Shown: positions 1 to 64,000 of the stretch, in pieces
Numbering within the stretch: position 1 is the stretch's first letter
How the letters are laid out: each line of letters begins with the position of its first letter
Assembly (NCBI GenBank): GCA_003482855.1
Contig: DMXO01000002.1
Location: 28,060-92,059 of the forward strand
DNA from: Candidatus Magasanikiibacteriota bacterium
GTDB lineage: Bacteria; Patescibacteriota; Patescibacteriia; Magasanikbacterales; UBA922
Length of the DNA stretch: 64,000 nt
Direction of reading: 5' to 3'
Program-made: the position numbers and the translations under genes
Notes under the pieces: model-generated
Database searches by the model: none
Seen by the model: the letters and a program-made list of their open reading frames with translations, nothing else
Told to the model about the DNA's origin: nothing

Positions 1-109
1 CCAAAATAAAATCATAAATATCCAACCAAAAGGCACAAAGCCAAAGTTCATCATATACGTTGGGTTATTAAATTATGTAAAACCTGATTCAAAAATAATT
101 AGGACACGC

Positions 110-3094
110 TTACTTTTCCACAACTATACCTGAAGCCGTCGCGGTATTATTATCTTCAATAACAGCCATGCTTGAACCTATTCTTCCAAACTCAACAAAT
201 ACTAAAGCAAAAATAATAGCAAGTGCAAATGGAGCAATAAGTGATACGTAATTTCGTTTATTCGGCTTGAAGTACTTAAGTAATAATGAATTTGTCACGA
301 CAGATATTGAACTAAATGCCATTGCAAGTCCTGCCAATTCTGGTTTTAGCACTAATCCAAGTCCGGCAAACACACGCGCCGCAATCGGAATTCCCATGAC
401 ATTATAGAATAATGCAAAAAACATATTTTGACGTATCTTGCCCATGGTTTCACGGCTCAGCTGAATTGCATTCAAAACATCTCGTAAGTCATTCTTGATA
501 ATCACTATTCCACCCGTTTCCATAGCCACATCAGTTCCACCACCCATAGCAATTCCCAAATCCGCTTGTGCCAGAGCAGGAGCGTCATTGATGCCATCCC
601 CTACCATAGCGACTTTCTTACCAGTGTCTTGAATTTTCTTGACTTCTGTTGCTTTATCTTCAGGCAGCACTTCGGCAAGCACATTTGTAATACCAACTTG
701 TTTCGCTATAGCATCTGCAGTGCGCTTGTTGTCTCCTGTAATCATGTATACCTCAATTTTATTTTTTTGCAATTTTTGTATTGCCTCAAGAGAGCTTTCT
801 TTCAATGTGTCAGCTACTGCGATTAAACCGATTACCTGGGTTTCGTCGGCAAGTATCATGACAGTCTTGCCTGCTTCTTCAAGCCGACGAACCTTACGTT
901 CTGCTTTTTCTATATTTAAATTTAACTTATCACTAATGAGTTTTCGATTGCCAAGATAATAAACAGCAGTATCTACTTTTCCCTCGACTCCATGACCCGG
1001 GATAGCTCTAAAGTCAGTAACTGGTGCAATATTAATTGATTCCTCTTCAGCATATCTTACAATTGCTTCAGCAAGTGGATGCTCAGATGACTTTTCCAAT
1101 GACGCACTAATGCGTATGATTTCTTCTTCATCCAATGTGGATAGACTAATCATATCAGTAACTTCCGGCTTTCCATTTGTCAAAGTTCCGGTCTTATCAA
1201 ACACAATTGCTTGAATTTTATTTGCGGCTTCAAGTGGTTCTCCACCCTTGATAAGTACTCCATATTCAGCACCTTTGCCAGTTCCTACCATAATGGCAGT
1301 TGGTGTTGCGAGACCCAATGCACACGGACATGCAATCACAATAACTGAGGTGAAGGCCATGAGTGCAAATGAGAGACTGGCACTCAAAAAGAAAAACCAG
1401 ACAACGAATGTGAGTATGGCTAACACTAATACAATCGGCACAAACCACGCAGAAATTTTATCAGCCATTGCTTGAATGGGAGCTTTGGATCCTTGTGCTT
1501 CCTCAATCAAACGAATAATTTGTGCCAATGCTGTCTCACTACCGACTTTGGTAACTTCAAACTCAAAGCTGCCGTGTTTATTGATAGTCGCGCCAATCAC
1601 CTTGTCCCCGACGTTTTTTTCTGCAGGGATGCTTTCTCCCGTGAGCATCGATTCGTCAATTGACGAATTGCCTTTTTTGATAATTCCATCAACAGGAATC
1701 TTTTCACCGGGCCTGACCATAATAATATCTCCCTTTTGTACTTGGTCGATTGGTATATCCACTGTAACACTACCCCTAATCACACGCGCAGTTTTTGGCT
1801 GCAAACCCATGAGTTTTTTAATCGCATCAGAAGTCTTTCCTTTTGCTTTTGTTTCAAGCCATTTACCAAGGATCACAAATGTAATCAGGAATGCCGCAGT
1901 TTCAAAATATAATTCAGGAATTTTTGCGCCATTGAGTCCGATAAGCGTGCTATTTTTAATCGCATAACCAAGAAATTGCCACAAACTATACAAGAATGCT
2001 GTGCTTGTGCCAATTGCAATCAAACTATCCATATTGAATGTCTTCATCTTGAGACTGCTCCACATTCCCCTATAAAATCCTGCACCAATATAGAACTGAA
2101 CAGGTATGGTAAGTAGAAGTGAAACAATGCCAATGTATGGCAACAGTACAGCTCGTAGTGGCATAAACGCGAAAAAATCAAATAACATGAAATACAACAT
2201 TGGGATACTCAAACCCAAAGCAACAAAAAACTTCCTTGAATATGCTTTTATTTCCTTTTCCTTTCTTTTGCGTTCTGCATCCGGATCAGCAGTATTTGCG
2301 AGTTCTGCCCTATACCCTGCCTTTTTTACTGCAGTAAGTAATTCATCCACGTTTGACTTTGATGAGTCAAATACGACATGGGCCTTTTCCGCATTAAAAT
2401 TGACATTCGCTTGTTTGACTCCTGCAACTTTTTTAAGATTTTTTTCAATGATTAGTGCGCATGATGCACAGTGCATGCCAGATACGATAAGGTTCGCCTG
2501 TTCATCGCCGGATTTTCCCGAGGTATTGATTTCCGTGCTCGGTAAATAAGACTGTTCGCTTGAGGCATTTGGCAATCTAACATTTTTTTCCTGTGATACA
2601 TCTTGGGAAAATGTATTAAGCAGTTGATTAATCTTTGATGCCTCGATTATGTTTTGGATCGTATGTTCAATATTAGGATGCCCTTGTGGAATTTCAAACT
2701 CGCCTTTCTTAATATGGTCAACAGTCCCTTTGAATGCTGGTTTTCCCTGATCGTTTGAGAACTCTCCGTCAGCGACCACAGAACTTTCCAACTTTATTTT
2801 TATGGGTGAATGAGCATCAACCATTTTTTTGGTAATAATAACATCATCGTGAGGCTGATTCTCAGATGATAATCCCCCGCCAGAGATAACGGTTGCTGTA
2901 TATCCGGCTCGAGAAATAGCGCTAATTATTTCATGTTCGTCAACAGTGTTATCTATCGACACCTCACCCATCCCGTTTTTGGAGTCAATATGAATCTTTT
3001 TCACGTCTGGAATCTCGCGCAATTCCATTTCTATGATCCTTTCGCATGATGCACAATGCATCCCATCAATTTTTAAGTGTAGTGTTCTTTCCAT
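110..3094 (-). CDS. copA: Copper-translocating P-type ATPase (P1B-type) with two N-terminal HMA domains
   Basis: 994 aa ORF. Two GMHCASC metal-binding motifs at the N-terminus, a CPC transmembrane motif (ACPCALG), DKTGTLT phosphorylation motif, [10 protein letters not shown] hinge. Confidence 0.93.
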
Positions 3095-3131
3095 ACAAAT
3101 AATATAATCAAATAAATATTAATGCATCACT

Positions 3132-3338
3132 CTATGTTGCCTGCGCTTTATAGCCTACTTCTTCCACTGCACGCTCAATGATTCCTGTATCAACAATATC
3201 CTCTGATTCAATAGCTAATATCCCCGTAGAAAAGTCTACAGACACATTTTGAACCTGATTGAGCTTTCCAACTCTTTTCTCGATAAGACGCGCGCAGGAT
3301 GCACAATGCATTCCGGTGATTTTATATTCTTGTTTCAT
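3132..3338 (-). CDS. copZ: Copper chaperone, HMA domain protein
   Basis: 68 aa with a GMHCASC motif, immediately downstream of copA. Confidence 0.85.
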   Translation of the reverse strand: MKQEYKITGMHCASCARLIEKRVGKLNQVQNVSVDFSTGILAIESEDIVDTGIIERAVEEVGYKAQAT

Positions 3339-3348
3339 ATATACTAAG

Positions 3349-4689
3349 TTATTCTACAATTATCTTTCCTCGCACCATTCCCATTCCACAACTGAATTGA
3401 AAGGTTCCTTTTTCCGAAGGAGTAAATGTAACAATGTTTTCTCCTTTGACGAGTGGTTTATTGATTCCAAATGCCTTTGAAACAATACGGTTCGTACATC
3501 CGCTTACCTGTTGACCATCAATAACCCACCTGACTGGCGTTCCCTGTTTTACGCGCAATGTGCTTGGATTAAACCCGCTATAATCCACTGCCATCTGTAT
3601 CACTTGTTCATCGCCGGTAACGACAACCTGATTTGTATTGTTTGATATATCTACGTCTCCCGTTCCAATACCCAACACTGTCTTTCCCGAAGAAAATGTA
3701 AACCAAGCAAACAGGATAACAATAAGCGCGATTGATTTCTGGAATATAGGCCTTTCTTTTTTATCCGCTTTGCTACTTGCCTTTCCTACAAACAACAATA
3801 CGGGCACTGTACCGAGCGCGAATAAAAACATGAGTAGTAAACCGCTGACAAAACTGCCTGACGCAATTGCCAACAGTTGCATGCTTTGAGTAAACCCACA
3901 GGGTAAAACGAATGTGAACGCACCCAGTACAACGGGCATAAGTGGGTGTTTTGATGATTTCATCTTATTCCACAATTTCATACTTCCCTTTGGCAGATGA
4001 ATGCCAAATCGAGTCACTGATGATAATATGCCACCAATTTGAAGGCCAAGCATGAGCAAAATAATCGCGACAACAATGGTAAACCAACCCATAAATCCCG
4101 TGGACACAGTAAATTGTGATCCCATGATACCTAAGAGCCCACCCAATACAGCAAATGATGTCAATCTACCAATATGAAACAACACATGCGGTTTCCATTG
4201 TGTCCATGGTGATGTTTTTTCACCCGAGTCCTGTTTGTAGAGTGCTCCAAATGACATGACCACCGCGCCTACAACCGCAAGACAGGTGGATAACGATGCG
4301 ACAATTCCAACGAGAATTGCGGTGCCATATCCGACTGCTTGTGTATCCACATTGAGCGCATCCAATACTCCGATCCACTTGAGATATGCATAGACCAAGT
4401 ATAATCCCAGGACTACAAACACTGCATATGCCCAGTGTTTGAAAGAAAACTTTTGTATCTTGGATTGTGCCAATTTTTCTAACGAAGCTGCATATCCGAT
4501 CTTATTCAATCGGCGTTGAATATCAGGTAATGGGATTTGGTCTAATTCATGCGTAATATACGCCACTTGCTTTTTATGATCAGCTTTTACCTGCGATATG
4601 CCACCTATTTCTTTGAGTTCATCTGCTATCAATACTTCACATGACACACAGGTCATACCTTGCAAATAAATTATTTCTTTTTTACTCAT
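3349..4689 (-). CDS. HMA domain / polytopic membrane permease (TauE/SafE-like) / C-terminal cupredoxin-like domain fusion protein
   Basis: N-terminal GMTCVSC HMA motif, multiple hydrophobic TM segments, C-terminal beta-rich domain ending FQFSCGMGMVRGKIIVE (Cys/Met-rich, cupredoxin-like). Confidence 0.55.
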   Translation of the reverse strand: MSKKEIIYLQGMTCVSCEVLIADELKEIGGISQVKADHKKQVAYITHELDQIPLPDIQRRLNKIGYAASLEKLAQSKIQKFSFKHWAYAVFVVLGLYLVYAYLKWIGVLDALNVDTQAVGYGTAILVGIVASLSTCLAVVGAVVMSFGALYKQDSGEKTSPWTQWKPHVLFHIGRLTSFAVLGGLLGIMGSQFTVSTGFMGWFTIVVAIILLMLGLQIGGILSSVTRFGIHLPKGSMKLWNKMKSSKHPLMPVVLGAFTFVLPCGFTQSMQLLAIASGSFVSGLLLMFLFALGTVPVLLFVGKASSKADKKERPIFQKSIALIVILFAWFTFSSGKTVLGIGTGDVDISNNTNQVVVTGDEQVIQMAVDYSGFNPSTLRVKQGTPVRWVIDGQQVSGCTNRIVSKAFGINKPLVKGENIVTFTPSEKGTFQFSCGMGMVRGKIIVE

Positions 4690-4769
4690 ATATTCAATTT
4701 AGGATATGATTAGTATAACAAAAAACCATATACAAAACACGTGTGTTCATGCATATGGATACGTGGGAC

Positions 4770-5156
4770 TCAGAAGATTTTTGGATGTAAAATTCCCGAT
4801 CTAAATAATGCTACAAAATGTGCAAATAGTTGAAAACCGCCATATCGATCCCGTGTCTTTTTGAAATAAAAGACAAACTTATCATAAACCAGGAAAACAA
4901 AAACCAAAATAAATGCCAAGACAAAAAGAATTTGTGGTGCAATATCTCTGAGCGAATTCAATACTGACGAAATAATCGAATACACATGGTCAGAGCTCGT
5001 CTGGTCAGTACTTGTGTCTTCCATGCCACAGACAGTAGTATGACCTTCCATAGAGATACCACTTCCAAAAAATAGAGAATGCCAAGCAGCTCCGCAACAA
5101 AACAAAAGTGACAAAATCACCGCAATAATAATATACTTTTGAGCGTGTAAAATCAT
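4770..5156 (-). CDS. Hypothetical small membrane protein (His/Cys/Met-containing)
   Basis: 128 aa ORF with two hydrophobic segments. Position inside the copper cluster. Confidence 0.35.
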   Translation of the reverse strand: MILHAQKYIIIAVILSLLFCCGAAWHSLFFGSGISMEGHTTVCGMEDTSTDQTSSDHVYSIISSVLNSLRDIAPQILFVLAFILVFVFLVYDKFVFYFKKTRDRYGGFQLFAHFVALFRSGILHPKIF

Positions 5157-5214
5157 ACTCTTTTAGTATTTACTACTATACAGGAACAAAATAAAAAAAG
5201 CAATAGGGAGAAAT

Positions 5215-7122
5215 TTACTCAGGGCTACGTGAATGTACGGTAAATGTCAATGCGTTATCTATCCATTCCTTCAAATGAGCCCAATTGGCATCATATAGGC
5301 CAATTGAGACTCTATATCTACCTGGCTGGGGAGCAATCCATCCCAGATCAAAAGTCTGTTGTTTATGACTATCAATTACCACATTATCATAATACTGTTG
5401 AGCAAGGTGTTCTCCGCCGTTCACATCGTCATGTATCTCTATATCAATAAGGATAGGATCACTTTCAGCTCTATTGGTGACAGTGGCTGATATAGTCACA
5501 AGATCTGCTGCATACACTTCGTGTGGAGAAATAGTCGTACTAATAAGCTGTGGTGATGAACCAGTGCCCATAGAGACAGGTACGTCACCCACGATAATGG
5601 TAGTCTTTGCTTCATCTGAAGCACCACGATCATTTGAAACGCTTAGTATTACTGTATATGTACCATCTGCAACAAATATATGCTGTGGGTGTGTTTCATG
5701 AGAAATTTCACTGCCATCACCAAAATCCCAATTATATACCGTGCTATATCCTTGTGGATCAGTGGTGCCAGAGCTTGAGAAGCTCACTTCAAGAGGAGTA
5801 CTGCCTGTTTGTGGCGTAGCATCCAACACAACATTTGGTGGTCTGTTCGTGTTGTAAGTAATACGTCTCACCTCACCTGCAATGATAGATATGAAATAAA
5901 CGCTGCCGTCTGGGCCAGTAAAAAAATCTACAGGACCATCAGTACCCACCAAAAAATTTTCCACATGAGATATAACGTTATTGTCTTTATCAAACACAAC
6001 ACGCTTTACTGTGTCTCTCCCAAATACACCAAAGAAATAATTATTTTGATAAGGCATTGGATACGCTGCACCAGAAAATGTACCACCAATAAGTGCAAAA
6101 GTACTTGTGGCAGTATGTTCATTGGGAATTGTATAGAGTGGATCTACATAATTCTCTGTCACACAATCATAATTAGGCTGTGCCTCTCGTCCTTCTCTGC
6201 ATGGCCATCCATAATTTCCTCCTGGTACGCCAAGATTAATCTCCTCTGTATCATACCATCCCACATCACCAATATACATCTGATTATTGAGAGGATTAAA
6301 ATTAAGTCGAAATGGATTTCTAAATCCATATGCATACACTTTTGACTGATTTGCATGAGGGTCTCCATTATAAAACGGATTATCAGCAGGACCAGTACCA
6401 TCAGTATTTATCCGCAAAATCTTCCCTGCCAAAATTTGTGTGTCAAAAGTATCCAGCGCGTGGGGATCTACAATATCAAATCGAGATCCATCTGCTAGGC
6501 TTGCGTACAATTTTCCATCTGGACCAAACCGTAATCCTCCAACACTGTGGCTCCCAGCATCGCTTGGAATGCAATCTGTACCTGCAGGAAAGTCATTACA
6601 CGAAGGATGCCCGGCATCTCCACCCACAGAACCTACCAATATAATTTTGCTATCTGGATCTACAGTATCACCATGTGTAGTCAATCGTATAATACGACCG
6701 GTCTTTGGTCCTCCAAAATCATCTGGATTATTTTCATATGTGTAGCTCAAATATATGTATCCATTTTTTTCAAAGTCCGGATCGATAGCAATACCCAAAA
6801 GTCCATGATCAGCATATACATTCACATCATTCAAAACAATAAGCGGAGTAGACAAAAGTACGCCATTTTTTATCACACGCACAGTACCAATTTTTTCTGT
6901 CACCAATAGACGCCCATCTGGCGTGAATGCCCCAGCAACAGGGACGTTTAACCCACTAACTACTGTCTCTATGGCAAATGCTGAAGGATTCGTATCATCC
7001 ACTGCTGCTATTTCGTCCACGTTCCGGTTTGTTGTTCCTTTTGACACAACTACGTACAGCACTATCCCTATCACTATACCAAACGCAAGAAGCCATGTTG
7101 TTTTGACATTATGTTTAGCCAT
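5215..7122 (-). CDS. Membrane-anchored PQQ-dependent sugar dehydrogenase-like beta-propeller (GSDH family) protein with PKD domain
   Basis: N-terminal TM helix, GLLGIAIDPDFEKNGYIYLSYTY-type glucose/sorbosone dehydrogenase motifs, WDFGDGS PKD motif, C-terminal beta domain. Confidence 0.65.
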   Translation of the reverse strand: MAKHNVKTTWLLAFGIVIGIVLYVVVSKGTTNRNVDEIAAVDDTNPSAFAIETVVSGLNVPVAGAFTPDGRLLVTEKIGTVRVIKNGVLLSTPLIVLNDVNVYADHGLLGIAIDPDFEKNGYIYLSYTYENNPDDFGGPKTGRIIRLTTHGDTVDPDSKIILVGSVGGDAGHPSCNDFPAGTDCIPSDAGSHSVGGLRFGPDGKLYASLADGSRFDIVDPHALDTFDTQILAGKILRINTDGTGPADNPFYNGDPHANQSKVYAYGFRNPFRLNFNPLNNQMYIGDVGWYDTEEINLGVPGGNYGWPCREGREAQPNYDCVTENYVDPLYTIPNEHTATSTFALIGGTFSGAAYPMPYQNNYFFGVFGRDTVKRVVFDKDNNVISHVENFLVGTDGPVDFFTGPDGSVYFISIIAGEVRRITYNTNRPPNVVLDATPQTGSTPLEVSFSSSGTTDPQGYSTVYNWDFGDGSEISHETHPQHIFVADGTYTVILSVSNDRGASDEAKTTIIVGDVPVSMGTGSSPQLISTTISPHEVYAADLVTISATVTNRAESDPILIDIEIHDDVNGGEHLAQQYYDNVVIDSHKQQTFDLGWIAPQPGRYRVSIGLYDANWAHLKEWIDNALTFTVHSRSPE

Positions 7123-7191
7123 AACGTAATTATGTAAACAAACAATTTATCTTCATCCAACTAAACTACATTAATTAACACTCATAGAAGT

Positions 7192-7680
7192 TCATTCTGT
7201 TACAACAAGTGTACCAATCATACCCATCTGGCGATGCTGTCCCACACTACAATAAAATTGGAATTCTCCTGCCTTATCAGCAACGAACGTAACTGAACTA
7301 CTGCCCGGGGCATTGATCTGCGATGTTCGCGCGTCAAACTCGTCTATGACCCAATCATGGAAACCTTGAGAAGCAGTAAGATTAATTTGTACTATTTGAT
7401 CTTTTTTCACAGTAATGCTAGCTGGTGAAAATGAAAAATTCTGACCAGTCACATTGATAACAACATCTGGCTTTTGTACTATTTCAGTGCCGTTATCCTG
7501 TATAGTGCTCGTGCCCTCTTCGGCACCACTTTTCTCTGCATTTATCTGTGAAGAAGTATTTACAGAACCCACCCTATTACTTCCTTCGGTTGCATCAGGT
7601 GTTTGTCCTCCACACCCCGCACCCAAAAGTATAAGACCAACCCCCAAACTACCAATAAACAATATATATCTATTGTTCAT
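7192..7680 (-). CDS. Blue-copper (cupredoxin/plastocyanin-like) lipoprotein
   Basis: Lipoprotein-like signal peptide (LLGAGCGG). Type-1 copper ligand pattern H...C...H...M (FHDW...FYCSVGQHRQMGM). Confidence 0.7.
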   Translation of the reverse strand: MNNRYILFIGSLGVGLILLGAGCGGQTPDATEGSNRVGSVNTSSQINAEKSGAEEGTSTIQDNGTEIVQKPDVVINVTGQNFSFSPASITVKKDQIVQINLTASQGFHDWVIDEFDARTSQINAPGSSSVTFVADKAGEFQFYCSVGQHRQMGMIGTLVVTE

Positions 7681-7761
7681 ATTGTATATAAATTAAAAAT
7701 AACATACTGTAATAGTATGCTATTATAACCCGACTGGTCAATGTGGATAACTTTTCTAAAC

Positions 7762-8529
7762 TTATTTTGATAAACTAAGAACATCCATAACTGTCTTGCG
7801 ATACGTACAATAATCACAATCATCTCCTGGATCTGGCAAAACATCGCTCATAAGACACTTGTGTGCGCGCAGAATTGCGTCTTCTACCCAACTATCATTT
7901 CCCTCGTATGATATGAGGGTAATATCAAATTCAAGTCTAGCATCAAATGCTTTCCTATCAAGCTGACCATTGCAATACACAAAATAACCAATATTTGTTA
8001 CATTATAGCCATTCTGGCGCAAAAGCCATTGATATACTTCCATCTGTCGTTTGTACCCAATATGCCATTCCTTATCAAGCTCTGTAATTTCTTCATCTTT
8101 GGCTGTTGATTTGTAATCTACCACAATGTATTCGTCTTTTGAATTGATCCAAAGGTCATCAATTGCTCCTGATATAGTGAGACCTGTCTCCTCGTGATAA
8201 TACCGTATACCCTTGAAATTTTCTCGCCATTCATTCAAATCCTTGTGTGCTACCGGACGCGCGTCTATACCATATTTTTCTTGCAGAGGATGTTGTTTAT
8301 TTTGCGCGCGATGGATATCAAATTCTTTTTTGAGAAGTGTATCTACAGCAGAATTGAGGGCAAAAGGAAACCCTGGCGGACGTGCGACCCCGAGACGATT
8401 GTCTATATAGAAACATCGCGGACATTCCATAAACAAATCAAGCTTTGAACGCGAAAGCTTAAAATTATTCTCTTCTCCTGGGACAAAATTCCAGTTTGGA
8501 TTTCTATGTGGTTTATAATATATGCTCAT
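7762..8529 (-). CDS. PD-(D/E)xK nuclease superfamily protein (Cas4/RecB-like, with Cys cluster)
   Basis: IVVDYKS motif (D..E.K core), N-terminal CPRC and C-terminal CDYC cysteine pairs as in Cas4-type Fe-S nucleases. No cas genes or CRISPR nearby. Confidence 0.5.
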   Translation of the reverse strand: MSIYYKPHRNPNWNFVPGEENNFKLSRSKLDLFMECPRCFYIDNRLGVARPPGFPFALNSAVDTLLKKEFDIHRAQNKQHPLQEKYGIDARPVAHKDLNEWRENFKGIRYYHEETGLTISGAIDDLWINSKDEYIVVDYKSTAKDEEITELDKEWHIGYKRQMEVYQWLLRQNGYNVTNIGYFVYCNGQLDRKAFDARLEFDITLISYEGNDSWVEDAILRAHKCLMSDVLPDPGDDCDYCTYRKTVMDVLSLSK

Positions 8530-8620
8530 ATATGTTATGTATGATTAATCACAAAGTAGTATACCAAAATGCAGTTTTTTATGCACTATCTAAGCGATAT
8601 AGGAGAAGGCTGGATTACAA

Positions 8621-8650
8621 AAATACTCCCTAACGAGAGAGTATTTTTTT
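8621..8650. terminator. Bidirectional hairpin terminator (atactc...gagtat + T-run) downstream of typA
   Basis: Perfect 6-bp stem flanked by an A-run upstream and a T-run downstream. Confidence 0.5.
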
Positions 8651-8663
8651 ATTTGAAATTTTG

Positions 8664-10457
8664 TTATTTCTTACTCGCGCGTGCACCACGTATACGATCC
8701 ACATCTTTCAAGACTTGTTTTCTTAGACGGATACTCTTTGGAGTAATTTCGAGATATTCATCCTCTGCAATAATCTCAAGCCCACGTTCAAGTGTAAGCT
8801 CCAAAGGTGGTGTCAACTGTATCGCAATGTCTGCACTAGACGCACGCATGTTGGTGAGGTGCTTCCCTTTGATAGGATTCACGACCATATCTTGCCCTTT
8901 TGCGGTATTGCCTATGACTTGTCCTTCATATACCTCTATATTCGGGCCGACATATAGAGAACCACGGTCTTGCAAATTGGCAAGCGAATATGATAATACC
9001 TTGCCAACTTCACCCGATATCATGGATCCTGTATCATATTTATCTATCTCACCTGCGTGTGGTTTAAATCCTATCACTTCACTACACAGAATACCTTCGC
9101 CACGAGTGTCTACAATGAATTCATTGCGATAGCCAAGAAGCCCTCTTGTTGGTATTTCATAAATCAGACGCGTATGATTCTGTTCAGGACGCATTTCTAC
9201 CATCTTTCCTTTTCGTTTGGACATCTTCTCTATCACAGTGCCACAACATTCTTGAGGAATATCTATAGTTACACCTTCATACGGTTCACATGTTACACCA
9301 TCTATGTCTTTGATAATTACCTGTGGCTGAGATACTTGCACTTCAAACCCTTCGCGTCGCATATTTTCAAGCAATATAGCGATATGCAATTCACCACGTC
9401 CATACACTTTGTAATAATCTATAGCGGAAAAATCTATTTTCAAACCTACGTTCACTTCCAATTCTTTTTCAAGTCTTTCCCTGATTTGTCTATTAGTCAC
9501 GAACTTTCCTTCTTTACCTGCAAATGGAGAGTTATTTACCAAAAAATTCAATGAGATAGTTGGCTCATCAATTTTGATAGCAGGCAATAGTTCCTGTTCT
9601 CTATCTGCACACACCGTGTCACCAATATATATATCTGGCAAACCTGCAATCATGACAATATCTCCAGCGACAACTTCCTGAACTTCTTTTCGTGTCAAAC
9701 CTTCAAATGTAAATAATTTGGTAATACCACCAGGGATAATTTGTCCATCATGTTTTTTGAGGAACACTCTATCACTCATTTTCAAAACTCCTTGGTACAT
9801 ACGTCCAATACCCATACGACCCAGATAGTTGTCATACGCAAGATTGAATGGTTGGAAGGTAAATGGGAGAGTCGTATCTGCTTTTACTGCTGGTACTTTT
9901 TCCAAGATAGTATCAAGCAAGGGAGTCAAATCATTGGATTCATCAACCAAATTCTTTTTTGCAATCCCCTGCTTCGCAATCGCATACACGGTCGTGAAAT
10001 CAAGTTGTTCATCATTGGCACCAAGATCCATAAACAATTCCAAAACTTTTTCTTGTGTCCATTCTGGTCGTGCTGCTGGTTTATCTATTTTATTAATCAC
10101 CACAATAGGTTTAAGTCCAAGTTCAAGTGATTTTTTCAATACAAATTTTGTCTGAGGCATGGGACCTTCTTGCGCATCTACTACAAGCAAAACAGAGTCA
10201 ATAGATCGGAGGACACGTTCAACTTCTGAGCCAAAATCCGCATGGCCTGGAGTATCTACGATATTAATTTTTGTATCTTTATAAAAGACTGATGTATTTT
10301 TTGAATAAATCGTAATACCGCGCTCTTTCTCAAGCGCATTGCTATCCATGCTTACACTATCATCTGTCACCATGCCGGTCTGGCGCATGAGAGCATCGGT
10401 CAATTTTGTCTTGCCATGATCAACATGAGCAATAATGGCGATGTTGCGAATTTCCAT
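8664..10457 (-). CDS. typA: Translational GTPase TypA/BipA
   Basis: 597 aa, N-terminal [20 protein letters not shown]-domain, EF-G-like domain architecture and length typical of BipA. Confidence 0.88.
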
Positions 10458-10683
10458 AAAAATAGTAATGAAACGTGAATTTAACGAATGAAACTAATAC
10501 AAACGAATTCGTTTAGATTCGTTCAATTCGTCTTATTCGTGTTCTATTCCTTATTTCGCTTAATTTAGCCCAATTATATATGATTAAAATAAAAATGTCA
10601 AGTATAACGACTCTACCTATGCCAAAAACAAAGAATCACCCAGTTTTCTGAGTGATTCAAACTAAATATTCTATATAAATCGT

Positions 10684-11196
10684 TTAACTTTGTACCTGCA
10701 CTTCTGTTTCCATATCAACGTGATTGCATACGCCATCACCATTTACATCCTTAAATTCTCTATCTCCAAACCCTTTCATCATCTTACCACCACGTCCTAA
10801 CCCCATCTCTTTCAAACCAAGTTCATCTGCAATAGCCTTTGCACCATCACGATCGCCTGCTTTCATAAGATTATGCATTTCTACAAATCTATCAAAATTT
10901 TCAGCAGTAACCTGCTCCAGCATAGGAGGTGTATCTTTGCCCATTTCTGTAGCATGAGTTTCCATAGCTGCTTTCCATGCATCGTAATTCCCTACTTGCA
11001 ATAGACTGTCCATCTCTGCTCTATGTTCTTCATTTAGGCCTCCTTCACCGCGCATCATATGACCCCACATAGGACGATCACTTGTATCTGTGTTTATATC
11101 AGACTCTTGTTGTGCTGCGCTTACGGTCAATGCCCCTACGACGAGCACTGCCAATGCAGCAACACTCCCAAGAACAAAATATGCTGTTTTCTTCAT
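10684..11196 (-). CDS. Secreted/periplasmic protein, possibly Spy/CpxP/ZraP-like stress protein
   Basis: Signal peptide, Met/Gly/His-rich segments (MWGHMMRGEGG, GRGGKMMKGFG), last gene of the ECF sigma operon. Confidence 0.3.
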   Translation of the reverse strand: MKKTAYFVLGSVAALAVLVVGALTVSAAQQESDINTDTSDRPMWGHMMRGEGGLNEEHRAEMDSLLQVGNYDAWKAAMETHATEMGKDTPPMLEQVTAENFDRFVEMHNLMKAGDRDGAKAIADELGLKEMGLGRGGKMMKGFGDREFKDVNGDGVCNHVDMETEVQVQS

Positions 11197-11270
11197 AATA
11201 TATTTTATAATTAATAATTATACGCGCGTGTCCGTCGATATCTCATGTGCACATGATAATATCAGTTGGC

Positions 11271-12029
11271 TCATCTACTAATACGTAGTCGCGGATCAAT
11301 TTCTTTCATATTTTTCATCATTGGATGCATCGGCATGAGATGAGGGCGAATAATTTCTGCCTCAAACATATGATCACCAGTCACTTCTCCAGCACATTTG
11401 ATAAGCATCCCAACTTGAAGCGAAGGAATAGATGGAGGAAAACGTACATCTACAATATTTACGGTCCAAACTTCTTGTTCAATGTCATTGAGTATAATTA
11501 TCTTGTCATCTTGAATTTCAGCAATCATACCAAGCAACAAACCCTGTTCTGGACTATGCCAGATCTCGTGACGCGGCTCAGACAATCGTCCATACAAAGG
11601 AGCATGGTCAACAAAAGTTTTTTCAGTGCGTTCTCCTACGCCGACTGTATACATTCCTATTCCAAGCACAATAGAAGCAACGAAATACGCGCCAATAATA
11701 ATAGGCAGGGTCACCCTATAACCACCTTCGATATGCCTCACTTCATAATATGCAATTATAACAAACAAGACAAACACAGCAATCCAGAAATATGGCAATA
11801 CAAACAAAAGCACATGCCACATCCCTCCAGCTCTCCCTGTCAAATCCCAGTCTTGATTGAGCAGAACAAATAATATAGCTGACACGGTGATTGCCCCAAT
11901 GACAATAGAGACTACACCTGCACCCCAAAATGCGTAATTTTTTGCAAGAAAACTAAACCGGGACTTCGGTTTTATATCTTTGATTTTGTCCAAAATTTTA
12001 TCTGTAATTGTATTATGTTCTTGTTCCAT
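11271..12029 (-). CDS. Membrane protein, putative anti-sigma factor
   Basis: Overlaps the 3' end of the ECF sigma gene, several TM helices. Typical sigma/anti-sigma arrangement. Confidence 0.4.
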   Translation of the reverse strand: MEQEHNTITDKILDKIKDIKPKSRFSFLAKNYAFWGAGVVSIVIGAITVSAILFVLLNQDWDLTGRAGGMWHVLLFVLPYFWIAVFVLFVIIAYYEVRHIEGGYRVTLPIIIGAYFVASIVLGIGMYTVGVGERTEKTFVDHAPLYGRLSEPRHEIWHSPEQGLLLGMIAEIQDDKIIILNDIEQEVWTVNIVDVRFPPSIPSLQVGMLIKCAGEVTGDHMFEAEIIRPHLMPMHPMMKNMKEIDPRLRISR

Positions 12030-12573
12030 ATAATTTTTTAAATTGTTTTTTTGCTCGGTTGATAAGTGTCCCTACAGTGCCTATTGGTTTTTTCAAAATG
12101 TCTGAAATTTCATTATAATCTTTTTCTTCCAAAAACTTGAGAACGAGCGCTTCTCTATATTTTTTATCCATCTTCGAAAGAGTTACATTGATGTCGTCTT
12201 GCAACACATGCATGTCTACCTCATGAGACATATCGAGTCCATCTGCGATACGTGCGAGATCTTCATCTTGTACATAATAAAGAGGACGTACATTTCTCTT
12301 GCGCAATTCACTTATTGCTTCATTGTGTGCGACACGATATATCCAAGACGAGAATTTAAGTTTAAGGTCAAAACCATTCAAATTATAGTATACTTTCACC
12401 AATACTTCCTGCAACACGTCTTCGGCATCTTCATAGTCTAAGCCTGAGATACGCTTGATATATGATAACAATTTTCCTTTGTAACGTTCTATGATATACG
12501 CAAAATACTCCTGATTTTGGAGGGTTAATTCTACCAGTTCATTGTCGGTTTTTTCGGCCAATGATACAGTCAT
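12013..12573 (-). CDS. RNA polymerase sigma-70 factor, ECF subfamily
   Basis: 186 aa, region 2 and region 4 motifs (YRVAHNEAISELRK..., KDYNEISDILKKPIGTVGTLINRAKKQ). Confidence 0.8.
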   Translation of the reverse strand: MTVSLAEKTDNELVELTLQNQEYFAYIIERYKGKLLSYIKRISGLDYEDAEDVLQEVLVKVYYNLNGFDLKLKFSSWIYRVAHNEAISELRKRNVRPLYYVQDEDLARIADGLDMSHEVDMHVLQDDINVTLSKMDKKYREALVLKFLEEKDYNEISDILKKPIGTVGTLINRAKKQFKKLYGTRT

Positions 12574-12627
12574 AGTTCTTATATAGTACGCATAGTATGG
12601 CTGATTTATTTCAAATGGACAATAGCA

Positions 12628-12996
12628 TTGTTTTCCAAACTAAAATCTGATAAAATTTCTTATATGGATATCTTCATCAAAAGTCTTGCCTCAGCAGCTG
12701 CGACAGCAGTCATTTTGCTTATTGCCAAATTCTCTAGCCCAAAACTAGCAGGAGCTATTGGGGGCATTCCTATTGTATTTGTCGTATCATACATCTTGGT
12801 TACCATGAGCAATAGAGGCGCGTCTCGTGAATTCCTTGTCGGAGGAATCTATGGGGCTATAGGTGCTATATGTTTTAGTCTTGTCCTCCTGTGGCTCAAT
12901 GTCCAATTTGTCAAAACATTTTGGCTCAACCTCCTCATTGCATATAGTATCTGCTTCGTAATTGCACTAATTCTCGTACATATCACATCAAAATAA
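12628..12996 (+). CDS. Hypothetical integral membrane protein
   Basis: 122 aa, four hydrophobic segments. Confidence 0.35.
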   Translation: MFSKLKSDKISYMDIFIKSLASAAATAVILLIAKFSSPKLAGAIGGIPIVFVVSYILVTMSNRGASREFLVGGIYGAIGAICFSLVLLWLNVQFVKTFWLNLLIAYSICFVIALILVHITSK

Positions 12997-13218
12997 ATGG
13001 ACATCAAACCCGGCATCTACCGCCACTACAAAGGAAAAGAATATCGTGTACATTTTGTTGCTAAACACAGTGAAACACTAGAAAAATTTGTCGTATACGA
13101 AACTCTGTATGACAATCCTGAAAGCAAATTTTGGATTAGACCCATAGAATTGTTCACAGACAATGTCAAATGGAATGGAGATATAGTTCCCCACTTCACA
13201 TTTGTACGGGAAGAATAA
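12997..13218 (+). CDS. DUF1653-family small protein
   Basis: 73 aa, YRHYKGKEY...VVYETLY...FWIRPIELF pattern typical of DUF1653. Confidence 0.5.
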   Translation: MDIKPGIYRHYKGKEYRVHFVAKHSETLEKFVVYETLYDNPESKFWIRPIELFTDNVKWNGDIVPHFTFVREE

Positions 13219-13300
13219 AATCCGCTAACAGCGGATTTTTTAATCAGTGTAATCTATTTTAATCCCTGCCTGTCGGCACAGACAGGAGTCTAAATCGATG

Positions 13301-14506
13301 CTATCCAAACATCAACCACCCTGGTTTGAAGATAAGAAGCAACCCCAAAATAAATATGAGAGCGCCACCAATAAGATTGGTATATTTTGCGTACTTGCCC
13401 CCAACCACTTTTGACTTGAGCGTTACCATAGCAAGTATAAAAATCACCATATCATCAAACATGTAGAATACGATATACCCAAACATGTACAAGTAACGTT
13501 GCCACATAGGCAAATCATTTATCGCAAGTACTTGGGTAAATATAGCAGGAAATCCTGCAGAACATGCAAGCTCGACCAAATTTACAGAAAAACCCAAAAT
13601 AATAATACCCAAAATAGACCACCACAGACTCTTGCGATGCACAATATCTTTTATTTTTTCAAATGTCTTCTTGGTGCCCTCTTTGCCAGATACTTTGCAG
13701 ACTACGCCGTCTGACTTTCTATTTTTCCACCAATCACGCAACTGCATACCACCAACACCTGTGGCGACAAGACCTATGACCACACGCACAACCACAATCA
13801 TACCAATAAACATGAGGAATTGAAGCCATGCAGCCATGAAAATGAAATACACAAGCCCAGACGTAACAATAAAAATGCTTCCCAAAAGCCACATACGCTT
13901 CTTGTTTTGCATACCAAGAAGAAGTGAAATCAAAAACAAGAGCACCCACATGGCGCACGGATTGAATCCGTCGAGGAAACCAAGCACAACGGTCAAAATA
14001 GGAAGCGAAAAAGATGTAGCGTCTATCCTACCAAGCACAGGCACATTGATACATTCTTTGCCGTCTTCACAGGCTTGTGAATCTGTATTTTGTTGTTGTA
14101 TGAGGCCTCTGCCAGTCAGTTTACTCTCTACAATTCCCATAATTTGTTTGCCTGTCGTATCGTCATTGCCATACCCGTATACCACTTCTCCATCTATGAC
14201 CGCGACAGGAACCCCCCCGCCTCTGACATTGTAGTATTGTTGATACTGAGCAAATATTTTTTGATTTTCAACACTACTCACCTCGTACATTTTGAGATCA
14301 ATATAATTCCCATACTTTGGGATAAGTTTCCTCTCAATAAATTTGATCTCATCCCGACAGTGGGGACACGTTTCAAGATGAAACAAAACATATTCTATCT
14401 TTTGTCCTTCGGTGTCCTCAGGAACACCTTCTGCACGCACCAAAGAATTTCCAAAAACAAAAAAACTCATCAAAAAAAGAATACCATATAAAAATAACTT
14501 TCTCAT
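13301..14506 (-). CDS. Thioredoxin-fold (CxxC) domain fused to DsbD/CcdA-type transmembrane disulfide-transfer domain
   Basis: Signal peptide, CPHC motif, then polytopic TM region with a DGFNPC motif. Confidence 0.55.
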   Translation of the reverse strand: MRKLFLYGILFLMSFFVFGNSLVRAEGVPEDTEGQKIEYVLFHLETCPHCRDEIKFIERKLIPKYGNYIDLKMYEVSSVENQKIFAQYQQYYNVRGGGVPVAVIDGEVVYGYGNDDTTGKQIMGIVESKLTGRGLIQQQNTDSQACEDGKECINVPVLGRIDATSFSLPILTVVLGFLDGFNPCAMWVLLFLISLLLGMQNKKRMWLLGSIFIVTSGLVYFIFMAAWLQFLMFIGMIVVVRVVIGLVATGVGGMQLRDWWKNRKSDGVVCKVSGKEGTKKTFEKIKDIVHRKSLWWSILGIIILGFSVNLVELACSAGFPAIFTQVLAINDLPMWQRYLYMFGYIVFYMFDDMVIFILAMVTLKSKVVGGKYAKYTNLIGGALIFILGLLLIFKPGWLMFG

Positions 14507-14607
14507 ACAAAAATAGTATTATTAAACTAACAGGACGTAGTATACAAAATATATATTGAAATGACAAGACCACCAATAAGGTGGTCTTGTGTGTTTGGGA
14601 AAGTAAT

Positions 14608-15453
14608 TTATTTAAGTCCAAGCTCTGTGGCTGCTTTCTTGTAGCTTGTCAAACTAAGGTTGCTTGCAGCTGACAAATCAAACAATTTATTGTGCATCTC
14701 AAGCCATTTACCCTGTTCTTTGGCGCATTCAAATGCCTCAGCTGCCTTTTGTGCATTAGCATGAAATGATAGAGGGAAATGACGATAGGTAAACTTAATT
14801 TTGTCGCTATATTCTGCAAGAAGTTGTTCTATGCTTGGTTCAAAATTTGCACAATAAGGACATTCAAAATCTGAGAATTCTACTACAGTCACCGAAGCAC
14901 TTTCATTGCCTGCCCATTCAACATTGGGTAATTCTGGCATATCTACTTTTACAATCTTTCCTGTCTCACGATCTTTCATAAAATCAAAATCTGGAGTATT
15001 GCCTGCAAGTACGGTATCTACGACTTGTTTGAGTGCACTATATGGCAATGCTCCACTCAAGAGATATCCATTGATAAATGTAGCAGGTGTACCATTGACA
15101 CCAAGACTAGCACCAAGTTGCATATCTGCTTTCACTGTGTTGGCGTACTTCCCATCGTCAAGACATGCGCTAAACTTTTCTGGTCCTGCTGCTACTTCAT
15201 CATCTATATTGGCAGCTGCATTGGCACGTGTAGGCATGCCACCTTTGATCATAATGCCCAGCAATAAAAAGAATCCTATAGTACACAGTACCATTGCTCC
15301 ACCTACGAGACCCACAAAAAAAGTCTGCTGTGGAGACATCATATCCCAAATATTTTTGGTTGCTTTTTGTTCTTCTGACATAGTAAGATTATATAAATTA
15401 TATATATTAATAGTAAGCTTGTAGATTATATCATATCCGTATGTATCGAGCAA
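14608..15453 (-). CDS. DsbA-family thiol:disulfide oxidoreductase, membrane-anchored
   Basis: N-terminal TM helix, FSDFECPYC active site, DsbA-like helical insertion. Confidence 0.8.
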   Translation of the reverse strand: MLDTYGYDIIYKLTINIYNLYNLTMSEEQKATKNIWDMMSPQQTFFVGLVGGAMVLCTIGFFLLLGIMIKGGMPTRANAAANIDDEVAAGPEKFSACLDDGKYANTVKADMQLGASLGVNGTPATFINGYLLSGALPYSALKQVVDTVLAGNTPDFDFMKDRETGKIVKVDMPELPNVEWAGNESASVTVVEFSDFECPYCANFEPSIEQLLAEYSDKIKFTYRHFPLSFHANAQKAAEAFECAKEQGKWLEMHNKLFDLSAASNLSLTSYKKAATELGLK

Positions 15454-15556
15454 TTAGTGGATAAATCATACACAGGTATATATGCATGACTTGACGATAT
15501 GCACGGTATATAATACCATATAAGTATTATTTATGTAAACATATAAACCCAATCTT

Positions 15557-16138
15557 ATGAAACACGAACTTAATAAACTCCTCTATTCGTTTGATGCGCT
15601 CGAACCATATATCGACGCACGGACCATGGAGATACACTATACAAAACATCACCAAGCATATTGTGATAATTTCAACAAAGCGCTTGAAAATTATCCCGAA
15701 CTACAAGAAAAAAAAGCAGAGGATATCCTCCGTGGCTTGAATAGCCTGCCCGTGTCCGAAGCTGATCGTGTAAAAATAAAAAACCATGGCGGAGGCTATG
15801 TCAATCACAATATTTTTTGGTCTATAATGGATCCGAAAAAAGAAACTGATTATAATCTAAAAATGAAAATCACTGAAACCTTTGGCTCAGTGGAAAAATT
15901 CAAAGAAGAATTTTCCAATACTGCCAAAATGTTGTTCGGCTCGGGCTGGGTATGGTTGGTGCGCGACAAAAATGACAAACTAGAAATTTGCGCCCTGCCC
16001 AATCAAGATTCCCCTCTCACGCTCGGACATGAACCTATACTTGCACTTGATGTATGGGAACATGCCTATTATCTCAAATATCAAAATAAACGTGCGGAAT
16101 ATATAGAAAACTGGTGGAATGTGGTGAAAATCATATAA
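15557..16138 (+). CDS. Superoxide dismutase, Fe/Mn family
   Basis: HHxxY N-terminal motif (HYTKHHQAY), C-terminal DVWEHAYYLKYQNKRAEY signature. Confidence 0.92.
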   Translation: MKHELNKLLYSFDALEPYIDARTMEIHYTKHHQAYCDNFNKALENYPELQEKKAEDILRGLNSLPVSEADRVKIKNHGGGYVNHNIFWSIMDPKKETDYNLKMKITETFGSVEKFKEEFSNTAKMLFGSGWVWLVRDKNDKLEICALPNQDSPLTLGHEPILALDVWEHAYYLKYQNKRAEYIENWWNVVKII

Positions 16139-16142
16139 GCGC

Positions 16143-16177
16143 TTAAGCACTGGAGCACAAAATCACTGAAGCACTCT
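16143..16177. repeat. AAGCAC-motif intergenic repeat element (copy 1)
   Basis: aagcactggagcacaaaatcactgaagcac, about 85% identical to 31728-31757. Confidence 0.5.
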
Positions 16178-16199
16178 CTTGGTATGGGAGTGTTTTTTG

Positions 16200-16228
16200 T
16201 TGACAAAAACATATAAATTTGCTAACTT
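16200..16228 (+). promoter_or_regulatory. Sigma70-like promoter P1 of GC-rich island A (TTGACA-17-TAACTT)
   Basis: Perfect -35 hexamer, exactly 17-nt spacer, TAnnnT -10. Confidence 0.45.
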
Positions 16229-16276
16229 AATGTCCGTATTCATCCGCCAAATGGTGGGTTTCTCAAAGGAGGACCG

Positions 16277-16489
16277 ATGTCCCAGGACTCGCGCCACCGC
16301 CAGATCAGGCTCGTGACCCCCAACCCCCGCCGGAACGAGGTCAACACGCATATGTGCGAGCTGACCACCTGTGTCTGTCGCGGCAGGCGGGCAGCGTTGA
16401 CCTTCCGTCATGTGGAAGGCACACTCGCTTGGCTCTGCCCGAGCGCCAGCCGGCAGATCGACGCCACCACCTCGCGGCGGGTGGGCTGA
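16277..16489 (+). CDS. Island A gene 1: small Cys-containing protein (70 aa), unknown function
   Basis: AAGGAGG SD 4 nt upstream of ATG. High GC with G/C-rich third positions, in contrast to the AT-rich backbone. Cys at CELTTCVC and WLCP. Confidence 0.5.
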   Translation: MSQDSRHRQIRLVTPNPRRNEVNTHMCELTTCVCRGRRAALTFRHVEGTLAWLCPSASRQIDATTSRRVG

Positions 16490-16502
16490 CAAGGTCAACA
16501 GA

Positions 16503-16621
16503 GCCACAAGTCGAAGGAGGGAACGGTTTTGCAAGCGTGTATGCACGCCTTCAAAACCCAAAAGCCTATATGGCACACAAGGGAGGACGCATCGCTTGTA
16601 GATCCGCGTCCTCCTTCGACT
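16503..16621 (+). other. Structured inverted-repeat element unit 1 (agtcgaaggagg ... cctccttcgact)
   Basis: Perfect 12-bp terminal inverted repeat enclosing about 90 nt with internal hairpins. Left arm contains an SD-like GAAGGAGG. Begins right after the stop codon of gene 1. Confidence 0.55.
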
Positions 16622-16682
16622 ACTATCTTCAGCAAAATGATGAGAATAGTAGTAAAAACCACTCCAAGTAGTACTCGGCGTG

Positions 16683-16711
16683 GTTTTTTTGTTGACAAAT
16701 TCTTCTCTATA
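16683..16711 (+). promoter_or_regulatory. Sigma70-like promoter P2 of island A (TTGACA-17-TAATCT)
   Basis: Perfect -35, 17-nt spacer, TAnnnT -10. Embedded in an AT-rich spacer between the two GC-rich genes. Confidence 0.45.
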
Positions 16712-16762
16712 CATTAATCTCTCACTTGTCGCTTCAACCGCCATCACCACAGGAGGTGAAAG

Positions 16763-17161
16763 ATGGCAGGTAGCATGGTTTCGGTGAACATGGTACTCAT
16801 GGGCAAAGACTTCCAGATGGAAGTCACTGGGGTTCTCCACTCGTCGCGTGCGATGCGACAGAATGGGGGATCCCGACGTGGGACCGTCCTGATCGGCCGG
16901 ATCATCCAGGGCGAGATGACCGTGATGGACGAGGTGTGGGTGCTCAGGAACTTCGACCCCAACACCGAACCGATCCACGACAGGGTCATCAGGATCGAGA
17001 CCAGTCGAGCCTCCAGAGACAAGGCTGGCGTGAACACGATGGTCGGGGTCTGTCTGAGTGTCTCTTCCATGGGCGACATCATCGGGCGCGCGGCCGCCCG
17101 CGCCTACGACGCGGCTATGATCGAGCAGCGGCGCCAGATGCCGCCGCGTCCGGTGGCGTAG
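16763..17161 (+). CDS. Island A gene 2: 132-aa protein resembling a standalone EF-Tu domain-II-like beta-barrel
   Basis: AGGAGGTG SD 4 nt upstream. GTVLIGRIIQGEMTVMDEVWVL ... RVIRIETSRASRDKAGVNTMVGVCLSV pattern parallels EF-Tu domain 2 (GTVVTGRVERG..VG.EVEIV ... AGDNVGVLLRGV). High GC3. Confidence 0.5.
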   Translation: MAGSMVSVNMVLMGKDFQMEVTGVLHSSRAMRQNGGSRRGTVLIGRIIQGEMTVMDEVWVLRNFDPNTEPIHDRVIRIETSRASRDKAGVNTMVGVCLSVSSMGDIIGRAAARAYDAAMIEQRRQMPPRPVA

Positions 17162-17280
17162 CCACAAGTCGAAGGAGGGAGTGGTGACGATGGCAACAGC
17201 CTCAATCACCGCACGGCCCGATATTACATCGGGCAACGCAACAAGGAAGGCGCGTACGTTCATCGCGCCCTCCTTCGACT
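17161..17280 (+). other. Structured inverted-repeat element unit 2 (same 12-bp arms as unit 1)
   Basis: Starts at the stop codon of gene 2. Same gccacaagtcgaaggaggga left end and cctccttcgact right end as unit 1, with a different interior that has its own hairpins. Contains ATG 17190 after the SD (37-codon ORF running into AT-rich DNA). Confidence 0.55.
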
Positions 17281-17312
17281 GTTTTGATTATCAAATTTGG
17301 TAATAAGAATAG

Positions 17313-17344
17313 CAAAAAGAACCCTTAGTAAGGGTTCTTTTTAA
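17313..17344. terminator. Bidirectional hairpin terminator (agaaccctt agta agggttct + T-run)
   Basis: 9-bp stem with 4-nt loop flanked by A and T runs. Confidence 0.55.
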
Positions 17345-17359
17345 TGCGCTTATTTCTGT

Positions 17360-17848
17360 TTACTCTCTATAACAATCACCCATCATATCTCGAGGAAAAT
17401 CTGCCAATTCAAGAGGTTCACATGGTATTGTACCATTACCATCATGTACAATAATCCACTCACCTGTTATGGAATCTCTAACTGAGAAAAAAATACCTCC
17501 TTCACCAACTTCAGATTCATCTGGATTAATAAAACCTACCTGTCCTCGCACAAATGTATTATCTCTTGCAAGTCCTATTTCAATACGTACACCATCTGAG
17601 GGACGGCCATATTTCAGTACGAACGCCTGACGCAATTCATTTTCCAACGTTGCCCGTTCACTTGTCCGAGACGTACTGGTAGTGTCTAATGCGGTACTGC
17701 TAGTATCACTCATCTCTGGTTGTCCCACTGAATTTTCTCTAGATGCCGCACCCCCATTATTATTCCCTGTCTCATAAGGTACAGGGTTACATGCTGCACC
17801 AAGTAGGAATACTAATACAAAGATTCCCCCTATATAAATATATTTCAT
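17360..17848 (-). CDS. Hypothetical lipoprotein/secreted protein
   Basis: N-terminal hydrophobic signal with GAACNP lipobox-like site, Ser/Thr-rich linker. Confidence 0.4.
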   Translation of the reverse strand: MKYIYIGGIFVLVFLLGAACNPVPYETGNNNGGAASRENSVGQPEMSDTSSTALDTTSTSRTSERATLENELRQAFVLKYGRPSDGVRIEIGLARDNTFVRGQVGFINPDESEVGEGGIFFSVRDSITGEWIIVHDGNGTIPCEPLELADFPRDMMGDCYRE

Positions 17849-17873
17849 ATACCTATTTTAGAATCATTATCTC

Positions 17874-19316
17874 CTAATAATCACTCAACTTATTTATCAC
17901 ATCAAAACCTTTTATTTTCTCAAGCGCCTTGGCTTCTATCTGACGAATACGTTCACGTGTCACGCCAAACTCTTTGCCGACTTCCTCGAGCGTGTGTGTC
18001 ACGCCATCACTTAGTCCAAATCGCATCTCGAGAATCTTCTTTTCACGAGGTGAGAGATCTTGGATAGCAATCTGAATATAATCACGCAAAAGCTCTGCTC
18101 CTGCTGCTTGGGATGGACTAATATTTTTGACATCCTCAATAAAATCAGAAAGTGATGTATCATCATCGTCATCATCCCCTACTGATGTTTCGAGCGAGAC
18201 AGTATCTTGAGAAATTTTTATGATGTGCTTTACCTTTTCTATGTCCTCACCCATCTCAGCTGCGATTTCTTCTGGAGTGGCATCACGTCCCAAATCTTGC
18301 AAAAGCCTACGTGACACTTGCATGAGACGATTGATAGTCTCGACCATATGCACGGGAATACGAATCGTACGAGAATGATCTGCAAGAGCGCGTGTAATAG
18401 CTTGACGAATCCACCATGTCGCATACGTACTAAATTTGTATCCTTTGCGATAGTCAAATTTCTTTACTGCGCGAAACAAACCAATATTTCCCTCTTGGAT
18501 AAGATCAAGAAGTGATAACGACTTGCCTACAAATTTCTTTGCAATAGACACAACAAGGCGAAGATTTGCTTCGATCATTCTGCGTTCTGCATTTTTGTCT
18601 CCACGTTCTTTTGCTTTGGCAAGCGTGACTTCTTCTTCAGCACTGAGGAGTGATACCTTGCCTATTTCACGCAAATACATCTGGATAGAATCCTGAGATA
18701 TACTCCCAAGATCAAAAAATACTCCGGATTCCACATCGGGTTGTTCTCCTTGAAGTCCACTGATAACCTCTGTCTTTTGTTCACGACGACTGGCTCCAAG
18801 CAAACCCTCTTGTGCTTCAACAATCGCGACACTGTTTTTGTCGAGTAAACTCAAGAAAAATTCATACAAATCTACATAATGCTCCACCCGACTAAAAAGC
18901 ATCATGGTTTCCCGTTCTGTAAGAAAACCTCTATTTCGTCCTTTTTGCACGAGCTGAATAATCTGCTCTTCTGTCGGTGGGACAAATGGTTCTTCAACCA
19001 AAGGTTTACGATGCTCTGGTGTATAGAAAACACGCCTATCGTGAGATGACGTTCTCTTTTTTGTCTGTCCACCATGCGAGGTGGCTCCTCTTTTTTGTGT
19101 TACATCTTTTCGCAGTGTAACTTTTTTTTGCGAAGACTTCTTTGTTGTACTGCGAGAAGTCTTGGTACGCAGTGCCCGCGTAGATATGGTGCGGGTAGTT
19201 TTGGTACGAGCTATAGCTCGTTTTTTGGTGGCTGCCTTTTGGGCAGTTATTTTTTTGCGAGTAGTCTTTTGACTGGCTCTCGCTGTAGCCTTGGTTGTAT
19301 GTGTTTTCCGAGGCAT
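17874..19316 (-). CDS. rpoD: RNA polymerase primary sigma factor (sigma-70) with long basic N-terminal extension
   Basis: Regions 2-4 conserved ([28 protein letters not shown]-terminal HTH). Downstream of dnaG as in the canonical operon. Confidence 0.9.
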
Positions 19317-19324
19317 TGGAATTT

Positions 19325-19405
19325 GATTATTAGGTTTTAGGTATTAGGTATTAGGTATTAGGGGGTATCCCTAAAACCTAAACTTACCTAAAACCCAATA
19401 CCTGT
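19325..19405. repeat. Long imperfect inverted repeat built from tandem AGGTATT heptamers (dnaG-rpoD intergenic)
   Basis: (aggtatt)x3 on the left arm and (aatacct/aaaccta) complements on the right arm, centred on taggg-ggtat-ccctaa. Confidence 0.6.
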
Positions 19406-19406
19406 A

Positions 19407-21209
19407 TTATGACGTTAATTTTTTAAATTCTTCCATCAAAATATTTATTTTTTCTGTGTCATGAGCTTTCTCAGCTTGAATGATTTCTTGCTGCAATCTC
19501 TTTTGTTCTTGCTTCTGCCATTCATCCTTAATTAATACGCACAAATTGCTAAATTCTTTCTCAACTTCTCCAGACGTCAATGTAGCAAAATCCTTCTCAC
19601 CAGCCATGAGAAGTATATCAATTATATTTTCTTGACCAGGATGATCAAACTCGTCATGCAATTGGTCAATAATAATACCTCCACTAGTATACTGTCTTTG
19701 CACTGTTTCGTAAAGAGAAGCATAGGGACCTGTGGACAAGACAGAATTTCGAATTTCGAATTTCGAATTTCGAATTATATCTGGAAATCGCAACATTAAT
19801 ATGAGAAGACGTTCAATCAACAAATCTAAACGCGTCTTTTCTACAGATTGTATCGGTGTTGGTTTCTTGGTTTCTTGGTTTCTTGGTTTATTATTTTTTT
19901 CCTCACTTTTTACCCGCGCCATATCATCACGCAACACTGCCACATCCACACCCAGCCGAACGCCAAGTTCTTGCAACCAGTGATCTCTCTCTACTGCATA
20001 GGGTATGCGGCCAATTTCACGAAGCAATTCAGTTGCTATAACCTGCTTTTGTTTTGGATTATGTATATCTTTGCCTGCGAATGCTCGATTGAAATACCAC
20101 TGCATAACATCCTCTGCATGTGCGACTGCATCGAACCATGTCTGTTTATTTTGTTTTATACATTCATCTGGATCTTTGCCCGCTCCATCTGGAATCTGTA
20201 TAACACGCATATTCATACCCTCTTCTATAGCAATATCTATACCTCGTTTTGCTGCAGCGATACCCGCGGCATCTGCATCAAATGCCATATTCATATTTTG
20301 TGAATATCGTTTCAATAATCTCACTTGTTCTTCGGTCATTGCAGTACCGCTCGTTGCAATCACATTGCTCATCCCCGTCTGATGACATGCAATAACATCC
20401 ATTTGCCCTTCGACCATAACAATCAAATCTTTGTGTTTGATTTCTTTTTTTGCCTTGTTGAGTCCAAAGACTACACGTGATTTGTCATACACTGGTGTCT
20501 GTGGCGTATTTACATATTTTCCACCACTATGCTCTGTCTCTACAAGCACGCGTCCAGTAAATCCTACGACATTGTCGTGTATATCCCAAATAGGAAACAT
20601 AATACGCCCACGAAAACGATCATAAAAGCCTTTCATGCTTTGTATGTTTGCATTATCCTTTTTTATGGTAAGCCCTGATACAACGAGGTCATCTATTGCA
20701 AATCCTTTTTTGAGCAAATACTGCGTAAGCAAATCCCATTGATCTGGAATAAATCCTATCTGCCATTCAATAATTGTCTCATCGGTCAATTTTCTCGTAT
20801 GTAAATACTCCCGCGCTATTTTGGATGCATCCATCCTCAACAAGAAATTATGAAAAAATAATGCAGCAGCTCGATTGATTTCCTTTATTCTATTTTTTTG
20901 GCTACTCTGCACTTCATTTTGAAAATTATTCGTGAGTTGTATTCCTGCCTTGTCTGCCAGATATTTGAGTGCCTCACGGAATTCCATACCTTCCATTTCT
21001 TCGACAAATGTAAAAATGTCTCCGCCTTTCCCACAACCAAAACAATGCCAGCTTTGTCGCTCGCGACTTGCCATAAAGGATGGCGTCTTTTCATGATGAA
21101 ATGGACACAGACCCTTATGGTTGATACCAGCAGGCTTGAGTTGGACATACTCCCCAATCAAATCCACGACATCAAGTTTATCCTTGATAAGTTGTACATC
21201 ATCACTCAT
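19407..21209 (-). CDS. dnaG: DNA primase
   Basis: CPFHHEKTPSF...CFGCGKGGD zinc-binding domain, TOPRIM domain (MVEGQMDVIA, DAD motif). Confidence 0.92.
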   Translation of the reverse strand: MSDDVQLIKDKLDVVDLIGEYVQLKPAGINHKGLCPFHHEKTPSFMASRERQSWHCFGCGKGGDIFTFVEEMEGMEFREALKYLADKAGIQLTNNFQNEVQSSQKNRIKEINRAAALFFHNFLLRMDASKIAREYLHTRKLTDETIIEWQIGFIPDQWDLLTQYLLKKGFAIDDLVVSGLTIKKDNANIQSMKGFYDRFRGRIMFPIWDIHDNVVGFTGRVLVETEHSGGKYVNTPQTPVYDKSRVVFGLNKAKKEIKHKDLIVMVEGQMDVIACHQTGMSNVIATSGTAMTEEQVRLLKRYSQNMNMAFDADAAGIAAAKRGIDIAIEEGMNMRVIQIPDGAGKDPDECIKQNKQTWFDAVAHAEDVMQWYFNRAFAGKDIHNPKQKQVIATELLREIGRIPYAVERDHWLQELGVRLGVDVAVLRDDMARVKSEEKNNKPRNQETKKPTPIQSVEKTRLDLLIERLLILMLRFPDIIRNSKFEIRNSVLSTGPYASLYETVQRQYTSGGIIIDQLHDEFDHPGQENIIDILLMAGEKDFATLTSGEVEKEFSNLCVLIKDEWQKQEQKRLQQEIIQAEKAHDTEKINILMEEFKKLTS

Positions 21210-21320
21210 ATTTTGTAACTCATGACTCAGATAACATAACCTATCTAAACCAAAAAATCAATACGCAAAACCGCCCTCTCGAGCGGCTCGCTAATATTCA
21301 ATATCCTAATATCCAATATC

Positions 21321-22001
21321 TTATCCGATGATTGTCCCCTTAAATTTCTTCCCTGTCAAAACGTTCTTCACTTCTTCCAAACCAGTCCCTTTCAAGATAC
21401 AAACTTTCAGACCTAATTTTTGTGCTTCTTTACTAGCAACCGGATCAAACGGCGCGTTTTTCCCCGGATCCCATATTTCGCCCACAACTTCTTTGCGAAA
21501 TGTTTTCCAATCCATGTGTTCTATTTTCTGCGCATCTATAAATTTAGCAGGATCTTTTGTATATACGTAATCGATATTTGAAAGATTGATTACTTCTTTG
21601 GCGCCATATGTTTTGGCAAATAAAACAGCATCCATGTCAGTACTCCAGCCCGGCTTGTATCCACCCGCGACAATAATTGGCTTATTTGTTTTTATTTTCT
21701 TCGTAGGATCAATGACAACATCACCATACGCATAATCTTTGAAAATAAATTTTACAAACTGTGCGTTGAGAATTGTCGTGTATATTCCCATCCAATCGAG
21801 TTCCACATCTTTAAGTGAGACAGTTTTTTTGAGGGCATCTTGATATTGTCGACATGTCGCCCCACCACCAATCATGAGTACAAATTTCTGCCCTTTTTTC
21901 ACTTCATCCAAAATAAGTTTTCTAAATTTTTTCAAAAATAAAATATCAAACCCTGTTTTTGGAATGATGATAGAACCACCCAAAGATATAATAGTATACA
22001 T
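21321..22001 (-). CDS. pyrH: UMP kinase, archaeal-type short form (amino acid kinase family)
   Basis: 226 aa, IGGGATCRQY glycine-rich motif and IIVAGGYKPGWSTD motif matching archaeal-type PyrH patterns. Confidence 0.6.
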   Translation of the reverse strand: MYTIISLGGSIIIPKTGFDILFLKKFRKLILDEVKKGQKFVLMIGGGATCRQYQDALKKTVSLKDVELDWMGIYTTILNAQFVKFIFKDYAYGDVVIDPTKKIKTNKPIIVAGGYKPGWSTDMDAVLFAKTYGAKEVINLSNIDYVYTKDPAKFIDAQKIEHMDWKTFRKEVVGEIWDPGKNAPFDPVASKEAQKLGLKVCILKGTGLEEVKNVLTGKKFKGTIIG

Positions 22002-22350
22002 AAAGCATTCTAACTAATTAAACTCTAAATTCGAAATTCTAAACAATATAAAATTACCAAAATACTAAAATCAAAACAAAAATTTTGAACATTCAATATT
22101 TAGATTTGTTTAGTATTTCGATATTAGGATTTCGGGTTTTCTTGCTTCTCATTTTCAATTGACTTGTCTGCATCGCCTTATTTGCCTTAAACAAACTCGG
22201 TGTACGATAGGCTGTCTTTCCTTTTTGTGCTCGATTTGAAGAATAATTTTTCATATAGTTTGAAGTTTTTGAGATTCTTAACTGATGACAAAATTTCAAA
22301 AATTTAGCAACATCAACAACTTTAACAACTTTAACAACTTCTCTTCTTAT

Positions 22351-23901
22351 TTATTCATCGTTATCATCCTCATTTTCTTCTTCACGAACATCATCATCTT
22401 CGTCTTCCTCATCAGCACTTGTGGTATTTATATTTTCATCTCTCTTGGTCCACTTGAGATAATATACAATACTAAATGCCAAGAAACAAAGGAAAGCTAA
22501 ACTAGCCAAAACAATCAATGCGGTCGTACTAAACCATTGACGATGTTCGCTAAACACTAAAGGGTCCTTGTCTTCACCATCGACCATGGCATCATTGTCC
22601 GAATCAGGATTATTGGGATTGGTGCCTGCTTGCAATTCTTTGTCATCATCTATGCCATCACTGTCTGTATCTTTTTTGAGTGCATTGGTACCTTGTGTTT
22701 GTTCTGCTTCATCGGAAATAGTGTCTCCATCATCATCAGTATCTACATTGTTTCCTATACCATCAAGGTCCGTATCTTGAGATTCTTCACTATCTAGTGG
22801 AAACATATCAGTCATATCATCCACACCATCTCCGTCTGTATCTTTTTTGAGAGGATCCGTGCCTTTATTTTTTTCATCACCATCACTCAACCCATCTTCA
22901 TCTGTGTCTTTTTTGAGAGGGTCAGTCTTCATACTATATTCTTCTCCATCATTTAGACCATCCTCATCACTGTCTGCTTTGGCTGGATTGGTACCATTTT
23001 CTATTTCATCTTTATCCAAAATACCATCCGCATCAGTGTCTTTGGATGTAGGACTGCTCCCTTTTTCTTTTTCCTCACCATCAGTAAGTCCATCTCCATC
23101 TGAATCAACATTGTGAGGATCACTCCCAAATATTGCTTCATCACTATCACTCAATCCATCATTATCATCATCTGTATCAGCGTTATCTCCTGTGCCATCT
23201 TTGTCTATATCAGCCCATTCACTTTTGTTGGTTGGAAACAGATCTACATTATCATTATGTCCATCCCCATCAGTATCAGTACTTGTAGGAGAAAGCCCTT
23301 TGTCTACTTCTATTTTGTCATCCAGTCCATCGCCATCTGTATCTTTTTTTAGAGGATCAGAGCCAATCTCAGACTCCTTGGTATCAGCCAATCCATCATT
23401 ATCATCATCAGTATCTTGTTTATTTCCTATATCATCTCCATCCGTATCCAAATCCACATCATACGTTTGTGACTGCTGTTCTGTCTGAGTAATATTTGCG
23501 TCGACTGAATTACCCACCTGATCACGTGCATCAAGTTGTGTGAGTTTTGCAGAAAATTGTTGTTCACCTGCAGGAAGCGTATATTCTACCCAGACCTGTT
23601 TTGCTTCTTCAAATGTAAGATTGGGAACTGCGACACTTTTGATAAATGTACTTCCATTATAAAATTCAACGGTAAGAGATAATCGTGGCGCGCTATTATT
23701 TACCACTACGGTATAAAGCTTCACCGTGTCCCCTGCAAATGTCTTGCCTTCAGACATCCACACGCCTTGGCTACCGAGAAATCCCGTAACCGCATGAACA
23801 GAGACTGGAAATGATAATAAAACTAAGAGAGAAAATAAAAAAAATTTCATATGTATAAATAAATGATAAATGATAACTTTCACCCACGTATCATATATCA
23901 T
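22351..23901 (-). CDS. Surface protein with thrombospondin type-3 (DxDxDGxxD) calcium-binding repeats, C-terminal TM anchor and acidic tail
   Basis: Signal peptide, many DTDGDGLDD / DSDGDGLTDGEE repeats, C-terminal hydrophobic helix followed by poly-Asp/Glu. Confidence 0.7.
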   Translation of the reverse strand: MIYDTWVKVIIYHLFIHMKFFLFSLLVLLSFPVSVHAVTGFLGSQGVWMSEGKTFAGDTVKLYTVVVNNSAPRLSLTVEFYNGSTFIKSVAVPNLTFEEAKQVWVEYTLPAGEQQFSAKLTQLDARDQVGNSVDANITQTEQQSQTYDVDLDTDGDDIGNKQDTDDDNDGLADTKESEIGSDPLKKDTDGDGLDDKIEVDKGLSPTSTDTDGDGHNDNVDLFPTNKSEWADIDKDGTGDNADTDDDNDGLSDSDEAIFGSDPHNVDSDGDGLTDGEEKEKGSSPTSKDTDADGILDKDEIENGTNPAKADSDEDGLNDGEEYSMKTDPLKKDTDEDGLSDGDEKNKGTDPLKKDTDGDGVDDMTDMFPLDSEESQDTDLDGIGNNVDTDDDGDTISDEAEQTQGTNALKKDTDSDGIDDDKELQAGTNPNNPDSDNDAMVDGEDKDPLVFSEHRQWFSTTALIVLASLAFLCFLAFSIVYYLKWTKRDENINTTSADEEDEDDDVREEENEDDNDE

Positions 23902-23916
23902 TTATAATGATGTTTA

Positions 23917-24261
23917 TTATGTATGTTTTTTAAATATTTTTCCAATGAACCAACTTGCAATAGTCATAATAAGAGCGCCAAGAAATGCTGACTTGAAACC
24001 ATCCACCTCAAATCCATCTACCACAGTAGATACAAACCAAAATAACAAAGCATTGATGACAAACGTAAATAAACCAAGACTCAACAAATTCACCGGCAAT
24101 GTAAGTAACAACAAAATTGGTCGGATAATCGCATTCACAAGCCCTAGTACAAAAGCCGCGACAAATGCAGCATACCAACCACTCACCCCAATACCAGGCA
24201 AGTATATAGCAAGGAGAAGTAATGTGGCCGCATTGAGAGCCCAACGTAATAGAAGACGCAT
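23917..24261 (-). CDS. Phage_holin_4_2 (DUF360)-family small membrane protein
   Basis: 114 aa, four TM segments, GLVNAIIRPILLLLTLP motif typical of this family. Confidence 0.55.
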   Translation of the reverse strand: MRLLLRWALNAATLLLLAIYLPGIGVSGWYAAFVAAFVLGLVNAIIRPILLLLTLPVNLLSLGLFTFVINALLFWFVSTVVDGFEVDGFKSAFLGALIMTIASWFIGKIFKKHT

Positions 24262-24319
24262 AGTAGTAATGTTATTTTGTTAAAACAAAGTAAGTATACA
24301 ATAAAATAGATTATGTATC

Positions 24320-24345
24320 AAAAAATCCACGCTATATACGTGGAT
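24320..24345 (-). terminator. Rho-independent terminator of GC-rich cassette B (atccacg ctatata cgtggat + T-run on minus strand)
   Basis: Perfect 7-bp stem, 7-nt loop, followed on the minus strand by TTTTTT. Confidence 0.6.
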
Positions 24346-24391
24346 CTATGTTGGAAACTAAGAGGGCTGTGGACGCTGCGATTGTAGCCCT

Positions 24392-24730
24392 CTACTTGTT
24401 GCCGGCCTCGGCGAATTCACGGAGCAGGGACATGGCGAGATAGCCCGCGAGCCACCCGACCTGTCCCATGCCAGTGCGCCGACTGTCGACGTCATGGAGC
24501 ATCCGCCCGACGATCTCCTCGACCGTCTGGAGACCCGGCGAGAATGTTATCGCATCCTGCGAACGCATCTCGATGAACTGAGCGGCCTCCTCCTCACTGT
24601 GGAAGAACCATCTCATGAGCTTGGGGAGAAGGTGCTCGGGAACAAAACTCTCCTTGAACCGGGAGAGGCACCCTTGCGCCAGCTCGTAGCGCGCCCCTGT
24701 CGTGAGCTTACCGATCGCGTCCATGGGCAT
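24392..24730 (-). CDS. GC-rich cassette B gene: 112-aa hypothetical protein
   Basis: High-GC ORF with G/C-rich third positions, flanked by a consensus-like promoter and terminator. No recognisable family. Confidence 0.45.
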   Translation of the reverse strand: MPMDAIGKLTTGARYELAQGCLSRFKESFVPEHLLPKLMRWFFHSEEEAAQFIEMRSQDAITFSPGLQTVEEIVGRMLHDVDSRRTGMGQVGWLAGYLAMSLLREFAEAGNK

Positions 24731-24776
24731 TTATCCAATTTCCATCGCAGCGCCCTCTTAATTTCCAAAACATGAC

Positions 24777-24805
24777 TTTATATCATGATTAATACAAAAA
24801 GTCAA
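24777..24805 (-). promoter_or_regulatory. Sigma70-like promoter of cassette B (TTGACT-17-TATAAA, minus strand)
   Basis: Read on the minus strand: TTGACT at 24805-24800, 17-nt spacer, TATAAA at 24782-24777. Confidence 0.45.
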
Positions 24806-24907
24806 TAGTAAACATATATTTCAAACTATCTATATGGGATTTACAACTCCACTCTTCTCACCTATAATACACCACAATATAATACTCTATATTCATATAT
24901 AAATCTT

Positions 24908-26317
24908 ATGCTCACTCTCTATAATACTCTCACTCGCAAAAAAGAAGAATTCAACCCTCTACAGGCTCATACAGCAGGTCTCTACACTTGTGGACCTACC
25001 GTGTACAACTATGCGCACATAGGAAATTTGCGCACCTATGTTTTTGAAGATATTCTCAAACGTGTTTTGCAATATAATGGATACACTGTCAATCATGTGA
25101 TGAATATTACTGATGTAGGGCATCTCACATCTGATGCAGATGAAGGCGAAGACAAAATGGAAAAAGGAGCCAAACGTGAAGGTAAGACTGCTTGGGAAAT
25201 TGCAGAATTTTATACGCAAGCGTTTAAGCAAAATTTAAAAGATCTACATATTCTTGAACCAAACATTTGGTGCAAAGCAACTGATCATATTGAGGAACAA
25301 ATTAATTTGGTTCAAAAACTGACAGACAAAGGATTTACCTATGAAACATCAGATGGTATTTATTTTGATACAACCAAACTGGCTGATTATGGCAAACTTG
25401 CTAATCTACAAAATCAAGAATTAAAAGCAGGGGCTCGTGTTGATTTGGGAGAAAAAAGAAATGCACACGATTTTGCTCTCTGGAAATGGAGTGAACGAAG
25501 TGAACGACACCCGGAGGGTGATCAGCCAAAATCTAAACGTCAAATGGAATGGCCAGCGCCATTCGGTGCAGGCCAAGGCCAAACGAGAATGGGATTTCCA
25601 GGTTGGCACATAGAATGTTCAGCAATGTCTGCAAAATATTTAGGACAGCCATTTGATATTCATTGTGGTGGCATTGATCATGTGCCAGTTCATCACACAA
25701 ATGAAATAGCACAAAGCGAAGCAGCATACGATAAACCGCTTGCAAATTATTGGATGCATGGAGAATTTTTGTTGGTAAATGAAGGCAAAATGGCGAAATC
25801 TGAAAATAATTTTATCACCTTAGAAACCCTCAAAGAAAAAGGCATCTCACCACTCGCCTATCGCTATTTCTTGCTACAAACGCACTATCGTAAACAATTA
25901 AATTTTTCGTGGGAGGCGTTAGAGGCATCTCAAACTGCTCTCAAAAAATTACAGCAGCAAGTAGAATCGTTGCCCGACCACAAAAAACAAGATTCTTGGT
26001 TTAAAGATAAATTTAATGAATGGATAAATGATGACCTCAACATACCTAATGCACTAGCATGGATATGGCAAGCCATAAAAGAAAAAGATATAACTAAAGA
26101 GACCTTACTTGATTTTGATAAAGTCCTCGGATTAAACTTAGATGCTAAGGAAGAAACAATTGTAATCCCTACTGAAGTCCAAAATATCCTCGATGCACGC
26201 CTGAAAGCACGAACAGAAAAAAACTGGACCGAATCAGACCGGTTGCGTGATGAGATTAAAAAATTAAACTTTGATGTGGAAGATACGAAAGAAGGACAAA
26301 AAATTAACAAATTATAA
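24908..26317 (+). CDS. cysS: Cysteine--tRNA ligase
   Basis: HIGH motif (AHIGNLRTY), KMSKS motif (KMAKS), Cys-binding Zn site. Confidence 0.93.
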
Positions 26318-26319
26318 CT

Positions 26320-26502
26320 ATGACAAATACATGTGGTACAAATTCATGCAAAATGAATCACGATGGCGATGGAACTACACCAAAAGAACTTGAACAAAAA
26401 TGGAATGAATTTATCAAACAAAACTGTGAATCACTCAATTGTGCACGCAGATACACGACCAAATGTTGTGTGTGGGGAACTTTTGAAGAAAGTCTAAATT
26501 AA
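26320..26502 (+). CDS. Hypothetical Cys-rich small protein (60 aa)
   Basis: Starts 3 nt after the cysS stop. 7 Cys in 60 aa. Confidence 0.3.
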   Translation: MTNTCGTNSCKMNHDGDGTTPKELEQKWNEFIKQNCESLNCARRYTTKCCVWGTFEESLN

Positions 26503-26504
26503 CT

Positions 26505-26696
26505 ATGGATGGAACTAAAAGAGCAAATATCAAACCTGGGGTACACGTATCAATTGTACTCAAAAAAGATCAGCCGACTGGTAAACTCTTGGATGGTATT
26601 GTTCAAGATATCCTCACCAACTCCCCCACTCACCCACATGGAATCAAAGTACGATTACAAACAGGTGAAGTCGGCAGAGTAAAAATTATAACATGA
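26505..26696 (+). CDS. ywbE: YwbE/DUF2196-family small protein
   Basis: 63 aa, VLKKDQPTGKL..GIVQDILTNSPTHPHGIKVRLQTGEVGRV matches the YwbE family pattern. Confidence 0.6.
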   Translation: MDGTKRANIKPGVHVSIVLKKDQPTGKLLDGIVQDILTNSPTHPHGIKVRLQTGEVGRVKIIT

Positions 26697-27493
26697 GTAA
26701 ACTTTTTATCTACCAACTCATCATATCATTTTTTGTTGGTGGTTTTGTAATTGCATTACTCGGATATATAGCCGAACGTGCCAATAAAAAAATAGCAGGA
26801 TCTATATTATCATTACCTTCTACTGCACTCATTGCCTATATATTCATGGCATGGACTGTATCTCCTAGTGCAGCGGCACAAGTAGTCCCGGCTACGATTG
26901 CAGCAAACTTGGCAGTTAGTTTGTTTACTATAGCATTTGTCTATCTTTCCAAAATAAAACTACCCCGTATATATTCAATCATACTAAGTTTTCTCGGAGC
27001 ACTTGCCATCTGGTCTAGTATTGCCATTCCTATTGCCATATTCAAATTTTCTCATATCGTCGCCTCGCTTATCCTATATAGTATAGGACTTATCATGGGT
27101 TATTACTTCTTGACGAAAAAAAATAATGCACCAGAACATATCGCTCCTCTCACATATTCTCTCTGGCAAAAAATAGGACGTGCATTATTTGCCGGATCCA
27201 TTATTACGCTTGCAGTATATCTATCAAAAACCCTGCATCCATTTTGGGGAGGGGTACTGAGTAGTTTCCCTGCAACATATAGCTCTACATTCATTATCTT
27301 GCGATGGTACTATGATCCTGGCATGCTGTCCAAAGTAGCGAGGTCAATTCCTTTTGGTTCAATCATCTACACGCTGTATGTATTGGCAGTACACTGGACA
27401 TATCCTGCATTTGGCATTATCGGTGGCACGGTGGTAGCATATACACTGTGTCTTATTCCTTTTTTCTTGTTATTGCGATTCAAAAAAAATTAA
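26693..27493 (+). CDS. Hypothetical polytopic membrane protein
   Basis: 266 aa, about 8 TM helices, overlaps ywbE stop by 4 nt. Confidence 0.4.
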   Translation: MSKLFIYQLIISFFVGGFVIALLGYIAERANKKIAGSILSLPSTALIAYIFMAWTVSPSAAAQVVPATIAANLAVSLFTIAFVYLSKIKLPRIYSIILSFLGALAIWSSIAIPIAIFKFSHIVASLILYSIGLIMGYYFLTKKNNAPEHIAPLTYSLWQKIGRALFAGSIITLAVYLSKTLHPFWGGVLSSFPATYSSTFIILRWYYDPGMLSKVARSIPFGSIIYTLYVLAVHWTYPAFGIIGGTVVAYTLCLIPFFLLLRFKKN

Positions 27494-27607
27494 TCTTATC
27501 AACAATCAAGAGCTTGTTATAGCTCTTTTTTATTTTTTTTGATATACTAGTAGCATATTATTTATTTCTTCAAACTCACCACATCGCGTGAGTGATTACT
27601 GTATCAT

Positions 27608-28204
27608 ATGGCAGATGAACCAATGCCAATACAACCTGAATACATAGAGTCTGTACCAAACGAACAAACAGAAGGGTTCCCGCCGATACCTCCTCCTCCA
27701 GAATTCATACCCGATCATATATCGCGTGAAAGTCAAATCCCTGCTCCAGAAACACAAACACAGAAACCAGAAGCACCGGTTGAATTTGAATCCCCAAAAG
27801 AAACAGAGCAAAAAAGACAGACGACTCCAGAAAATGAAACACTCGACGAAAAGATAGACAATCTCAAAAAAAAGTTAAAATTAAAAAAGAAAAAACAAAT
27901 TACCATACCTCAGATCAAAGATGACGTCACCGTACGCATAGAACATGTTATGCAAGAAGGGCTCGAAGATGCATATAGAGAGCTCACCCCCATCCAACAA
28001 CAAGAATTCAAAATAAAAGGGGAAGAAACTGCTTGGCAAATTAGACAACTCATGAAAAGCACCCATGTCAAGATAAAAGAAATTTTCAAGCTTCTTCTGG
28101 AATGGCTGAGGATGCTCCCTGGTATAAATAGATTTTTCTTGGAACAAGAAGCAAAAATAAAAGCAGACAAGATATTTAGCCTCAAAGACTATCAGCAAAA
28201 ATGA
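27608..28204 (+). CDS. Hypothetical acidic/Pro-rich protein, partner of the VirD4-like ATPase
   Basis: 198 aa, low-complexity N-terminus, helical C-terminus. Stop is 4 nt before the start of the ATPase gene. Confidence 0.4.
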   Translation: MADEPMPIQPEYIESVPNEQTEGFPPIPPPPEFIPDHISRESQIPAPETQTQKPEAPVEFESPKETEQKRQTTPENETLDEKIDNLKKKLKLKKKKQITIPQIKDDVTVRIEHVMQEGLEDAYRELTPIQQQEFKIKGEETAWQIRQLMKSTHVKIKEIFKLLLEWLRMLPGINRFFLEQEAKIKADKIFSLKDYQQK

Positions 28205-28208
28205 TGCT

Positions 28209-30794
28209 ATGTTTGTCGGACTATTTCAATTCACGGTCATTGACGAAGCTCTCTTGGCACAGCCATCGTCGCCTATAGACGATGCCATGCTCGTCAATAT
28301 GACCATCATAGGTTCTGTACTCCTCCTTATTGTTGGAGTTGTTTTTATAGTACGCTCGTTTACGAGATCAATTTTCAAAATTAAACATGCATTTGATCTC
28401 ACCGTTCTCAGTATCATGGTACCAAAAGAAAAAAAATCAGAAGGTTCAAGCAATGCATCTCAAGAAGAACGATTGGAGCAAGTTAGAGAAGAGATAGGAA
28501 TCACTGAAACAATCTTTGCTACAGTAGCAGGTCTGCGTGCTCAGCGTGGTATACACAAATGGTTCAAAGGAAGAAATGACCATTTTTCTTTTGAGATGGT
28601 CGTACACAACAATCTCATCAATTTCTATGTCGCGGTACCACACAAGCTCAAAGGATTTTTGGAACAACAAATAAATGCGCAATATCCGTATGCTCATATA
28701 GAGACAATGGTTGATTATAATATATTTACCAACAAGAGTTCTATTGTGGGGGCCTATATTGTAGGCAAAAATGTCCATGTATTCCCTTTCAAAACATACA
28801 AAAAAATGGACTCAGACCCTCTCTCATCTCTCCTCAATGTACTTGCGCGTGTCCATGAACAAAATAGTTCTGCTGCTATACAATTTGTGGTACGTTCTGC
28901 TCATCGCAAATGGAGACGCAAAGGCGTGCGCATTGTGCGAGAAGTAAAAAAAGGAGAAAAATTTGAACATGTGGTACACAGAAACTTCTTCACCAAAATA
29001 CTCAAACAGGTGGGCAAAGGTATGGGAGAACAATTGGCAACCAAAGATTCTACCAACCTCAATCAACCACAAAATCACTACCAACTCTCTGCTATGGAAG
29101 AGGAGATGCTCAAAGGTGTTGAAGAAAAGTTGAGCAAAGGAGGTCTGGATGTGACGATACGTATGGTGAGCGCTTCAGACAATCCCGATGTTGCACGCAT
29201 GAACCTAGATAATTTAGTCAATTCATTTAGCCAGTACAATCTGTATCGTTATGGTAATTCATTTGGCGCAGTCATACCAAAAAACCAAAAAACAATTATA
29301 CAAGATTTCATTTACCGTTCATTCAATGAACAAAGAGATACACTCCTCAATACCGAAGAAATGGCGAGCCTTTGGCATCTGCCACTTCATTCGACTGAGG
29401 CACCAAATATCAAATGGCTCGGTGCACGCAAACCACCACCACCTCCCAACCTTCCAGCTGAGGGCATTCTCATGGGTCATATTCCCTATCGCGGACAAGA
29501 TTATCCGGTGCGACTCAAAGATGCTGACAGACGTCGCCACCTCTATGTGATTGGAAAATCTGGCAGTGGCAAATCCGTACTCATACAAAATCTTGCGGTG
29601 CAAGATATACAAAATGGCAAAGGCGTTGCGATAATTGACCCTCATGGAGACTTTGCAGAATATGTCCTATCTCATGTACCCAAAGAACGCGCTGATGATG
29701 TAGTTATCTTTGATCCATCAGATTTCGAACGTCCTATCGGCCTCAACATGCTCGAAGTAAAAGATGAAGACCAAAAGGACTTTGCTGTACAAGAAATGAT
29801 ATCTATATTTTATAAGTTGTTCCCTCCAGAGATGATTGGGCCTATGTTTGAACACAACATGCGCAATGTCATGCTCACACTTATGGCAGATTTGAAAAAT
29901 CCAGGAACCATTATAGATATTCCACGCATGTTTACCGATGATGATTATGTGAAGATGTATCTCAAGAAGCTCAAAGATCCGGTCGTACGTGCATTCTGGG
30001 AAAAAGAAATGGCAAAAACAAGTGATTTCCACAAATCAGAGATGCTTGGCTATTTGATCTCCAAAGTCGGTCGATTTGTCGAAAATGATATGATGCGCAA
30101 TATCATGGGCCAGCAAAAATCTGGCTTTGATTTCCGCGATGTCATGGATAAACAAAAAATTCTTATTGTCAACCTCGCAAAAGGAAAAACAGGGGAGGTA
30201 AATGCCAAACTCATCGGTCTCATCATCGTGGCAAAATTACAAATGGCTGCCATGGGACGTGCTGACTTACCTGAAGATGAACGCAAAGATTTTTATCTCT
30301 ATATTGATGAATTCCAAAACTTTATTACTGATTCTATCGCTATTATTCTTTCCGAGGCCAGAAAATACAGGCTTGATCTCATCATAGCTCATCAATATCT
30401 CAATCAACTGGTAAATGAAAAAGGCAGAGCAGAAATAAAAGATGCTGTCCTTGGTAATGTAGGTACTATTTGTTCATATCGTATTGGTCCCGAGGATGCA
30501 GATATTTTGGCGAAGGAATTCGCGCCTACATTTGGTGCGTACGATCTCATGAACGTAGAAAAGTTTACTTGCAATACCAAACTTCTGGTCGACAATCAAG
30601 CAACCAAACCGTTCAATATGTCCGTATATGCTCCAGAGAAAGGTAATATTCAACTTGCCAGTGCCATCAAACAACTTTCTCGCCTCAAATTTGGTCGTGA
30701 TCGTAGTATTGTGGAGGCAGAAATCATGGAACGCACCAAGCTAGATCAAGGTACAAGTGAAAGTAAGGATGATATGATTGAAGCGAGCCTTTGA
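28209..30794 (+). CDS. Membrane-anchored P-loop ATPase of the VirD4/TraD/TraG coupling-protein - HerA/FtsK (DUF87) superfamily
   Basis: N-terminal TM helix. C-terminal half has Walker A GKSGSGKS, IIDPHGDF motif, Walker B LYIDEFQNF. N-terminal about 440 aa domain of unknown function. Confidence 0.55.
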   Translation: MFVGLFQFTVIDEALLAQPSSPIDDAMLVNMTIIGSVLLLIVGVVFIVRSFTRSIFKIKHAFDLTVLSIMVPKEKKSEGSSNASQEERLEQVREEIGITETIFATVAGLRAQRGIHKWFKGRNDHFSFEMVVHNNLINFYVAVPHKLKGFLEQQINAQYPYAHIETMVDYNIFTNKSSIVGAYIVGKNVHVFPFKTYKKMDSDPLSSLLNVLARVHEQNSSAAIQFVVRSAHRKWRRKGVRIVREVKKGEKFEHVVHRNFFTKILKQVGKGMGEQLATKDSTNLNQPQNHYQLSAMEEEMLKGVEEKLSKGGLDVTIRMVSASDNPDVARMNLDNLVNSFSQYNLYRYGNSFGAVIPKNQKTIIQDFIYRSFNEQRDTLLNTEEMASLWHLPLHSTEAPNIKWLGARKPPPPPNLPAEGILMGHIPYRGQDYPVRLKDADRRRHLYVIGKSGSGKSVLIQNLAVQDIQNGKGVAIIDPHGDFAEYVLSHVPKERADDVVIFDPSDFERPIGLNMLEVKDEDQKDFAVQEMISIFYKLFPPEMIGPMFEHNMRNVMLTLMADLKNPGTIIDIPRMFTDDDYVKMYLKKLKDPVVRAFWEKEMAKTSDFHKSEMLGYLISKVGRFVENDMMRNIMGQQKSGFDFRDVMDKQKILIVNLAKGKTGEVNAKLIGLIIVAKLQMAAMGRADLPEDERKDFYLYIDEFQNFITDSIAIILSEARKYRLDLIIAHQYLNQLVNEKGRAEIKDAVLGNVGTICSYRIGPEDADILAKEFAPTFGAYDLMNVEKFTCNTKLLVDNQATKPFNMSVYAPEKGNIQLASAIKQLSRLKFGRDRSIVEAEIMERTKLDQGTSESKDDMIEASL

Positions 30795-30979
30795 TAAGTC
30801 TTCTCAGCTATTTTGGATATCTAGGTCTTCTGGGTTACACATATGTATGGGAAATTATAAAAATCTTAACTACCATTGTCTTAAATAGCAGAAAAAATAA
30901 TTAAAAAATATCATTCATCATTTGCCATTCGGCATTTAGCATTCCGTCAACATATTATTCCCACGTTATCCCCTTTCCC

Positions 30980-31002
30980 GCCTGACTCACGTCAGGCTTT
31001 TT
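30980..31002 (+). terminator. Rho-independent terminator (gcctgac tcac gtcaggc + TTTTT)
   Basis: 7-bp perfect stem and T-run downstream of the ATPase gene. Confidence 0.6.
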
Positions 31003-31051
31003 GTTATAATACAAAAACTAATTTACAACACACACAGATAAAACAAATACT

Positions 31052-31711
31052 ATGAATCAAGTCTCTGACATCATTAATGATCAACTGGTGCGCGTACTCA
31101 GCAATATGCCTCCATCATCTTTTTCTGAAAAACAAGAAGAAACAGAGACCTATTTATCTCCTATACACGAGACGCCATCGAACCTCAGCCAAGAAAAAAC
31201 GTCCTCTATTGATATTCCACAAATACGACGGTCACTCTACGCGATAAAAGACCAAATTGATGCTGTTCTCAAATTACTCAACCATGAAATTGTACAACTT
31301 ACCCCTAACATTCCTGACCTGCAAATATCATCTACAGGAGAAAAAATCATTGAAGGAGTATTCAATGGAGAAAAAATGGTAGGCTCTGACGGACAAGAAT
31401 ATACAGTACCGCCAAACTATGCAAGCAAGTCAAAAATTGTTGAGGGAGACATGATGAAATTAACCATTGCGCATAACGGCAGATTCATCTACAAACAAAT
31501 TGGTCCTGTAGAACGCAAACGTGTCATAGGCACACTCATATACGATGAAGAGAAGCAGCTCTGGTATGCACGACATGAGCATAATCAATACAAAATACTC
31601 ACTGCGTCAGTGACTTTTTATCGAGGCAAACCAGGAGACGAAGTCATCATTCTTCTCCCCGAAGGGAATCATTGTGATTGGGGCGCAGTTGAAAATATTA
31701 TCTCTCGCTAG
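31052..31711 (+). CDS. Hypothetical protein (219 aa)
   Basis: ORF with upstream TATAAT-like box. No family recognised. Confidence 0.4.
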   Translation: MNQVSDIINDQLVRVLSNMPPSSFSEKQEETETYLSPIHETPSNLSQEKTSSIDIPQIRRSLYAIKDQIDAVLKLLNHEIVQLTPNIPDLQISSTGEKIIEGVFNGEKMVGSDGQEYTVPPNYASKSKIVEGDMMKLTIAHNGRFIYKQIGPVERKRVIGTLIYDEEKQLWYARHEHNQYKILTASVTFYRGKPGDEVIILLPEGNHCDWGAVENIISR

Positions 31712-31714
31712 TTT

Positions 31715-31850
31715 CACTAAAGCACTGGGGCACAAAAGCACTTAAGCACCTATAGCATAGAAAAAATAAATCTATATTTAACAAAAAGCACCCCTTCAAG
31801 GAGTGCTTTAATGTTTGTGTGCTTAAATGCTTGAGTGAAACTAACTCAAA
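31715..31850. repeat. AAGCAC-motif repeat element copy 2, arranged as an imperfect inverted repeat around a hairpin terminator
   Basis: agtttcactaaagcactggggcacaaaagcacttaagcac ... gtgcttaaatgcttgagtgaaact. Internal aaagcacccc ttcaagg agtgcttt hairpin. Confidence 0.5.
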
Positions 31851-32095
31851 TGTGTTGAAACCAATTTGGTCATTTCAAACATGTTGACTTCATCTTTGCC
31901 AAATATTGGTCTAAGAGTATCATCTGCAAAAATATTTCGTTTATTTTTTGGATTCTGTAAATCGTGTTTTTTGATATATTCCCAAAGTTTTTTCACAACC
32001 TGTGAACGTGGCATTGGACCTTTACCGACGACTGCTTCAAGCTCTGGAGTGAGATTCATTGGCTTGAGCAATGCTGGATTTGCTTTGCGTGGCAT
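31841..32095 (-). CDS. SWIB/MDM2 domain protein
   Basis: 84 aa, LSPELEAVVG...RSQVVKKLWEYIKKHDLQNPKNKRNI..DDTLRPIFG is the SWIB consensus. Confidence 0.7.
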   Translation of the reverse strand: MPRKANPALLKPMNLTPELEAVVGKGPMPRSQVVKKLWEYIKKHDLQNPKNKRNIFADDTLRPIFGKDEVNMFEMTKLVSTHLS

Positions 32096-32260
32096 AGCTA
32101 TATAGTTAATATATTAATTTTATCTATCCACATGGTATCATATTTTGGTAAAACGTACAAGAACTACACTACAAAATTCATTTTACGAACCACAAGAAAT
32201 ACGCTATACTATCACCGCTGAAATTCAAAATTTTAAATCAAAAATTTCAAATCCCGCCCT

Positions 32261-33802
32261 ATGGCTCTCTATCACACGTACCGTCCACAGACCTTCGCAG
32301 ACATCATCGGACAGGCACATATCACGACAACACTCGAAAATCAGGTAAAGAAAAACAAAACTGCACACGCATATCTCTTTTCAGGACCACGTGGAGTTGG
32401 CAAGACCACAACTGCGCGTATTTTAGCCAAATCTTTGAATTGCCCAAACCGTAAAGATGGTAATTTCGAACCATGCAATGCCTGCAGTTCATGCGATGAA
32501 ATTAGTGCATCACGCTCTATCGATGTGATAGAAATAGATGCTGCGAGCCATACCGGCGTAGACAATGTACGCCAAAATATAATAGAAAATGCCCAATTCA
32601 AACCGACCAAGTCAACATACAAAATTTTCATCATAGATGAGGTCCATATGTTGTCCACAGCCGCCTTCAATGCCCTCTTGAAGACACTCGAAGAACCACC
32701 TACTTTTGTAACGTTTATACTCGCGACCACAGATCCTCACAAACTCCCTCTCACTATCATTTCTCGTTGTCAAAGATTCAATTTTGGCAAGGTTGCAGAT
32801 GATGAAATGAAAAAATATCTAAAAACAATAGCAAAGAAAGAAGATACCAAAATAGATGACGAGGTGATAGATCGAATCGTACGAAAAGGTGAAGGTTGTG
32901 CACGTGACGCCCTGAGTCTCCTCGACCAGATTATGGCAACAGGTGAAAAACATATCACCACAGATACAGCCTCGCTTGTACTACCGGGCACTCACATAGA
33001 AATGCAGATGGAATATGTCGAATATCTGCTAACAAAAAAATTAGAGCCCGCACTATCTTTTGTACATAAGCTCGTGCAAGATGGTGTAAATATTCCGCAT
33101 TTTGCTACAGAGCTTATTGAGTTTGAACGTGTCCTCATGATAGCCACGGTAGATCTGCATCTTGCCGAACACGAACTTGACCTGACCAAAGAAGCAAAAA
33201 AACAACTATCTGAAATGACAAAACTCACCTCGCAAATCGATATGGTTCACCTCCTTGACTTGACTATGAAGCGAGCAAACGAAATTAAGTCATCTCCCTT
33301 GCCCCAGCTCCCTTTGGAAATGCTCACTATAGAATGGTGTGCTAATACAAGCCAGTCACATACACCCCTACAAAACCACGTCGCGGATACAAAACCAAAC
33401 GTGCCAGAGACAAATATACACGAAGTAACAAAGACAACACTCAAAGAAAAGGTAAAGCAGATTGTTTCAAAAAACACTATTACCAAAGCTGATGTCGAAA
33501 CAAAATGGCAGGTATGCATGAATATAGTAGAAAAAGAAACCCCTTCTCTTGCCTTTGTACTCAAAATGGCCCACTTAGACGAGGTAGATGCAAATACTAT
33601 TAAATTTTCAGTTCCCTATACTTTTCACCAAGAAAAATTGATGGACAAACAAATCAAAAATAGATTAGAGACTATATTTACTGATGCGCTTGAAACAAAA
33701 ATGAAAATAGATGTCATAGTACAGGAACAAGCTGAACAAGACCGCCAAAATCAAGAACTTGAAAATCTTGCATCGGCACTAGGTGGTGAGGTCATCAATT
33801 AA
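32261..33802 (+). CDS. dnaX: DNA polymerase III subunit gamma/tau
   Basis: GPRGVGKTT Walker A, CNACSSCDE zinc module, DEVHML Walker B, SRC sensor motif. Confidence 0.9.
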   Translation: MALYHTYRPQTFADIIGQAHITTTLENQVKKNKTAHAYLFSGPRGVGKTTTARILAKSLNCPNRKDGNFEPCNACSSCDEISASRSIDVIEIDAASHTGVDNVRQNIIENAQFKPTKSTYKIFIIDEVHMLSTAAFNALLKTLEEPPTFVTFILATTDPHKLPLTIISRCQRFNFGKVADDEMKKYLKTIAKKEDTKIDDEVIDRIVRKGEGCARDALSLLDQIMATGEKHITTDTASLVLPGTHIEMQMEYVEYLLTKKLEPALSFVHKLVQDGVNIPHFATELIEFERVLMIATVDLHLAEHELDLTKEAKKQLSEMTKLTSQIDMVHLLDLTMKRANEIKSSPLPQLPLEMLTIEWCANTSQSHTPLQNHVADTKPNVPETNIHEVTKTTLKEKVKQIVSKNTITKADVETKWQVCMNIVEKETPSLAFVLKMAHLDEVDANTIKFSVPYTFHQEKLMDKQIKNRLETIFTDALETKMKIDVIVQEQAEQDRQNQELENLASALGGEVIN

Positions 33803-33830
33803 TGAAACTATGAAGCAATAAACTAGCTAT

Positions 33831-34838
33831 ATGGCACACCTCAAACGATACAAAATTATAGGTATTGTATGCATATTGCATGTACTATTGTTTCCTTCAA
33901 TTTCATACGCAAAAACACAAACACTTCCTGTCCCCTTCTCATCACAAGCACCCGATGACATCTGGACAGAACCATGGAGAAACGCATGTGAAGAAGCTTC
34001 CAGCATGATGGTAGAGCTTTTTTATTTCGGATATAGCAAGAGAACAATAGATATTGAGACAGCAAAAGAAAAAATAAATCAATTGGTAAAATTGGAAAAT
34101 AAACATCTCGGGTTTCACACTGATACGAATGCAAAACAAATAGCAGAAATGATAAATTTGTATTTACCATGGGAAGCTTATACGGTGCCAAATCCAACTC
34201 GTGAACAAATACAATCTGAAATTGATGCGGGACATCCTGTCATCATACCTGTCCATGGTCGTGAACTCAATAACGCACATTACAAAACAGAACAAGTAGA
34301 TTATCATGTACTCGTGATAAGTGGGTATGACGATGAAACAGGAGAATTCATCACCCAAGAACCAGCAACCGACCTCGGTCTTGACTATCGCTATCCATAT
34401 GATACTATTATGACCGCTATACATGATTTCTTGCCACGTGATCGAACATTTGAAGGCGACAAAACAGCCGTATTCACACGAAAAGAAATAATAACTTCAA
34501 AAGATACTGATGGGGACAATGATGGTCTATTGAAAATAGATGAACTAAAACATGGCACTATACTATGGCTTGATGATAGTGATGGAGATGGGTATACTGA
34601 TGGACATGAAGTCAAAAATAACTATTCTCCAATCATAGCAGAAACTGCTCTACCAGATGGGACGCTCATCAAGTCAAAAGACAATCCGGACGTATACATG
34701 ATAGAGCGCGGTACAAAAAGAAAAATAATAAATATGGAAGTATTCATAAACCACGGTTTGATTGGAACAGATATCAGGACTGTAAGCCAAAAATTTATAG
34801 TTTATAAATTGAAAAAAGGAGAAGAAATAAGTAAATAA
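33831..34838 (+). CDS. Secreted protein with N-terminal peptidase-C39-like domain and C-terminal DxDxDG (TSP3-like) repeats
   Basis: Signal peptide, WRNACEEASSMM candidate Cys site, later His. DTDGDNDGL and DDSDGDGYTDGHE repeats. Confidence 0.35.
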   Translation: MAHLKRYKIIGIVCILHVLLFPSISYAKTQTLPVPFSSQAPDDIWTEPWRNACEEASSMMVELFYFGYSKRTIDIETAKEKINQLVKLENKHLGFHTDTNAKQIAEMINLYLPWEAYTVPNPTREQIQSEIDAGHPVIIPVHGRELNNAHYKTEQVDYHVLVISGYDDETGEFITQEPATDLGLDYRYPYDTIMTAIHDFLPRDRTFEGDKTAVFTRKEIITSKDTDGDNDGLLKIDELKHGTILWLDDSDGDGYTDGHEVKNNYSPIIAETALPDGTLIKSKDNPDVYMIERGTKRKIINMEVFINHGLIGTDIRTVSQKFIVYKLKKGEEISK

Positions 34839-34950
34839 TATTCGGGGATCGTCCCGCGTAAAGTTCGCTTCGCTCACCACGCGGCAAGAATAGCTCATAG
34901 TACGTTTCTAGTCTTGTCGCGTGGCGGTCGTAGTAGATCGCTTTACGTGA

Positions 34951-35021
34951 TCGGGGATCGTCTAATGGTAGGACTTTGGGTTCTGGTCCCAACTATCGGG
35001 GTTCAAATCCCTGTCCCCGAG
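34951..35021 (+). tRNA. tRNA-Gln (anticodon CUG)
   Basis: Manual cloverleaf: acceptor tcgggga/tccccga, D-arm gtct-aatggta-ggac, anticodon arm ttggg-ttCTGgt-cccaa, T-arm cgggg-ttcaaat-ccctg (T-loop TTCAAAT), discriminator G. Confidence 0.7.
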
Positions 35022-35083
35022 CCCAGTACCGTACGGTACTGGGCGAGCCACCAACGAGTGGTTTGCCTGGTACGTATGAAAGT

Positions 35084-35113
35084 AAAAACATGGTATATTT
35101 TTACCATGTTTTT
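35084..35113. terminator. Bidirectional terminator (A-run, catggta tatttt taccatg, T-run) between tRNA-Gln and greA
   Basis: 7-bp perfect stem flanked by AAAAA and TTTTT. Confidence 0.6.
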
Positions 35114-35171
35114 AAATTTAAAATTATGTATTACACGTATGTCCTTTTAAGTAAAATAAAAACAAACCTTT

Positions 35172-35669
35172 TCATTCTATTTTCAATATCTTGTATTCTA
35201 CATGTTTACCTGCTATGTCTATACTTACTATATCCCCTATCTGGTGACCAATGAGTGCAGAACCTATGGGAGAATTATGTGAAATGATTCCTTTTTGTGG
35301 ATTGGTCTCAGCAGATCCCAAAATCTGATACATTTTGTCTATACCACCAACAGACACCCTGACCGTATTGCCTACACTCACTCTACCTGCCCCCTTTTCT
35401 GGCTCTATGAGCACAGCATTCCTCAATTGATTTTCCAATTTCAAAATAGTATTGATAATACTTCTCAAACGTCCTTTGGCAAGTTGATACTCTACATTCT
35501 CAGAAAAATCACCAAGCTCAGCAAGTCTACTCACTTCCGCCGCTGCCTGTGGTTGCGTTTTTTTTAATCTTGCTAGTTTTCTTTCTATTTCAACAATCTT
35601 GTCCTTGCTCAAAAAAGGGTCAGGTGTCTGTTTAGCATATTTTCCTAATTTCCTGTATGGTGTTTGCAT
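35172..35669 (-). CDS. greA: Transcription elongation factor GreA
   Basis: Coiled-coil N-domain and FKBP-like C-domain (SPIGSALIGHQIGDIVSIDIAGKHVEYKIL). Confidence 0.88.
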   Translation of the reverse strand: MQTPYRKLGKYAKQTPDPFLSKDKIVEIERKLARLKKTQPQAAAEVSRLAELGDFSENVEYQLAKGRLRSIINTILKLENQLRNAVLIEPEKGAGRVSVGNTVRVSVGGIDKMYQILGSAETNPQKGIISHNSPIGSALIGHQIGDIVSIDIAGKHVEYKILKIE

Positions 35670-35817
35670 AGTGTATTCATCATACCATACTTTATGTGCG
35701 AAAAGAAGGTGTAAAACCTCCGACGACTAAGTCGTGGATTGTACTATCACTGCAAGCAACACAGAAACCATTGATTTACGTGGCACCTTCCTCGCCATTT
35801 CATTTTTTCAGCCAATT

Positions 35818-36675
35818 ATGCTAAGATATGCCCATATGATTCATACTATTGATGGCAAAGCTATCGCACAAAAACTACTCGATAGCCTCAAAAAACAAAT
35901 TGCCCAACTGCCCACACAGCCGAAACTAGCTGTCGTGTATGTTGGTGATGACAAACCATCACGCACGTATATCAGACGTAAACAACAAGCTGCCGAATAT
36001 GTAGGTATTGATTTTGCATTACACACATTCCCTCCTCACATATCAAAGCAAGATCTGATCCAAAACATCATAACTATTCAAAAAGATAAAAATCTTAGTG
36101 GTGTCATAGTCCAGCTTCCTTTGCCCGAACCACTTTATACCGACGAGGTCTTGAATGCAGTACGTCCAGAGTTCGATGTAGATTGCCTCACTGATACAAA
36201 TATTGGGAAACTCGTTATGAAAACGCACGCTATCACACCACCAACTCCCGAAGCCGTCTGCGTTGTACTCGATGAAATTGCTGTAAATGTTGAAGGGAAA
36301 AATATTACTATCATAGGGGCAGGTGCACTCGTAGGCAAACCACTCTCTGTCATGCTTCTCAACCGCAAAGCAACAGTCACGACATGCAATAGCCGCACGA
36401 AAAATCTAAAAAAACATTGTCGCAAAGCTGATATTATTGTGAGCGCTGTCGGCAAAAAGGATCTGGTACGTGGCAACATGGTCAAAAAAGGCACTATTGT
36501 TATTGATACAGGCATCTCATTTGAAAAAGGGAAAATGTATGGCGATATCAATTTCAAAGAAGTATCAAAAAAAGCAAGCTATGTCACGCCAACTCCGGGT
36601 GGTATAGGGCCTATCACGGTTGCATTATTGCTCAAAAACGTTATACAGTTGTCGTCCCAAAATCTTCAAAATTAA
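35818..36675 (+). CDS. folD: Bifunctional methylenetetrahydrofolate dehydrogenase/cyclohydrolase
   Basis: IIDGKAIAQ start region, YVGDDKPSRTYIRRK motif, GxGxxVG NAD(P)-binding (IIGAGALVGKP). Start is uncertain: the track ORF begins at 35734 but the likely start is Met 35818 or 35836. Confidence 0.8.
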   Translation: MLRYAHMIHTIDGKAIAQKLLDSLKKQIAQLPTQPKLAVVYVGDDKPSRTYIRRKQQAAEYVGIDFALHTFPPHISKQDLIQNIITIQKDKNLSGVIVQLPLPEPLYTDEVLNAVRPEFDVDCLTDTNIGKLVMKTHAITPPTPEAVCVVLDEIAVNVEGKNITIIGAGALVGKPLSVMLLNRKATVTTCNSRTKNLKKHCRKADIIVSAVGKKDLVRGNMVKKGTIVIDTGISFEKGKMYGDINFKEVSKKASYVTPTPGGIGPITVALLLKNVIQLSSQNLQN

Positions 36676-38086
36676 TATGTTTGAGGTACACAAAAAATGG
36701 TCTGCAATGCTACACAACCATTCTTTTGTTTATATATTTTTTCTCGGTATCACACTGATAATTTATTTTCCTGTTTTTCAATTTACTTTTTTTCAAGATG
36801 ATTATGTGTGGATCTCACATGCAAAAGATGTGTGGGCAGGCAATGCGCACATAATCACATTGCGCATATCAAATTTTGTCATGCCTACGGTATACGCATA
36901 TTTTGCAATATACGTGAAGTTATTTGGTCTTGCGAGCTCGTGGTATTACTTGGCCAATATACTATTGCACGCTCTCAATGCGCTCCTGATCTACAAAATC
37001 ACACAAAAAATCTTACCTACAAACATAGCATTCCTCTCAAGCATATTATTTCTCGTATTGCGATATCCACTTGAGTCAGTTTCTTGGATCAGCGCGGTCA
37101 CTGTACTTTTGACTACCTGTTTCTTGCTCCTCAGCGGACTGTATTGGCTCACATTTTTGACATCAAAAAATCCAAAACATTATATATTATTTTTATTAGC
37201 ATCCTTCATGCTTGTCTTTACCAAAGAATGGTCAATACTCCTCATTCCTTTCATTATCATGGTACATACTCTCTTTTGCATGCGTACCAATCAACCGATC
37301 TATCACAAAAAATATATACTCTACCTCATTCCCCTAGTTGGAATATTCCTCTCATATGGACTGATAGAACTATCTATCCAGCACAATACAAATGCGCTCA
37401 TTACCAAAGGCTACTATAAGATTGGGTGGCACAGCATCCCCAACATAGTATCGAACATTCTCCTTACATTTGTACCTCTCACCAACCTCGCGCACACTGA
37501 ACCTGTGTGGTGGCTTGCTATGTCTACAATAATTCTAGTTGCAGGATTAGCATCGGGAATTTATATAGTTATCAAGAAAAAAAATCCACTTGTATTCGGA
37601 ATTATATGGATGATAATTTCTTTTTTACCCACTTCTTTTTTCACATGGGATCCATACGTAAGCCGATACGCATATATCCCCGCCATCGGTGCAGCACTAT
37701 GCATTGGATACGGCATTACACTTATACAAAACTCCCTACGCAAGCAGTGGATTACACGAACAGCGATTATCCTCGTGATACTCTACGGTATGATAAATGT
37801 ATTATTTACCTATCGTGTCTTAAATAATTTGTACAAGCCAATACATGAAGAAAATATTCGTTTTGCAAACGCACTATATGAAATAGAAGACAAACTAGAC
37901 AAATCTAATGATTTGGCTATATATTATGATACGCCTCACAAAGCATTTATATTACCAGAAATTTTTCATACGCTCATCAATATACCTACTCACAAAGTCC
38001 ACGTAATACACACAAATGAGGAATGTACGGAATACAACCAATGTTATGCGTGGAATCCAACCAAAAAAATAATAGAACAATTATGA
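36620..38086 (+). CDS. Polytopic GT-C-type membrane glycosyltransferase-like protein (PMT/ArnT/DUF2723-like)
   Basis: 488 aa, about 11 TM helices, early DD motif (FQDDY), directly upstream of and overlapping a Dpm1-like GT2. Confidence 0.45.
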   Translation: MHYCSKTLYSCRPKIFKINMFEVHKKWSAMLHNHSFVYIFFLGITLIIYFPVFQFTFFQDDYVWISHAKDVWAGNAHIITLRISNFVMPTVYAYFAIYVKLFGLASSWYYLANILLHALNALLIYKITQKILPTNIAFLSSILFLVLRYPLESVSWISAVTVLLTTCFLLLSGLYWLTFLTSKNPKHYILFLLASFMLVFTKEWSILLIPFIIMVHTLFCMRTNQPIYHKKYILYLIPLVGIFLSYGLIELSIQHNTNALITKGYYKIGWHSIPNIVSNILLTFVPLTNLAHTEPVWWLAMSTIILVAGLASGIYIVIKKKNPLVFGIIWMIISFLPTSFFTWDPYVSRYAYIPAIGAALCIGYGITLIQNSLRKQWITRTAIILVILYGMINVLFTYRVLNNLYKPIHEENIRFANALYEIEDKLDKSNDLAIYYDTPHKAFILPEIFHTLINIPTHKVHVIHTNEECTEYNQCYAWNPTKKIIEQL

Positions 38087-38790
38087 AAACAATCATCGTG
38101 ATACCAACATACAATGAAAAAGAAAATATAGAAAAGTTAATCTCGAAAATTTTTGCATTAGAAATTTGTGATCTTGAAATTTTGATTGTTGATGACAATT
38201 CTCCAGATGGAACTGCTCATATAGTAAGCAATAAACAGACAACAGAAAATAAAATACATCTAATCAAACGTGCTGGTAAACAAGGCCTTGGCTCTGCCTA
38301 TATTGAAGGGTTCAAAAAAGCTTTGGATCTAGGTGCTGATTATATATTTGAGATGGATGCTGATTTTTCTCATGACCCTGACGACATCACCCGCATGCTC
38401 GGAGCAGGAAAAGACGCTGACCTCATCATCGGATCACGAAAGATACAGGGTGGTAAAGTCATCGGATGGGGCTGGACAAGAAAATTCATGAGCAATGGTG
38501 CTATGTGGTTTTCTAGGCTTTTACTTGGCCTCAAACCTCGAGATGTGACTGCGGGATTCAGATGTTTTAGACGTTCAGTGCTTGAGTCTATTGAACTTGA
38601 GACTATAAAAAGCAATGGCTATGCATTTCAAGAAGAATTGCTTTATCGTACACAAAAAGCAGGATTTACTATCAGCGAAATTCCTGTTACTTTTGTAGAT
38701 AGGCAGGAAGGAAAGTCAAAATTGAGCAAAAAAGATATTGCAGAATTTTTCATAGTTATGCTAAAATTACGATTACGGTATAAACCATAA
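38083..38790 (+). CDS. GT2 polyprenol-phosphate mannose/glucose synthase (Dpm1-like)
   Basis: IVIPTYNEKENI, VDDNSPDGT, DADFSHDPD motifs. Start MKTII overlaps the upstream stop (ATGA). Confidence 0.8.
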   Translation: MKTIIVIPTYNEKENIEKLISKIFALEICDLEILIVDDNSPDGTAHIVSNKQTTENKIHLIKRAGKQGLGSAYIEGFKKALDLGADYIFEMDADFSHDPDDITRMLGAGKDADLIIGSRKIQGGKVIGWGWTRKFMSNGAMWFSRLLLGLKPRDVTAGFRCFRRSVLESIELETIKSNGYAFQEELLYRTQKAGFTISEIPVTFVDRQEGKSKLSKKDIAEFFIVMLKLRLRYKP

Positions 38791-38802
38791 TTAACACACA
38801 GT

Positions 38803-39387
38803 ATGGTCACACGAGATAATGGAGATGGCAGACAGGTAGATATGTTTCTAAGACCCGAAGCACCCAAACATACACCATCTCTGGAACAAGAAACATTACC
38901 TTCTGCTGTACACAGAAAACCTGAGGTTAGAGCAAAATTCAAAGAATTGCAAGGTATTTTGGATATGCCCATAGCAAAAATACTTGATCTGATCCCGAGC
39001 ACTGAGATACAACAAATTCCACGGGTTACTCTAGCAAGCATCGGCCTACCACAAGATATCTCTACACAAGAACAACTAGAAAGAGCAAAAGAAGAAGATG
39101 AAGAAAGACCTTATGTTCCAAGACGAACACGACCTAATGCTGAACGGCCACTCGACGCACACAATACCTATGAAATCAGGACTCCTGTCGCTCATGTGCC
39201 AAGTTTAAAAATAATTTATTTTTCACTGAGATCTGTTGATTATGTTGGCGTTGGATATTTTGGCGATGGTGTTGCCCAAGAACTCCATGCATATCCTATA
39301 CGTGGGTCAGGAGAAGCAGGCACTGTACTCACTATACTTGAACAGGCATTCAAAAAAGAAGCTGATAAACAAAGCGACCAATCATAA
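38803..39387 (+). CDS. Hypothetical protein (194 aa)
   Basis: ORF only. Charged, no motifs recognised. Confidence 0.35.
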   Translation: MVTRDNGDGRQVDMFLRPEAPKHTPSLEQETLPSAVHRKPEVRAKFKELQGILDMPIAKILDLIPSTEIQQIPRVTLASIGLPQDISTQEQLERAKEEDEERPYVPRRTRPNAERPLDAHNTYEIRTPVAHVPSLKIIYFSLRSVDYVGVGYFGDGVAQELHAYPIRGSGEAGTVLTILEQAFKKEADKQSDQS

Positions 39388-39399
39388 CTAAAAATTCCA

Positions 39400-40344
39400 C
39401 TACTTGAGTGGAATTTTTTTGAGGATATTTTTTAATTCTTCCAGTGTACTTATTTTCATCAATTCTTGTCTCAACGCTTTCATACCAGATATGCCCTTGA
39501 AATAATGGGCTAGATGCTTCCTAAATGTAACAAGATTTCCATAGTATTGTTCATGCAGCTTCGCATGTTGCAAAACTACATCAATAATATCTTGAAGTTG
39601 GGGATATTTGGATATTTGGATATTTGGATATTGTTGAAATATCCATGGATTCCCTAGCGATCCACGCCCAATCATGACCCCATCAGCACGAGTGACTTCC
39701 AAACAATGTTTCATATCTTCTCTTGTTACTATATTTCCATTTGCAATGACGGGAATTTTTACTAATTCCTTTACTTTCCCTATCATCTCCCAATTTGCTA
39801 CACCAGAATAACCTTGGGATTTTGTCCTACCATGTATAGAAATAAGATCAGCCCCAGCCTGTTCAAGTTTTGGGGCAAACTCTAATATTTCATCATCTTT
39901 TGACCATCCCAGCCGCGTTTTTATACTCACTGGAACGCCCAAATTTGCGTTTTTGAGAGCTTTTACTATGGCAATGGCTCTATCATGGTCTTTCATGAGA
40001 GCCGCGCCAGAATCGGCCTTCCCTGCAATCTTGGGAACAGGACAACCCATATTCACATCTATACCATCTGGCTTATACTTTGTTACTATAATTTCTGCTG
40101 CCTTTTGTATCCTTTTAGGATCTGCACCAAACAACTGCAAAATAATTAGCCTTTCACCCATATCAAATTCACACATTTTCAATGTTTTTTCATTTCCCCT
40201 TACAATCGCTTCTGCACTTACCATTTCACGAAAAATGACAAAATTATTTCCAGAAACCTCCCGACAAATACGACAAAACGGTCCATCAGTCATATCGGCC
40301 ATAGGGGCAAGAACAATTATCGGTTTTTTGTCAAACCACGTCAT
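39400..40344 (-). CDS. dus: tRNA-dihydrouridine synthase
   Basis: LAPMADMTDGPFCRICRE, DVNMGCP, FMN-binding TIM-barrel motifs. Confidence 0.88.
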   Translation of the reverse strand: MTWFDKKPIIVLAPMADMTDGPFCRICREVSGNNFVIFREMVSAEAIVRGNEKTLKMCEFDMGERLIILQLFGADPKRIQKAAEIIVTKYKPDGIDVNMGCPVPKIAGKADSGAALMKDHDRAIAIVKALKNANLGVPVSIKTRLGWSKDDEILEFAPKLEQAGADLISIHGRTKSQGYSGVANWEMIGKVKELVKIPVIANGNIVTREDMKHCLEVTRADGVMIGRGSLGNPWIFQQYPNIQISKYPQLQDIIDVVLQHAKLHEQYYGNLVTFRKHLAHYFKGISGMKALRQELMKISTLEELKNILKKIPLK

Positions 40345-41156
40345 AAAGGACTTTTGATCTTTTTTAAATTTGGATTTGTTACATGCGTATATATTTGTGT
40401 TGTTTTTATGCTTGCGTGGCCGAGAAGTTCTTGTACAAAACGCACGTCTACGCCATCTTCCAGCAAATGTGTTGCAAAACTATGTCGGAGCGAATGAAAC
40501 GTTGCTTGTTTTTGTATTCCTATTTTTGCAAGCGCGACTTGAAATATTTTTTGAGGCGTTGCTGATGTTAATTTGCCCCCTCGTTCACTTTCAAAGACAA
40601 AATCCTCTCCTTTTTTACATGCCATAATATCCTTCAGATCTGGAATCAATGATTCTGATAATGTGGTTATCCGATCTTTTCTCCCCTTTCCACCTCGTAT
40701 TGTTATTACTTTTTCAAATATATCAATATCTCGTACACGCAAAGAAATTAATTCACTTACACGGAATCCGGATCCGTATGAAATAGCGAGCATGAGTCTA
40801 TGTTTTTTATTTTTTGGCGCGGAAATAATAGATACTATTTCATTTCTATTCAAAACAACAGGCAATGCTTTGTTCCTTTTTGGCATGCGAAATGGTATGA
40901 AATCCGCACGCTGGTATAATTCTCTATACAAAAAATTAAGTGCATTCGCATACAATGCAACCGTTTGGGGCGCAGAACCGCCATCTTTTTTATTCAATAA
41001 ATATAGCTCTATCTCATCCCGAGAAATATCTTTTGGTGGTTTTCCGAGTGCACGATATATATCCTTATATACATTTGTATATGCCTCTATAGTTCGCGGG
41101 CTATAATTGATTAGCCTCATTTTTTGTGTTACTATATCTATAAGATTTTTTTGCAT
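40341..41156 (-). CDS. Tyrosine recombinase, XerC/XerD-like (phage integrase family)
   Basis: R..HxxR..Y catalytic residues (HSLRHSFATHLL...LGHASIKTTQIYTHV). Stop overlaps the dus start by 4 nt. Start chosen at MQKNL. Confidence 0.8.
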   Translation of the reverse strand: MQKNLIDIVTQKMRLINYSPRTIEAYTNVYKDIYRALGKPPKDISRDEIELYLLNKKDGGSAPQTVALYANALNFLYRELYQRADFIPFRMPKRNKALPVVLNRNEIVSIISAPKNKKHRLMLAISYGSGFRVSELISLRVRDIDIFEKVITIRGGKGRKDRITTLSESLIPDLKDIMACKKGEDFVFESERGGKLTSATPQKIFQVALAKIGIQKQATFHSLRHSFATHLLEDGVDVRFVQELLGHASIKTTQIYTHVTNPNLKKIKSPL

Positions 41157-41269
41157 ATTCAGACAATAAATATTCAGTATAATATACCAAAATGGACTAT
41201 TATACAAGAACATTCCGTATAACTGCTAGTTATGTGAAATTGTGGCAAAACTTAAATGAAGTAAAGGGT

Positions 41270-42163
41270 ATGTTTAAGAAAAAATATATTTCAACAAAAA
41301 ATAAGTTCACCATCTATACTGAATCAATTGGCAGTCAAAAAAATCCTCCGATAATTTTAATTATGGGAGCATTGAATCAAGGTCTATTTTGGTACGATTC
41401 TTTTTGCAGGTCATTATCAGAGAATAACTATTTTGTGATACGGTTTGATCATCGTGATACGGGATTATCTTCTGTCATCAATTATAAAGAATCACCTTAT
41501 AACTTGAATGATTTAACGGAAGATGTTGTTGATGTAATGAATGCCTACAATATTAATAAAGCGAATTTTGTAGGCTTATCAATGGGTGGTTATATTGCTC
41601 AGTTATTAGGAATCAATTACCCTGAGAAAGTAAATTCTCTAATTTTAATTTCGACGACATCAGATCATCGGCCATATATGGACGCAACAATGGGAATTTA
41701 TAATAACAAATATGATCTGCCATATCCAGAAAAATCATTTCTTAATTTTATTGAAAAAAGTAAAGTTCATCCACCGCAAAATGAATTAGAGATGGAAAAC
41801 TATCAAATTGAAGGCTGGAAAATAACATGTAATAATATCAGTGATGAAGATTTAAGTGAACTTGTCAAACTAGTGAAATTAGCAAATTTAAGAAGCAAAG
41901 ATAAATATTCAGCCTATAATCATGGGCTTGCTGTATTAAACTCAAAAGAAAGAACTCATTTACTAAACAGTGTTAAGGCTCCAACTTTAATCCTTCATGG
42001 AGAAAACGACCCATGTTTTCCTTTGGAGCATGGAAAAATGTTAAACAAATTGATAAAAAATTCAAATTTAGAAATTATTAAAAACATGGGGCATATGTTT
42101 TCTGTAAATGATGCGAGGTATTTATCGAATAAAATAATTAGTTGTATTCAGAAGTGTGTGTAA
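41270..42163 (+). CDS. Alpha/beta-fold hydrolase
   Basis: GLSMGGYIAQ nucleophile elbow, HG oxyanion region, C-terminal His. The track ORF starts at 41192, and Met 41270 (MFKKK) is more likely. Confidence 0.7.
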   Translation: MFKKKYISTKNKFTIYTESIGSQKNPPIILIMGALNQGLFWYDSFCRSLSENNYFVIRFDHRDTGLSSVINYKESPYNLNDLTEDVVDVMNAYNINKANFVGLSMGGYIAQLLGINYPEKVNSLILISTTSDHRPYMDATMGIYNNKYDLPYPEKSFLNFIEKSKVHPPQNELEMENYQIEGWKITCNNISDEDLSELVKLVKLANLRSKDKYSAYNHGLAVLNSKERTHLLNSVKAPTLILHGENDPCFPLEHGKMLNKLIKNSNLEIIKNMGHMFSVNDARYLSNKIISCIQKCV

Positions 42164-42185
42164 TTTGCCACAACTACGCATAACA

Positions 42186-42305
42186 TTGCCCATAAGCTGC
42201 GCTCCGTGCTCACTACGTTGCGCGCGGTGCTCGGGGCTTCGCCCACGTTTTGTTTTGCACCTGCCTGCGACTTTGATCGGCGCAAAACAAAACGTCTCAT
42301 GGGCA
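42186..42305. ncRNA. GC-rich highly structured non-coding element (candidate cis-regulatory RNA or sRNA)
   Basis: About 120 nt at about 60% GC with no ORF. Perfect 13-bp inverted repeat cgttttgttttgc/gcaaaacaaaacg (42246-42258 / 42282-42294), outer ttgcccat/atgggcaa pairing, additional GC stems. Lies between the hydrolase and GH3 genes. Confidence 0.4.
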
Positions 42306-42331
42306 AGTATCGTTAAGTGAAATAAATTACT

Positions 42332-44158
42332 ATGAATTACAATTTTTATCACCCAAAATTAATTACATTTCTGATCATAGCACTACTTTCAGTCGCGGTG
42401 TTAGTTTTTATTTTCCTTAAGCTACCATCTTCACCACCCGCCAATGAAAATATTAACTGCAATCAGATAAATCTTCCTTACCAAAATCCAACATTACCAA
42501 TTAACGAAAGAGTCGCCGATTTAATGAACAGAATGTCCATCGCGGAAAAAATAGGACAAATGGTTTTGATTGAAAAAAATAGTATCCATAGTCTCAATGA
42601 TATTACACAATATAATTTAGGAGCGCTATTAAGCGGTGGCGGAGCTGGGCCAAAACAAGATACTCCGTCAGCATGGCTTCAAATGGTAAACGATTTTCAA
42701 TCTGCTGCCAAAGATACTTGTTTAGGAATACCTCTTTTGTATGGAATTGATGCTATCCATGGTCATGGTAATGTTCTTGGAGCTACAATTTTCCCTCATT
42801 CCATTGGTTTGGGTGCAACCAGAGATCCGGATTTAGTCGAACGGGTTGCCAAAGCAACCGCCGAAGAAATGGCCGCAACCGGAATTTATTGGAATTTTGC
42901 TCCTAATCTTGATGTGGCAAAAGATATTCGTTGGGGGAAAACATACGAAACCTTTGGATCAGATCCAGATAATGTAGCGACATTAGGGACTGCCTATTTA
43001 AAAGGATTACAAAATTATTCAAGCAATTATTTAAATGTATTGGCCACTGCCAAACATTATGTCGGCGGAGGGAATATGGAATATGGAACTTCTCGTAATA
43101 AAAATTTCAAAGTAGAAGAAGGAAATATAACTTTGGATGAAATATCATTACGCCAAACCCACTTGATCCCTTTTCAAAAAGCGATAACTAACGGTATAAA
43201 GGTTGTAATGGTGGGTACGGCTACTTGGAACGGGAAAATGAACACTTCGAACTATTACCTTTTGACAGATGTGCTAAAAGAAGAACTGGGTTTTTCCGGA
43301 TTTATAGTTTCAGATTGGTATGGCGTGTATGCGGTTTCTGCTTCTAAATATGACTCTATAGTGAGTTCTATTAACGCTGGAGTTGATATGGTTATGACTC
43401 CATTTGAATATAAAGATTTTATATCTAATATACAGGAAGCTTTATCCAAAGGAGATATAACAAAAGAGCGAATAGATGATGCGGTAAAAAGAATCTTAAC
43501 AGTAAAATTTGAGACGGGTTTATTTGACCGTCCGCAATCTCTGCCAGAAGGATTATCGGTTATAGGCAACGACCAACATCGCGAAATAGCCAGAGAAGCA
43601 GTTCGTAAATCTCAGGTATTATTAAAAAATAATAATTCTGTATTGCCCCTATCTAAATCATTGAAAAAAATAATAGTGGCCGGTTCATCGGCCGACAATT
43701 TAGGCCGGCAGGCGGGAGGATGGACAACAGAGTGGCAAGGAATAGACGGTAATTATGGTATTTTGGGAACTACCATTCTTGAAGCCATAAAAAATACAGT
43801 TTCCAAAGATACAAAAGTTGAATATAACAAAGACGGAAATTTTTCAATAAAAAATAATCTTGCAGATATTGGAATTATTGTTGTCGGCGAAAAACCTTAT
43901 GCCGAAGGCTGGGGAGACATTGCTAATCCAAATTTAAGTCCTGAAGATCTATTGGCAATAGAAAAAGTGAAAACAAAAAGCGAAAAAATAGCAGTTATAA
44001 TAGTTTCTGGCCGCCCATTGAATATAAAAAAATATACCAAAAATTGGGACGCAATTATAGCGGCTTGGCTCCCTGGAAGTGAAGGACAGGGAGTAACAGA
44101 TATCTTGTTTGGAGATTTTGCTTTTACAGGGGTATTGCCAGTAGATTGGGAATACTAG
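42332..44158 (+). CDS. Glycoside hydrolase family 3 (beta-glucosidase/beta-hexosaminidase-like), membrane-anchored
   Basis: N-terminal TM, GH3 N-domain motifs (GIDAIHG, KHYVGGG, FSGFIVSDW) and C-terminal domain. Confidence 0.85.
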   Translation: MNYNFYHPKLITFLIIALLSVAVLVFIFLKLPSSPPANENINCNQINLPYQNPTLPINERVADLMNRMSIAEKIGQMVLIEKNSIHSLNDITQYNLGALLSGGGAGPKQDTPSAWLQMVNDFQSAAKDTCLGIPLLYGIDAIHGHGNVLGATIFPHSIGLGATRDPDLVERVAKATAEEMAATGIYWNFAPNLDVAKDIRWGKTYETFGSDPDNVATLGTAYLKGLQNYSSNYLNVLATAKHYVGGGNMEYGTSRNKNFKVEEGNITLDEISLRQTHLIPFQKAITNGIKVVMVGTATWNGKMNTSNYYLLTDVLKEELGFSGFIVSDWYGVYAVSASKYDSIVSSINAGVDMVMTPFEYKDFISNIQEALSKGDITKERIDDAVKRILTVKFETGLFDRPQSLPEGLSVIGNDQHREIAREAVRKSQVLLKNNNSVLPLSKSLKKIIVAGSSADNLGRQAGGWTTEWQGIDGNYGILGTTILEAIKNTVSKDTKVEYNKDGNFSIKNNLADIGIIVVGEKPYAEGWGDIANPNLSPEDLLAIEKVKTKSEKIAVIIVSGRPLNIKKYTKNWDAIIAAWLPGSEGQGVTDILFGDFAFTGVLPVDWEY

Positions 44159-44376
44159 CATTACTAACATAAACGAAAAACAAAATTGAATTATTTTTGC
44201 GAGTAATTCCGACTGCGGTCGGAATAAAGAAAGACAAATACAACAGCTAACAGCCAATATACGGTTATGGCTTGCTAACGCAAACCTCCACCCATATCCT
44301 GTATTCTCAGGACATCGTATATCGGCGTATATTATGTGAAATGTATTAAAATTTTTAGTAATTTTTAACAAATAGT

Positions 44377-44814
44377 ATGTCTACACAAATACAAGCTCTA
44401 TATCTAATTGGTCTTTCCGTCGCAGCCTTCTGGGCCATACCACAACTACCAATGATAATCAAGAATTATAAATTATCCACCCCTTCACCGACTAATAAGC
44501 TCGGGATTTTTTCTATCATTATTAATACTCTTATTGTCCTTGGCCCTCTTTTACACCCTCAGCTTATCCAAATAAAAGATTTATATACATTCATTTTGAT
44601 TAACTATCTAATTGCTTTTCTATTTCCATTCATAATTCCGTCGTATTCATTAGAATTTCTTAGATATGGAAAAATGCGTTCAATGCACCATACGAACCGG
44701 CTAACTGTCAAATTTAAACCTGAATATAAGTTTTATTACAAATTATGGCATGGAAGATATCTGATAATACTAATAGTTCTGATTATTTTTATAGCGACAA
44801 AATTCTTGACCTAG
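44377..44814 (+). CDS. Hypothetical membrane protein
   Basis: 145 aa with 4 hydrophobic segments. Confidence 0.35.
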   Translation: MSTQIQALYLIGLSVAAFWAIPQLPMIIKNYKLSTPSPTNKLGIFSIIINTLIVLGPLLHPQLIQIKDLYTFILINYLIAFLFPFIIPSYSLEFLRYGKMRSMHHTNRLTVKFKPEYKFYYKLWHGRYLIILIVLIIFIATKFLT

Positions 44815-44944
44815 AATTTGAAGCAATCCCTTAATATGGTTTCCCATAGTTTTACCTCTAAACCATATTAACATTGTCCATAAGTTTGTATATATCTTAC
44901 GATTTAGCTCATATAACCGTGAATATTATGATAAACATAAACAT

Positions 44945-45169
44945 ATGATTTATGATGATTATTTCAGACCTGTATTAAGAGATAATACAGGCAATTTCTT
45001 GGGTCTCGTAGATACCTATACGCAAGCTGGTTTATCAAGAGAAGATGCAGACAGACTTGCTTCTCTCGATATGACCCATGAGACTGTGGGGCTCTCTCCA
45101 CGAGAGATTGAGGTACATGAATCACTCAAAAGAAAATTATATGATCTTCGAAGACAGAAAGACACATAA
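44945..45169 (+). CDS. Hypothetical small protein (74 aa)
   Basis: ORF only. Confidence 0.3.
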   Translation: MIYDDYFRPVLRDNTGNFLGLVDTYTQAGLSREDADRLASLDMTHETVGLSPREIEVHESLKRKLYDLRRQKDT

Positions 45170-45449
45170 ATAATAACCCTGTATATCTGTGGAAAACTTA
45201 TATTTGACGTCATTGCCACAAGCCTGATACTATACTCACACAATACAACATCATGTGGAAGCGAGGTGCCCAGCCCCAAAAGGCAGGAATTCCTCCACTG
45301 TGCCGCAACGGTAATTTCATCACACCGATGGATAAGTCCGATCTTCATGATATTGTCACAAACCCGAGCAGGTTATCTTTTTTCGAGATCTTTCTCACAC
45401 AAAATAGACTTCCTGCCCACAGGATGTTTTTATTTATATAACTGATTAT

Positions 45450-45956
45450 ATGAAAAAATTGTTCCTCATAGCTATTTTACTGACCACAACTGGATGTGTA
45501 TATACAACACCAAATCAAAATACACAGACACAGGCAGAAAAACAAAATTTGACGACTACCGTGATAGAAAATACGAAAAAAGAACCAAAACAAATACAAA
45601 ATACTGAGACAGTCTCGACAACAAACAACTCTCCCACCATCCCCTATCCTGAGCCAGAATATACCAATCCTGTACGCATGATCGTCAATGGGGAAACATA
45701 CACAATAGAACTCAAAGACAACATGACTGTGTATGATCTTATGCTTACACTCAGTGCTGACTCAAAAAAACCATTTCTCTTTGAGACAAAAGAATATCCT
45801 GGCATGGGACATTTCGTAGAATCAATCAATGATCTCAAACAAAATCCAAAAGAAGACAGGTATTGGATATACTATATTAACGGGGAGTCAGCCAAAGTCG
45901 GGATTTCTAACTACATCATTAACCAAGGAGATATAATTGAATGGAAATATGAATAA
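45450..45956 (+). CDS. DUF4430-domain lipoprotein
   Basis: Lipobox (LLTTTGC), C-terminal YWIYYINGESAKVGISNYIINQGDIIEW typical of DUF4430. Confidence 0.6.
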   Translation: MKKLFLIAILLTTTGCVYTTPNQNTQTQAEKQNLTTTVIENTKKEPKQIQNTETVSTTNNSPTIPYPEPEYTNPVRMIVNGETYTIELKDNMTVYDLMLTLSADSKKPFLFETKEYPGMGHFVESINDLKQNPKEDRYWIYYINGESAKVGISNYIINQGDIIEWKYE

Positions 45957-47718
45957 CAAATGCAAAATGCAAAATGCAAAATGCAAAATTTTTATTGTAT
46001 TATTGATCACTTTTAGTATTTGTACTCAAGTTAATGCAGAAGAAGTTAATAGCGAACAAAATTTTGAAGAACAACCCGAAGAACAGACGACAGATGAGGA
46101 ATCATCGACGCCAGAAGATACTAATACACAAGATGAAGCTGCCTCAGAAGAAAATTCTAATGAAGAAGACGAAACTACTTCGCCAGAAGAGGCAGAAGAT
46201 GTTGGGGATACTGAGGAGACACAAGAGGAAGAAATGCCAGGACAGACAACATCAGAATCAGAAGAAAATCCAACGGTACAAATCCCTCAAGTAAGCATGG
46301 AAATTATAACTCAAAGCCAAATCAATGAAACTGCTGCGAGCATTTTGAATTATTTAAAATCTCAACAATCCATGAGTGGAGGGATAGTTGCAGGATACGA
46401 CGAAAATGGCAAACCAATGATAGATGGTCCTGTCACAGACTGGGCCATCATCTCTTTTGGCGCCAATGGACAATACGCAGATGAAATAAAGATGGCCACA
46501 ACTTCCCTACTCGATTATGAAAAAAAATATAATCTGGATGATCCAAGTGATATAAATTCATGCGCCACATACCCACGCCACGTACTCGCATTGCTTGCTG
46601 CAGGTGTAGAACAAACAGACCCGGCAATACTCGGCCTCAAAGAAAAAATGAACACTATTTGTTATGCAAATAACATGTATGGACTAAACGGCATCAACGA
46701 CGATGTATTTGCCTTACTTGCTCTCTCGGCTCTTGGGACAAATCAGTCAGAACCAATCATGCAAGATATAGTTTCGACAACCCTCGCATGGCAAATTGAT
46801 ACAGGAGCTTTTGCCTGGCCTGATTGGACTAATCCAAATCAAAAAGTTGCAGGAGACGATATTACTGGCGCTGCAATAAACGCACTTGCATATGCTGAGT
46901 CAAAAGGAGCTATGATTTCTCCAGAGGTATTGAACAATGCAAAAAATTATTTAAAAACTACACAACAGACAGATGGCGGCTGGGGTTATGGTTCATCAGA
47001 TATCATGACAACAAGCTGGGTACTCATGGGTATACACGCGATGAATGAGACACAGGATGATTGGTTCGTAACATCAACAGGCAAAAATCCATGGCATCCA
47101 TTGGTATATAATCTGAAATCTGGAGGATACTATGAACCATCGTGGGCGCTAGGGACAGTGGATTGGTTTGCTATGAAGCATGCAGTACCCGCAGTACTTG
47201 GCACTTCTTGGCCCATAATGCTCAATCCTGTCGTAAAAGATTTCTCACACGATGCTACATTCACGTATGGAAGCAGTGGCGGATCATATATACCACCACA
47301 AGAAGACATTATAGCTACTTCGACAATAATTATGGTTACATCTACTCAGGATATGGTGACAACTACCGAAGATATAATAGCCACTACTACCGAGGATATA
47401 ATAACAGAAATTCAAGAATTAGACTCAGACAAAAATAATGATGAGTCAACAGTAAAAATTGTTCCAGCACCTTCCTCTACTTTACCCATTCCCCAGCAAC
47501 CAAAACCAATAGTGCGTGGTGAAAAAATCACTGATACACCAGACGAACAAAATACCACATCTACAAACGATGTGACAGACGAAAAATCTGCTGAAATAAT
47601 ACCACAGGAACAAAAAACAGAGGGAAAAAAAGATATCCCAGCGCTTCCTATACTCATCTCTATTGGGGGTATAGGTCTTCTCTATGGAGCTTGGAAGTTG
47701 ATAAAGACTCTGCTATAA
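45937..47718 (+). CDS. Surface protein with prenyltransferase/squalene-oxidase-like alpha-alpha toroid repeats and C-terminal TM anchor
   Basis: Signal peptide, acidic linker, QxxDGGWGY-type repeats (TQQTDGGWGYGSSD), Thr-rich stalk, C-terminal hydrophobic helix. Confidence 0.5.
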   Translation: MNGNMNNKCKMQNAKCKIFIVLLITFSICTQVNAEEVNSEQNFEEQPEEQTTDEESSTPEDTNTQDEAASEENSNEEDETTSPEEAEDVGDTEETQEEEMPGQTTSESEENPTVQIPQVSMEIITQSQINETAASILNYLKSQQSMSGGIVAGYDENGKPMIDGPVTDWAIISFGANGQYADEIKMATTSLLDYEKKYNLDDPSDINSCATYPRHVLALLAAGVEQTDPAILGLKEKMNTICYANNMYGLNGINDDVFALLALSALGTNQSEPIMQDIVSTTLAWQIDTGAFAWPDWTNPNQKVAGDDITGAAINALAYAESKGAMISPEVLNNAKNYLKTTQQTDGGWGYGSSDIMTTSWVLMGIHAMNETQDDWFVTSTGKNPWHPLVYNLKSGGYYEPSWALGTVDWFAMKHAVPAVLGTSWPIMLNPVVKDFSHDATFTYGSSGGSYIPPQEDIIATSTIIMVTSTQDMVTTTEDIIATTTEDIITEIQELDSDKNNDESTVKIVPAPSSTLPIPQQPKPIVRGEKITDTPDEQNTTSTNDVTDEKSAEIIPQEQKTEGKKDIPALPILISIGGIGLLYGAWKLIKTLL

Positions 47719-47743
47719 TATCTATCTTTGAGCTACAATAAAA

Positions 47744-48316
47744 ATGATAATATACAATGAAAATATGAGTAAACAATTTCAAATTTCAAATTTCAAATTT
47801 CAAATTTTTGTCGTGCTACTGATAACCATAGGCATAAGTGCCCGCCTTCTACCACATCCGGCAAACTTTAGTCCAGTAGCGGCGTTGGCAATATTTGGTG
47901 CATTATACTTGCCACGGAAATGGACGCTGGTATTGCCTGTGTCTATTATGTTCTTGAGTGACATCATTATTGGTTTTTATGCGTGGCAAATAATGGCAAG
48001 TGTATATGCATGTTTCATTCTCACCAGTGGTCTTGCGCTCTGGGCAAAAAAATATAAAACATTTAGCACTATTTTGGGTACCACCGTACTTGGTTCGATT
48101 ATATTTTTCCTCGTAACTAACGCAGCTGTCTGGGGCTTTGGTACCATGTATACACATAATTTCTCTGGCCTTTTGCAAAGTTATTACATGGCACTCCCCT
48201 TTTTCCGCAATAGTCTTTTAGGAGATTTATTTTATACAGGAATTTTTGTCGGGATAGCAGAGGGAATACGGTATCTCTATATAAAGCAGGCAACCTATGA
48301 ACCAAACAAAACGTAA
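47744..48316 (+). CDS. ECF-transporter S-component-like membrane protein
   Basis: 190 aa, 5-6 TM helices. Genomic linkage with DUF4430 and prenyltransferase-like genes, as in cobalamin/cofactor-uptake loci. Confidence 0.4.
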   Translation: MIIYNENMSKQFQISNFKFQIFVVLLITIGISARLLPHPANFSPVAALAIFGALYLPRKWTLVLPVSIMFLSDIIIGFYAWQIMASVYACFILTSGLALWAKKYKTFSTILGTTVLGSIIFFLVTNAAVWGFGTMYTHNFSGLLQSYYMALPFFRNSLLGDLFYTGIFVGIAEGIRYLYIKQATYEPNKT

Positions 48317-48548
48317 ATGGGATCTACTGACAAAAGAAGAACGCGACAACGCTATAACAAAAATCATAACGTACTTTGAAACCGAACGAGATGAAAAAAT
48401 AGGCATCATAGCAGCAGAAGAACTACTTGATTTTTTTCTCGAACTTACTGGAGAAAAAATACACAATACAGCTATACAAGAATCCAAAGATTGGTTCAAA
48501 AAAAGACTAGAAGTAATGGAAAATGATTTCGAAGAATTGCTCAAATAA
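48297..48548 (+). CDS. DUF2164-family protein
   Basis: 83 aa, ITYFETERDEKIGIIAAEELLDFFLE pattern. Confidence 0.5.
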   Translation: MNQTKRKWDLLTKEERDNAITKIITYFETERDEKIGIIAAEELLDFFLELTGEKIHNTAIQESKDWFKKRLEVMENDFEELLK

Positions 48549-48561
48549 AAAATCTACATCA

Positions 48562-48590
48562 TAAAACTCCCATCTAAGGGAGTTTTTATT
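48562..48590. terminator. Hairpin terminator (aaactccc atctaa gggagttt + T-run)
   Basis: 8-bp stem followed by TTATTTTT. Confidence 0.55.
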
Positions 48591-48669
48591 TTTGAACCGG
48601 CGCCGCTTCGATCGCCGGTTATTTGTGCGTTCAAAGCGGCGGTGCTCTTTGCATGCCGCATCCTTTCCG

Positions 48670-49158
48670 TCAGCCCGCCGCGTTGTACACGACGAGGATG
48701 ATGGTCGCCAGCGTGTGCAGGTACTCCGCACGCACGACCACAGTGAACTGGGACGAGTCGTTCACCGACCAGATCGGAAATCGACGGTCGACGGGAAATT
48801 CGTCCCCTTCGGCCTGCTTACCACGAAGGTCATAGACCCCCGGGATGGTCGCGCGCCAGAAGGGAACCACGTTGCCCGGGTTGAGCACGCGATCCGAGAC
48901 GACCGAGACGACCCATTCCGTACTGTCGTGGTACAGTCGGGTCATGGTGATTTCGATCCCCTTGTGGGAGATGCGCGCGATCGGACGGACGAACCCACCG
49001 AGCACACGCTGTCCGATCACTTCGGGTTCCCCGATCTTGAGTGGCCAGGACAGTGTGGACTGTTGCTCGAACGCCTTTTCCACCGTCCTCACTGCCATGA
49101 TGTCGGGATGGGTGCTGTTGCACCTTACGACCCACTGACTGAGCTTCTTGGGGGACAT
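48670..49158 (-). CDS. GC-rich cassette D gene: 162-aa hypothetical protein
   Basis: High-GC/high-GC3 ORF. AAGGAGAA SD 4 nt upstream of ATG 49158. Own promoter and hairpins (48595-48641) after the stop. The track ORF begins 10 codons earlier. Confidence 0.5.
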   Translation of the reverse strand: MSPKKLSQWVVRCNSTHPDIMAVRTVEKAFEQQSTLSWPLKIGEPEVIGQRVLGGFVRPIARISHKGIEITMTRLYHDSTEWVVSVVSDRVLNPGNVVPFWRATIPGVYDLRGKQAEGDEFPVDRRFPIWSVNDSSQFTVVVRAEYLHTLATIILVVYNAAG

Positions 49159-49202
49159 ATTCTTCTCCTTTCCCCCACGTTGACACACACAAAGAGCATT
49201 TC

Positions 49203-49231
49203 AAAATATCATTACTAAGTGATATTGTCAA
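49203..49231 (-). promoter_or_regulatory. Sigma70-like promoter of cassette D (TTGACA-17-TATTTT, minus strand)
   Basis: Perfect -35, 17-nt spacer, TAnnnT -10. Confidence 0.45.
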
Positions 49232-49301
49232 GCTAAATAATAAAATAAAAAACAACGCCCTTGAAGCGTTATTTTTATCTATTCTAAATCTGTGCAAAAT
49301 G

Positions 49302-50738
49302 TTACCCAAAATCATCAAACTTAATCTCCTCACCCGTATCAGTCACTATACGACGTTTCTCTTCTGCGTGCTTCTCTTCGACAAGCGTTGATTCTACTGT
49401 AGGCAAGCCACCAATACCCTCAACTGGCAAACCAATCGGTGGTTCGGCAACCTTGCTTGATGCTTTCTGGACTTGAGGAGTTTTGACATGAGACATGGGG
49501 AAATGCCACAGCGTAGCAAGTTCTTCTATATTCAAAACACATGGATTAGCACCAGCTTTTATTTTTCTCTTCTTATATGCTTTGAAAAAATGATTCTGTT
49601 TATGAATTTTCTTATTCTTGTTGCGAATATTTGTGGTACTCTTCGGAACTATAGAATTCGCTGTAGGGATATTAAATTGATTTATTGCACCCACGAGTGC
49701 ATTAACACCGCGCGCAGTATTGAATACCTCTTTTCGTGCTACGTATACACCACGCATTTTTACTTTGAATCCTATTTTAGCAATTTTTTCTTCCATCGCT
49801 TCAATCAATTTTGATTGACCCGGCGTGAGATATTTGAGCTGATTCTTCTCTTCGTGGTCGCTCGACGAACTCTCTCCTCCCTCACTGCGGATGCCACCGG
49901 TGAGCTGGGCATTGAGCTCTTCGAGACTTCTACCCACTTCTTTGGTAATGAAATTTTCTGTGAGAAAATTAAGCTTGCTTTTGTGAGATTCCTTTTTCTC
50001 TCCAATAAGTTCTTTTATTTTCTCTATAGACTTTTCCTTCCAATGATTATCTGTCGGTTGTACTAAAATCTGAAACCACATCTGCTCACCATACCCAATA
50101 CGCGTGAAACTCTCCAGAAATGTACCCATAGGATCTTTGAGTACTGTATCTTTGGAAATGCTGTGCTCAAATTCGCGATATGAACGTATAGGGAATGCAT
50201 CGTGTTCAGCTAGAGAAAAATCTCCAATCCATATATCGTGTGTATCATTGGGATATTTATCTGGTACCTGAGTCACATAATCCTCTACTTCAGTGATTTC
50301 TGCATCAGGATACTGGGCATAGACAGATGCTTCTACAAGATCTCTAAATGTCTGTTCAGTCCATACCAAAAATTGGATATACCCTTCAATGCTAATAATT
50401 TCAAAACTAAACCATTTTTGCTTGTAGCCCTCTCGAAATTTGCCACGCAAATCCGGATGTTCAAATGCGCCAGCAATATGACTAAACATCTGCTCAACAG
50501 CTTTTGGTGTTTGGACGTTCTCCTGAGGAATGTCGATAGCAAGCAAAGTAAATTTCCAGTGATGTGTATTTTTTTCTTCGACATACTCAGCATACAGATG
50601 AATACCCGCATATGCCAAAAGCCACACAAGGATAATCCAGCCAACAATAGCAAATAACTCAAAGACAACCACTATAGCTGGTTGTTCAAAAAAACTAATC
50701 ACGGTAAGTATGTCTATGTACATGAAACCTAAATCCAT
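49302..50738 (-). CDS. Membrane-anchored paralog of the N-terminal (non-ATPase) domain of the 28209-30794 VirD4-like protein
   Basis: N-terminal TM, shared blocks AQYP..., EELATLWHFP vs EEMASLWHLP, KLIEAMEEKIAKIGFKVKMRG vs AMEEEMLKGVEEKLSKGGLDVTIRM, ends PIGLPVEG vs PNLPAEG. No Walker motifs. Confidence 0.5.
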   Translation of the reverse strand: MDLGFMYIDILTVISFFEQPAIVVVFELFAIVGWIILVWLLAYAGIHLYAEYVEEKNTHHWKFTLLAIDIPQENVQTPKAVEQMFSHIAGAFEHPDLRGKFREGYKQKWFSFEIISIEGYIQFLVWTEQTFRDLVEASVYAQYPDAEITEVEDYVTQVPDKYPNDTHDIWIGDFSLAEHDAFPIRSYREFEHSISKDTVLKDPMGTFLESFTRIGYGEQMWFQILVQPTDNHWKEKSIEKIKELIGEKKESHKSKLNFLTENFITKEVGRSLEELNAQLTGGIRSEGGESSSSDHEEKNQLKYLTPGQSKLIEAMEEKIAKIGFKVKMRGVYVARKEVFNTARGVNALVGAINQFNIPTANSIVPKSTTNIRNKNKKIHKQNHFFKAYKKRKIKAGANPCVLNIEELATLWHFPMSHVKTPQVQKASSKVAEPPIGLPVEGIGGLPTVESTLVEEKHAEEKRRIVTDTGEEIKFDDFG

Positions 50739-50744
50739 ACGCGA

Positions 50745-50939
50745 TTAGACATCTACTAATTTGAAAACGAGTGGATACAGTATCAAAACTCCTATAAATA
50801 AAGGCCACCACCCAAGGCTCCCTGCTACATAGCCTGCCCAATAAACTATACCAAGTATAAGGACTGCGATAGTAGTAATTAAATGACGCAAAAATTTATC
50901 ACCCATAAAATAGTTCTTAGTTCTTAGTTCACAGTTCAT
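50745..50939 (-). CDS. Small membrane protein (64 aa) upstream partner of 49302-50738
   Basis: Two TM helices. 6-nt gap to the next gene. Confidence 0.4.
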   Translation of the reverse strand: MNCELRTKNYFMGDKFLRHLITTIAVLILGIVYWAGYVAGSLGWWPLFIGVLILYPLVFKLVDV

Positions 50940-50998
50940 AGAAATTTTTAAAATGTTTTATTTCAATCCTATGAACTATGAACTATTGGCTATGAACT
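50895..50998. repeat. Imperfect inverted repeat built from tandem heptamers (agttcat/tatgaac family)
   Basis: gttcttagttcttagttcacagttcatag ... ctatgaactatgaactattggctatgaactaa around an AT-rich loop. Confidence 0.55.
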
Positions 50999-51057
50999 AA
51001 AGTAATTATACCATAAAAATAAAAAACCCCCTAGAGGGGGTCATTTTGGATACTATC

Positions 51058-51960
51058 TTATCGACGAGATGCAAATTTATTCCACGTAACAAGCAATGGG
51101 CTTGCAACAAATATAGAAGAATATGCGCCCAAGAAAATACCAATCCATAATGCAAGTGAGAAATACTTGATGGTCTCACCACCAAAGAAAAATAGAGTTG
51201 CGAGTGGGAATAGTGTTGTCAATGTCGTATTGATAGAGCGCGCCATAGTCTCGTTGACTGCAAAGTTGATCGTCTCATCAAAATGCTCGGCATTCCTGCG
51301 AATGAGATTTTCTCTCACACGATCAAATACTACGATCGTATCATTTACTGAATACCCGAGAATCGTCAGCAATGCAACAACAAACGGTATATCTACTTCC
51401 ACATTCATGAATCTGCCCAAGAAAGCAAATACTCCAGCAGTAATTGTCACATCGTGAATCAGGGCAATCACCGCGATAATTCCATACTTCCAAGAAGCAA
51501 TCGGTTTTGAAACTTTTCTAAATGAATATGCAATAAATATGATAATGGCAATACATACTACGACAACGGCTTTCATTGAACGTTGTTTCAACTGGGCACT
51601 CACGGATGGGCCAATAGTCTCAAACCTCTGTTCAAGCACTTTCTGTTCTCCTTGTTCGTAATTTGTACGCAATATATCAAGCAACTGTTGATGTTCTTCT
51701 TCACTCAAAAAACGAGTCTTCACAATCATACTTACATCCCCAGATGTTTGTACCACTGCATTGCCCAATGCTGATTCTACGGCGCTACGTACTTCAGGTA
51801 CTGCAGGACGCTCCTCAGTAAATGAAACTTCCAATACTGAACCTCCAGTAAAATCCATGCTTGGTTTGAGTCCATAGGCAATAAGTCCAAAAACAGCCAC
51901 AGCAAACAATAACCCAGAAGCTACATAACTAATTTTTCTATTTCCAATAAAGTTGATCAT
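51058..51960 (-). CDS. secF: Protein translocase subunit SecF
   Basis: 300 aa, 6 TM, SecD/SecF family motifs, directly downstream of secD. Confidence 0.85.
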   Translation of the reverse strand: MINFIGNRKISYVASGLLFAVAVFGLIAYGLKPSMDFTGGSVLEVSFTEERPAVPEVRSAVESALGNAVVQTSGDVSMIVKTRFLSEEEHQQLLDILRTNYEQGEQKVLEQRFETIGPSVSAQLKQRSMKAVVVVCIAIIIFIAYSFRKVSKPIASWKYGIIAVIALIHDVTITAGVFAFLGRFMNVEVDIPFVVALLTILGYSVNDTIVVFDRVRENLIRRNAEHFDETINFAVNETMARSINTTLTTLFPLATLFFFGGETIKYFSLALWIGIFLGAYSSIFVASPLLVTWNKFASRR

Positions 51961-51965
51961 ACGTA

Positions 51966-54116
51966 TTACTTTAGATCCTCCATACGAGGTTTACGTCCAC
52001 CCAAAAATAATCTATTTCCATGATGGTGGAACCATGGCACGACAAACCGCAACATAACACGAGTGATAGTGATAGCAGTAAACATACTCATGAGAACACC
52101 AACGGACAAGGTCACCGCAAATCCTTTTACAAAGCTCGTACCAAGCCAAATAAGGAGCACACAGCTAATGAGTGTAGAAATATTGCTATCGCGAATAGAA
52201 GTCCATGCACGAACAAATCCTTCTTCTACACCAGCCTTGAGACTTTTACCTTCTTTCAATTCTTCTTTGAGACGCTCAAATATAAGGACATTTGCATCTA
52301 CGGCCATACCAATAGACATAATGAAGCCAGCAATACCCGCAAGCGTCAAGGTAACCCCTATCAATTTGAATACTGCGAGTGTCAATGCAATATAGAGAGA
52401 TAATGAAATAACAGAAAGCAAACCAGGTAATCTATAGTACAACAACATAAACACCATGATGAGTAATACACCTACTACACCAGCATATAGACTCTGAGTA
52501 AGTGATTTACTACCGAGTGTTGCACCAATAGTTTGCTGTGACACGAGACTTATTGGCACAGGCAAAGCACCTGCATTCAGTCGTTGAGACAATAGTTGAG
52601 CTTCTTTTACATTGAAGCTACCGGTAATTACTGCGCGTCCATCCATGATAGCTGTCTGTACAACAGGCGCGCTAATGACATTGCCATCAAGGAATATAGC
52701 AACCTGTTTACCTACATTTCGTGAAGTAATGTCAGCAAATAAATCCTTACCTTCATCATCAAAGTTGAGCGCTACTTGCACTGAGCCTGTCTGTGGGTCA
52801 GATACGACTTCGGAACGATCCAGTTGTTTGCCTGACAAAGCAGTATTCTTCCATGTATCTTGGGGAGGTACGATATCACTCTCACTTTGTGTCTGAATCA
52901 AGATTCTCCATAGTTCATATTCTTTTGTCGTACGTTCATCACGTTTGTAAATAATGTGAAAACCAAAATCTGTTTCTACAGGTCCAATGATTTGTCCCTT
53001 TTCTGCTTGGAATACTGCTGTCTCAAATGCAGGTATCATGACACCGGTGCCAAACCAACCAAGGTCTCCACCATTTTCAGATACGCTTGGATCAGTAGAA
53101 TTTTCTTTGGCAAGCATTTCAAAATTTTCAGCGTTTGCTGTGTTGTATAATTCTTGAGCTTTGGCGCGTGCCTCGTCCTTGTTGTATATAGGATTATTAC
53201 ATCCTTGAGCGCCAAGATAACAAATCAATATGTGGCTGGCTTGTACTTCTTTGCCACCATCTCGCTCAGCACCACGTTTGAGGATGTTGTATCCTTGTAC
53301 AGACTCTACCAATGTTTGGCTCGTAGTACCTTCAGAAGCACTTACTGCCCATTCATACAGTTCTGTGTATGCAGAGTTGGACCCCACATAATTCATATAG
53401 CCTCCATTATTTTTACTTGCTTGATCTTCTGATACTTCACGCGCAACTGCTTCAATATTTTCTCCATTTTTTATTCTTTTCAAAATATCTTGCGCACGCT
53501 TTTTTGCGTCAGCATTATATTCATCCATTTGTTTTTGTTCTTCTGCAGTAAGTTCGCGAGGTGGCTCAGTATTTTCTTCTTTAAATTCCAAAATAGGAGT
53601 ACCACCAATCATGGCAATTGCCTGCTCTACATCAGTCACACCAGGAAGCTCGACAACAAGACGATATGCATCGCTCACTTTTGTTGTCTGCACTTGTGGT
53701 TCAGATACGCCCATACCGTTCACACGTCGCTCGATAACATCACGCACACCTTCTACTGCTGAACCTTTTTCTTCTTGAGTAAGCGCAGTGGTATCTGCCT
53801 CATACACGAGATGCGCGCCACCCTGCAAATCAAGACCAAGTTGAAATTCTTTTTCAGGTACGCGTGGCAGACCAAGCTTGATAGTATCATTGACCCAATC
53901 AATGCCTCTATTGAAACTGCTTGGACTCACGAAAATAACTGATACAAAAAGAAGGGCAAATATGCCCGCTATCCCCCATCTAATTTTTCCGCGAATATCT
54001 GTTTTTACCATAGTATCTAAATGAGCTTGAGAAAATCTGCCCAAGGCAGACATGTCTACCAAAGGCAGACTTGTAATAACGTGCCTTATTGTATCTTTTT
54101 TTGTAGAAAAGGTCAA
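51966..54116 (-). CDS. secD: Protein translocase subunit SecD with two inserted parvulin (PpiC)-type PPIase-like domains in the periplasmic region
   Basis: LDLQGGAHLVYEAD P1 motif and FLDGNVISAPVVQTAIMDGRAVITGSF P1 base are present. Between them lie NNGGYMNYV...YNILKRG and NGGDLGWF...FGFHIIYKRD parvulin signatures. C-terminal 6 TM. Confidence 0.8.
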   Translation of the reverse strand: MTFSTKKDTIRHVITSLPLVDMSALGRFSQAHLDTMVKTDIRGKIRWGIAGIFALLFVSVIFVSPSSFNRGIDWVNDTIKLGLPRVPEKEFQLGLDLQGGAHLVYEADTTALTQEEKGSAVEGVRDVIERRVNGMGVSEPQVQTTKVSDAYRLVVELPGVTDVEQAIAMIGGTPILEFKEENTEPPRELTAEEQKQMDEYNADAKKRAQDILKRIKNGENIEAVAREVSEDQASKNNGGYMNYVGSNSAYTELYEWAVSASEGTTSQTLVESVQGYNILKRGAERDGGKEVQASHILICYLGAQGCNNPIYNKDEARAKAQELYNTANAENFEMLAKENSTDPSVSENGGDLGWFGTGVMIPAFETAVFQAEKGQIIGPVETDFGFHIIYKRDERTTKEYELWRILIQTQSESDIVPPQDTWKNTALSGKQLDRSEVVSDPQTGSVQVALNFDDEGKDLFADITSRNVGKQVAIFLDGNVISAPVVQTAIMDGRAVITGSFNVKEAQLLSQRLNAGALPVPISLVSQQTIGATLGSKSLTQSLYAGVVGVLLIMVFMLLYYRLPGLLSVISLSLYIALTLAVFKLIGVTLTLAGIAGFIMSIGMAVDANVLIFERLKEELKEGKSLKAGVEEGFVRAWTSIRDSNISTLISCVLLIWLGTSFVKGFAVTLSVGVLMSMFTAITITRVMLRFVVPWFHHHGNRLFLGGRKPRMEDLK

Positions 54117-54153
54117 GCAAACTTAGCCACACTATATATACATATATACAGCA

Positions 54154-54182
54154 TTGACAAAATGGCATTTTTGTGATATTAT
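54154..54182 (+). promoter_or_regulatory. Sigma70-like promoter of cassette E (TTGACA-17-TATTAT)
   Basis: Perfect -35, 17-nt spacer, 5/6 -10. Confidence 0.5.
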
Positions 54183-54214
54183 CGCCACGGATTTTCCACC
54201 ACGTGAGGCCAAAA

Positions 54215-54367
54215 ATGGCCACGACCACGACCCTCGTGTGCATGGAGTGCGGACACCCGGAGATGGAGGTCATCGAATACGGTGACCACGAGGAACGGGT
54301 CAAGTGCCCCAAGTGCGGGCACGAAGCCTCGGTTCCCCCGGGCGCTCAGCCCGGTACTCCGGTCTAG
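54215..54367 (+). CDS. GC-rich cassette E gene: 50-aa zinc-ribbon mini-protein
   Basis: GAGG SD 6 nt upstream. CMEC...(18 aa)...CPKC. Strongly G/C-biased third codon positions. The track ORF start at 54173 lies inside the -10 box, so ATG 54215 is preferred. Confidence 0.5.
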   Translation: MATTTTLVCMECGHPEMEVIEYGDHEERVKCPKCGHEASVPPGAQPGTPV

Positions 54368-54393
54368 CACCGGACAAAACACCCCACACGCGG

Positions 54394-54502
54394 CCCCGGG
54401 CAATCGTGCCCGGGGATGATGTCATGAAAAACCACCCAATGACTATCTGAGTTCTCAACGTATATTTGAGAATTGGGATAGGAGGTTTGGGTGGTTTTTT
54501 GT
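54394..54502. terminator. Hairpin ccccgggca atcg tgcccgggg plus long bidirectional terminator (aaaaaccaccca ... tgggtggtttttt)
   Basis: 9-bp perfect GC stem directly after cassette E. 12-bp A/T-flanked stem serving both cassette E and the secA 3' end. Confidence 0.55.
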
Positions 54503-54540
54503 TGTCTAATTTATCTTCTATTTTTATTCGTCATTTCGCA

Positions 54541-57417
54541 TTACGCCCCATGGCACTTCTTATACTTCTTTCCACTTCCGCACGGACATGGATCATTGCG
54601 CCCTACTTTGTTGCCTGAATCATCTCTGGTTTTGCCTTTCACGATACCTGCCTCGCCATCACTTGTCTTTTGTGCGCCTTTGAGTGTCATCTTGTCATCA
54701 GCCATGATACTTGGTGTGAGTTGCAAACCAACATTTATCTTAAAAACCGTATAGGCAACATCTTTTTGAATATTGGCAAGCAATTGATTGAACAGATGAA
54801 AACTTTCTTGTTTGTATTCGACAAGTGGATCACGCTGACCATACCCACGCAGACCAATACCCTGACGCAAATAATCTATAGCCACGAGATAATCAACCCA
54901 CAAATTATCTATAGTACGAAGCAAAATACTTTTTTGAATTTCTGCCTGTATCTGGTGTGGCTCTTGTACACCTGCTGTCTGTTGTGCAATAGCTTTCATG
55001 AATTCGCTATATTGATGACGCGCTTTGGCTACGAGAAATGATATGAGAGCATCTCGTCTCTCCACGTCACTCTTGTTGTCACTCCCTGATTGTCCAAAAG
55101 ACAAAATTTCTTGCCTATCTTCTGCTGACAAAGGAAACATTGTTTTTATGGTCTCATATATTTCTTTTACATTCCAATCATACTTATTCACTGCGCTATC
55201 TCCATTTGCATCTGTCTGTGGATTGGTATGATATGACACAACAAATTCAATCTCACCTTCTATCATCTCCATGACCATGTCATGAAGCGATTGATATGAG
55301 AGGTCATTTGTATCTTCCAAATTTGTTGTTGGTTGTGATGCAGTCTCTACGTCACCATCAATAATATTTGTTGATTCTTTTTTTGCTAAATCAAGAATTT
55401 TTCTTCTTTTCTTATAAATTACCTCGCGCTGTTTATTGAGGACGTCATCATATTCAAGCAAATGCTTGCGCGTATCAAAATGAAATGATTCCACTTTTTT
55501 CTGAGCGCTTTCGAGCATACGCGTAATAAATTTTTGTTCAATAGGCATATCCTCAGGCACTTTGAGCCTAGTCATCATGGACTTGAGCCTGTCTCCAGCA
55601 AAAATACGCATGAGATCATCCCCTGTTGATACAAAGAATTGGGTCTCACCGGGGTCGCCCTGACGCGCGCTACGACCGCGAAGCTGATTGTCTATACGAC
55701 GAGATTCATGGCGTTCTGTACCCAGTACAAAGAGACCGCCAGCATCTTTAATCTTTTGTTCATCTTCTTTTGTCGCTCCCGGTCCGCCAAGCTTGATATC
55801 CACACCACGCCCAGCCATATTAGTTGCAAGAGTCACTGCTCCTGCACGACCAGCTTGTGCAATTATTTCACCTTCTCGTTCATGATTCTTTGCATTGAGA
55901 ATCTCATGTTGTATGCCATTGATGAGGAGATATTGACTAAGTTCTTCATTTTTTTCTACAGAAATAGTACCAATAAGTACTGGTTGACCTTTGGTTTGAC
56001 ATTCTTTCAATTTTTCTATAACTGCCTTGTACTTACCTGCCTCAGTTCTATAAATACGATCAGAGTGATCTATACGCTGGTCAGGACGATTGGTAGGTAT
56101 GACTACGACTTCGAGTCCATAAATTTTATAAAATTCTTCTTCTTCGGTCTTGGCAGTACCCGTCATGCCAGACAATTTTTTGTACATGCGAAAAAGATTT
56201 TGAAATGTAATCGTTGCAAGTGTACGGCTCTCACGCTGAATTGCGACATTTTCTTTTGCCTCGATTGCCTGGTGCATGCCTTCGGAATATCTGCGACCTG
56301 GCATCTTGCGACCAGTAAATTCATCAATGATAATAATCTCGCCATTGTCTACAATATAGTCTTTGTCGCGTTTGAAGAGTACTTCTGCTTTGAGTGCCTG
56401 CTCTACATGGTGCACGAGCTGTATGCCTCCCTCAACATAAAGATTGTCTACATGCAACCAATTTTCAAATTTGGAAATACCTACATCAGTAAGTGTTGAC
56501 GCCCGCATCTTCTCATCCACATTATAATCTTCGCCTTCCTTGAGTTGTTTCACCCATTTGGCAAATTGATAATATTGTTCAGTCGCTTCTTCTGCTGGCG
56601 CGGATATGATGAGTGGCGTACGTGCTTCATCTACAAGTATGGAATCTATTTCATCGACAATCGCATAATGCATTTCTGATCCTGGTCGCATGACCATTTC
56701 ATCAAGACTCTGCACCATGTTGTCACGTAGATAATCAAAACCAAATTCATTATTGGTACCATACGTGATATCACAACGATACGCTTCTTGTCTGCTCGCT
56801 GTTCTCAAAAATTCATTTTCTACTTTAAAACTTCCTTTCTCGACTTCGGACTTCGGACTTCGGACTTCAACCACCTCATCGGAATCTGAAGTCTGATTGC
56901 TGAAGTCTGAAGTCTGTTGGCTATCATACACAAACGACACGCGCTGATTTTGAATAATACCAACTGATAACCCCAAAAAATCATAGATCTTCCCCATCCA
57001 CACTGCATCACGTTTTGCCAAATAATCATTCACGGTCACGACATGTACGCCTCTGCCTTCAAGAGCATTCAAATATACTGGCAAGGTTGCGGTAAGTGTC
57101 TTGCCTTCGCCAGTTCTCATCTCAGCAATCCTGCCCTGATGAAGTGCAATGCCACCAACAAGCTGTACATCATAATGGCGCATGCCCATGACGCGCTTGG
57201 TTGCTTCACGTACCGTAGCAAAACTTTCGGGCAATAGATCATCCAAAGACTCGCCTTCTGCAAGACGTTTCTTGAATTCAGACGTCTTGGCTTTCAATGC
57301 ATCATCAGACAATTTTTCAAATTCTGGCTCAAGACTATTTATTTTGGCAACAAGGGGATCAAATACTTTGAGCATTTTTTTGTTTTGATCACCAAAAATT
57401 TTATGAAGAAAAGACAT
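54541..57417 (-). CDS. secA: Protein translocase ATPase SecA
   Basis: 958 aa, DEAD-like motor motifs, C-terminal zinc finger [14 protein letters not shown]. Confidence 0.93.
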
Positions 57418-57550
57418 ACATTAAAACTTAGAAAGGCCTAGGAAGCTAAGAAAGCTCAGAAGACTCGTGAAGATTAAAAATCTAAAAAGCGACTTAAATC
57501 TCATATTAAAACCCTCAAAGTATAGCATCTATACAACATCTTGTCCATCC

Positions 57551-57579
57551 TTGACTTTTTACCATTTTTAGTGTACTTT
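57551..57579 (+). promoter_or_regulatory. Sigma70-like promoter P1 of island F (TTGACT-17-TACTTT)
   Basis: 5/6 -35, 17-nt spacer, TAnnnT -10. Confidence 0.4.
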
Positions 57580-57613
57580 ATGGGCAGAACTTTAACCCTT
57601 TGGGGGTCCTCCA

Positions 57614-57877
57614 ATGGTCAGGAACAACTGCCCCGCATGCGGGGCACAGGTCGAACACGGCACGCTCTGTGGCGCGTGCGGTCACCGGCTGGGTGAAGAA
57701 CCCGGCAACCGGCACTGCACGTGCACTGGCAACGTCTGCGTCCGCCTCCGGACGCAGATCGTCGTCCGCACGGTCGAGGTCGCTACGACCAAGGCCGACG
57801 GGACGGTGGTGCCCCACGGTACCGCCAGCTTCCTCTACGACCCCACGACCGGCCGGTCGCACCTGACGACCGGCTGA
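57614..57877 (+). CDS. Island F gene 1: 87-aa zinc-ribbon protein
   Basis: CPACG...(8 aa)...CGACG N-terminal zinc ribbon, additional CTCTGNVC. High GC3. GGGGG SD-like 7 nt upstream. Confidence 0.45.
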   Translation: MVRNNCPACGAQVEHGTLCGACGHRLGEEPGNRHCTCTGNVCVRLRTQIVVRTVEVATTKADGTVVPHGTASFLYDPTTGRSHLTTG

Positions 57878-58021
57878 CCCTCTGTCCCGCGCCCGACGCT
57901 CCCCGCGTTCGTGGGCCGGCGCGTGCTGTTCTGCGTATTTCGTGCATCAGCCCCCCTGGTGCATGAGGTACGTAGACGCGCGCGCCGGCCCTCCTTCCTC
58001 ATTATTAAACCAAAGTTACTC

Positions 58022-58050
58022 TTGACAAAGAGTGACTTTTTTGTTATTAT
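58022..58050 (+). promoter_or_regulatory. Sigma70-like promoter P2 of island F (TTGACA-17-TATTAT)
   Basis: Perfect -35, 17-nt spacer, 5/6 -10, in an AT-rich spacer between the two GC-rich genes. Confidence 0.5.
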
Positions 58051-58080
58051 CCGCCCGCTTCAAACAACCCGGGGTTCAAG

Positions 58081-58239
58081 ATGTACTGTGCCCACTGCGG
58101 CCTCATGCTCGTCATCGATATCGAAGGACATTGCCCCATCTGCGGGACAAAAATCGATGAGGCGTCGCCCTATGTGATGCCTGCGAGGCCGCCGATCGAC
58201 ACCGCCCCTACCCCCTCCGGACAGGGACAACATACCTAG
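58081..58239 (+). CDS. Island F gene 2: 52-aa zinc-ribbon mini-protein
   Basis: CAHCG...(12 aa)...CPICG, Pro-rich tail. High GC3. Confidence 0.45.
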   Translation: MYCAHCGLMLVIDIEGHCPICGTKIDEASPYVMPARPPIDTAPTPSGQGQHT

Positions 58240-58304
58240 TATCTTGCGTACGGAATTGAACATTCCAACGCGAGTGTATGTTCGTCCCGTTCATCCCTAA
58301 AATC

Positions 58305-58336
58305 AAAACCACCCTAAAAAATCGGGTGGTTTTAAA
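58305..58336. terminator. Bidirectional terminator (aaccaccc taaaaaat gggtggtt + T-run)
   Basis: 8-bp stem flanked by A/T runs. Serves island F and the hpf 3' end. Confidence 0.55.
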
Positions 58337-58358
58337 ATTCAAAATTTCAAATTCAAAA

Positions 58359-58703
58359 TTATTCCTGATATCCTTTTACCTCTCTTAATTCTTCCTTGTC
58401 TCTATTACGCATCTTCCCTTTCATCTTTTCCAATTCTACTTTGAGATGATCCTTCACTTTGTCAATCGCCTTGTACAAATCCTCAGATTCTTTTTTAATA
58501 TTAAATGCCTTGCCTGGCAGACCAACATTGAATTCCGCAAAGTAAATTTCTCCTTTGTTATGATGATTGGAATCCATGCCAACAATAATATCTATACTTA
58601 CAATATGATCAAAATATGTTTGCAGATCTTCTGCCTTTTCTTGTGCATACTGCCGTATAGCATCGGTCATTTCTAGACCTTTTGTTTGTACTTCAATAAG
58701 CAT
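58359..58703 (-). CDS. hpf: Ribosome hibernation promoting factor (short HPF/RaiA type)
   Basis: 114 aa, MLIEVQTKGLEMTDAIRQYAQEKAEDLQTYFD ... beta-alpha-beta-beta-beta-alpha pattern of sigma-54 modulation protein family. Confidence 0.85.
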   Translation of the reverse strand: MLIEVQTKGLEMTDAIRQYAQEKAEDLQTYFDHIVSIDIIVGMDSNHHNKGEIYFAEFNVGLPGKAFNIKKESEDLYKAIDKVKDHLKVELEKMKGKMRNRDKEELREVKGYQE

Positions 58704-58758
58704 AGGTTGAAAATCTAAATCTTAAAATAACTGACTAAAACAAAATGATTATGGACTA

Positions 58759-58977
58759 TTAACCATTAGTTCCTGTTTTTCTTTCGAATTCAATTACATT
58801 TGTATCATCATCGCCGTCTTCTTCAACATCTCCGACTCTTTCTGCAGTGCGTTGTTCTTGTATTCTTGCAACAGCTTCATCAGCCTCATCAGCCTCATCC
58901 ATAGCTCTTTCTAATTCCTCTGGGTCTACCCCTGGTTTTAAATCTGGTTGAGGCATGACTCGTGGTATTTCTCCCAT
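58759..58977 (-). CDS. Hypothetical acidic small protein (72 aa)
   Basis: ORF only, Asp/Glu-rich. Confidence 0.3.
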   Translation of the reverse strand: MGEIPRVMPQPDLKPGVDPEELERAMDEADEADEAVARIQEQRTAERVGDVEEDGDDDTNVIEFERKTGTNG

Positions 58978-58988
58978 ATATGTTAGGA

Positions 58989-59945
58989 TTAAATAATAAA
59001 AATTTCTTCTTCTAAATTAATACTAAATTTAGTATACACATCTTCTTTTATACGGTCAACAATGGATAAAATATCTTCTGCTGTTGCACCACCCAAATTT
59101 ACAATAAAATTACCATGCATCTCACTCACCTCGGCGTTACCTACCCGATATCCTTTGAGTCCACACTGATCTATGAGCCACCCTGCGGGGATAAAGCCAC
59201 GTTCAACAAATTCAGCAGGAATATTTTTAAGTAATTCTGCATTCATCATATTACATTCTACATTCTTAAAAATACATCCCGAACTGTTTCCTTTTGGCTG
59301 AGTCTTGTTCCTTTGATCCATATACATAAGGGCTTTTTTTTGCAAATCTTTATTTTCGCCTTTTTCAAGTTTCAACCATACGCGTACAATGACACCCCCG
59401 TCATGTTTAAATACACTATCACGGTATCCAAATGTACAATCTTCATTATGTAATTCAAAAACCTCGCCATCACGATATACTTCGACTTTTGTAACTGTCT
59501 TGCTCATATCACTACCCATAGCACCCGCATTGCCACGGACCGCACCACCTATGGTGCCCGGTACACCAACTCCCCATTCAAATCCAGTCAACCCTGCTTT
59601 GATACTCTCTTGTGCGATACGTACGGTCGGACAACCAGCAGACGCTTCCACAATCTGATCTTTGATAATTATGTTCTGGTCTCTAATCTGTACTATAACT
59701 CCGTCATATCGTTCATCCTTTACCAATACATTACTTCCCCCACCGAGTATCATATATCTTTCTCCTTCACCATCCAGATATTTCAAAAGCTCTATGAATT
59801 TATTTACATCCTCTACAACAACAAAATATTTGGCAGGTCCGCCAATTTTGTACGAGGTGTGCTTTGACATAGGTTCATCAATTTTCACCTTGCCATAATT
59901 TTTGAGTTGTGTGTAGAGTTGGTCCATAGGACGTGAAAGTTGCAA
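58989..59945 (-). CDS. murB: UDP-N-acetylenolpyruvoylglucosamine reductase
   Basis: FAD-binding domain (YKIGGPAKYFV, GGGSNVLV), C-terminal substrate-binding domain. Confidence 0.88.
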   Translation of the reverse strand: MQLSRPMDQLYTQLKNYGKVKIDEPMSKHTSYKIGGPAKYFVVVEDVNKFIELLKYLDGEGERYMILGGGSNVLVKDERYDGVIVQIRDQNIIIKDQIVEASAGCPTVRIAQESIKAGLTGFEWGVGVPGTIGGAVRGNAGAMGSDMSKTVTKVEVYRDGEVFELHNEDCTFGYRDSVFKHDGGVIVRVWLKLEKGENKDLQKKALMYMDQRNKTQPKGNSSGCIFKNVECNMMNAELLKNIPAEFVERGFIPAGWLIDQCGLKGYRVGNAEVSEMHGNFIVNLGGATAEDILSIVDRIKEDVYTKFSINLEEEIFII

Positions 59946-59977
59946 AAACGGCTAAAACAAGCTATAATCCCATCGCT

Positions 59978-61192
59978 ATGCTCGACCTCTCTCAAAATCC
60001 AATCGTCTACGTAACCCGCGATATTGAGCGGGCTTTGGGCTTGCCGATACATACTCTTGGTTATTATATTATCTCAAATTACTCTGAATTTGCAAATAAA
60101 AATTATAAAAGTCAAGGGAATGTGCTTCTGATACAAGAAGACTCCCCTCTCGATACCTGGCAACTTCTCAAACATAAAACAACTATTGATTTTGTCTCTA
60201 GGTTACATACACCCCATATTTTGCTTTTCAAAAATACACCACAAATTGAACGAATTTGTCAGGAACAAGGATGGAATTTCCTCAATCCATCTGCTGAATT
60301 TGCAAACAACGTGGAAGAAAAGATATCACAGGTTGCATGGCTTGGTGAGTTAACAAAATACTTGCCCCCTCATGAAATTAAATTGTGCAGAGATGTCACC
60401 TGGAATGAGAAGCCCTTCATTCTTCAATTTAATCGCGCGCACACAGGTCTGGGTACATTTTTTATTAATGACGAAAAAAAACTCAACGAATTACAGGAGA
60501 CATTCCCCAACCGCGAGGCACGCATAACAGATTATATTGTCGGTCCCATGTTTACGAGTAATAACGTAGTTACTCATACAGATATTCTCATGGGAAACAT
60601 CAACTACCAAATCACCGGGCTCAAACCATTTACAAAAAATCCATTTGCAACAATCGGGAATGATTGGGGTATAGTGAAAGAATTATTGAATGAGAAGCAA
60701 ATCAAAACATACAAAAAAATAACAACAGACATCGGCAACAAACTACGACAAGATGGATGGAAAGGGTTGTTTGGAGTAGATATTATGTTGGATGAAAAAA
60801 CTGGTGAATTATATTTGATAGAAATCAATGCACGGCAACCAGCAAGTACTACTTATGAAAGCATATTGCAACAAAAGACTTCGGACTTTAGCAAGCAGAC
60901 TTCAGATACGACATTTGAAGCACATACCAGGGCTCTTTTAGGCGAACGCGTAAGAGATATCATTAAAATTGAAGATGGCGCACAGATAATCCTTCGTAAC
61001 CAAGAGGGACTACGAATCACGAGTGACGAATTACAAGATAAGCTACAAAAAGATGGTTTTGCTATAACTCCTTATTCAAACACCAAGCCAGGCTCCGATC
61101 TCCTCCGTATCCAAAGCAAAACATCGATAATGAAAAAACACAATGAATTCAACGAGAATGGTCAAAGTATTCTCAACAATTTAGCAATGTAG
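59978..61192 (+). CDS. ATP-grasp domain protein, unknown substrate
   Basis: GLFGVDIMLDEKTGELYLIEINARQPAST ATP-grasp C-terminal signature. Start chosen at MLDLS; the track ORF begins at 59933. Confidence 0.55.
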   Translation: MLDLSQNPIVYVTRDIERALGLPIHTLGYYIISNYSEFANKNYKSQGNVLLIQEDSPLDTWQLLKHKTTIDFVSRLHTPHILLFKNTPQIERICQEQGWNFLNPSAEFANNVEEKISQVAWLGELTKYLPPHEIKLCRDVTWNEKPFILQFNRAHTGLGTFFINDEKKLNELQETFPNREARITDYIVGPMFTSNNVVTHTDILMGNINYQITGLKPFTKNPFATIGNDWGIVKELLNEKQIKTYKKITTDIGNKLRQDGWKGLFGVDIMLDEKTGELYLIEINARQPASTTYESILQQKTSDFSKQTSDTTFEAHTRALLGERVRDIIKIEDGAQIILRNQEGLRITSDELQDKLQKDGFAITPYSNTKPGSDLLRIQSKTSIMKKHNEFNENGQSILNNLAM

Positions 61193-61220
61193 CAATTTAA
61201 CAATAGAGCAATAAAACAAT

Positions 61221-61967
61221 ATGACAATAAAACAATTGTCACAACCAACCCTACAACTCATAAATCAATTCTTGCACCTTACATTCAATGGCAAAAGGGT
61301 TCGCACCCCCTATTTCAATAATCGTAGATCTGGCACGCGCGGTGCATTGCGTGTAAGCATTGGCAAAGGAAATGTAAACGATATAAAAGAAGAATTGAAA
61401 ATTTTGTCTTTGCGTGAAAAAATTGATTTGCGAGAACTTGATGAGCAGACCATTACAGAATTCATTGTTGATCACAAAATTGGTATAGATTGTTCTGGCC
61501 TTGTGTATTATATTTTGGATGAAGAATTGAAATCACAACACAAAAATCATCTCAAAACATATCTCAAATTCCCTGACGCAAAAAATCCATTGAGAAAACT
61601 TCTGATCAAACTTCGCCCTGTAGAAAATTGTAATGTAAAAACATTGGCGTACGAAATAAATAGCGCTGAAATCAACCTCAACAATATTCAGGCTGGAGAC
61701 ATGATTATAATGATGAACGCAGGCGCACGACATGATTATAATCACGTCATGGTTATTACACATATTGACGATACTACCATCCACTATGTTCATTCTTTTC
61801 AATATCCAGAAGATGGACTATACAATCATGGCGTACGCGAGGAAACTATTACGATTATCAATACTTCAAAATCTATAACAGAACAACAGTGGAACTGCGA
61901 AGAGATGAAACGATACAAAGACACCGCAGAAAAAATACAAATTCGAAGAATTAAAGCACTCAGTTAA
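61221..61967 (+). CDS. Putative permuted papain-fold (NlpC/P60- or YiiX-like) cysteine hydrolase
   Basis: IGIDCSGLVYYIL candidate nucleophile Cys, HVMVITHID candidate His. Low certainty. Confidence 0.3.
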   Translation: MTIKQLSQPTLQLINQFLHLTFNGKRVRTPYFNNRRSGTRGALRVSIGKGNVNDIKEELKILSLREKIDLRELDEQTITEFIVDHKIGIDCSGLVYYILDEELKSQHKNHLKTYLKFPDAKNPLRKLLIKLRPVENCNVKTLAYEINSAEINLNNIQAGDMIIMMNAGARHDYNHVMVITHIDDTTIHYVHSFQYPEDGLYNHGVREETITIINTSKSITEQQWNCEEMKRYKDTAEKIQIRRIKALS

Positions 61968-61969
61968 AT

Positions 61970-62090
61970 TCACCTAATTCATCTAATTTCTAATTCACCT
62001 AATAAAATATCAATCACAAATTTTTAATTTAGGTATTTTGAGTTTTATTAGAAATTAGGTGAATTAGGCAATTAGGTGAATTTTCTATTC
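61970..62090. repeat. Imperfect inverted repeat of TTCACCTAA/TTAGGTGAA motifs
   Basis: attcacctaattcatctaatttctaattcacctaat ... attaggtgaattaggcaattaggtgaat separated by about 45 nt of AT-rich sequence. Confidence 0.55.
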
Positions 62091-62091
62091 T

Positions 62092-63291
62092 ATGTTTCAG
62101 TTCCTCAAAAACTACCGTCCTACTATCATCCTCGCCATCCTCTTTTTGACTGGCGTTATTTTTATTCTTACTTTTTTTCCTCAAGGTTTTGTACCACTTG
62201 ACCAACGTGGTATTTTTTGGCGTTTTGCATATGAACCAACACTCAATCTCGAAGGTAGAACTCTCGAATATCCTGTTGGAGCATGGTTATATTTCAAATC
62301 TGTAACATTCCCTGCTGACCTACTACAAAACTTTTTTGAGACACCATGGGGTGCATATCATTTTTGTTTTAGCCTACGTATTGCTATTTTTTATCTTGCG
62401 ACATGGATCCTCACACTTGCAGGGCTCAAATTTACCACAGTAAAAAAACAAATTCTACTTGGCACTATATTTATATTGTTATTTATTTTTGCAAATCCTT
62501 TTTTGGTGCTCAGTACATTTGATATGGTGCCGACGTGTATTGCCTTCTTATCTTTATTTCTTTTTCAAAAAAATAAATATCTGGCCAGCGCCATACTACT
62601 TGCCATAGCAACAACCATAAAATGGTTCCCTGCTGTCCTACTACCCATATTTCTCATATATTTACTGCAAAACAAAAAACAATTGTTCTCATATTTTTTT
62701 TCATACACAGCAACAATTGTCTTCATAATCCTTATAGGATCATTTTCTGTTCCGTTTGCTATTCAGCAAGATGGTCTCTCGTATCATACAAATCGTGGTA
62801 TCCACAACGAAAGTCTATATGGAAATGTATTTGATATAATTGCTACAAAAGATATACACTATAGCACTATATTTAATTATGGCTCATTCAATATTGAAGG
62901 GACTTGGACAAACATTATTCTACCACTCATCTTTCCTATACTCATTTTGGGATTATTATTTGTATATTACAAAAGCTATAAAAACAAGAAAAACATTGCA
63001 TACTATTCTCTTATTGCGATTCTCATTTTTATATTATTGAACAAAGTCTTGTCTCCACAATTTATATTTTGGCTTATTCCATTCATCATCTATAACATAT
63101 TCAACAATAATAACACGGATCAAAAATTAAACAAACGACAGATCATTTCTCTTGGTGTATTTGCAATAATTCTTCTGCTTGGCCCCACAGTCCCCTTTTA
63201 TATGCAAGAATCACTTATACATTTTGGATGGGAAGCTATTTCTTTTCTAACATTGAGAAATATACTACTTATTTTTTTGTTATTTTTATAA
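62092..63291 (+). CDS. Polytopic membrane protein, DUF2029/GT-C-like putative glycosyltransferase
   Basis: 399 aa, about 11 TM helices, architecture like GT87/DUF2029 mannosyltransferases. Confidence 0.35.
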   Translation: MFQFLKNYRPTIILAILFLTGVIFILTFFPQGFVPLDQRGIFWRFAYEPTLNLEGRTLEYPVGAWLYFKSVTFPADLLQNFFETPWGAYHFCFSLRIAIFYLATWILTLAGLKFTTVKKQILLGTIFILLFIFANPFLVLSTFDMVPTCIAFLSLFLFQKNKYLASAILLAIATTIKWFPAVLLPIFLIYLLQNKKQLFSYFFSYTATIVFIILIGSFSVPFAIQQDGLSYHTNRGIHNESLYGNVFDIIATKDIHYSTIFNYGSFNIEGTWTNIILPLIFPILILGLLFVYYKSYKNKKNIAYYSLIAILIFILLNKVLSPQFIFWLIPFIIYNIFNNNNTDQKLNKRQIISLGVFAIILLLGPTVPFYMQESLIHFGWEAISFLTLRNILLIFLLFL

Positions 63292-63462
63292 AATAGTAAA
63301 CAATACTCCCCTCCTATTAGGAGGGGTAATGGGGAGGTCTTTCGTGTGATAAGACATGGTATCTTACTAAAGACCCCCTCTAACTCCCCCTAACAGGGGG
63401 AGAATGACTTGTTCAGTTAATTTTTATAACAAAAGCTATACTAATTACTACTTTTTATCTAT

Positions 63463-63497
63463 CAAAAAACAACTCCCATCAAAAAGAGTTGTTTTTA
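63463..63497. terminator. Bidirectional terminator (aacaactc ccatcaaaaa gagttgtt + T-run)
   Basis: 8-bp stem flanked by A and T runs. Confidence 0.55.
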
Positions 63498-63603
63498 ATT
63501 CTAGAACAAAGATATTCTCAATCCCAGAACTCCTCGGTGTGATGTGGCACACCGGAAAATCTCCTTCCTTATACCCGCCCACATGCGGGCGTCTCCCGAC
63601 CTC

Positions 63604-63807
63604 TTACGGCTTGGGCGCCTCGCCAGTGGCACCCTTCGCCGGTTCTTCCACTGTCTCCTTCGGGGGAGACGGCGGACGAGGCGAGGACACATGTGTCTTG
63701 CCCGCATGGCGAGCCCTCGTGGCTGCGAGGCCACAGAGCCCGTCGAGCTGACGCTCGGGCCGTGCAGGGCCGTGCCCGAACTTGGTGAAGCCAGAACCCG
63801 GCTTCAT
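63604..63807 (-). CDS. Island G gene: 67-aa Pro-rich small protein, translationally coupled (ATGA overlap) to the upstream partial gene
   Basis: High GC3 ORF. Its ATG overlaps the TGA of the partial CDS 63804-64000. Confidence 0.35.
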   Translation of the reverse strand: MKPGSGFTKFGHGPARPERQLDGLCGLAATRARHAGKTHVSSPRPPSPPKETVEEPAKGATGEAPKP

Positions 63808-64000
63808 TTCTTACCCTTTCCGCGAGCCCGTCTGAGGGCTCGAGACACATCCGTCAACGGAAACCGACCCAATACCTCTGGTTCGCGATTCCAGATGGTG
63901 TTGTGGTCGTAGACGACCACCGTTTCTCCACCACTCTTGTGCACATCAGCGACATCATCGAGTCGCACTGCGCACCGTTCGAAGTGGGGACGGCGGTTGT
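63804..64000 (-). CDS. Island G partial CDS (C-terminal 65 codons; gene continues beyond the window end)
   Basis: Open minus-strand frame ...HKSGGETVVVYDHNTIWNREPEVLGRFPLTDVSRALRRARGKGKK* with no stops and high GC. Confidence 0.4.
   Translation of the reverse strand, partial: NRRPHFERCAVRLDDVADVHKSGGETVVVYDHNTIWNREPEVLGRFPLTDVSRALRRARGKGKK

What the first reader, a model, noticed from the sequence alone, without database searches (positions are those of the whole stretch)
54154..54502. Cassette E: 50-aa zinc-ribbon gene with a near-perfect promoter wedged between secD and secA
TTGACA-17-TATTAT, then GAGG SD, then MATTTTLVCMECGHPEMEVIEYGDHEERVKCPKCGHEA... (CxxC-18-CxxC), then a 9-bp GC hairpin. 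It sits in the short gap between two essential translocase genes. Small zinc ribbons of this kind occur as ribosomal and RNAP accessory proteins, anti-sigma factors or nucleic-acid-binding modules. The extreme G/C third-position bias contrasts with every neighbouring gene.
Basis: seen in the sequence. Interest (0 to 1): 0.6.

Follow-up and report, generated by a model that had tools for sequence, protein, structure and literature searches.

The report
GC-rich orphan zinc-ribbon mini-gene
Between secA and secD of an uncultured groundwater bacterium (a relative of Candidatus Magasanikbacteria) sits a real, self-contained gene for a 50-residue zinc-ribbon protein with no relatives, one of a set of G+C-rich mini-genes with ribosome-binding sites in a genome whose own genes are A+T-rich and lack such sites.

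Summary
A TTGACA-17-TATTAT promoter, a GAGG ribosome-binding site, a 50-codon ORF (54215-54367, CxxC-18-CxxC) and a 9-bp GC hairpin lie in the 424-bp secA-secD gap. The stretch is identical in five independent groundwater assemblies, so it is not a chimera.

The ORF looks coding: GC by codon position is 0.66/0.50/0.82, two CxxC motifs arise by chance in about 5 of 100,000 shuffles, and the single-sequence model (pLDDT 84) is a zinc ribbon. The protein is acidic and an orphan. It has no homologue in billions of proteins and passes no curated family cut-off except one generic ribbon model, marginally.

The wider pattern is more notable. It is one of eight G+C-rich islands in a 40% GC window. Native genes here lack Shine-Dalgarno sites (0/34; 9/207 clade-wide, equal to background), whereas about 14 of 19 island ORFs have one. 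Three sister cassettes have syntenic orthologues in a relative (SecA 81% identical) and keep about 80% G/C at fourfold sites after the same synonymous turnover as secA. The composition is therefore maintained, not fading.

Function is not shown. I infer a protein-binding accessory factor. Expression is untested.

The parts
54154..54182 (+). Sigma-70-type promoter of cassette E: -35 TTGACA (54154-59), 17-nt spacer, TG-extended -10 TATTAT (54177-82). The predicted transcription start is near 54189.
   Evidence: 11/12, TG present; joint best in 17 kb. (only 4 such sites in 64 kb against about 2.6 expected). No expression data.
54189..54214 (+). G+C-rich 5' leader of about 26 nt with the Shine-Dalgarno GAGG (54205-08) 6 nt before the ATG. 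A small hairpin, GGCC-AAAAAU-GGCC, spans the start codon.
   Evidence: The transcription start is inferred from the -10 position.
54215..54367 (+). Coding sequence for a 50-aa acidic zinc-ribbon protein, MATTTTLVCMECGHPEMEVIEYGDHEERVKCPKCGHEASVPPGAQPGTPV, with cysteines at 9, 12, 31 and 34.
   Evidence: GC by codon position 0.66/0.50/0.82. CxxC pair by chance 9/200,000. Pfam Zn_ribbon_Nudix 26.5 bits against cut-off 25.6. AlphaFold2 pLDDT 84 with three strands. pI 4.84, charge -5.3.
54394..54415 (+). 9-bp G+C hairpin in the 3' untranslated region with no U-tract. Probably a stabiliser of the RNA 3' end rather than a terminator.
   Evidence: inverted repeat I6. A weak, sub-threshold match to CRISPR-DR29 (24 bits against 39) is judged to be a chance hairpin match.
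54427..54502 (.). Long composite hairpin: outer stem AAAAACCACCCAA/TTGGGTGGTTTTT, inner stem CTATCTGAGTTCTCAA/TTGAGAATTGGGATAG, with an A-run on one side and a T-run on the other. It is a bidirectional intrinsic terminator shared by cassette E (+) and secA (-).
   Evidence: I1, I2. Partly alignable with the secA-downstream terminator of L065. The AAACCACY...GTGGTTTT type is found only at cassette ends in the window.
54088..54116 (-). Context: the secD promoter TTGACC-17-TACAAT, divergent from the cassette E promoter with 37 bp between the two -35 boxes. It implies that secD starts at the ATG at 54053 rather than the TTG at 54116.
   Evidence: The promoter block is conserved in L086. The JGI gene call gives 695 aa.
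57551..58335 (+). Sister cassettes F1 (87-aa ORF, 57614-57877) and F2 (52-aa ORF, 58081-58239). Both are G+C-rich zinc-ribbon genes with G-rich SD-like leaders, divergent from secA. They are used here to date and characterise the class.
   Evidence: Syntenic orthologues in L086 and L006. F2 promoter 11/12.
48560..49235 (-). Sister cassette D: a 162-aa G+C-rich orphan ORF (48670-49158) with a TTGACA-17-TATTTT promoter and an AAAGGAG SD.
   Evidence: Orthologue in L086 and L007, 39% identical by tblastn and 41% over aligned columns.
16200..17345 (+). Sister cassettes A (70-aa ORF, 16277-16489) and B (132-aa ORF, 16763-17161) in tandem. Each has a TTGACA promoter fused to the preceding terminator, a strong AGGAGG-type SD, and a 3' hairpin of about 110 nt with shared stems GTCGAAGGAGG/CCTCCTTCGAC.
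24321..24850 (-). Sister cassette C: a 112-aa G+C-rich ORF (24392-24730) bracketed by the inverted repeats GGAAACTAAGAGGGC / GCCCTCTTAATTTCC, so its leader could pair with its trailer.
63501..64000 (-). Sister island G, which runs off the window end. It holds a 67-aa ORF (63604-63807) and a second ORF upstream of it.

Best explanation
Cassette E is a genuine, autonomously expressed protein-coding mini-gene of the symbiont's chromosome.

Proposed mechanism, all inferred from sequence:
- A strong sigma-70-type promoter, back to back with the secD promoter, starts a transcript of about 310 nt near 54189.
- A GAGG site 6 nt upstream of the AUG recruits the ribosome to a G+C-rich, strongly folded mRNA.
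- The product is a 5.35-kDa acidic (pI 4.8) protein whose four cysteines bind one zinc ion in a three-stranded zinc ribbon, followed by a proline-rich tail.
- A 9-bp GC hairpin protects the 3' end, and transcription stops at a long bidirectional terminator shared with the convergent secA.

Because the protein is acidic, tiny and has no catalytic features, I infer that it acts by binding a partner protein rather than nucleic acid. It would be a modulator or inhibitor, in the manner of small prophage zinc-binding proteins.

Shown by comparison: it occupies a variable 'slot' between core genes that holds different accessory cargo in each Magasanikbacteria-like lineage. It belongs to a clade-restricted class of G+C-rich orphan mini-genes, most with a Shine-Dalgarno site, whose composition is actively maintained inside an A+T-rich genome that does not otherwise use such sites.

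The SD site is probably needed because such folded G+C-rich messages cannot use the A/U-rich, SD-independent initiation of the native genes. This too is an inference.
For: Contiguity: the 424-bp gap is identical in five assemblies.

Expression signals in the right order and spacing: promoter, SD, terminator.

Coding signature:
- GC by codon position 0.66/0.50/0.82.
- CxxC-18-CxxC by chance 9/200,000.
- Zinc-ribbon profile hits.
- A confident single-sequence fold, pLDDT 84.
- Acidic charge.

Variable slot: the secA-secD spacing ranges from about 0 to 4.4 kb in relatives, holding Nudix, four-helix-bundle and SET-like genes, other G+C-rich small ORFs, or nothing.

Class properties:
- Eight islands of about 0.6 GC in a window of 0.40 GC.
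- Native genes without SD: 0/34 in the window and 9/207 in the clade, against a background of 5%.
- Cassette ORFs with SD: about 14/19 against 11.5% background in G+C-rich sequence.
- Orthologues of D, F1 and F2 in L086 have dN/dS 0.34-0.58 and conserved cysteines.
- At fourfold sites, the cassette orthologues are 0.46 identical (chance 0.34) with 80-81% G/C in both lineages. SecA is 0.44 identical with 39% and 14% G/C.
- No homologues of D or F1 outside the clade.
- Cassette coding regions fold at -0.32 to -0.56 kcal/mol per nt against -0.13 to -0.20 for three native genes. Against synonymous-codon shuffles, E scores z = -2.1.
Against: - There is no transcript, ribosome-profiling or peptide evidence.
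- E has no homologue anywhere, so purifying selection cannot be tested for E itself. No gene caller annotated it in any of the assemblies listed.
- Its SD is only 4 nt.
- The promoter match alone is within chance expectation for 64 kb.
- The protein-binding role rests only on charge and size. Foldseek and PDB searches give nothing significant.
- That E shares the history of D, F1 and F2 is an extrapolation from shared anatomy.
- Whether this organism's 16S rRNA carries an anti-SD could not be checked. Some Parcubacteria lack it (PMC9297842).
Confidence: 0.6

Rival explanations
1. Recent horizontal acquisition. E is a moron-like gene captured from a G+C-rich, SD-using donor (a host bacterium, its phage or a plasmid) and is still unameliorated. 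It may be neutral or only transiently useful.
For: - Composition, codon usage and SD use are all foreign to the native genes.
- The nearest relative (L086/L007) has a different gene in the slot and no E.
- The weak best hits are to prophage small zinc-binding families: ECs_2282 at 28.6 bits, YnfU, and the Lar-like PHROG at E=4e-4.
- Patescibacteria live attached to other cells and can take up DNA. This is general knowledge and was not tested here.
Against: - No donor homologue was found in 5.8 billion clustered proteins, in an exhaustive search of 1.84 billion representatives, or in viral contigs and phage genomes, although these collections include the same aquifer metagenomes.
- There are no target-site duplications or terminal repeats.
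- The promoter is of the symbiont's own A+T-rich consensus type.
- Sister cassettes with identical anatomy are as old as the species split and have not ameliorated.
Confidence: 0.2
2. The functional product is an RNA, not a protein. The G+C-rich island would be a structured small RNA, for instance one acting through its convergent overlap with the secA 3' end or through promoter interference with secD. The ORF would be incidental, since open frames are common in G+C-rich DNA.
For: - The transcript folds far better than shuffles, z = -6.9.
- G+C-rich islands in A+T-rich genomes are often RNA genes; the island at 34901-35070 is tRNA-Gln.
- Several long frames are open on both strands of the island.
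- The E and secA transcripts would be complementary across the 75-nt shared terminator.
Against: - Codon-position periodicity is strong, with GC3 well above GC2.
- The CxxC pair is very unlikely by chance.
- The SD is at the correct distance from the ATG.
- The peptide is predicted to fold.
- No Rfam family matches, even at E=10, beyond a chance hairpin match.
- Orthologues of the sister cassettes show dN/dS below 1 with invariant cysteines.
- Much of the folding z-score comes from the terminator hairpins.
Confidence: 0.1
3. Assembly artefact: a fragment of a G+C-rich organism joined by mistake into the symbiont contig.
For: - There is an abrupt compositional change over about 250 bp.
- Two independent contigs end inside G+C-rich cassettes: L005 at window 54393 and L169 at 58210.
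Against: - The sequence across both junctions is identical in five assemblies made with different assemblers from different runs.
- The insert is shorter than a read pair.
- Native promoter and terminator elements interlock with it.
Confidence: 0.02

Closest known systems
Small stand-alone bacterial zinc-ribbon proteins (FmdB family, TIGR02605 / Pfam Zn_ribbon_8; Zn_ribbon_Nudix module)
   Same: About 50 aa with a CxxC-(17-19)-CxxC layout, 'CG' after each knuckle and a beta-ribbon fold. It matches these profiles over residues 8-38.
   Different: It scores below the curated cut-offs (21.8 against 31.3 bits; 22.2 against 34.4 bits). Only the generic Nudix N-terminal ribbon is marginally above its cut-off (26.5 against 25.6), and no Nudix domain is attached. 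It lacks the family's C-terminal features and has no detectable homologue.
Prophage-encoded small zinc-binding proteins (ECs_2282 family NF047912, YnfU family NF038384, Lar-like restriction-alleviation proteins PHROG 6422)
   Same: Tiny, cysteine-knuckle accessory proteins encoded as single genes with their own signals. These are the best-scoring named families: 28.6 bits, 19.9 bits and E=4e-4. The inferred mode of action, binding and modulating a partner protein, is borrowed from Lar.
   Different: All scores are below cut-off. There is no prophage context, no phage homologue by sequence and no significant structural match.
Phage 'morons' and genomic islets: autonomous promoter-ORF-terminator units of atypical composition inserted between conserved genes
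   Same: A self-contained transcription unit of atypical G+C in a variable slot between core genes, encoding an orphan product.
   Different: It lies in a chromosome and not in a prophage. In the sister cassettes the atypical composition persists through speciation instead of ameliorating. The unit also uses a translation-initiation signal that the host's own genes do not use.
Integron gene cassettes
   Same: Small, mostly orphan ORFs of atypical composition, each followed by an imperfect inverted repeat of variable length (cassettes A, B and F1 have 3' hairpins of about 95-115 nt). Some occur in tandem.
   Different: Each cassette carries its own promoter. E has only a 22-nt hairpin. I saw no GTTRRRY/RYYYAAC core sites by eye in the cassette 3' regions. 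There is no integron integrase. The cassettes are dispersed and syntenic between species.
SD-led genes in lineages that largely do not use Shine-Dalgarno sites. I recall work on Bacteroidia in which the anti-SD is sequestered and a few genes such as rpsU keep an SD; this is a lead from memory and was not checked here.
   Same: A small minority of genes with clear SD sites in a genome whose genes otherwise lack them.
   Different: Here the SD-led genes are also compositionally distinct, orphan and fast-evolving. Whether the anti-SD exists or is sequestered in this organism is unknown.

Membership tests
Zinc-ribbon fold (structural class) | Two CxxC (or CxxH) knuckles about 15-20 residues apart that bind one zinc ion | tested here: met
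   C9/C12 and C31/C34 give CxxC-18-CxxC. The chance rate is 9/200,000. Zinc binding itself was not tested.
Zinc-ribbon fold (structural class) | A three-stranded antiparallel beta-sheet carrying the knuckles | tested here: met
   The single-sequence AlphaFold2 model has pLDDT 84 with strands at 17-22, 27-30 and 37-40. The top, non-significant Foldseek hits are the eIF5, eIF2-beta and Rpb9 ribbons.
FmdB family zinc ribbon (TIGR02605 / PF09723) | Score at or above the curated cut-off of the family model | tested here: not met
   21.8 bits against 31.3 and 22.2 bits against 34.4.
Zn_ribbon_Nudix (PF14803) | Score above the gathering cut-off, and an N-terminal position in a Nudix hydrolase | tested here: inconclusive
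   26.5 bits against 25.6, which is marginal. No Nudix domain follows, as the ORF ends after 50 aa. Nudix genes occur in the same slot in L008 and L012, but without a ribbon.
   None is among the 25 best of 46 weak Pfam hits. RpoP scores E=1.7 and S27e E=0.2-1.7 in the PDB sequence search. NCBIfam S27e scores 15.6 bits against 70.
ECs_2282 / YnfU prophage zinc-binding proteins | Score at or above the NCBIfam cut-off | tested here: not met
   28.6 bits against 37, and 19.9 bits against 36.
Lar-like restriction alleviation protein (PHROG 6422) | A profile match together with a phage or prophage context | tested here: inconclusive
   E=4e-4, 21.7 bits over residues 4-39 of a 120-position profile. 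There is no phage context. A Lar-family BFVD model ranks 43rd at E=0.77.
Integron gene cassette | An attC recombination site (imperfect inverted repeat of at least about 55 nt with R''/R' core sites) at the 3' end | tested here: not met
   E has only a 22-nt perfect hairpin followed by a terminator. No attC covariance model was available, so the judgement rests on length and on inspecting the sequence.
Integron gene cassette | An integron integrase (IntI) with its specific extra domain nearby | tested here: not met
   The only tyrosine recombinase in the window (40341-41213) scores 206.5 bits against 265 for TIGR02249, matches only profile positions 2-178, and fits Xer-type models equally well.
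Transposable element, MITE or insertion sequence | Terminal inverted repeats and a target-site duplication at the insert borders | tested here: not met
   Only a 16-nt, 75% identical A+T-rich direct repeat 420 nt apart, with no terminal inverted repeats.
Recently transferred genomic islet | Atypical composition and codon usage | tested here: met
   GC 0.57-0.66 against 0.40, and GC3 0.82 against 0.31-0.35.
Recently transferred genomic islet | An identifiable donor lineage or homologues outside the recipient clade | tested here: not met
   None was found. The same holds for sister cassettes D and F1.
Known anti-phage defence proteins (PADLOC) | A profile match | tested here: not met
   Only E values of 0.008 or weaker, to the zinc-finger segment of Cas12f models.
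Known RNA family (Rfam 15) | A covariance-model match at the gathering score | tested here: not met
   No match in 54100-54560. The best is CRISPR-DR29 at 24 bits against 39, on the hairpin.

The most novel reading that the evidence does not exclude
The G+C-rich mini-genes with Shine-Dalgarno sites, E among them, may form a dedicated second expression class in a lineage whose normal genes are A+T-rich and initiate without such sites. Their messages would be built for a different translation regime. That regime could be a sub-population or state of the symbiont's own ribosomes with an accessible anti-SD, giving a condition-specific regulon of small, fast-evolving effector proteins. More radically, it could be the ribosomes of a G+C-rich, SD-using host cell after transfer of RNA or DNA. 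Either reading would explain why synonymous sites stay about 80% G/C through speciation, why the whole transcribed unit but not its promoter is G+C-rich, and why the products are clade-restricted and evolve fast.
Probability: 0.12. Interest if true: 0.85.

Novelty: new variant of a known kind. Interest (0 to 1): 0.55.

Why it matters
Taken alone, E is one more orphan zinc-ribbon micro-protein that gene callers miss. It was not annotated in any of the assemblies whose gene calls were listed.

Its interest lies in the class it reveals. An ultra-small symbiont genome appears to hold two gene architectures side by side: native genes that are A+T-rich and lack Shine-Dalgarno sites, and mini-genes that are G+C-rich, mostly SD-led, strongly folded, orphan and fast-evolving. 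The mini-genes keep their composition against the genome's mutational drift.

If this holds genome-wide it would do three things:
- Flag a pool of unannotated candidate effector or regulator proteins in candidate-phyla-radiation bacteria.
- Give a concrete handle on how translation starts in lineages reported to have lost or sidelined the anti-SD (PMC9297842).
- Pose a clear evolutionary question: what selects for G/C at synonymous sites in a subset of genes.

I found no description of this in the literature searches I ran.

Tried and rejected
Homologue searches for E, all empty:
- Exact-product look-ups for the 50-aa and 64-aa forms.
- Exact DNA scan of genome contigs.
- Word-indexed protein search.
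- Exhaustive phmmer search: only 5 weak hits, to long proteins with several zinc fingers.
- IMG/VR scan and tblastn against phage genomes.

Family libraries gave only generic zinc-ribbon hits (Pfam, PHROGs, NCBIfam, PADLOC). Structure searches gave nothing with E below 0.08 (PDB and BFVD by Foldseek, PDB by sequence).

Other leads that went nowhere:
- The AlphaFold2 model of sister protein D was too poor to use (pLDDT 54), so I did not search with it.
- An integron reading was rejected (and inspection of the hairpins).
- A transposon reading was rejected.
- Rfam gave only tRNA-Gln.

Dating argument: I first argued from Nei-Gojobori dS values that the sister cassettes could not be ameliorating. 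A back-of-envelope model showed that raw codon identity did not exclude amelioration. I therefore redid the test on fourfold-degenerate sites with composition-corrected chance identity, and that test does exclude it.

Anti-SD: I looked for the genome's 16S rRNA 3' end. None of the 172 fetched loci holds it. The 10-kb extensions on either side of the window show only protein-coding gene calls and no further G+C-rich island.

The metagenome and genome scans with SecA found no relative closer than 79% (best-segment identity), so strain-level presence/absence and dN/dS for E itself could not be obtained.
Full report
WHAT IS THERE

- Promoter: TTGACA at 54154-54159, a 17-nt spacer, and TATTAT at 54177-54182 with a TG just upstream.
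- Ribosome-binding site: GAGG at 54205-54208, 6 nt before the ATG at 54215.
- ORF: 50 codons ending in TAG at 54365-54367. It encodes MATTTTLVCMECGHPEMEVIEYGDHEERVKCPKCGHEASVPPGAQPGTPV, with cysteines at 9, 12, 31 and 34 (CxxC-18-CxxC).
- Hairpin: a perfect 9-bp GC hairpin at 54394-54415.

Two corrections are needed. First, no T-run follows the hairpin, so it is not the terminator. The terminator is a long two-tier hairpin at 54427-54499 with an A-run before it and a T-run after it. It can stop transcription in both directions and is shared with secA, whose stop codon is at 54541 on the other strand. Second, the TTG start listed for secD at 54116 lies inside a conserved secD promoter, TTGACC-17-TACAAT at 54116-54088. 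That promoter is also present in the nearest relative. The E promoter and the secD promoter are therefore back to back, with 37 bp between their -35 boxes.

IS IT MORE THAN CHANCE?

- The promoter scores 11 of 12 and is, with one other site, the best in 17 kb. Four such sites occur in the 64 kb against about 2.6 expected, so only its placement is meaningful.
- Two CxxC motifs in 50 residues arose in 9 of 200,000 shuffles that keep composition at each codon position.
- G+C by codon position is 0.66/0.50/0.82. This is the pattern of a real coding sequence, and it contrasts with GC3 of 0.31 for secD and 0.35 for secA.
- AlphaFold2, without an alignment, gives a three-stranded ribbon at mean pLDDT 84.

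I conclude that the ORF is very probably a real gene.

IS IT REALLY PART OF THIS GENOME?

The exact SecA protein is encoded on contigs of up to 540 kb from several groundwater metagenomes. The 424-bp secA-secD gap is identical, base for base, in five assemblies from different runs and assemblers: L001, L002, L003, L004 and L168. The organism is a relative of Candidatus Magasanikbacteria (Patescibacteria). Its best SecA matches in the genome and metagenome scans were 79% (best-segment identity). A chimera is excluded. None of the gene calls listed for these assemblies annotated the ORF.

WHAT IS THE PROTEIN?

It is an orphan.
- The word-indexed search of 5.8 billion clusters found nothing.
- The exhaustive search of 1.84 billion representatives found only five weak hits, to long proteins with several zinc fingers.
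- Viral contigs and phage genomes gave nothing.

Profile libraries report only generic zinc-ribbon similarity:

| Model | Score | Cut-off or E-value |
|---|---|---|
| Zn_ribbon_Nudix | 26.5 bits | 25.6 |
| FmdB family | 21.8 bits | 31.3 |
| ECs_2282 family | 28.6 bits | 37 |
| YnfU family | 19.9 bits | 36 |
| Lar-like PHROG | 21.7 bits | E=4e-4 |

Fold searches against PDB and BFVD give no significant match. The nearest are translation-factor and RNA-polymerase ribbons and many uncharacterised small phage proteins.

The protein is 5.35 kDa, has pI 4.84 and a net charge of about -5. That charge argues against direct nucleic-acid binding and for a protein partner. This is an inference.

THE SURROUNDINGS CHANGE THE PICTURE

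E is one of eight islands of about 0.6 G+C in a window of 0.40 G+C. One island is tRNA-Gln. The other seven islands hold eight cassette ORFs, labelled A, B, C, D, E, F1, F2 and G.
- Those inspected in detail have an A+T-rich consensus promoter.
- The leader is G+C-rich and carries a canonical or G-rich Shine-Dalgarno-like motif in all but cassette C, whose motif is weak.
- The ORFs are 50-162 codons long with GC3 of 0.71-0.87.
- G+C-rich 3' hairpins precede a terminator.
- E, F1 and F2 are zinc ribbons.

Native genes look different. None of 34 long native ORFs in the window has an SD-like tetramer at -16 to -4. Across 24 Magasanikbacteria-like loci the rate is 9 of 207 (4.3%), equal to the random background of 5.0%. 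About 14 of 19 cassette ORFs, here and in relatives, have such a site, against 11.5% expected in G+C-rich sequence. That count was made partly by hand, and start choice was partly guided by the motif.

A native small zinc-ribbon gene just outside the window (L167 16067-16231, LysW-like) is A+T-rich and has no SD. Small size and a zinc ribbon therefore do not explain the difference.

ARE THE CASSETTES RECENT IMPORTS?

For the sister cassettes the answer is no.
- D, F1 and F2 have orthologues at matching positions next to the same core genes in L086, whose SecA is 81% identical over the full alignment. By tblastn they are 39%, 51% and 47% identical, with dN/dS of 0.34-0.58 and invariant cysteines.
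- Looser F1 relatives with the same C-terminal ...GR(S/K)H(L/C)TTG motif sit next to secA in L018.
- Neither D nor an F1 profile finds anything outside this clade.

Fourfold-degenerate sites give the dating.

| Genes compared (window vs L086) | Identity at fourfold sites | Chance identity | G/C at those sites (window / L086) |
|---|---|---|---|
| SecA | 0.44 | about 0.25 (my estimate from base composition) | 39% / 14% |
| Cassettes D, F1, F2 | 0.46 | 0.34 | 80% / 81% |

The cassettes have therefore turned over about as much as secA since the split. A simple relaxation model, starting from an ancestor with 100% G/C, predicts at most about 0.70 and 0.57 by now. This model is my own calculation from the numbers. 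The composition is therefore held in place, by selection or by a gene-specific bias. Island G+C also tracks genome G+C with a roughly constant offset of about +0.18 across relatives. That fits a balance between mutation pressure and a maintaining force.

E itself has no orthologue, so the inference for E rests on shared anatomy.

THE SLOT

secA-secD adjacency is conserved in the clade. The spacing from the end of secA to the first SecD match ranges from about 100 bp, which is effectively adjacent, to 4.4 kb. The cargo varies.
- L086 and L007 hold a four-helix-bundle gene.
- L008 and L012 hold Nudix genes.
- L010, L013 and L102 hold a small membrane peptide with a conserved leader hairpin and a GGGAGG SD.
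- L081 holds a 72-aa G+C-rich ORF.
- L065 holds a 113-aa G+C-rich ORF. It is antisense to secA and ends at a terminator partly alignable with the one here.

The region upstream of secA is a second hot spot. L086 carries four or five tandem zinc-ribbon mini-genes there.

HOW IT PROBABLY WORKS

All of these steps are inferred from sequence.
- A sigma-70-type promoter drives a transcript of about 310 nt.
- The G+C-rich message is strongly folded. The whole transcript scores z = -6.9 against dinucleotide shuffles. The coding region alone scores z = -2.1 against synonymous-codon shuffles, at -0.44 kcal/mol per nt compared with -0.13 to -0.20 for native genes.
- A folded message of this kind would need an SD to be translated in a cell whose other messages rely on unstructured A/U-rich leaders.
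- The product is a zinc-ribbon micro-protein that binds a partner.
- The GC hairpin stabilises the 3' end, and the shared terminator ends both E and secA.

The fast evolution and clade restriction of the class suggest a role in conflict or host interaction, but nothing here shows that.

RIVALS

- Recent transfer (0.2). It fits the foreign look and the weak similarity to prophage zinc-binding proteins. It lacks any donor, any insertion scars and any support from the sister cassettes.
- An RNA-only function (0.1). It fits the strong folding. It does not fit the codon periodicity, the cysteine pattern, the SD, or the constraint seen in sister orthologues.
- An assembly artefact (0.02). It is excluded by the five concordant assemblies, although two contigs do end inside cassettes (L005 at 54393, L169 at 58210).

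An integron reading fails. There is no attC-like site at E, each cassette has its own promoter, and the only recombinase is Xer-like and below the integron-integrase cut-offs.

WHAT I COULD NOT DO

- There are no expression data.
- The 16S rRNA 3' end of this genome was out of reach. [quoted passage not shown]
- No relatives closer than 79% SecA identity (best-segment) were available, so E's own selective constraint and its presence or absence among strains are unknown.

VERDICT

Taken alone it is a modest finding. It is also a clear example of an apparently undescribed class of G+C-rich, mostly SD-led mini-genes that keep their composition inside an A+T-rich symbiont genome without native SD sites. 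That class deserves a genome-wide and experimental follow-up.

Noticed in passing
whole window; relatives L006-L155: Native genes have no Shine-Dalgarno sites (0/34 in the window; 9/207 across Magasanikbacteria-like loci, equal to the 5% random background). Only the G+C-rich cassette ORFs carry them.
   Followed up: yes
window 16200-17345: Cassettes A and B lie in tandem. Each ORF is followed by a hairpin of about 110 nt with shared ends (CCACAAGTCGAAGGAGGGA ... CCTCCTTCGAC) and an unrelated interior. The 5' arm contains a perfect AAGGAGG, which in B is followed by a possible second small ORF. The terminator T-run of one unit runs straight into the -35 of the next (GTTTTTTGTTGACAA occurs three times).
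   Followed up: partly
window 24321-24850 (-): Cassette C (112-aa ORF) is bracketed by the inverted repeats GGAAACTAAGAGGGC / GCCCTCTTAATTTCC, so the 5' leader could pair with the 3' trailer of its own transcript.
   Followed up: no
window 57551-58335; L086 8700-9900; L006 2200-3050: The hpf-secA gap is a second hot spot. The window has two zinc-ribbon mini-genes (F1, F2) and L086 has four or five. F1 proteins share a conserved C-terminus, TGRSHLTTG. At the F1/F2 junction the terminator hairpin holds the -35 box of the next promoter in its loop, an arrangement conserved in L086. F1 has the strongest excess folding of any cassette ORF tested (z = -5.2 against synonymous shuffles).
   Followed up: partly
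window 16654-16688, 54427-54499, 58305-58333: Terminators of the type AAAAACCACY...GTGGTTTTT occur only at cassette 3' ends in the window (pattern count 3, against 0.01 expected). They recur at cassette ends in L086, L006 and L065.
   Followed up: partly
window 54393 and 58210: Two independent public contigs end inside G+C-rich cassettes: L005 in the E hairpin and L169 in the F2 ORF. The cause could be a coverage drop at GC hairpins or strain-level variation in the cassettes.
   Followed up: no
window 34842-35070: tRNA-Gln(CUG) at 34951-35023 sits in a G+C-rich island with flanking hairpins. An 11-nt copy of its 5' end (CGGGGATCGTC) lies about 100 nt upstream. This could be chance or a trace of an integration event.
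   Followed up: no
window 40341-41213 (-): A tyrosine recombinase scores just under the XerA/integron-integrase model (217.6 bits against 220) and below the integron-integrase subfamily cut-off (206.5 against 265, N-terminal part only). It is probably the Xer recombinase of the chromosome.
   Followed up: partly
window 54040-54074 (-): A tandem 16-nt repeat (CCCAAGGCAGACATGT / CCAAAGGCAGACTTGT) with internal palindromes spans the likely true secD start (ATG at 54053), downstream of its conserved promoter. It could be a regulatory site.
   Followed up: no
L167 16067-16231 (about 4 kb beyond the window's right end): A native 54-aa LysW-like zinc-ribbon gene next to a Nudix gene is A+T-rich (0.38) and has no SD. 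It is a useful internal control, showing that small zinc-ribbon genes need not be G+C-rich here.
   Followed up: yes
L009 8569-9255: In a relative, the secA-downstream slot holds a 228-aa, very acidic, G+C-enriched ORF with an AGGAGG SD and a TTGACT-17-TATATT promoter. The class is therefore not limited to micro-proteins.
   Followed up: no

Follow-up and report, generated by a model that had tools for sequence, protein, structure and literature searches.

REP- and BIME-type stem-loops in 3′ untranslated regions (UTRs) stabilize the upstream mRNA in E. coli. Phage morons, the concept of Hendrix and Juhala, are autonomous promoter-ORF-terminator units of deviant base composition that are inserted between conserved genes. 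The moron concept has been used, for example, in PMC4378225. A third group of small genetic units encodes the C(P)XCG zinc-finger micro-proteins, such as HVO_2753 and HVO_0758 of Haloferax volcanii and Brz of Halobacterium (PMC6562870, PMC10716476, PMC11241148, PMC2253796). Those described so far work as regulators or adaptors, with roles in stress adaptation, motility and transcription (PMC6562870, PMC10716476, PMC11241148, PMC2253796), and several predicted C(P)XCG proteins bind no zinc (PMC11241148).

The genomes of CPR bacteria (Patescibacteria) are tiny and full of unannotated sequence, and a literature search for small zinc-ribbon proteins or GC-rich islands in Patescibacteria, including Magasanikbacteria, found none. 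Here we analyze a 64,000-nucleotide stretch of a Candidatus Magasanikiibacteriota genome (the window) and, within it, a GC-rich island termed island F. We consider it to be, with a probability of about 60%, a conserved, fast-evolving and clade-restricted array of C(P)XCG micro-proteins, which have promoters of their own and are expressed from hairpin-stabilized, GC-rich mRNAs, and no recent foreign cassette.

Two Cys-rich mini-genes between secA and hpf

Island F (57566-58298) has a GC content of 61% in a window of 39.7% GC. It consists of two unannotated Cys-rich mini-genes, F1 and F2, both on the + strand, which lie between secA (54541-57417, - strand; identified from the ORF list and its Pfam SecA domains) and hpf (58359-58703, - strand; matching Pfam Ribosomal_S30AE), bounded more precisely by the terminator of hpf and the promoter of secA. 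The called genes flanking the island within ±10 kb include secA, hpf, murB and secDF; no phage genes were found in this range, and no integrase, transposase or reverse transcriptase appeared among the called genes or Pfam lists. The island sequence is 100% identical in eight public contigs from several assemblies and samples and is thus no one-off assembly chimera. All available strain-level assemblies are identical here. Three public contigs break inside the island, and no variant alleles were seen at these contig ends; the odd tail of one contig (L005), considered as a population variant, was rejected as a fold-back assembly artefact.

F1 (57614-57877, + strand) encodes the 87-aa protein of the original prediction, with CPACG (residues 6-10)-x8-CGACG (19-23) and a CTCTGNVC stretch. 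Its overall layout is CxxC-x9-CxxCGH-x10-CxC-x4-C, followed by a predicted three-strand β-meander that ends in TGRSHLTTG. A Shine-Dalgarno-like GGGGG (57602-57606, + strand) is located 7 nt before the ATG, and homologues have GGAG or GGGAG in its place at equal spacing to the start. In the AF2 model, residues 48-87 reach a pLDDT of 77-91 and the Cys-rich half stays below 50; a Foldseek search of the PDB with this model yielded no significant match, only generic β-meanders. F2 (58081-58239, + strand) encodes 52 aa with the expected knuckles CAHCG (3-7) and CPICG (18-22), whose Cys pairs are C3..C6 and C18..C21. The spacer between the knuckles is x10 rather than x12 as initially described, and the tail is Pro-rich and poorly conserved.

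Both genes differ sharply from their neighbors in third-position GC content (GC3), with 0.86 for F1 and 0.72 for F2 vs 0.31-0.35 for secA, hpf and murB. For F1, GC1/2/3 amount to 0.62/0.58/0.86, the frame-specific GC3 rises up to 0.93, and the GC3 periodicity is confined to the + frame. Exact-protein look-ups found neither F1 nor F2 on record, gene callers having left both uncalled. Public callers either missed the two genes or called antisense ORFs instead; they disagree with each other, and most call nothing.

Searches for homologues and families returned little beyond close relatives. A word-indexed homologue search with F2 gave no match, a profile search with F1, gene 3 and gene 4 recovered a single homologue of F1 (P0001), and a metagenome scan with the F2 alignment yielded two loci, both from the Saanich Inlet lineage. 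F2 had no match in IMG/VR viral contigs, and no Pfam, PHROGs or NCBIfam family reached threshold for the mini-genes. The Pfam zinc-ribbon families tested were DZR_2 (PF18912), Zn_ribbon_3 (PF13248) and DZR (PF12773); the sub-threshold matches were to DZR_2 and Zn_ribbon_3, with best Pfam scores of 18.3 bits for F1 and 17.6 bits for F2 vs gathering cut-offs of about 27. PDB profiles likewise gave weak knuckle matches that are not significant, namely aS34 for F2 (E = 0.005) and bL32 and eL40 for F1 (E = 0.05). The Cys spacing itself is compatible with a zinc ribbon, as had been proposed, and fits C(P)XCG knuckles. Judging from these motifs, F1 and F2 probably bind zinc, and the mini-proteins might bind metal or nucleic acids.

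Promoter-like elements, terminators and structured RNA

In line with the original prediction, each mini-gene is preceded by its own promoter-like element, and both elements are conserved in relatives. The description of both as consensus promoters holds for F2 only. P2 (58022-58050, + strand) reads TTGACA-17-TATTAT with a TG extension, matches the consensus at 11 of 12 positions and is kept in two related contigs, L012 and L093. P1 (57551-57579, + strand) has the correct spacing between TTGACT (57551-57556) and TACTTT (57574-57579; 17 nt), with a -10 hexamer that matches TATAAT at 3/6 positions only, and falls below the threshold of our consensus scan. In three other contigs (L012, L093 and L013), however, the P1 -35 hexamer is invariant and the -10 hexamer reads TA[C/T]TTT, while the 5′ UTR downstream of this conserved block diverges. 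A promoter-like site of secA (57519-57547, - strand; TGGACA-17-TATACT with TG) is arranged back to back with P1. In total, the consensus scan found six promoter-like sites in the region vs 1.9 ± 1.2 in shuffles.

The F1 transcript is probably ended by an AT-rich, terminator-like hairpin with a T-run (58012-58045, + strand; 12 pairs, loop GACA, tail TTTGTTATTA), whose loop and tail double as the -35 element and spacer of P2. This overlap of terminator and promoter is kept in L012 and L093. Downstream of F2, the proposed shared bidirectional terminator was found at 58305-58337, where AAAACCACCC-N9-GGGTGGTTTT (58305-58333) has T-runs on both strands; it is predicted to be common to F2 (+ strand) and hpf (- strand).

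The GC-rich palindrome with 11-bp arms reported earlier between the genes proved to be the base of a far longer stem-loop, H1, in the 3′ UTR of F1 (57913-57991, + strand). H1 spans 79 nt with about 36 pairs and a CCCCC loop, has a predicted folding energy of -73.9 kcal/mol (z = -10.5; 0/200 shuffles as stable) and is followed by the pyrimidine tract CCCTCCTTCCTC. Its outer-stem pattern occurs once in the window vs 0 expected. Homologous hairpins are found in L012 (z = -7.1) and L093 (z = -6.8); across the lineages, the inner stems differ in sequence and retain pairing (CAUCAG/CUGGUG, UCGCCA/UGGCGA, UCCGUC/GACGGA); a naive alignment of the three lineages shows double changes at six pairs. At least 120 matches to the H1 outer stem in viral contigs were rejected, as all of them lie in phages of ~66% GC in which a GC-only palindrome arises by chance.

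The second 3′-UTR stem-loop, T2 (58243-58274, + strand; GCG..GGAAU-UGAAC-AUUCC..CGC), follows F2 and is kept in L012 and L093 according to the alignment; the surrounding region (58240-58345) folds with z = -4.5. In contig L018, a loop similar to that of T2, CUUGAAC, lies inside a 3′ hairpin. Structure also extends into the F1 message, which folds with z = -5.35 (-3.05 for its L093 counterpart) and has, within the coding sequence, three perfect hairpins at least 8 bp long vs 0.12 expected. These coding-sequence hairpins are not conserved in L093, and the F2 coding sequence folds unexceptionally (z = -0.47). At gathering score, the only Rfam 15 covariance-model match in the window was a tRNA-Gln, and none was found in 57500-58400 even at E ≤ 1. 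The raiA motif, an idea prompted by the neighboring hpf, was dropped as Rfam gave no match.

Conservation and divergence of the locus

The locus recurs in two other Magasanikbacteria lineages, represented by L012 and by L093/L092/L013. They share the order P1, gene, H1, terminator/P2, F2, zero to two further F1-like paralogues, T2 and bidirectional terminator. L012 and L093 carry one or two extra Cys-rich paralogues, and in both the F2 stop overlaps the start of another Cys-rich gene; the downstream paralogues show such stop/start overlaps as ATGA. L012 lacks F1; in its place, an unrelated GC-rich ORF lies between P1 and H1, which are both conserved. Conservation of the ORFs in other copies, set beforehand as a test of the prediction, was found for F1 in L092 and L093 and for F2 in L012 and L093.

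The full-length F1 homologue P0001 (contig L092) shares 50% identity with F1 (E = 5e-16), and its L093 copy differs from it by one residue. All seven Cys and the C-terminal TGRSHLTTG are kept, although three of the nine terminal codons differ, synonymously only. For F1, dN/dS is 0.50/0.85 (0.59), and the substitutions by codon position (33/31/38) show a weak coding pattern. F2 and its homologues in L012 and L093 share 14 invariant columns, including 4/4 Cys; dN/dS is 0.22-0.34, and core substitutions follow pos3 > pos1 > pos2, as fits coding. At the sequence level, these comparisons show that the mini-genes are under purifying selection and indicate that F1 and F2 are real genes. Since recognizable F1 or F2 occurs in three independent lineages only, the covariation and dN/dS statistics are thin.

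For secA, dS is 1.59 between the window and L012 and 0.89 between L012 and L093; the mini-genes have dS values of 0.85-1.5, with synonymous sites between lineages near saturation, and a non-synonymous rate 6-8 times that of secA. Within the close clade, divergence of the locus parallels that of secA and hpf, a pattern that points to vertical descent and against acquisition, the frame in which the island had been placed. Across lineages, mini-gene GC3 remains at 0.61-0.87 vs 0.21-0.35 for host genes, and at the equivalent site of deeper lineages it is 0.75-0.83 vs 0.31-0.47. Sequence comparison thus shows that GC-richness persists despite the turnover of synonymous sites. A GC3 near 0.8 in a genome of GC3 ~0.3, with saturated synonymous sites, is not predicted by ordinary amelioration theory, and mRNA stabilization offers no obvious explanation for it.

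When mapped onto the secA tree, GC-rich islands in the hpf-secA gap are distributed patchily, and many Magasanikbacteria have an AT-rich gene or nothing there. This patchiness is as compatible with exchange or gain as with loss; together with the turnover in gene content, it leaves room for cassette-like exchange.

The proposed theme of CxxC mini-proteins applies to the secA-hpf locus, where it recurs in L018, L024, L025, L012 and L093 (syntenic GC-rich mini-genes are zinc ribbons in L018 and L024 and carry a CxCxxC motif in L025), and does not extend to GC-rich cassettes in general. Two or more CxxC motifs occur in seven of 19 island ORFs across the clade, and the other islands of the window encode unrelated orphans. 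The statement that F1, F2 and the protein of cassette E are unrelated was borne out, as comparison found no relation beyond the knuckle motif. Island C is kept in synteny in L013, where the homologue is uncalled; a homologue search with the island-C protein returned only the self-match.

Origin and function of island F

In the proposed mechanism, P1 and P2 would fire independently, and the F1 message would end at H1 and the weak terminator embedded in P2. H1, T2 and the GC-rich, hairpin-rich message would shield the short mRNAs from 3′-exonucleolytic decay and insulate both units from one another. F2 would fold around zinc via its four Cys, F1 via four Cys and the CxC-x4-C/His site. Both could then serve as small modules with an adaptor or regulator role, binding a macromolecular partner, be it RNA, DNA or protein, with the C-terminal β-strand of F1 (...TGRSHLTTG) as a likely interaction surface. 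The idea of a SecM-like arrest peptide for secA was discarded, since the array and secA are divergently transcribed.

The island might instead be a cassette-exchange hotspot, in which mobile mini-genes move among Magasanikbacteria or arrive from a GC-rich pool of plasmids or phages not yet sampled, entering by recombination at the joints P1, H1, P2 and T2 like integron cassettes or morons. Its GC-richness would then stem from the source pool or from GC-biased gene conversion at a recombination hotspot. The ORF replacement in L012, which runs from after the P1 -10 hexamer to the stop with P1 and H1 homologous, argues for such exchange, as do the varying paralogue number (0 to 2), the patchy GC-island state, the promoter, terminator and deviant composition of each gene, and the three contigs that break inside the island. 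Cassettes A1 and A2 in the window similarly share conserved palindrome arms while their loops and ORFs differ, and pS between L012 and L093 is higher for F2 and gene 3 (0.65-0.77) than for secA and hpf (0.52-0.56). Yet called genes within ±10 kb include none of the recombination enzymes sought, H1 is single-copy in the window and lacks attC core sites, and no homologues occur in viral contigs, PHROGs or GC-rich organisms. Moreover, F1 and F2 have diverged to the same order as host genes, and the strain-level assemblies are identical. We regard exchange as unlikely but far from negligible. A recent import from a donor of high GC content, for instance an actinobacterium or its phage, is largely refuted and far less probable. 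In its favor, the island has 61-70% GC, with a codon usage like that of such a donor, while the genome has 40% GC, and the only phage tblastn matches, limited to the CxxC knuckle (E ≥ 0.02), came from Microbacterium phages. Against it, the same genes, hairpins and AT-rich promoters occupy the same site in lineages with a secA dS of 0.9-1.6, conserved AT-rich promoter segments are interleaved within the island, blastn against phage records found no DNA match, searches of 1.8 billion representatives and 5.8 billion clusters found no donor homologue, and island C is likewise syntenic in L013.

Two further readings concern what the island encodes. Structured non-coding RNAs could be the functional products, and the ORFs a mere by-product of the scarcity of stop codons in GC-rich sequence. 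The exceptional folding of H1 and of the F1 message, the three hairpins within the F1 coding sequence, stems that still pair despite sequence differences, a promoter and terminator that exactly bracket the GC-rich part, and open antisense frames would all suit this explanation. It is nevertheless improbable given that all Cys and the C-terminal peptide are kept through synonymous changes, that dN/dS is below 1 with strong frame-specific GC3, that Shine-Dalgarno-like elements and ATGA overlaps are in place, that the F1 coding-sequence hairpins are not conserved in L093 and the F2 coding sequence is not unusually folded, and that Rfam gave no match. A dual role as coding mRNA with functional 3′ hairpins may apply. 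Still more remote is the idea that the antisense ORFs (94 aa, 57578-57862; 67 aa, 58060-58263; both - strand) are the real genes. Exactly these ORFs are called on JGI and Logan contigs, and their frames are free of stops in every lineage. However, their GC3 is 0.64 and 0.54 vs 0.86 and 0.72 in sense, they lack a promoter-like site or Shine-Dalgarno element, P1 and P2 point the opposite way, conservation follows the sense-strand CxxC motifs and C-terminus, and callers disagree, most calling nothing. We give this idea practically no weight.

With the conserved micro-protein array as the preferred reading, standard gene callers systematically miss or place on the wrong strand a conserved micro-protein family at this locus, so that a real share of the CPR proteome could go unseen in GC-rich islets. 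The locus is also a natural test case for GC-biased gene conversion vs RNA-level selection vs hidden gene flow. More tentatively, Magasanikbacteria may harbor an undescribed compartment of dozens of autonomous, hairpin-rich, fast-evolving GC-rich orphan micro-protein units, many of them zinc ribbons, in which GC is actively maintained against a mutational pressure towards AT while ORFs are swapped between promoter and hairpin joints without a dedicated integrase. Candidate forces would be GC-biased gene conversion at cassette-exchange hotspots and RNA-level selection, and of its units the secA-hpf array would be the one resolved best. If such joints do mediate ORF exchange, this would constitute a simple cassette system that needs no integrase.

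Comparison with known systems

One close likeness is to C(P)XCG micro-proteins. F1 and F2 are very small and built on two or more knuckles, which are kept in their homologues, and like described members they are of a kind often missed in annotation and often forming small transcription units of their own. The length limit of below about 70 aa accommodates F2 (52 aa) and is exceeded by F1 (87 aa). Unlike the described members, with which they share no detectable sequence homology, F1 and F2 form a tandem array of fast-evolving paralogues in a CPR bacterium, with a composition radically off that of the host genome, and F1 adds a third Cys cluster and a C-terminal β-meander domain.

As in phage morons, each mini-gene has its own σ70-type promoter and terminator (by consensus match only) and a short ORF, the composition is unlike that of the flanking genes, and the island lies between genes that in some relatives are direct neighbors or enclose something different. 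In contrast to morons, island F sits between the chromosomal housekeeping genes secA and hpf outside any prophage, is not sporadic but conserved across species and diverging along with them, and has no phage homologue.

Integron cassettes resemble the island in that a short ORF is in each case followed by an imperfect palindrome 60-140 nt long, that the stem is kept although the ORF and, in part, the loop vary (H1 in three lineages; the A1/A2 palindromes), and that the ORF in L012 is replaced between conserved joints. Island F differs in lacking an integrase among the called genes within ±10 kb, attI and the R″(RYYYAAC)/R′(GTTRRRY) cores, which are absent from the H1 arms GGGCCGGCGCG.../...CGCGCCGGCCC. 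Integron cassettes are also mostly promoterless, whereas each gene of island F has a promoter and terminator of its own, and the islands of the window are scattered over 64 kb instead of forming one array. H1, finally, recalls REP/BIME elements as a very stable, GC-rich stem-loop between a stop codon and the terminator or next promoter, where by analogy it could block 3′-to-5′ exonucleases; unlike these elements, it is single-copy rather than a member of a dispersed repeat family and, at 36 bp, far longer.

A GC-rich locus between secA and hpf

Six sharply bounded GC-rich islands (58–70% GC) lie in the window, which averages 39.7% GC. Island F spans 57566-58298, between secA (54541-57417, −) and hpf (58359-58703, −), and carries F1 (57614-57877, +; 87 aa) and F2 (58081-58239, +; 52 aa). 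The proteins of the flanking genes were matched exactly on groundwater metagenome contigs (ENA ERZ909580, 275 kb; JGI 3300009031, 540 kb; NCBI GCA_001783195.1), and a secA-based scan of species-representative genomes identified the host as Candidatus Magasanikbacteria (CPR/Patescibacteria), with the nearest representatives at 79% SecA identity. Eight public contigs, which come from several different assemblies and samples, carry island F at 100% identity, so it is real sequence and not a chimera. Three independent assemblies (L004, L005, L006) end inside the island, at about 58177-58222; the L005 end is an artefact in which the sequence folds back palindromically on itself at the bidirectional terminator. 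In another contig (L013) the end lies ~200 bp from secA, on its upstream side. Such breaks at GC-rich islands may reflect strain heterogeneity or a loss of coverage related to GC content. The 3′ end of the window secA (54541-54600) retains the SecA C-terminal zinc-binding motif, so that a Cys motif is also encoded by the host in AT-rich coding DNA.

The two ORFs, their Cys motifs, two promoter-like elements, an inverted repeat and a terminator were all found where the original prediction had placed them, with some corrections. F2 carries both CAHCG and CPICG, but separated by ten residues (CAHCG-x10-CPICG) instead of twelve. A consensus promoter had been claimed for each gene: P2, upstream of F2, is one (TTGACA-17-TATTAT with TG, 11/12), but P1 of F1 (TTGACT-17-TACTTT) matches only 3/6 positions of the −10 hexamer and fell below the threshold of our consensus promoter scan. 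The 11-bp hairpin arms exist but are the base of a 79-nt hairpin (H1, 57913-57991) whose stem of about 36 pairs closes on a CCCCC loop (−73.9 kcal/mol, z = −10.5). P2 overlaps a second hairpin (58012-58045), which is AT-rich and terminator-like and has the −35 hexamer in its loop.

F1 and F2 are conserved across lineages

In 69% GC DNA, ORF length is weak evidence because antisense frames are open too. None of the public gene callers reports F1 or F2 on the identical contigs; they call antisense ORFs of 94 aa (57578-57862, −; L002 10842-11126) and 67 aa (58060-58263, −; L003 3744-3947), or nothing. The case for genes on the + strand therefore comes from cross-lineage comparison. When 1.8 billion representatives were searched exhaustively with HMMER, a single full-length F1 homologue came back, P0001 (88 aa, 50% identity, E = 5e-16). 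It keeps every one of the seven Cys, as well as His24 and the TGRSHLTTG at the C-terminus, where three of nine codons differ, synonymously only. F2 homologues retain all four Cys and the MLVID core, with core substitutions ranked by codon position as third > first > second. Nei-Gojobori dN/dS is 0.59 for F1 and 0.22-0.34 for F2, and GC3 periodicity (up to 0.93) is confined to the + frame. Our conclusion from these sequence comparisons is that both F1 and F2 are unannotated protein-coding genes that evolve fast.

The same locus occurs on the P0001 contig (L092) and on a 191-kb Saanich Inlet contig (L093), in the order secA (←), P1, F1, H1, P2, F2, gene3, gene4, the 3′-UTR stem-loop T2, bidirectional terminator and hpf (←). 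F1 is preserved in both, and F2 in L093 and a third lineage, L012. Gene3 and gene4 are F1 paralogues sharing the pattern CxxC...CxxCGH-x3-E-x2-G-x3-CxC-x2-C, and each begins in an ATGA overlap with the stop codon of the gene before it, in an operon-like manner. Four deeper Magasanikbacteria lineages (L018, L024, L025, L028) carry, at the same site, GC-rich mini-genes with their own TTGACA promoter, long 3′ hairpin and terminator. Two of these mini-genes encode zinc ribbons and another one a CxCxxC motif, and several finish with a similar ...[DET]GR-x2-4-[TSN]G stop motif.

Several records in this comparison (L020, L024, L025, L031-L034, L046, L071) are TPA MAGs titled ‘uncultured Gammaproteobacteria bacterium’. 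They encode SecA 52-70% identical to that of the window, and L020, L024, L025 and L071 group among Magasanikbacteria on the secA tree; judged by sequence, these labels look wrong.

GC-richness is persistent

In the window, GC3 is 0.31-0.35 for host genes and 0.72-0.86 for the mini-genes; in L012 the two values are 0.27-0.31 and 0.62-0.67, and in L093 they are 0.21-0.24 and 0.61-0.73. For secA, dS is 1.59 between the window and L012 and 0.89 between L012 and L093; mini-gene dS (0.85-1.5) is of the same order, so the locus co-diverged with its host in this clade as synonymous sites were turning over. Syntenic mini-genes of the deeper lineages likewise have GC3 of 0.75-0.83 versus 0.31-0.47. Within island F, conserved AT-rich promoter segments alternate with GC-rich parts, and the GC-rich part is the transcribed part as predicted from promoter and terminator positions. 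No GC-rich organism or phage in the collections searched yielded a homologue. The original interpretation is borne out in part: the mini-genes are real and conserved, with zinc-ribbon motifs and their own promoters. The locus is not a recent acquisition. GC-richness persisting across co-diverged and deeper lineages is a lasting property that calls for an explanation, which could lie in selection on the RNA, in gene conversion biased towards GC, or in ongoing exchange with some GC-rich pool that has escaped sampling. We consider this long-term upkeep of GC3 near 0.8 within a genome of GC3 near 0.3 the most interesting feature of the locus.

The content of the locus does turn over. L012, the 79%-SecA relative, has P1, an unrelated GC-rich ORF, H1, P2, F2, gene3 and T2: the stretch that begins just past the P1 −10 and runs through the stop codon has been swapped, with both flanks homologous. 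The replacement (2867-3019, −; 50 aa, MMKLLKIVSARPVF...GHLMLGG; GC3 0.80) fits exactly into the space between the P1 block and H1, both conserved. Paralogue number varies between lineages, and the GC-island state is distributed patchily over a rough secA NJ tree. In many Magasanikbacteria the hpf-secA gap is empty or is occupied, on the strand of secA, by an AT-rich gene of 112-220 aa (in L015, L016, L017, L019, L020, L071 and L081, a conserved hypothetical replacing the GC-rich mini-genes). These patterns would fit a site of ORF swapping by cassette exchange, which we nevertheless regard as unlikely: no integrase and no prophage context was found among the genes called within 10 kb on either side, and H1 has no attC cores. 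Lacking the integrase and attC cores of an integron and the prophage context of a moron, the locus is neither in the strict sense.

Conserved RNA elements

H1 is single-copy within the window and matches no Rfam family; its position and architecture are conserved in all three lineages (z = −10.5 in the window, −7.1 in L012, −6.8 in L093). Its outer stem (GCCGGCGCG/CGCGCCGGC) is conserved and its loop C-rich; the inner stems differ in sequence but keep pairing (CAUCAG/CUGGUG, UCGCCA/UGGCGA, UCCGUC/GACGGA), with double changes at 6 pairs in a naive alignment. T2 (58243-58274) is conserved too. By position and stability only, we read both as candidate 3′-end stabiliser/insulator hairpins.

The whole F1 message is also unusually structured (z = −5.35 in the window, −3.05 in L093), and its CDS contains three perfect inverted repeats with stems of at least 8 bp, versus 0.12 expected (57629-57646, 57735-57758 and 57852-57874; 9, 10 and 8 bp). 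These internal stems are lineage-specific and could stem from selection or template-switch mutation. The last encodes the conserved TGRSHLTTG; in L024, the homologous ...TTG codons by eye pair instead with sequence just past the stop codon. F2 CDS structure is ordinary (z = −0.47).

Other islands of the window

Five further islands (16219-17293, 24330-24777, 48577-49187, 54163-54464 and 63510-64000, the last extending to about 64091 on contig L001) share the anatomy of island F: a TTGACA-17-TAnnnT promoter in AT-rich sequence leads into a GC-rich 5′ UTR and ORF (GC3 0.72-0.87), and a GC-rich 3′ hairpin is followed by an AT-rich terminator. Searched against Pfam, PHROGs and NCBIfam, their proteins (70, 132, 112, 162, 50 and 67 aa) gave no match at threshold. 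The island-C protein (162 aa; 48670-49158, −) appeared a singleton in a 5.8-billion-cluster search. In the Saanich Inlet lineage, however, a clear uncalled homologue (L013 8499-8978, +; 159 aa, GC3 0.76) lies in synteny some 5.5 kb past secA, so at least one other island is conserved and persistently GC-rich. Two palindromes of ~115 nt (16502-16621, 17160-17280), each 3′ of adjacent cassettes with unrelated ORFs, have conserved arms (AGCCACAAGTCGAAGGAGGG... / ...CCCTCCTTCGACT) and different loops. The arms resemble Shine-Dalgarno and anti-SD sequences, and the 3′ arm is also complementary to the ribosome-binding site of cassette A1.

Across the entire window, high GC3 goes together with CxxC...CxxC in just three ORFs: F1, F2 and the cassette-E ORF (54215-54367). 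Compared with one another, they share nothing detectable beyond CxxCG. A Cys-rich theme does exist at the secA-hpf locus, but the GC-rich cassettes taken together do not form a zinc-ribbon set (two or more CxxC in only 7/19 island ORFs).

Relation to known small zinc proteins

F1 and F2 matched no family at threshold in Pfam, NCBIfam or PHROGs, giving only generic sub-threshold zinc-ribbon matches; PDB profile searches returned weak knuckle matches to bL32, eL40 and aS34 (E = 0.005-0.05). An AF2 model of F1 from a two-sequence alignment was unconfident in the Cys-rich half and predicted a three-strand beta-meander for residues 48-87 (pLDDT 77-91), with the conserved C-terminus as last strand; Foldseek found no significant match to this model in the PDB. 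The best-supported putative mechanism is that F1 and F2 would act as zinc-stabilised binding modules expressed from autonomous, hairpin-stabilised mRNAs. Among described proteins, F1 and F2 come closest to the one-domain C(P)XCG zinc-finger micro-proteins, which have been studied mostly in Haloferax (PMC6562870, PMC10716476, PMC11241148) and include Brz of Halobacterium (PMC2253796); the likeness is one of motif and size, not of homology.
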